Shown one piece after another: positions 1 to 23,868 of a stretch of DNA of 23,868 nt. Made by a program: the position numbers and the translations under genes. The stretch is from Macrostomum lignano. Its lineage: Eukaryota. The notes under the pieces are model-generated. The model worked only from the letters and a program-made list of their open reading frames with translations, was not told the DNA's origin and did not search any database. The stretch's first letter is position 1. Each line of letters begins with the position of its first letter. Location of the stretch: contig NIVC01005171.1 of assembly GCA_002269645.1 (NCBI GenBank), positions 1-23,868 on the forward strand, in the 5' to 3' direction.

Positions 1-140
1 CCGTGCTTGCGAAAGTAAGGAAAATACGCCTCCGGCGTGTGCAGCGGATAGCCGTCCCGCAGGCTGCTCTGCTCGTGTGGGCCGCAGAAGGCGATAAATT
101 TGCCGGGAATGATCCAGTTCAGGTCGCCGTTCTCAACTTG
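1..140 (-). CDS. CDC14: CDC14 coding exon 5, truncated by the window edge ([46 protein letters not shown])
   Basis: ccatttcag|CAA acceptor at 141. VENGDLNWI and FIAFCGPH are hallmark CDC14 B-domain start motifs. In phase with exon 4. Confidence 0.97.
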
Positions 141-169
141 CTGAAATGGGTTGATTGCCGTACATTATT

Positions 170-675
170 GCACACTGACAGCGGTGACAGACTGGGATAG
201 AGCACACTGACAGCGGTGACAGACTGGGATAGAGCACACTGACAGCGGTGACAGACTGGGATAGAGCACACTGACAGCGGTGACAGACTGGGATAGAGCA
301 CACTGATAGCTGTGACAGACTGGGATAGAGCACACTGATAGCTGTGACAGACTGGGATAGAGCACACTGACAGCGGTGACAGACTGGGATAGAGCACACT
401 GACAGCGGTGACAGACTGGGATAGAGCACACTGATAGCTGTGACAGACTGGGATAGAGCACACTGACAGCGGTGACAGACTGGGATAGAGCACACTGATA
501 GCTGTGACAGACTGGGATAGAGCACACTGACAGCGGTGACAGACTGGGATAGAGCACACTGACAGCGGTGACAGACTGGGATAGAGCACACTGACAGCGG
601 TGACAGACTGGGATAGAGCACACTGACAGCGGTGACAGACTGTAGAGCACACTGATAGCTGTGACAGACTGGGAT
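170..675. repeat. 32-bp minisatellite, about 15-16 copies (gcacactgacagcggtgacagactgggataga), filling a CDC14 intron
   Basis: Period 32 read directly (gcggtgacag at 181 and 213). Two variants, ctgacagcgg and ctgatagctg. Confidence 0.97.
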
Positions 676-698
676 CGCCTCAAACGCGACTAACTTAC

Positions 699-908
699 CT
701 CATAGTGCTCGTATTCTTCAACGTTGAAATTTTCAAAGTTAAAAAAGCCGTGTAGAAGAGCTTTGCTAACCGCGTGCAGGCAGTCCAGCAGGGTCAAATT
801 GTACGTGCAAATGCCGTAGCTGGCGTCCCGGAACGGCAGATAGTGCAGGCCGGAGCCGCCAACCAGAGGCATGTAGGCCTCTTCCGGTGTTTTCTTCAGG
901 TAGATAAT
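699..908 (-). CDS. CDC14: CDC14 coding exon 4 ([32 protein letters not shown]...[10 protein letters not shown])
   Basis: tttag|ATT acceptor, GAG|GTAAGT donor, 210 nt, phase 0/0. Motifs [16 protein letters not shown] and EYEHYE. Overlaps track ORF 690..872. Confidence 0.97.
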
Positions 909-1422
909 CTAAATTAATTGCGTTAGGGTTTCGCAGTACTCAGCTGGATAGAAGTGTGGATTATGACTTGGGTTGCATAGCCAGCAGTTGAAATCTGATC
1001 ACTTCCTCCAAAAGGCCGAATAAGCAGTGAGAAATTTGATGAAGGACAGAGTGAACTGTATATACTTGTGGCTAGAAATTGGTTTACTTTTAAATTTCGA
1101 CCCGAAAGACATTCAAAAACGATCGATAAAAGCCTGTTTTAAACAAATATTTCTATCGGTATTTTTTGTGCCTGTAGAATATTAACAATACACAATATAT
1201 ATAGTATCTTCAACACTACAGCACAGACAAGAGAGCACTAGCGAGTTGGAACCGAACACTGGGAAGGGGGTGTGGCAGCTGTTTTCTTTCTGGCCATTCG
1301 GGAAGAAAGAAAGAATTGCAAAAGCAGACTAGAAGAACTAGGAGGCTACGGGAGCAGGAATGAACCACACGAGACCAGAGCAAGTATGAAAATTCAATAT
1401 CTCTAAAGTGTCATTTGCATAC

Positions 1423-1591
1423 CTGATAAGCTCCGACCAAGAAGGCAGCGTTAGCTCTCTTCTTAGGATTGACGCACGTGTAGTGCACTATTCGCTTCTT
1501 GGACAGGGAGAACGATTTGAACTTCTTGTTGAGCCTGCAGCAGTACTTGTACAGCATGGCCAGGTTGAGCGGCCCGAAATCTGCGTAGAAG
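1423..1591 (-). CDS. CDC14: CDC14 coding exon 3 ([56 protein letters not shown])
   Basis: catttcag|C acceptor, CAG|GTATG donor, 169 nt. Carries the diagnostic CDC14 A-domain motifs [10 protein letters not shown] and [10 protein letters not shown]. Not in the ORF track. Confidence 0.97.
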
Positions 1592-1707
1592 CTGAAATGC
1601 GGGGCGCATCGGGTGCACTAAAATACCACTAACCACCTGCAAGTTGCGATGCAAGCTACTATTGCATGCAGAAGCACAAATATCTGACAATGGCCTGGGT
1701 ATTGGCA

Positions 1708-1918
1708 GTAATAATATTTAATAACAATAATAACTTATTACACCTGCCCACCCTCAATTACCCCAGCTAATGCTGGCACCCATTTTACAGCTGGGTGAAC
1801 TGAAGCAATGCAGAGTCAAGTGTCTTGCTCAATTACACATTGTTCCAGTGGGAGCGGGAATCGAACCCCGACCTTAAAAGCTGTGAGTCTGACACTCTAA
1901 CCACTAGGCTGCAATCCC
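1708..1918 (-). mobile_element. tRNA-derived SINE with CORE-like central domain
   Basis: Minus strand A box-like tagtggttaga, B box GGTTCGATTCC (1867-1857), then ttgagcaagacacttgactctgcattgcttcagttcacccagctgtaaaatggg (1832-1779) resembling the MIR/CORE consensus, then a (TAT)-rich tail. Confidence 0.8.
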
Positions 1919-1965
1919 GAATCTTAAGAGCAATGGCAGTATAACTGAGGAAGTTGGGTAATGGC

Positions 1966-2192
1966 AATGTACTGATACCTGAGCAAGTGAGTAGCTGCAA
2001 TGTACTGATACCTGAGTAAGTGAGTAGCTGCAATGTACTGATACCTGAGTAAGTGAGTAGCTGCAATGTACTGATACCTGAGTAAGTGAGTAGCTGCAAT
2101 GTACTGATACCTGAGTAAGTGAGTAGCTGCAATGTACTGATACCTGAGTAAGTGAGTAGCTGCAATGTACTGATACCTGAGTAAGTGAGTAG
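1966..2192. repeat. 33-bp minisatellite, about 7 copies (gcaatgtactgatacctgagtaagtgagtagct)
   Basis: Period 33, giving the 11-aa repeat in track ORF 1833..2165. Lies in a CDC14 intron. Confidence 0.95.
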
Positions 2193-2233
2193 TCGCAGTC
2201 TACTAATTGTTAATGCTGACTAAATTTACTTAC

Positions 2234-2324
2234 TTGGCATACACCAGCTCATCATCAATGGAGAAGTAATGTGTGCTGTTGGTGCTCTTTGGAGTTGTCT
2301 GCAGAGTAGCAAAGTAAAATCGAT
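2234..2324 (-). CDS. CDC14: CDC14 coding exon 2 ([31 protein letters not shown])
   Basis: tttttag|AT acceptor, AA|GTAAGT donor, 91 nt, phase 1 to 2. Matches CDC14 DRLYFATLR..PKST..THYFSIDEELVYEN. Confidence 0.95.
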
Positions 2325-3678
2325 CTAAAAATGTAAAATAAGATTAGCAAATCAGTTAGACAATTCAAAATACTTTCAAAATAATAAATTTCTTAAAAGT
2401 ACTCGCCTATAGACATTCAAAAGCTAAGCAAATTTATTAAAATATCTGAAATATCCGATCTTTTTGGCTATTTGAAACAAAAAATTATTGTTGAATAACT
2501 CTATTGTTTCTTTAAAGGGGCTAAGGTTACTAATATTAAACTAAAGATAACAATCATAAGCCAATATATAGTAAAGGATTTTAGTATATAGGATATTTAG
2601 ATTAGAATTTTTTATTTTAATAAAAGTTTTATTGCTATTTTCCTAATTATTAAACTATTAGATAGCAATTTATAATTCACTAGTATAAAAAATATATACA
2701 AAGCAATTAATTGCAAATGTTTATAAAAATGCACATGCTAATAACAATGTCACAGTTAATTTTTTCATTTATAATCACTATAACTATAACTATTAAGCAG
2801 CAAGCCTATTTCTTATAGATAAGATATATATAGAAAAATAGCAAATAGCTTTCATAAGACCATAAAAAGTAGATACATATTGAAATGAGTAGCTTAATGA
2901 TAAAAGTATATATTCACAATCTACATTGATTAAGGCTCTAGCTTATCTAGTTGTCTCTAATTTAAATTCTTTAAAAGCAAAATATAACTCTAATATTTTA
3001 AACCAAATTTTTATGCTAAAAGACAATTTAATAATAGACAATTTGGTAATGGATAATTCAGTGACACTCAAACAAAGATAGTTTTTTTTAATTTTTAATC
3101 ATATGTTTTAAAAGGCTTTTGTCAATTTTATATTGCCTAACTCTCATAAAACTTGGTCTCAACCAATAAATGAATATAATTATGGCTAATTTTAAAGTAT
3201 TATATTTAAAATATAATGTTCTAGGCATTGTTTATTATTAAAATGACAATTTTATTGTTTAATTTATTAATTATATAGAATAGAATAAGGCTAAAGAGTT
3301 GCAACAAGCAATATAAAAATATAAGGTACAATTTGAACTTTCATCACAATGCCATAGGGCACTAGGTTTTTTTGTGCAATAAGGATGCCAAATCATATCT
3401 TAAAATTAGACCTTGGATATTATTTTGCATTCTAGTTTGCATTTGCATTCAGATAGGGTATATTTTCCTTTTATATAATTTATTTGTCTAATATATTAAT
3501 AAATTCTATTATTACCAAATGTTTAATCCTTTAAATACTTGTCATTAGATTTATCACATACTCATATATCTTATATTACATACTATTAATATATATCTAA
3601 ATTTATAGCATAAATAACATGATATAGACTTAAGCTTAATACTTAGCCAACTAAGCCATATGGTAATTGGTTGTTTTA

Positions 3679-3770
3679 CCCCTAAACCATTTTGGCCTTA
3701 TGTTTTGCCCCTAGACCATTTTGCCCATAGACAATTTTGCCCATAGACCATTTTGCTCCTAAGCCAATTT
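3679..3770. repeat. Degenerate ~17-bp tandem repeat, about 5 copies (ccattttgccc[c/a]taga)
   Basis: Repeated attttgccc/tagacc units visible. Confidence 0.7.
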
Positions 3771-4105
3771 AGTCACAATAGTTTAGCCAAGGTTGAGGCA
3801 AATGCCTAGACTTGCAGAAAGTTGACAGATTTTTTTCTTGAAACTTTTTATGAAATGCTATATGTCTTTAGATTATCATTAGCAAATTTATTATTAATTT
3901 CAATCACAACTCACAAATTGTATTATAATTATAAAGAAAAATGGCTTTGATTATTATGTAGTTTATTGCAAGTATGCTCCTAGAAAAATAATAACATTAA
4001 CAATACTTTTATGATCGAGCAGCAAATTGTACTTGTGTCGCAGCATTTATATCATATTAGACCTAAAGTGCAGGTTATAAATGACAATTTGAATTTTACA
4101 CTTAC

Positions 4106-4178
4106 CTTTTATAATTTCAGCTGCACTGACAACTACTGATGACAAAGATTCGTCATCATTAAAGATTCCTTCTTTCAT
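4106..4178 (-). CDS. CDC14: CDC14 phosphatase, first coding exon (MKEGIFNDDESLSSVVVSAAEIIK); exon acceptor at 4215, ATG 4178-4176
   Basis: Minus strand ttttacag|GGGG acceptor and AAAG|GTAAG donor at 4105. SAAEIIK|D aligns with the CDC14 N-terminal motif (A)CEFMKDRLYF. Phase 1 joins the next exon. Use of this ATG as the start is inferred. Confidence 0.8.
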
Positions 4179-5184
4179 CGAAAACTCTCTTGTTGGTCGA
4201 ACCTGCTTAACCCCCTGTAAAATTTATACAAGAAGTCTTAAAAATCTAAATAAATTTAATTGTCTTTTAATAAAATCTGCATGAAATCGGCAGTGCAGGT
4301 GCAAACTACAAAATGTTAGTAGGAATGAATAAATATAATACAATATATGTTATATATCTAAATATATATATCTTCGACTTAAGACTTATTCTCTAGCTCT
4401 AGACCATATACATCAATTACAATCTCTTTAATTCTAAATTTGAAACAAATTTAAATTTTGCGAAAATAGGAACATCGGCGTCCAAAGCGATAATTGAAGT
4501 ATAACAATTTAACTTTTTCATTAGACTAATCCATATACTAAAAATAGAGCTACTAAAAAAGCCGATAGCTTTTTGCTTATTTATATATTCCTTACAGATT
4601 GTGTTGGTTCTGTGATGAATAGTACGCAAAGCATATGTACGTGTGTGCATTTCTGCTCTTCTAACTCCTTGGTTTTTGGATTTGACGAAAAAGAAACCGA
4701 CTGGATGGTGTTGAAATTCAATTTATTTAATATATCTTTGTAGTGACAAACCTGAAAAACCAGCAAATCTCATTCTTCTGTATTCTTCTGTTTCTACATA
4801 TATAATATTCATATGAAGTTACTTATTGTTGTAGATGCATGTCGATACACATGATATATGTGCACATGCGCAGCAAAAGACGAAAGTAAATAGATTTGAG
4901 TTTTCTTTGGTCCGTACATGTAATAAAGGATGATTAGTATAACGTATATACTTACTTAAAGTAGTCCTTCATGCTGTGATACCGTACCGCGGATATATGT
5001 GCATTAAATTCCAAAACATATATACGTGGTCCTTGTCGCAAGCTTGCGTAAATCGATGCATTATACGCAGGTAGTCACAGGTAAGCTACGACTCGTCTCA
5101 ATGTTGTAGTGTCTCTGTCTATTAGAACTCGCAATGCAGCAACACTTCGCGAGAATTTTTTCTATGGTACTTACTTTTGCGAAA

Positions 5185-5430
5185 TCGCCCATCATAAACC
5201 CGAAATATCACAAACTCGAAATATCATAACTCCGAAAGTTCTAGCAATGTCCAACCCTATTTTGGCTTTCGGAGTTGTGATTTTTCGGGTTTATGATATT
5301 TCGGGTTTATGATGGGCGTTGCTAACACTTTCGGAGTTATGATGATATTTCGGGTTTGTGATTTTTCAGCGCTAATGAGCAATGCTATTTTGGCTTTCGG
5401 AGTTGTGATTTTTCGGGTTTATGATGGCGA
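5185..5430. repeat. Foldback/MITE-like cluster of inverted and direct repeats
   Basis: Perfect 24-bp inverted repeat 5186-5209 / 5295-5318, perfect 41-bp direct repeat 5257-5297 / 5385-5425, built from ~15-bp subunits (atttcgggtttatga). Confidence 0.8.
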
Positions 5431-5541
5431 CCCCACTCGTCCAACCCCTCCTTTCTTCTCCACTCAACCCCCTTTAGTTGAATTTACTCGTTACCCGTAT
5501 AACCGTTTGGGCCCTGCGCCCCACTTACCAACCGTTTCTTC

Positions 5542-5782
5542 GCTCGCACGGACGTATTCAGCATGCCAGTGAAGTATGAGACAGACCAGGCCTATGGGCT
5601 AAGGTCTGCGATGCTCCACGCCTGCCCCTATCTTCAGCAGGTAAAGGCTGGTGGGAGGTCTGCACCCTCTATTTGCCGCTGGCAGCCGCAGACCCCTTCC
5701 CACGTAGTTTCGCAAGCCGACCCAGGGGTACCCGTCCCCGCGAGTGTTCAAGGCAGACCCTAGGGCTGCCGGACTGACTAGG
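5542..5782 (+). ncRNA. Putative HDV-like self-cleaving ribozyme at the LINE 5' end
   Basis: P1 5542-5547/5740-5745 with G.U at position 1; P2 5721-5725/5778-5782 (one mismatch); P3 GGG 5726-5728/CCC 5736-5738; L3 TACCCGT; P1.1 A5730-T5747 and C5731-G5746; P4 5752-5770; J4/2 C5774-T-G-A. Manual fold only. Confidence 0.7.
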
Positions 5783-6057
5783 CTCCGGCGCTGGGAACCC
5801 ATCTAGTGGCTTTTGCCGAACTAGGGTATGCAGGTTTGGCTCGCCAGTCCGCAGGCCGTGGTACTGCTCAACGTACCCTCTAATGCCTAAGGTGTTCGAC
5901 CGTGCCGAGGGTTGGAAGGCCGGGGAGTAGTCCGGTCGCTAGCGGTCCCCCTCCTGGTGTCGGGCCAGCCTTGAGGGTTCTTTTGGCCTACTTCCGGTCA
6001 GGTGGAGCAGCCGGGTGGGTACCGCTCCCCTTTGAGGGTAGCCTACCAACCTTTATC

Positions 6058-6970
6058 ATGGCCTTCGAGCCGACTATGGATAATCAAGCTAATTCTAGGG
6101 ACGGGGACCCTTCTAAACCCCAACCTCAGTCCGACGGACCGGCCGGCCCTGCTGGCAGATCCCAACCGACTGATTCAACTGTGGCAAAGGGAGGACCGGC
6201 TGGCTCTGCTGGCAGATCCGACCAGAGAGCTACCAAAACCAAAGTACCCAAAGACCTGCCAGCTCTACTGGTGGATCTAAGGGAACCGCGGGCTCTGAAC
6301 CTAAAGGACCGGCCAAATCTGGCAGATCCGACGAAGCTCAGCGGGCTCGGCTTGAGCGCAAACGCGCTAAGCAACGCGCCAAAAGGCAGGCCAAGAAGGG
6401 AGCCGCGGGGGCCAAAGTGGCGGCGTCCACCATGGATGCTGAAGCGACTGGCGTCCCAAGGCAACCAGACGGGCCGGCCGGTGGAAGCTCCAGTAGTTCG
6501 CCAGGGCGCTCCCTGGAGATGCTGCTGCGGCTGCTGAGGCCGAAACCATGGCGCAACAAATAGCCACTGCCAACAAGGAGGTTCCTTCGGGAGCTACCTT
6601 TGCGGCGAAGGCCAAGGCCAAAATCCCGGGAGTGATCATTCAAGGTCGCGACCAGGACTGGACCACTGGTCAGCTTCAAAATGTGTGGAGTGCTATTGAC
6701 TCCTATCTGATTGAGCTGACTGTCGAGGAGGGAATCTCCATTGGCATTGAGCGGATGGTGCTGCGAAGCACATTCGTTCTTATTGCTCCCAGCAGTGAGG
6801 AGGACGCTCAGCAGCTGCTCCAGCGGCTGACGACGGTCTCCTTGGATGCTGACCTCGGTGGAGCCCTTTTTCTTCGCGAAGGCCAGCGTCCAAAGAGTCC
6901 CTACGTGGTTTTTGTCCCCGCAAAGAGCACCGCAGCTGGACAAACGTTATCCTGGCTGTGTCATCGACTC
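6058..6970 (+). pseudogene. LINE ORF1-like coding region, frameshifted near 6250 and near 6510
   Basis: Pro/Gly/Ser-rich repeats (GPAGSAGRS x3), a basic stretch AQRARLERKRAKQRAKRQAKK in frame 3, then a globular part TFAAKAK...PKSPYVVFVP in track ORF 6548..7285. DUF4780-like by recollection only. Confidence 0.6.
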
Positions 6971-7244
6971 GCGAATCAAAGCGTGGATCAGGACCCAGCA
7001 CCGCTCGACTTGGGCGAACTACACTACCTGCATGCAATCCAGAGGCACTGTCCCTCAGCCCTCTCACCAGCTCCGGAAGCTCGTCCTGCGCCTCTCGAGC
7101 AGCGACATCCGGGCTGCCACCATGACCCTCTCAGGTCACGGCTGCTTCTGTCAGCATCTGTCCCGCCTTTACGCGAGCCAGACTCACTTACCTCGGGCCA
7201 CACACATCTATTACTGAAGCGTGCAAACCCGAAAACTTTAATTA
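6970..7244 (+). pseudogene. LINE ORF2 C-terminal remnant, zinc-knuckle cysteines missing
   Basis: RIKAWIRTQHRSTW...LVLRLSSSDIRAATMTLSGHGCFCQHLSRL resembles the conserved W..LSR.....LTGH...HL segment that precedes the CCHC finger in R1/LOA/I-group ORF2. RLTYLG follows in a shifted frame. Confidence 0.65.
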
Positions 7245-8037
7245 GCTCATGCGCTACATGTACCTCTGGGCCCCCGCAGGGCTGAACTCTCCTTTCCAGA
7301 GAGCACCATAGCTGCTGGCGACAGTAGGGGACCTCCCTGGGCGGCGCCAACCCTTCGTCCATAGCGACGCATCGGCCGTTTAGGGATTAGCGGAATGGGC
7401 GTTCGTGCCTTCCCGCTGTGTCCCCCCGGGACAGCCCTGCAGCTACGTCAAGTAAGACCGTTTCTTCAATTCTAGCTAAATAACACTATAGCTAATTTCT
7501 ATTATTTTTCTCTCGAATTACGCTGCTTCTACAGAAGATACTAGCTGCGTGCCGAACATTTTTCCTTTCCAGGCTCAAATTATTCAATGACCTGTACAGA
7601 TTTCATCAATTGTAAGTAGAAGCACTTACCCTCTCAGATTCAGGCTATCAATCTTTGGCTTATTATAGTTCTCAGCTGTGGCCTTGACATCAGGGTGATT
7701 ACTCAAAGCCTGAAGACAGTCTCTCTGTAGATGCCTAACACTCGGGGAATTGCTGATTTTGTTATTATAGTCTGCAGGAACTTGTAGGAAGCAGGATGGA
7801 CTGTGGTGCTGCAGAAGGCATGAAGATGCGAGTATCTCACTAAAATACGCCAGATTTTCATTTTTTAAGTTCGAAAGCCTTATTAGCTGCTCAATAAGAC
7901 AATTTAGCTTTGCAAAAACAGCCTCTTCAGCTGAGGTGTCCGAATCTTTGTAGCTCTTGGCTTACAGCCTAGCTGGCATTGGAATGACATGTCTTCAAAA
8001 AGGAAGCCGAGTGTCACTCACTGTGGTGAGCGAAGCC

Positions 8038-8111
8038 AAGGACCACTAGAAGTTACCGTTGTGAGTTACAAAATCGGTCGTGAGTTACAACGGTAACTTC
8101 TAGTGGTCCTT
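8038..8111. repeat. Perfect 25-bp inverted repeat with 24-nt spacer (74-nt hairpin)
   Basis: aaggaccactagaagttaccgttgt (8038-8062) is the exact reverse complement of 8087-8111. Confidence 0.95.
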
Positions 8112-8872
8112 TAGCGAAGCAACAACCAAAGAGGCTTCCTGGAACTGCGTAACATGAAAAATCGACCTATAAAAAACGACCTATACTCTCGTATACGAGC
8201 TAAGCATAATTATCGATAGTATTTTATAATTAACAAAGCAATTTAAGCAATCAAAAGCAGGTGCATGTATACATGTAGATCTAGAAGCGGGTAAACCATC
8301 TCGATGGTTGCTTTGAGATGAGTTGGAATCAGTGACCAAATTCGGCTGGCCTTCTGTTAGCTAACCAAACCCCGGGCCAATGTTACACACACCCACGCAA
8401 GCCCACATATTCAGCTGAAGTGGCCGGCCCGTCTCCCTTCGAATCAGTTTAGGACTGTATCGACTGTTTGCCCACTGCGCCCATCCCCTCATAAGTCAAC
8501 TGATCGCGTTAGATTGGCCCATGGCCCAGGCCCAAGATGCCATTTTATAATCGGCCCTCCGTGGCCACGATTCTTCCTCTCCCACTTACCTGCCCGAGCC
8601 TCAGTCAAGGTCAGAGCCGTCTAATAATTATTGCCTGTCAGGTTCTTTGGAAATTCAATCAGCTCTCCGGTTTTAGGTCACCACCGTAAGTTGTATTTTA
8701 ACCTCTTCTGGGCCAGGGTCCAACTCTTACCTGCTGGTGCACCTTGCAATCTGGGTCAATCGAACATGCACACCAGTCATTCGAGTCGTTTAGGACTTAT
8801 GATTGTACGTGTATACAACATCTCACCTGTTTCCACCAACCCACAAAAAATCCAGAAGTGATTGCGCAAGTC

Positions 8873-9133
8873 ATGCACCCAGTCTCTGCCGTTGCCTCGT
8901 CCGCCATCCTGACTGTCAGCTACCTGGCCCTGCTGATCTGCTCCGCTGTCGCTGGCATCACCGCTGATTCGACGATCGACGCCACTCGCCGATCCTGGGA
9001 TGACGGGCCCGGCCTGTCGCTTCGGTCGGCGGACTTCGACATGACTTCCGGCTATCCGGCCATCGGCAAACGCCAGCCGCTGTCCGCTTTGCCCACTACT
9101 ACGTCGACCACGACATCGACGAGGTTGGCATGA
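8873..9133 (+). CDS. Putative secreted neuropeptide/prohormone precursor, 86 aa
   Basis: Hydrophobic N-terminus ending SAVAG, RR at residues 39-40, amidation/cleavage motif PAI-G-KR, high GC3. Candidate 5' UTR intron GTAAGT 8686 to tccAG 8855. Confidence 0.5.
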   Translation: MHPVSAVASSAILTVSYLALLICSAVAGITADSTIDATRRSWDDGPGLSLRSADFDMTSGYPAIGKRQPLSALPTTTSTTTSTRLA

Positions 9134-9806
9134 GTCCCGAAGCTGCACGCCATCAGTGAGTCGTCGGGAATATCAACAGCTTCGAAGCGCAGTGGTCCAG
9201 CTGGCCCAGCGTCTGCTTGATAATCCGCGGCGGCAGCGGCTGATGCGACAGCGACATTTGTGGCAACCGACTGAGGCTCGGGTTGTCAACCTGCTGCTGT
9301 CGCGAGGCGGTAGGCGCACTTAAGCCGGCCAACTGGGTCCAGGGGCATCTCGTCTGACTGGATGAAGAATTCATTTTATCACATCACTTTGGGTCCGCTA
9401 TTTTGCCGTCGGGCTTATTAATAGCTGGAAAGAAATCCTCAGCAAGTTTGCTACTGGCCATCCAGAGGATCCTAGCAGGTACCCATCACAAATAATGGCG
9501 GACAGGTACAAAATACTTTAGATTACGCTAGAAAAAGATCAGGGTACTAAGGGTAGTTTTGCGAGTTGTTACAAAGCACATTGGGCCGCCGATGACGAGA
9601 AGCAGACATCGCCGATTGTGCGTCTTTGTCTTGACAAACCTTCTTTGAAAATATACGTTCACAACTACAGCACGAATTACTTCAGTTCCGACTGACGCAG
9701 CTGTACTCAACCAAATGTGTTCGACACTTATTTTTACAATTGTTCTTCTGAAAGATAATTACAAAACGGAAATACTCCGCGAAACCCACAAACCCAAGGA
9801 CACGCG

Positions 9807-10964
9807 CGCCGGCTGTCCGGAAATTCGTGAGAATGTGTCAATCGAGCAAGAAAGAAGCAAGCTGTTGACATGGTGCACAGATAATTTCAATATTAGACTC
9901 ATACTAGCAATCAGCGCCCCCGTTGGGGAGCCAAATGCAGTACAAGTTTTTTAATAAACTACATGTTGCGTCTCTTTGCAATATACCTCAGCAGGCCCTT
10001 GTAAGCCTTGACATGTCAGCAATTCCCCCCACAAGCCTCGCATGGGAAAAAACGCGAGCGTAAAAAAGTGCCCGGAAAATAGCGTGCTTTACCTCATATA
10101 GAGCATTTATATATATCCCATAGACAATTGGTTGAAAAATGAAGCTCACAACTTGACTAACTGCTTGGAATAGCGGGCAATATAAGGCTCACACCATGCT
10201 CTATGCGCTCAATAACCAACGCAACGCAGTGATCAAGATTGCAAATTTTGACAGGCATTTCTTCAAAATGGAAGACTTCTAGACTTATGCCAATGCTAGA
10301 TACAGTCCTGGAATCTGCGTTATCAGTTGTCATGACGAGCTACTCAAAGTTTTTGGAGTTGCGGCACCAGTCAGTCAACGGTTTACAGATGGTACTTAGA
10401 GTTCCGTGATGAAGCAGTTCCCCTGGCCTCAGCTCCTCGGAGCTCTTGTTGAAGAGGATTCAAAAGTTTATATCAGAGACCTCGTTGAATTTTTGGAATT
10501 TAGAAGAACAACAGTGCACAAAATTTTGACGGAGAATTTGCACCTTCAAAAAGTTTCTGCTGTCTGGGTTCCGCACGCTCTCTCCGAGGAGAACAAGTTC
10601 GCAGGCTTTTTTACAACAAGGGCATGGAAAAAACTTTTTTGACAAATAAGAGGTGGAAGATGAGACATGGGTGCACCTGAACGACACTGACACAAAGTAA
10701 AAAACAGGTGCTGGCTTAGCCAAGGGGATCATCGACCACATTTAGCGACCACAAGGAAGTTCGAGAAGCTGCGTTGCAGTGGGCAAGAGGGCCTTGACGA
10801 AGATTGCTTGAAAAGAGAGGTTCAGCGACTCGTTGACCATTGCCAAGCTGTAATCAACACAAGGGGCGGGAGATCACATTACCAACTAGTGCTGTTTTCG
10901 TGTTTTCCGACAGTTCTGACTGCTTTTTTAAGATACATTCTCACGACTTTCCGGACAGCCGGAG
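9807..10964 (+). mobile_element. Degenerate, internally deleted Tc1/mariner transposon
   Basis: 28-bp TIRs 9809-9836 and 10935-10962 match 27/28; TA at 10965-10966. Transposase remnants TVYRWYLEF (HTH), WVPHAL (~10565), DETWVH (~10660) and a C-terminal QRLVDHCQAVINTRGG. Most of the catalytic domain is absent. Confidence 0.9.
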
Positions 10965-11883
10965 TAATAACAAGTTGCCTTGCAGTACTCAGTCTTCAAA
11001 AGTAGTACTGAGAGCGTTTTAGCTGCAATAGGCCATCAATTTCAACTGTCACTATCCAAGGATCGCTAGACGTCCTGGGTGCGTAAGGACGTAGCATTCG
11101 CGTTGCTCACAAATACAATAACGAGAGAGAAAACCTACATTTTAAAGCACTTAATGGACAAATTTTTATGCTATTACCCTTCTGAAATGCTATTACGGCG
11201 ATCACATGAAGCTAGCGCATACAGTACATGTATGAGTCTGGTCCAAGGTGGCTTCATCAGTTTAGCGACTAAAAAATCAAGAGAAATGCTACTGGAGACT
11301 GTCAAACGCACTGAAACGCCTGGAGACTGTCTTTTTTTCAAGATAGATTTTTCATGTCTGCGGTAAAACTCAAATTTTGATGCCATGCATTCGACAAAAG
11401 TTCTATAAAGAACATTCAGTACTTTCACTTTACCAGCTTCCAGACGATGTTTTTATAAACTACTCGTAATTCAATTCAACATATTTTAACTGAAATTCAA
11501 CCTTCAACCTGCAGGTGCAGCGGTAACTTTCATTGGCCCTTGTCGCTGGCACCGATGCTATTGAAATCATGGTTCACTTTGACACACTTTGTGTATAAAA
11601 AGTACGCAATCTGTGTGCTTGAAAGTGCGACAGGTGATTTTTTTGCAATAAATTTTCAATCAGAAAGAGTAAAAGTGAACGGCATTTGCTATCAGCTAGG
11701 AACAGACCCAAGACCCTGGACGCGACTTGATCAAATCACTGAGCAGCTGCCAAATAAGAAATGAAATGTGAAATCTCTTATTTCAGCCCCAGGCAGACTT
11801 TCGGCTCTGCTCTATTAATCCCGTCAAGATGAGCTGAGCTGGGACTGTTACCTGCACTCTTATTCCTATTTTCAGGCTTATTC

Positions 11884-14620
11884 CTGTCTCATAGCTTAGT
11901 AATGATGAGGCTTAGCTGTCTCATAGCTTAGTCATGATGAGGCTTAGCTGTCTCATAGCTTAGTAATGATGAGGCTTAGCTGTCTCATAGCTTAGTCATG
12001 ATGAGGCTTAGCTGTCTCATAGCTTAGTAATGATGAGAATTAGCTGTCTCATAGCTTAGTAATGATGAGGCTTAGCTGTCTCATAGCTTAGTAATGATGA
12101 GGCTTAGCTGTCTCATAGCTTAGTAATGATGAGGCTTAGCTGTCTCATAGCTTAGTAATGATGAGAATTAGCTGTCTCATAGCTTAGTAATGATGAGGCT
12201 TAGCTGTCTCATAGCTTAGTAATGATGAGGCTTAGCTGTCTCATAGCTTAGTAATGATGATAATGATGAGGCTTAGCTGTCTCATAGCTTAGTAATGATG
12301 ATAATGATGAGGCTTAGCTGTCTCATAGCTTAGTAATGATGAGGCTTAGCTGTCTCATAGCTTAGTAATGATGAGGCTTAGCTGTCTCATAGCTTAGTAA
12401 TGATGAGGCTTAGCTGTCTCATAGCTTAGTAATGATGAGGCTTAGCTGTCTCATAGCTTAGTAATGATGAGGCTTAGCTGTCTCATAGCTTAGTAATGAT
12501 GAGAATTAGCTGTCTCATAGCTTAGTAATGATGAGGCTTAGCTGTCTCATAGCTTAGTAATGATGAGAATTAGCTGTCTCATAGCTTAGTAATGATGAGA
12601 ATTAGCTGTCTCATAGCTTAGTAATGATGAGGCTTAGCTGTCTCATAGCTTAGTAATGATGAGAATTAGCTGTCTCATAGCTTAGTAATGATGAGAATTA
12701 GCTGTCTCATAGCTTAGTAATGATGAGAATTAGCTGTCTCATAGCTTAGTAATGATGAGGCTGTGTCTCATAGCTTAGTAATGATGAGAATTAGCTGTCT
12801 CATAGCTTAGTAATGATGAGGCTTAGCTGTCTCATAGCTTAGTAATGATGAGAATTAGCTGTCTCATAGCTTAGTAATGATGAGAATTAGCTGTCTCATA
12901 GCTTAGTAATGATGAGGCTTAGCTGTCTCATAGCTTAGTAATGATGAGAATTAGCTGTCTCATAGCTTAGTAATGATGAGAATTAGCTGTCTCATAGCTT
13001 AGTAATGATGAGAATTAGCTGTCTCATAGCTTAGTAATGATGAGAATTAGCTGTCTCATAGCTTAGTAATGATGAGGCTTAGCTGTCTCATAGCTTAGTA
13101 ATGATGAGAATTAGCTGTCTCATAGCTTAGTAATGATGAGGCTTAGCTGTCTCATAGCTTAGTAATGATGAGGCTTAGCTGTCTCATAGCTTAGTAATGA
13201 TGAGAATTAGCTGTCTCATAGCTTAGTAATGATGAGAATTAGCTGTCTCATAGCTTAGTAATGATGAGAATTAGCTGTCTCATAGCTTAGTAATGATGAG
13301 AATTAGCTGTCTCATAGCTTAGTAATGATGAGAATTAGCTGTCTCATAGCTTAGTAATGATGAGAATTAGCTGTCTCATAGCTTAGTAATGATGAGAATT
13401 AGCTGTCTCATAGCTTAGTAATGATGAGGCTTGCTGTCTCATAGCTTAGTAATGATGAGAATTAGCTGTCTCATAGCTTAGTAATGATGAGAATTAGCTG
13501 TCTCATAGCTTAGTAATGATGAGAATTAGCTGTCTCATAGCTTAGTAATGATGAGAATTAGCTGTCTCATAGCTTAGTAATGATGAGAATTAGCTGTCTC
13601 ATAGCTTAGTAATGATGAGATTAGCTGTCTCATAGCTTAGTAATGATGAGGCTTAGCTGTCTCATAGCTTAGTAATGATGAGGCTTAGCTGTCTCATAGC
13701 TTAGTAATGATGAGGCTTAGCTGTCTCATAGCTTAGTAATGATGAGAATTAGCTGTCTCATAGCTTAGTAATGATGAGGCTTAGCTGTCTCATAGCTTAG
13801 TAATGATGAGAATTAGCTGTCTCATAGCTTAGTAATGATGAGAATTAGCTGTCTCATAGCTTAGTAATGATGAGGCTTAGCTGTCTCATAGCTTAGTAAT
13901 GATGAGAATTAGCTGTCTCATAGCTTAGTAATGATGAGGCTTAGCTGTCTCATAGCTTAGTAATGATGAGAATTAGCTGTCTCATAGCTTAGTAATGATG
14001 AGAATTAGCTGTCTCATAGCTTAGTAATGATGAGAATTAGCTGTCTCATAGCTTAGTAATGATGAGAATTAGCTGTCTCATAGCTTAGTAATGATGAGGC
14101 TTAGCTGTCTCATAGCTTAGTAATGATGAGGCTTAGCTGTCTCATAGCTTAGTAATGATGAGGCTTAGCTGTCTCATAGCTTAGTAATGATGAGAATTAG
14201 CTGTCTCATAGCTTAGTAATGATGAGAATTAGCTGTCTCATAGCTTAGTAATGATGAGAATTAGCTGTCTCATAGCTTAGTAATGATGAGAATTAGCTGT
14301 CTCATAGCTTAGTAATGATGAGAATTAGCTGTCTCATAGCTTAGTAATGATGAGAATTAGCTGTCTCATAGCTTAGTAATGATGAGAATTAGCTGTCTCA
14401 TAGCTTAGTAATGATGAGAATTAGCTGTCTCATAGCTTAGTAATGATGAGAATTAGCTGTCTCATAGCTTAGTAATGATGAGAATTAGCTGTCTCATAGC
14501 TTAGTAATGTGAGAATTAGCTGTCTCATAGCTTAGTAATGATGAGTTCTGTCTCATAGCTTAGTAATGATGAGAATTAGCTGTCTCATAGCTTAGTAATG
14601 ATGAGAATTAGCTGTCTCAT
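11884..14620. repeat. 32-bp satellite, about 85 copies (ttagctgtctcatagcttagtaatgatgag[gc/aa])
   Basis: Period 32 read directly; two main variants; stops in all frames; no spacers. Confidence 0.98.
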
Positions 14621-14672
14621 GCAACAGTAATATCTTTAGTGTCCATCTTTTTATTTTCTCACACTGCTTTAC

Positions 14673-14890
14673 AGGAAAATTCCAGTTGAGTTTAAAGCAG
14701 TCTGAGTCCATTTTTGTTGAAAATCACTCTAATATTATTGGCCACTTACTCTGGCCAATCAGCAATCTTCCGTGAAGTTACCTGAAGATTTAAGATCACT
14801 CCAAAGCACTGAATAAGACAGCGTGTGTGTGTGGACGACTTTAAAATTGATTTTCTAATGTCAGTCAAAAGCCTAATCAACACAGTGAAG
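14673..14890 (+). other. Possible non-coding (5' UTR) exon upstream of the GPCR
   Basis: Strong acceptor tttttattttctcacactgctttacag| and GAAG|gtagg donor-like site; all frames contain stops. Splice signals only. Confidence 0.3.
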
Positions 14891-14999
14891 GTAGGCTGCA
14901 TTGCTTCATTTAAATTTGTATTTGTATTGAGTACTCTACTTTTGGCATCCAGCTAATTACTCAAGCCATTCTTATATACAATCATTATGTCACCATTCT

Positions 15000-15457
15000 A
15001 CTCAATGTCAGCCATCAATCCACTCATTCTCAGACATATCAATCTACTCATTCTCAGGCATCAATCTACTCATTCTCAGACATCAATCTACTCATTCTCA
15101 GGCATCAATCTGCTCATTCTCAGACATATCAATCTACTCATTCTCAGGCATCAATCTACTCATTCTCAGACATCAATCTACTCATTCTCAGGCATCAATC
15201 TGCTCATTCTCAGACATATCAATCTACTCATTCACAGGCATCTATCTACTCATTCTCAGGCATCAATCTACTCATTCTCAGACATCAATCTACTCATTCT
15301 CGGAAATCAATCTACTCATTCTCGGAAATCAATCTACTCATTCTCAGTCATTAATCTACTCATTCTCAGACATCAATCTACTCATTCTCGGAAATCAATC
15401 TACTCATTCTCGGAAATCAATCTACTCATTCTCAGTCATTAATCTACTCATTCTCAG
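15000..15457. repeat. ~22-bp minisatellite, about 20 copies (catcaatctactcattctcag[g/a])
   Basis: Tandem units with 22/24-nt variants; ends exactly at the CAG preceding GPCR coding sequence. Confidence 0.93.
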
Positions 15458-15520
15458 ACATTCCACCCCTCTTCCTCCGGTCCCCGCCAGCCTGATGGCA
15501 ACCTCAGCCAGCACCAGCTG

Positions 15521-15815
15521 ATGCAGCTGCTGCACCAGAAGCTGTTCGGCCCACGGCAGCTCAGCAGCTCAGATATTTTTCTACTAGCTGTGTACTCGGC
15601 CATCGTCCTGTTGTCGGTCGGTGGCAACGGCCTGTTCCTGTTTCTGAGCTTCAAATATAGCGGCCTTCGACGCCACACCTCCTACATCATGATGAGTCTT
15701 GCTTGCTCAAACCTGCTCGTTGCCTGCACCTGCCTGCCAGTGTCAGCCGTGAAAGTTTTTTATAACACCTGGAAACTAGGCGGCACTGCCTGTCGATTAG
15801 TCAGTTTCATTGAAG
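15521..15815 (+). CDS. Class A (rhodopsin-like) peptide-type GPCR, exon encoding TM1 to early TM3; the open frame extends upstream to the acceptor at 15458
   Basis: TM1 GN, TM2 SLACSNLL..CLP, ECL1 WKLGGTAC; donor GAAG|GTGAA at 15816, phase 1. Confidence 0.9.
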
Positions 15816-15904
15816 GTGAATACTGTTTTAACCTCCAGGTTTGGACCATATTGACCTTAAGCTAAAGGATTACTGACCTAAGCCATGAAAAAGCCCTAAT
15901 AAAC

Positions 15905-16575
15905 TTGAGTTTTAGTGTCATAGTGACCTTGAGTTTTTTGGCCACAATGACCTTGAGTTTTGATTCCAAAATCACCTTGCATTTTTGGGCCAAAATGACC
16001 TTAAGTATTGGGGCCAAAATGACTTTGAGTTTTGGGGCCAAAATGGCCTTGAGTTTTATGGGCAAAAAGACCTTGAGTTTTGGTTCCAAAATGACCTTAT
16101 TGATTTATGGGGCCAAAATGACAATGAGAATTGGGGCCAAACTGACCTTGAGTTTCGGGGCCAAACTGACCTTGAGTGTTGGGGCCAAAATGACCTTGAT
16201 TTATGGGGCCAAACTGACCTTGAGTGTTGGGGCCAAAATGACCTTATTGATTTATGGGGCCAAAATGACCATGAGAATTGGGGCCAAACTGACCTTGAGT
16301 TTCGGGGCCAAACTGACCTTGAGTGTTGGGGCCAAAATGACCTTATTGATTTATGGGGCCAAAATGACCATGAGAATTGGGGCCAAACTGACCTTGAGTT
16401 TCGTGGCCAAACTGACCTTGAGTATTGGGGCCAAACTGACCTTGAGTGTTGGGGCCAAAATGACCTTGATTTATGGGGCCAAACTGACCTTGAGTTTCGG
16501 GGCCAAACTGACCTTGAATGTTGGGGCCAAACTGACCTTGAGTTTCGGGGCCAAAATTATTCTAAGTCTTTTGGC
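15905..16575. repeat. 24-bp (some 27-bp) minisatellite, about 27 copies (ggggccaaa[a/c]tgaccttgagt...) in the GPCR intron
   Basis: Repeating GAK(L/M)TL(S/I) octapeptide pattern in track ORF 15905..16651. Confidence 0.93.
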
Positions 16576-17217
16576 TCTAATAGCCTTGAGATTTAGGGTC
16601 ATAGTGACCACTGAGCTACAATCACGGGAACATAGTGGCCTAGAGTCCTGAGAACATTATGATTTGATAGAAGGGTGAGTAAGACGAGGTTAACTTGCAA
16701 GATGTCGGTATTGACGCATGCGGTAGAGCTGGTGCAAGGAAATGAATGGCTGAATAATGAATGGACCAGACATACAGAAATTATGGCAACTTGTAGGACA
16801 AAAAACTTTATAATATAGGGGTGTTGAGTCAAAGGGCAGAAAGAGAGGGATAGAGCGATCTGGCATATTGAATTCTCAGTGAGCAGGTGAGAGCTCAACC
16901 AGTAGTAGCAGCAACATCCCACGCGCTAAAACACTCTTAATTAGCGCTTTTCAATCAGCAATTTGCTTTGTTCTGAGCTGCAGAATGCTCTCGTAAAAAT
17001 TCGAAAATCCCTTCTGTAGTAGCAGTCCGAACTAATAACTGGGGTTCGAGAGCGCGGCCTCGGGTCATTTTGAAGAAGCTAGTAGTCCTTACTGAGCTTC
17101 TTTGTAAAGATTTACACGACTGGCGTCATTTCCATGAAAGTCACGTGCTTTGTTAATTGTCAGTTCTAGCAATAAAATACACAGTGTTAACCATTTTTAA
17201 ATGACCCCTTCTCTGCT

Positions 17218-17246
17218 GACAGTGTGCGTGATTCTGCATCCTGACA

Positions 17247-17298
<52 letters not shown>

Positions 17299-17432
17299 GT
17301 GTTTGTGTGTTTGTGTGTGTGTGTGTGTGTGTGTTTGTGTGATTCTGCATCCTGACACAGTGTGTGCTTGTGTGATTCTGCATCCTGACACAGTGTGTGC
17401 TTGTGTGATTCTGCATCCTGACACAGTGTGTG

Positions 17433-17475
<43 letters not shown>

Positions 17476-17933
17476 TTGTGTGATTCTGCATCCTGACACA
17501 GTGTGTGTTTGTGTGATTCTGCATCCTGACACAGTGTGTGCTTGTGTGATTCTGCATCCTGACACAGTGTGTGCTTGTGTGATTCTGCATCCTGACACAG
17601 TGTGTGCTTGTGTGATTCTGCATCCTGACACAGTGTGTGCTTGTGTGATTCTGCATCCTGACACAGTGTGTGCTTGTGTGATTCTGCATCCTGACACAGT
17701 GTGTGTGTGATTCTGCATCCTGACACAGTGTGTGTTTGTGTGTGCGATTCTGCATCCTGACACAGTGTGTGTTTGTGTGATTCTGCATCCTGACACAGTG
17801 TGTATGTGTGTGTGTGTGTGTGTGTGATTCTGCATCCTGACACAGTGTGTGTGTGATTCTACATCCTGACACAGTGTGTGTTTGTGTGATTCTGCATCCT
17901 GACACAGTGTGTGTGTAATTCTACATCCTGACA

Positions 17934-17964
<31 letters not shown>

Positions 17965-18630
17965 ATTCTGCATCCTGACACAGTGTGTGTGTGATTCTAC
18001 ATCCTGACACAGTGTGTGTGTGTGTGTGTGTGTGTGATTCTGCATCCTGACACAGTGTGTGTGTAATTCTACATCCTGACACAGTGTGTGTGTGATTCTA
18101 CATCCTGACACTGTGTGTGTGTGTGTGATTCTGCATCCTGACACAGTGTGTGTGTGATTCTACATCCTGACACAGTGTGTTTGTGTGATTCTGCATCCTG
18201 ACAGTGTGTGTGTGTGATTCTACATCCTGACACAGTGTGTGTGTGATTCTACATCCTGACACAGTGTGTGTGTGATTCTACATCCTGACACAGTGTGTTT
18301 GTGTGATTCTGCATCCTGACAGTGTGTGTGTGATTCTACATCCTGACACAGTGTGTGTGTGTGTGTGTGTGTGTGTGATTCTACATCCTGACACAGTGTG
18401 TGTGTGTGTGTGTGTGATTCTGCATCCTGACACAGTGTGTGTGTGTGTGATTCTACATCCTGACACAGTGTGTGTGTGTGTGTGTGTGTGTGATTCTGCA
18501 TCCTGACACTGTGTGTGTGATTCTGCATCCTGACACAGTGTGTGTTTGTGTGATTCTGCATCCTGACACAGTGTGTGTTTGTGTGATTCTGCATCCTGAC
18601 ACAGTGTGTGTGTGATTCTGCATCCTGACA

Positions 18631-18661
<31 letters not shown>

Positions 18662-19108
18662 ATTCTGCATCCTGACACAGTGTGTGTGTGTGATTCTACA
18701 TCCTGACACAGTGTGTGTGTGTGTGTGCGTGTGTGATTCTGCATCCTGACACTGTGTGTGTGATTCTGCATCCTGACACAGTGTGTGTGTGTGATTCTAC
18801 ATCCTGACACAGTGTGTGTGTGTGTGTGTGTGTGATTCTGCATCCTGACACTGTGTGTGTGATTCTGCATCCTGACACAGTGTGTGCTTGTGTGATTCTG
18901 CATCCTGACACAGTGTGTGTTTGTGTGATTCTGCATCCTGACACAGTGTGTGTTTGTGTGATTCTGCATCCTGACACAGTGTGTGCTTGTGTGATTCTGC
19001 ATCCTGACACAGTGTGTGTGTGATTCTGCATCCTGACACAGTGTGTGTTTGTGTGTGTGATTCTGCATCCTGACACAGTGTGTGTTTGTGTGATTCTGCA
19101 TCCTGACA

Positions 19109-19150
<42 letters not shown>

Positions 19151-19653
19151 TTCTGCATCCTGACACAGTGTGTGTGATTCTACATCCTGACACAGTGTGT
19201 GATTCTACATCCTGACACTGTGTGTGTGTGTGTGTGATTCTGCATCCTGACACAGTGTGTGTGTGATTCTACATCCTGACACAGTGTGTGTTTGTGTGAT
19301 TCTGCATCCTGACAGTGTGTGTGTGATTCTACATCCTGACACAGTGTGTGTGTGATTCTACATCCTGACACAGTGTGTGTGTGATTCTACATCCTGACAC
19401 AGTGTGTGTGTGTGTGATTCTGCATCCTGACACAGTGTGTGTGTGATTCTACATCCTGACACAGTGTGTGTTTGTGTGATTCTGCATCCTGACACAGTGT
19501 GTGCGTGATTCTACATCCTGACACTGTGTGTGTGTGTGTGTGTGTGATTCTGCATCCTGACACAGTGTGTGTGTGTGATTCTACATCCTGACACAGTGTG
19601 TGTTTGTGTGATTCTGCATCCTGACAGTGTGTGTGTGATTCTACATCCTGACA

Positions 19654-19703
<50 letters not shown>

Positions 19704-19834
19704 TTCTGCATCCTGACACAGTGTGTGTGTGATTCTACATCCTGACACAGTGTGTGTGTGATTCTACATCCTGACACAGTGTGTTTGTGTGATTCTGCAT
19801 CCTGACAGTGTGTGTGTGATTCTACATCCTGACA

Positions 19835-19870
<36 letters not shown>

Positions 19871-20190
19871 TTCTACATCCTGACACAGTGTGTGTGTGTG
19901 TGTGATTCTGCATCCTGACACAGTGTGTGTGTGTGATTCTACATCCTGACACAGTGTGTGTGATTCTGCATCCTGACACAGTGTGTGTGTGTGATTCTAC
20001 ATCCTGACACTGTGTGTGTGATTCTGCATCCTGACACAGTGTGTGTGATTCTGCATCCTGACAAAGTGTGTGTGTGTGTGTGTGTGTGTGATTCTGCATC
20101 CTGACACAGTGTGAATCTCGGTTGGGATTCTGCACCCTGACTTTTTGGGATTCTGCACCCTGACTGTACAGGATTCTGCATCTTGACAAT
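17218..20190. repeat. Compound satellite: constant core gattct[g/a]catcctgaca[ca] separated by variable (GT)n, roughly 90 units, in the GPCR intron
   Basis: Visible directly; copy number is an estimate. Explains all track ORFs between 17153 and 20268. Confidence 0.97.
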
Positions 20191-20940
20191 GCGTGGGAGA
20201 TTCGACTTCTTGAAGTTTGGGATATTCCTCATCCCCACAGCTCCGCTTAGCGCATATTTTTTGTGCATATTTTAACAGCCTTAACTATTGGCCGCAAGAG
20301 AATTGAAGAGAAGATCGAAGCTCCCTAAGGCAGGGGTGAGTGCTTCGAGATCCCTTCTTCCGCTGTTAGAAAAGGGGAAACTATTCCCTATCAGACAGAA
20401 ACGCGGAGGAAGGAAATCCCGCTGATTGGGGATGCGGCGGTGTCGGGTTGGAGCGATATAAGCAGCCAGGGGTCAGGCTGATCAAATTGGAAGTTCATCA
20501 TAGATAAGAAGTAATTTCTCGGTTCAGCGGCAGAGGGAGAGATCTGAGCTGACGGCTGAAGACCGTCCGCAGCTCAGGAATTCCGTCTCAGGGCATATTG
20601 AGCTGCAGGTTGAGGAGTAGGGGGAGAGCAAAGTTCGTGTCTGAGTGGTCAGACAGTGTTTGCTTCCCTTGAGAATGGAAGCGATTAGCTGCTCGACTTT
20701 CTTATATCATATCAAAAACTTCCCAGGCAATATGGCAATATGGCAACTCGTACAGTCCAATTGACATGCTTTATTACTACTTGCTATTAAGTAGCTTGAA
20801 TTCTCAAAACTGTGCACAATTTACCTTAGAGATTGGCCCTTGTCCATCTAATAGACATCTGCTTAGAGTCATGGACTACTTAAAAAAATCCTTGGCCAAA
20901 ATCACGGAGCAAACATAATCCCCCCCAACTGACTCCGCAG

Positions 20941-21785
20941 GCCTGGCCCTGTGCGTTAACAGTTTCTCCCTGGCGTCCATTGCAATTTTGCGCGCCCGTC
21001 AGAGCGCCACTACAGCGGCGCCGCCGCCGGACCAGGTGAGCAACAACTCCAACCTGCGCCGGGTGGTGGCAGCCACGTGGCTTGGCGCCCTGCTGGTCTC
21101 CACGCCAGCCCTGTTCGCCTTCAGTCTGCAGCCGGTGAACATGCCGGTAGGAGGTGACGGCCGCGGCAACTCGTCCCGCAGCCAAGACGTTCACTACGTG
21201 TGCTCGGAGGATCGCAGCAACCCGGTGGGGCAGAAGGCCTACTCAGCCTACTTCCTAGTGCTGCTGTTCCTGTCTCCCTGCGTGGTGCTGGCTTTCTCAT
21301 ACGGCGTCACCGCTCGATTCTTGTCCAGACAGTTCGGCCGCTTGACCGGCCGCCGGCTGCAGGCGGCGACGTCTCTCGGACAAGCGACCGCCGCGCTGGA
21401 GGAACAGCCAGAAGAGCTCCAGGAGCAGCAGCCACGCCTGGCCCTGACCAACCAGACTTCCGTAGCATCTGGCGGGCCGCTGAATCGGCAGCACCGGCAG
21501 ACGCGCCGGCTGCACCGTCGGACGGTGAAAACTCTCGCCGTACTAGTGGCTGTCTTCATCGTGTGCTGGTTCCCCAAAGATCTGATCATTCTGTTGCAGG
21601 ATTTTGTGCTGGAAAACCGTGGCGTGGACGCCGTGAGCCCCCTGATAGAGATTTACCCGTACAGTCAGGCCCTGATCTACCTGCACAGCGCTCTCTGCCC
21701 GTTCCTGTACTGGTGCCTCAGCCGTGTGTTTCAGCACTACGTCAGAAAGGCATTCTCCAGGCAGCAGCCAGAGCAGCGCCAATAG
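20941..21785 (+). CDS. Same GPCR, exon encoding TM3 to the C-terminus (spliced product 379 aa from Met 15521)
   Basis: Branch point ctgac and ccgcag| acceptor at 20940. G|GC splice restores the exact C3.25 to R3.50 spacing. TM4 W..P, ECL2 Cys, TM5 P/Y, TM6 CWFP, TM7 CPFLY. Confidence 0.92.
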
Positions 21786-21863
21786 TTATGAAACTGCGGC
21801 CTAAGCTGCTCTCAATGCTCTGTGATTGATGATCTTCTCGAAGCCACTTTTCTGAACTCGAAA

Positions 21864-21869
21864 AATAAA
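21864..21869 (+). terminator. Polyadenylation signal AATAAA for the GPCR (second copy at 21981-21986)
   Basis: About 80 nt after the stop codon. Confidence 0.55.
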
Positions 21870-22882
21870 AGGCTTTTTTTCTCTCTCCAAAGTTCGGCAC
21901 GCCCCTTGGCTTAGCTGGCACTCGGTGAGACTTATTTAGGCTTTTAGCACTCGCTCGCCTCAGCTTGTTTTATTTTCTGCAATAAAAAGCACACTTTGTA
22001 CTGCATAACACTACCGGCAGGAATACCAGACAATTCCCCCTTCACAGTTTTTGCAGAACACGGACTAACTTTTTATTGCTCACCTTCTCAAACAAGAATC
22101 AAGTCGCCAGCCCCCCGGACCGTCGAGATATTCGACGATTCTGCCAGAAGGTCGGATTTTTCCCATTAATGCTAATGTACTGCGCCCCAGTGCAGCCTTG
22201 CCAAGCCTCCAAATTACATCAGCACGTCGACCGCATGTGTCTGCATCAGCTCTGACTTCGTTGGTCACTGGCCTTCACCCAGATGGAGCTTCTGGACCTT
22301 CAACAGGTGGCACCAGGAAACTATGGACACCCTGTTGCAAATTTCTCTAGTTTCGCTGATCAAGCCTCGACAGCGGGCAAACCTCAACTGCTGGACATCC
22401 TCAGCTGGTCTCTCAGGCACTCCGTCATCACCCCAACGCCGTCGGCACCTTCAACAGGTGGCATCAGGTCACTGTGGCCACCCGAGTGAGATTTTTTATC
22501 ATACCCTTAGCATTTTTGGAGCTCTAAACTTATTTTAAGCTCCAAGATGGCTGAAATGCTGGCCACTGGCGTTTCACGCGCAGCAAAAAGAATGTCTGGG
22601 CTGGGGGGAATTCCATCAGCAATTCAAGCCCCCCCCGCCTGGTAGTTCTACTGTTAATAAAAGTTTAGTTTCCTTGCATCATATGATAACCGGCTGATTT
22701 GACTCGCTTTATTTTTACTACATAAAAGAACACAGAAAGCAGAAAACTAAACAAAAAAGTAACGGCATGGAAGCCGCAAGCCAGAATCCCAATGTAATCT
22801 TTAGTTCTGGAGGAATTCTTAAGTGCAGTGTAGTTAAAGTACAGAATTTTGGCTAATGTAAAGGGAGTAGTTTTTCCTTAGA

Positions 22883-23135
22883 GAATGTAGGTTTGTAGGT
22901 TTCATGTACAGAATGTAGGTTCCATGTACAGGCTGTAGGTTTCATGTACAGAATGTAGGTTTCAAGTACGGGCTGTAGGTTTCATGCATAGAATGTAGAT
23001 TTCATGTACAGGATGTATTTTTCTTGTACAGAATGTATTTTTCATGTACAGAATGGAGGTTCACGTTGAGAATGTTAATGTTTCATCTACACAATGTAAG
23101 TTTGATGTACAGAATTTAGGTTTCATGTAACAGAA
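22883..23135. repeat. Degenerate 20-bp minisatellite, about 12 copies (cagaatgtaggtttcatgta)
   Basis: Repeated gtaggtttcatgtacag units decaying toward the right. Confidence 0.85.
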
Positions 23136-23868
23136 TTCTCTAAGGTTTACGCGACATTAAAAGTGGCGCTTTACTTGTACACTAACTTTCAAAGCATACC
23201 ACTTTAAGTAGCATTAGTGTTTGAATGTGCGGCTACGTTGAATTACAGCCGAAAAGTATGTCGTATACGCTTGTATTTGCGTTTCAACAAGCAGAACTCT
23301 TAGTCTGCATACTAAAAGAGCACTTTATTGCGCGCATACCAGCCGAGCCTAGATCGATCCACTTTTCCTTTTAGAAGAGAAAAAGAGACGGGGATTGATC
23401 CTTGGTCCGGAAAAACAGGGGGTTCACTGATTTACTGACCAAGCACTGCGCTAGCAATACTTTAATAATATATCTATGGAGAGAGACAGAGGTGCAAAGC
23501 GCTTTCAGTGCGCTCACACACAGTAAGCAAATTTTTCTTTCCTCGATTCAGCACGCTTCGAAGCATTCGTGCCTTAAATTCGAGGTTTTTTTATAATTCA
23601 ATTCGCAAGCCCAGGGTCCTTCCGGTCGGATCAAATGAAAATATTTAAAAGCTGGCTTGCCGCTCGAGTATAAAGCCAATTGTGGAACTCTCCATTTTTC
23701 TGGCAATATCTGGCCGCGTCTTTTCCCCTCTGTGCTTCTTTCTCTCTCTCTTGTTTCTGAGTTCTGCTCTCTCATTTTTAGTCTCCCCAACCCCGTGAGT
23801 GAATGGAATTGTTTCAGCTTTGCTTCGGCATGCTCCAAGCAACAGCTGGGTTCGTTGGCGGTCACTCC

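Follow-up and report, generated by a model that had tools for sequence, protein, structure and literature searches.

A predicted fossil HDV-like ribozyme at the 5′ end of a Macrostomum lignano LINE

We analysed a stretch of 23,868 nucleotides from the flatworm Macrostomum lignano (contig NIVC01005171.1, forward strand), referred to below as the window. At positions 5542 to 5789, the window carries a double pseudoknot of the HDV type, which opens on the first base of a decayed LINE and is conserved in two diverged relatives. We conclude, with a probability of roughly 0.78, that this segment is the fossil of a 5′-terminal HDV-like self-cleaving ribozyme from an RNase-H-bearing, AP-endonuclease-type Macrostomum LINE family. 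The structure is real and conserved. It is another instance of a known LINE trick, not a new kind of RNA. A sequence-only reading of this DNA had predicted an HDV-like ribozyme at the LINE's first base; its bases and coordinates were all correct on direct reading, and the prediction is now strengthened by the fold and compensatory changes in two relatives, one of which starts at the homologous G.

The element's boundaries were read directly. An 11-bp target-site duplication, ACCGTTTCTTC, flanks a LINE of 1,915 bp (5542-7456), with its left copy at 5531-5541 and its right copy at 7457-7467. Because the two copies match exactly, G5542 is the first base of the insertion, as had been proposed, and P1 of the ribozyme begins at this base, adjoining the duplication. 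Between its ends the element holds a 5′UTR, remnants of ORF1 and ORF2, and a 3′UTR; poly(A) is absent from 5542-7456. The coding part is reduced to frameshifted ORF1 remnants (about 6070-6945) and a C-terminal ORF2 remnant in another frame (about 6950-7250). The former are 93 to 98% identical to M. lignano UniRef gene models, which run on into ORF2. This copy is dead: it has a deletion from the middle of ORF1 to the C-terminus of ORF2, frameshifts, a mismatch in P2 and a bulge in P4. Pfam returned no match for ORF1 or for the ORF2 remnant. A word-indexed protein search with ORF1 found one M. lignano model only, and the transposon part of that model retrieved no sequence, itself included, in a search that misses close relatives.

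Two diverged relatives were recovered, L001 from a Logan contig and L004 from a JGI metagenome contig. L001 is a full LINE with an ORF2 that carries Exo_endo_phos, RVT_1 and RNase_H domains. Since endonuclease, reverse transcriptase and RNase H domains are present in the ORF2 of relatives, we classify the window element as a LINE. Both of its ends are homologous to L001: at the 3′ side, window bases 7035-7147 and 7382-7418 match the end of ORF2 and the 3′UTR, and the terminus CTGCAGCTACGTCAAGTAAG matches the L001 element end. The very first base of the L001 contig is the one that aligns with G5542, though about 520 bp of 3′ flank are present, which places the family 5′ end at G1. Three further relatives (L002, L003 and L006) lie on contigs that end short of the ribozyme. 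Metagenome scans with the exact core pattern and with an ORF1 protein query had no match, nor did viral-contig scans by pattern and by ORF1 alignment. A scan of prokaryote genomes gave a single match, in a Dehalococcoidia MAG; it falls in an apparent ribosomal-protein (L2-type) coding region and was rejected as chance.

All strands of an HDV-like ribozyme occur in order in the window (P1, J1/2, P2, P3, L3, P3′, P1′, J1/4, P4, J4/2, P2′), and they form a nested double pseudoknot with the same strand order in L001 and L004. The 5′ strand of P1, GCUCGC (5542-5547), pairs with GCGAGU (5740-5745) through a G.U wobble, G5542.T5745, followed by five Watson-Crick pairs, and the MFE fold, computed without constraints, contains it. 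Cleavage is predicted between C5541 and G5542. Above P1, A5548 faces C5739. This A.C had tentatively been put down to decay after insertion, but it is conserved: L001 has the same A x C, and human CPEB3 closes P1 with C.A (bioRxiv 10.1101/2022.09.22.508989). J1/2 is a peripheral domain of about 168 nt (5548-5715). P2 has a core of CCCAG (5721-5725) with CUAGG (5778-5782) and one mismatch, C5723 x A5780. This mismatch is decay, as the sequence-only reading had suggested: A5780 is G in both relatives, which restores the C-G pair. Beyond an unpaired A5720 on one strand and an unpaired CUC on the other, GCCG (5716-5719) and CGGC (5786-5789) make a possible P2 extension, so that the P2 strands would span 5716-5725 and 5778-5789. 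The 3′ edge of the ribozyme is therefore more likely at 5789 than at 5784, where it had been placed.

The core between these helices is compact. P3 is a 3-bp helix (GGG 5726-5728, CCC 5736-5738) around the 7-nt L3 UACCCGU (5729-5735), which retains U1 and G6 of the reverse wobble and C3 used in P1.1. The two-pair P1.1 mini-helix joins L3 to the G and U of J1/4 (5746-5747), directly after P1′, through C5731-G5746 and A5730-U5747. P4 (5748-5773) has a core of GGCAG (5752-5756) with CTGCC (5766-5770), inner pairs of 5758-5759 (C,C) with 5764-5765 (G,G), a bulged A5757 and possible outer pairs T5748-A5773 and C5749-G5772. J4/2 is CUGA (5774-5777), with C5774 as the proposed catalytic base. It fits the published descriptor motif C-N-R-A, whose adenosines dock into P3. 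Unusually, C5774 is set off from the P4 core by three bases that are unpaired or only weakly paired.

The same double pseudoknot is kept in L001 and L004. In an alignment of three sequences only (the window and these two relatives), double-sided changes occur in 6 of the 21 pairs and are located in P1, P1.1 and P2. Paired cells reach 96.4%, compared with 30 to 44% in slid registers, which show no double changes at all, and column shuffles reach the observed score in 4 of 500 trials. The core was aligned without P4, as P4 misalignment spoiled RNAalifold on the automatic pairwise alignment. Positions 3 and 4 of P1 covary with L001, and the P2 core covaries with both relatives; the P2 extension and P3 are invariant. 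In L3, the U, C, G and U at positions 1, 5, 6 and 7 do not vary among the three. P4 is a perfect 8-bp stem in L004; in L001 its place is taken by an unrelated 9-bp GC stem. A C lies four bases before the 3′ strand of P2 in all three.

In P1.1, L001 has U-A plus C-G, with both pairs changed on both sides. In L004, whose L3 is UUCUCGU, P1.1 consists of C-G plus U x U. The sequence-only reading held that the window keeps P1.1 as A-U plus C-G by a compensated change; the two pairs are present, but the compensation is not two-sided, and because in L004 that U is opposed by another U, as in CPEB3, the A-U pair was created by a U-to-A change. An A at L3 position 2 is known from one moth species (PMC3774820). 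The point that an A-U pair in P1.1 would escape descriptors has precedent: over-strict early descriptors and a variable P1.1 have already been published (PMC4035085).

The long J1/2 is structured. Its fold consists of three or four separate hairpins, and we found no single helix closing it; both hairpins named in the earlier reading appear in the MFE fold. The hairpin at 5573-5615 is 87% identical to L001 33-78, with two compensatory pairs, and is the best-conserved stretch of the 5′UTR, ahead of the catalytic core. The long hairpin at about 5654-5707 is kept in all three sequences with several compensatory pairs, in an imperfect alignment. A J1/2 of about 170 nt, which the earlier reading put in its heading, is not unusual: in R2 ribozymes the distance between P1 and P1′ ranges from 23 to more than 700 nt (PMC3774820). 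Other M. lignano copies also bear on the core. The gene models P0007 and P0005 translate through it and fix A5730, C5731, G5734, T5745 and G5746; in P0007, a second M. lignano copy, T5745 and G5746 are fixed by a Cys codon, TGY. Their J4/2 codon is CGA or AGA, implying C-(C/A)-G-A. One other M. lignano copy implies an A5743-to-T change in P1′, which speaks against the ribozyme reading.

By analogy with characterised HDV-like ribozymes, the active element would have worked as follows. Transcription of the LINE would be driven from upstream DNA, or the LINE would be co-transcribed with a host gene. The RNA would fold with P1, P1.1 and P4 stacked beside P2 and P3, and the structured J1/2 of about 170 nt would hold P1 and P2 together. 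Cytosine 5774, the putative catalytic base, and Mg2+ would then cut the chain directly 5′ of G5542. The retrotransposon RNA would thus start at G1 with a 5′-OH, and a full-length cDNA copy would start at G1 beside the target-site duplication, as the window copy does. Any role of the structure in translation would be putative.

The two relatives depart from the window at the cut site and in J4/2. The cut-site pair is G.U in the window and G-C in L001; L004 has C at the 3′ position of this pair, and its P1 5′ strand is off the contig. The three bases after the conserved C differ (UGA in the window, GUG and UGC in the relatives): where the window reads C5774-U-G-A, L004 has CGUG and L001 CUGC, with no adenosine in either. 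Both the G.U wobble and the J4/2 adenosine have been described as important for the activity of HDV and CPEB3 (bioRxiv 10.1101/2022.09.22.508989). It is conceivable, though we would not bet on it, that the window, L001 and L004 represent a working HDV-like branch that tolerates G-C at the cut site and does without J4/2 adenosines, the missing contacts coming from the purine-rich trio that precedes the catalytic C or from the strongly conserved J1/2 hairpin at 5573-5615. In that case, the minimal consensus now accepted is drawn too tightly, and many LINE 5′ ends go unnoticed.

These same departures speak for the strongest rival explanation, that the 5′UTR contains a conserved HDV-shaped pseudoknot that does not cleave, now or ever, and has another role, such as binding protein, cap-independent translation of ORF1 or forming part of an internal promoter, with G1 as the transcription start. 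Conservation peaks in the J1/2 hairpin and not in the core, a further conserved 5′UTR block lies at 5843-5970, and in L1Tc the same 77 nt serve as promoter and ribozyme (PMC3383444). Against this, the conserved positions are precisely the HDV active-site set: U1 and G6 of L3, P1.1, the 3-bp P3 and the C before P2′. In two independent families, P1 also opens on the first base to be transcribed or retained, something that a promoter does not need. In the studies cited here, all tested HDV-like folds of this kind at LINE 5′ ends have cleaved, except for degenerate copies, the horseshoe crab R2 and a very weak silkmoth R2, the latter two unexplained (PMC3774820, PMC3185411). On balance, we regard a non-cleaving pseudoknot as improbable.

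P1 is present in the MFE fold, and the nested part of the ribozyme comes to -85 with P2 adding about -7, a sum not far from the -98 kcal/mol of the MFE. The full-length MFE fold puts other pairings in place of P3, and a competing hairpin of 5768-5773 with 5784-5789 can sequester C5774. The fold energy is unexceptional for the composition (z = -1.0). Rfam HDV, CPEB3 and drz models, which are narrow and not built for a J1/2 of 170 nt, had no match in the whole window, 5400-5900, 5705-5800, L001 or L004, either at the gathering score or at E<=10.

A further scan used a descriptor modelled on CPEB3-like geometry and written after the candidate had been seen. On both strands of the window, the 5542 site is its sole match. 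It matched 7 times in 150 block-shuffled windows and 5 times among 1,500 shuffled versions of the element. When the 5′ strand of P1 was held to the first six bases of the element, matches occurred in 4 of 300,000 composition-matched shuffles. Because the descriptor postdates the candidate, all these figures call for a correction of perhaps one or two orders of magnitude, after which they remain small. In relaxed form, the descriptor finds one additional match in the window (2322-2680) and a single site in the whole 6.5-kb L001 contig, starting at base 1; with this start fixed, 242 of 150,000 L001 shuffles match.

A chance resemblance in a GC-rich 5′UTR, structurally meaningless, could draw on the many helices that such sequence gives, the ordinary fold energy, the post hoc descriptor with its relaxed match elsewhere and the silence of the Rfam models. 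The rarity of matches among shuffles with a fixed start argues against it, as does a match that begins exactly at the boundary defined by the duplication. That two diverged relatives have this fold at the homologous place, with compensation at six pairs and at none in slid registers, brings this explanation close to refutation, and we give it very little weight. Weaker still, and rejected, is the proposal that catalysis falls to C5770, which ends the P4 3′ strand and precedes GGA, with the P2 3′ strand starting at 5774: the window's C5770-G-G-A and the C139-G-A-A of L004 do fit C-N-R-A, like the C-G-A-A of HDV and CPEB3, and would supply the adenosines missing after the C5774 equivalent in relatives, but P2 could not then form beside P3 in L004 (A94 x C143) or L001 (A175 x C228), the covarying P2 pairs begin, in each of the three sequences, four bases past C5774, and the equivalent L001 C223 is buried in a perfect 9-bp stem.

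A self-cleaving ribozyme at the LINE's 5′ end is thus the preferred reading, and it adds a free-living flatworm and a dispersed, RNase-H-bearing LINE family to the elements with predicted HDV-like trimming of the 5′ end. It also supplies a natural case of covariation in the two-pair P1.1 helix, where variation is rarely seen. With a long J1/2, such sites escape the curated RNA models, a point relevant to the annotation of LINE boundaries in invertebrate genomes. What is known of how HDV-like ribozymes or LINEs work is unchanged.

Of the known systems, CPEB3 is nearly identical to the window in core geometry and shares with it a P1 of six pairs with G.U first and an A/C mismatch closing it, a P3 of 3 bp, a 7-nt L3 of the form U-N-C-N-C-G-U and a J1/4 G-U directly after P1′. 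CPEB3 is a mammalian intronic ribozyme, whereas the window sequence sits at the 5′ end of a retrotransposon and is missed by the Rfam CPEB3 model. CPEB3 has essentially no J1/2, compared with about 170 structured nucleotides here, and its J4/2 is CGAA, where the window has CUGA. The window has three extra bases between P4 and the catalytic C. The P1.1 of CPEB3, C-G plus U.U, is that of L004 (bioRxiv 10.1101/2022.09.22.508989).

R2, R4, Dong, Baggins and L1Tc all carry HDV-like ribozymes at their 5′ ends (PMC3774820). Those of R2, R4 and Dong process the element 5′ end, as predicted here, and have a variable P4; their P1 has 6 to 7 bp with mismatches at the top, P2 is often mismatched, the long and variable J1/2 measures 216 to 498 nt in silkmoths and the gap between P1 and P1′ reaches more than 700 nt in honeybee (PMC3774820). 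R2 differs in its restriction-like endonuclease, its insertion into 28S rDNA and its frequent cleavage inside upstream rRNA; the window LINE belongs to a family with an AP-endonuclease and RNase H, dispersed insertions with target-site duplication and a predicted cut at the element's own first base. L1Tc/ingi (L1TcRz) and Baggins1 resemble it in having HDV-like ribozymes in the first bases of AP-endonuclease-type LINEs with cleavage at +1, a variable P1.1 of one or two pairs, and internally deleted non-autonomous derivatives that retain the ribozyme (PMC3185411, PMC4035085, PMC3774820). L1TcRz is compact, at 77 nt, and is also an internal promoter, whereas the window RNA, from a flatworm host, runs to about 250 nt and includes a J1/2 that is both large and conserved. 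Structured J1/2 domains are known to activate large ribozymes, with up to about 1,000-fold faster cleavage in the drz-Agam-2 type (PMC4908430). In that type, with its P1.2 peripheral domain, a structured J1/2 joins the far ends of P1 and P2 as in the window, which differs in that no single helix was found to close J1/2.

Between 5542 and 7456 the window carries a GC-rich block in AT-rich surroundings, flanked by perfect 11-bp direct repeats, ACCGTTTCTTC (5531-5541 and 7457-7467), with no further copy of the block within the window. This block is a dead LINE with an internal deletion. It starts with a 5'UTR, runs through frameshifted pieces of ORF1 (about 6070-6945), jumps from there into another frame and the C-terminal part of ORF2 (about 6950-7250), and closes with a 3'UTR without poly(A). 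In intact M. lignano models, the deletion point is followed by the remaining ORF1 and then by an ORF2. M. lignano gene models in UniRef match the ORF at 6548-7285 with 92-98% identity. The window also holds exons of a rhodopsin-type GPCR, and the M. lignano model A0A1I8IKR7 (P0003), which represents this very locus, is a chimeric gene prediction with the transposon included: it joins LINE ORF fragments (6002-6945) to 8744-9133, to 9156-9323 and to the downstream GPCR exons at 15521-15865 and 20988-21785. Minisatellite arrays lie at 74-745, 11750-14900, 14969-15461, 15893-16611 and 17200-20200, with periods of 32, 32, 22, 24 and 33 bp, respectively; the last has interspersed (TG)n runs and a strong strand composition skew. 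Immediately before the LINE insertion site, at 5186-5430, inverted repeats are densely nested within one another; their arms reach 53 nt with 92% complementarity, and the cluster may be a palindromic repeat or MITE-like element. A near-perfect palindrome occupies 8038-8111 (32-nt arms, 91% complementary, 10-nt spacer). Two 31-nt inverted repeats (9809-9839 and 10932-10962), 94% complementary and 1.1 kb apart, may be a small DNA transposon remnant; the ORF between them, 10406-10642, had no Pfam match.

The LINE opens with a candidate HDV-like ribozyme, 5542-5789, and we found every pairing listed in the sequence-only reading. P1 pairs 5542-5547 with 5740-5745, beginning with a G.U followed by five Watson-Crick pairs, and at its top A5548 stands opposite C5739. 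P3, GGG/CCC, closes the 7-nt loop L3, UACCCGU. P1.1 consists of C5731-G5746 and A5730-U5747, and P4 pairs 5752-5756 with 5766-5770. The joining strand J4/2 is C5774 followed by UGA, and P2 (5721-5725/5778-5782) has a single mismatch, C5723 against A5780. To this we added a possible four-pair P2 extension (5716-5719/5786-5789) and a possible two-pair outer P4 (5748-5749/5772-5773). An alternative J4/2, C5770-G-G-A, was rejected because it would keep P2 from forming beside P3 in both of the relatives described below.

A word-indexed protein search returned no relatives with DNA and missed M. lignano proteins 93-98% identical to the query. Queried with part of one protein, it did not return that protein, while exhaustive HMMER succeeded; its negatives should not be trusted for such sequence. 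Relatives came from the exhaustive HMMER search with ORF1, which gave the M. lignano models and Logan and JGI contigs with distant ORF1 relatives (30-36% identity). L001 (Logan ERR14788467, 6,492 bp) is a complete element with an ORF1 of 525 aa and an ORF2 of 1,232 aa carrying Exo_endo_phos, RVT_1 and RNase_H domains. Base 1 of the contig aligns with G5542, in agreement with the proposal that the family's 5' end lies there. The 3' terminus of the L001 element aligns with the last bases of the window element, and about 520 bp of unrelated flank follow. A start at G1 despite the 3' flank is compatible with a read-through transcript whose 5' end was cut, or with an assembly that broke off at the repeat boundary. 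L004 (JGI 3300038379) begins within J1/2 and includes the entire 3' domain. The contigs L002, L003 and L006 end before the ribozyme region, and none of the metagenome, viral and prokaryote collections scanned in addition yielded a usable relative.

We aligned the cores of the window, L004 and L001 by hand, with a script check; motifs follow in that order. The 5' strand of P1 is GCTCGC in the window and GCCTGC in L001, and lies outside the L004 contig; P1' is GCGAGT, GCGAGC and GCAGGC, preceded by a spacer C in the first two and by none in L001. P2 pairs CCCAG, CCCAAA and CTCAGA with CTAGG, TTTGGG and TCTGAG, so that in the window it is one pair shorter than in the relatives, each strand missing one base. 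The P2 extension is GCCG and CGGC in all three, with one unpaired base (A, A, C) after the 5' strand and three (CTC, CAA, CAA) before the 3' strand. P3 is likewise GGG and CCC throughout, closing TACCCGT, TTCTCGT and TCTCCGT. J1/4 is GT, GT and AG. P4 has 5 bp, an A bulge and 2 bp in the window, 8 bp in L004, and 9 bp in L001, where a different stem occupies the same place; compared with L004, the bulged A5757 appears to mark the loss of one base. After GGA, GAA or TAG comes the proposed catalytic base, C in all three, and then TGA, GTG or TGC. In the relatives the cleavage-site pair is G-C and the three bases following the conserved C include no A; the window copy is closer to the textbook active site than they are.

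In the covariation alignment of the three cores, with P4 left out and the P1 5' strand covered by two sequences only, 6 of 21 pairs differed at both positions (P1, P2 and P1.1 contributed two each, which is all of P1.1), and 96.4% of cells were paired. When the 3' partners were slid by 1-3 columns, 30-44% were paired with zero double changes, and the observed covariation score was reached by 4 of 500 column shuffles. P3 and the P2 extension are invariant and therefore uninformative either way. In P1.1, both pairs are swapped in L001. U5747 had been read as a compensating change, which it was not: U faces U at this place in L004, and the A-U pair arose by U-to-A in L3. The A.C at P1 position 7, earlier suspected of being decay, is not decay; it is kept in L001 and parallels CPEB3. 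Decay does account for the P2 mismatch, since both relatives have C-G there.

Other M. lignano copies could be read through gene models P0007 and P0005, which translate through their ribozyme cores. In them a Thr codon establishes A5730 and C5731, an Arg codon G5734, and a Cys codon T5745 and G5746; the L3 A and the G.U wobble are therefore features of the M. lignano family and not accidents of the window copy. The J4/2 codon, TGA in the window, is Arg (CGA or AGA) in these copies, so the family J4/2 is C-(C/A)-G-A. One Glu-to-Val difference in the gene-model copies implies T in place of A5743 in P1'; the P1 5' strand is outside the translated stretch. P0010 belongs to another LINE family of M. 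lignano (ORF1 31% identical) and starts with ...KSTQGYPSP..., which matches the translation of CAGGGGTACCCGTCC and faintly hints that the same core may be shared more widely.

We then considered chance. Our descriptor asked for six P1 base pairs opening with G.U, three in P3, the L3 pattern T-N-C-N-N-G-N, a G following P1', four or more base pairs in P4, the motif C-N-R-A, five base pairs in P2, one of which could be a mismatch, and J1/2 of at most 250 nt. The candidate was its sole site on both window strands. Block-wise dinucleotide shuffles of the window gave 7 matches in 150, and shuffles of the element gave 5 in 1,500; when the first six bases of the element were imposed as the P1 5' strand, 300,000 shuffles gave 4 matches. 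Because the descriptor was written after the candidate was seen, the real chance probability is higher, but this inflation does not amount to the four or five orders of magnitude that chance would need. A relaxed descriptor matched L001 only once, from base 1 onward; with that start fixed, 242 of 150,000 shuffles matched. Thermodynamics alone is unpersuasive. The minimum free energy (MFE) fold has P1 and, as proposed, the local hairpins of J1/2; P3 is replaced, a rival hairpin pairs 5768-5773 with 5784-5789, and the energy is unexceptional given the base composition (z = -1.0). The ribozyme fold, counted as its nested part plus P2, lies a few kcal/mol from the MFE.

Within J1/2, the hairpin at 5573-5615 (L001 33-78) is the most conserved 5'UTR stretch, with 87% identity to L001 and two compensatory pairs. 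That identity is found between families with only about 35% ORF1 protein identity. Such conservation suggests a function of its own, e.g., as a peripheral ribozyme domain, promoter or protein-binding site. A long hairpin near 5654-5707 is likewise retained and shows several compensatory pairs, on a poor alignment. A second conserved 5'UTR block, 5843-5970 (L004 296-422, L002 5-59), lies between the ribozyme and ORF1, is common to the relatives, and may be a translation-initiation or packaging element.

The mechanism is most likely that of R2, R4, Dong, Baggins and L1Tc, in which 5'-end processing has been shown (PMC3774820, PMC3185411). The element would be transcribed together with upstream sequence, its 5' 250 nt would fold, and the J4/2 cytosine with Mg2+ would cut 5' of G1. 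The released RNA would be the template for target-primed reverse transcription, so that full-length copies would start at G1 beside the target-site duplication. A start at G1 is seen at 5541/5542 and in L001. The large structured J1/2 may be a peripheral domain joining P1 and P2 (compare PMC4908430), or may have its own role as promoter or in protein binding or translation. In the window copy, C5541-G5746 pairing would extend P1 and could compete with P1.1, a context effect described for L1Tc (PMC3185411).

Much of this architecture is already known: J1/2 of 216-498 nt in silkmoths, P1 to P1' distances from 23 to >700 nt, mismatches at the top of a 6-7-bp P1 and within P2, variable P4, and one moth R2 with A at L3 position 2 (PMC3774820), as well as P1.1 helices that vary in composition and the finding that the early descriptor was overly strict (PMC4035085). 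We found no literature linking Macrostomum to HDV-like ribozymes and, apart from R2 of planaria, none on such ribozymes in flatworm LINEs. Minor points of interest are the natural P1.1 covariation, the relatives without the wobble and the J4/2 adenosine, and invisibility to Rfam. The window core is very close to that of the CPEB3 ribozyme. The two share a six-pair P1 with an A/C mismatch at its closing end, the L3 pattern U-N-C-N-C-G-U and a J1/4 of G-U. CPEB3 is reported to have a P1.1 of one G-C pair plus U-U and, in the human ribozyme, a P1 closed by a C.A pair (bioRxiv 10.1101/2022.09.22.508989).
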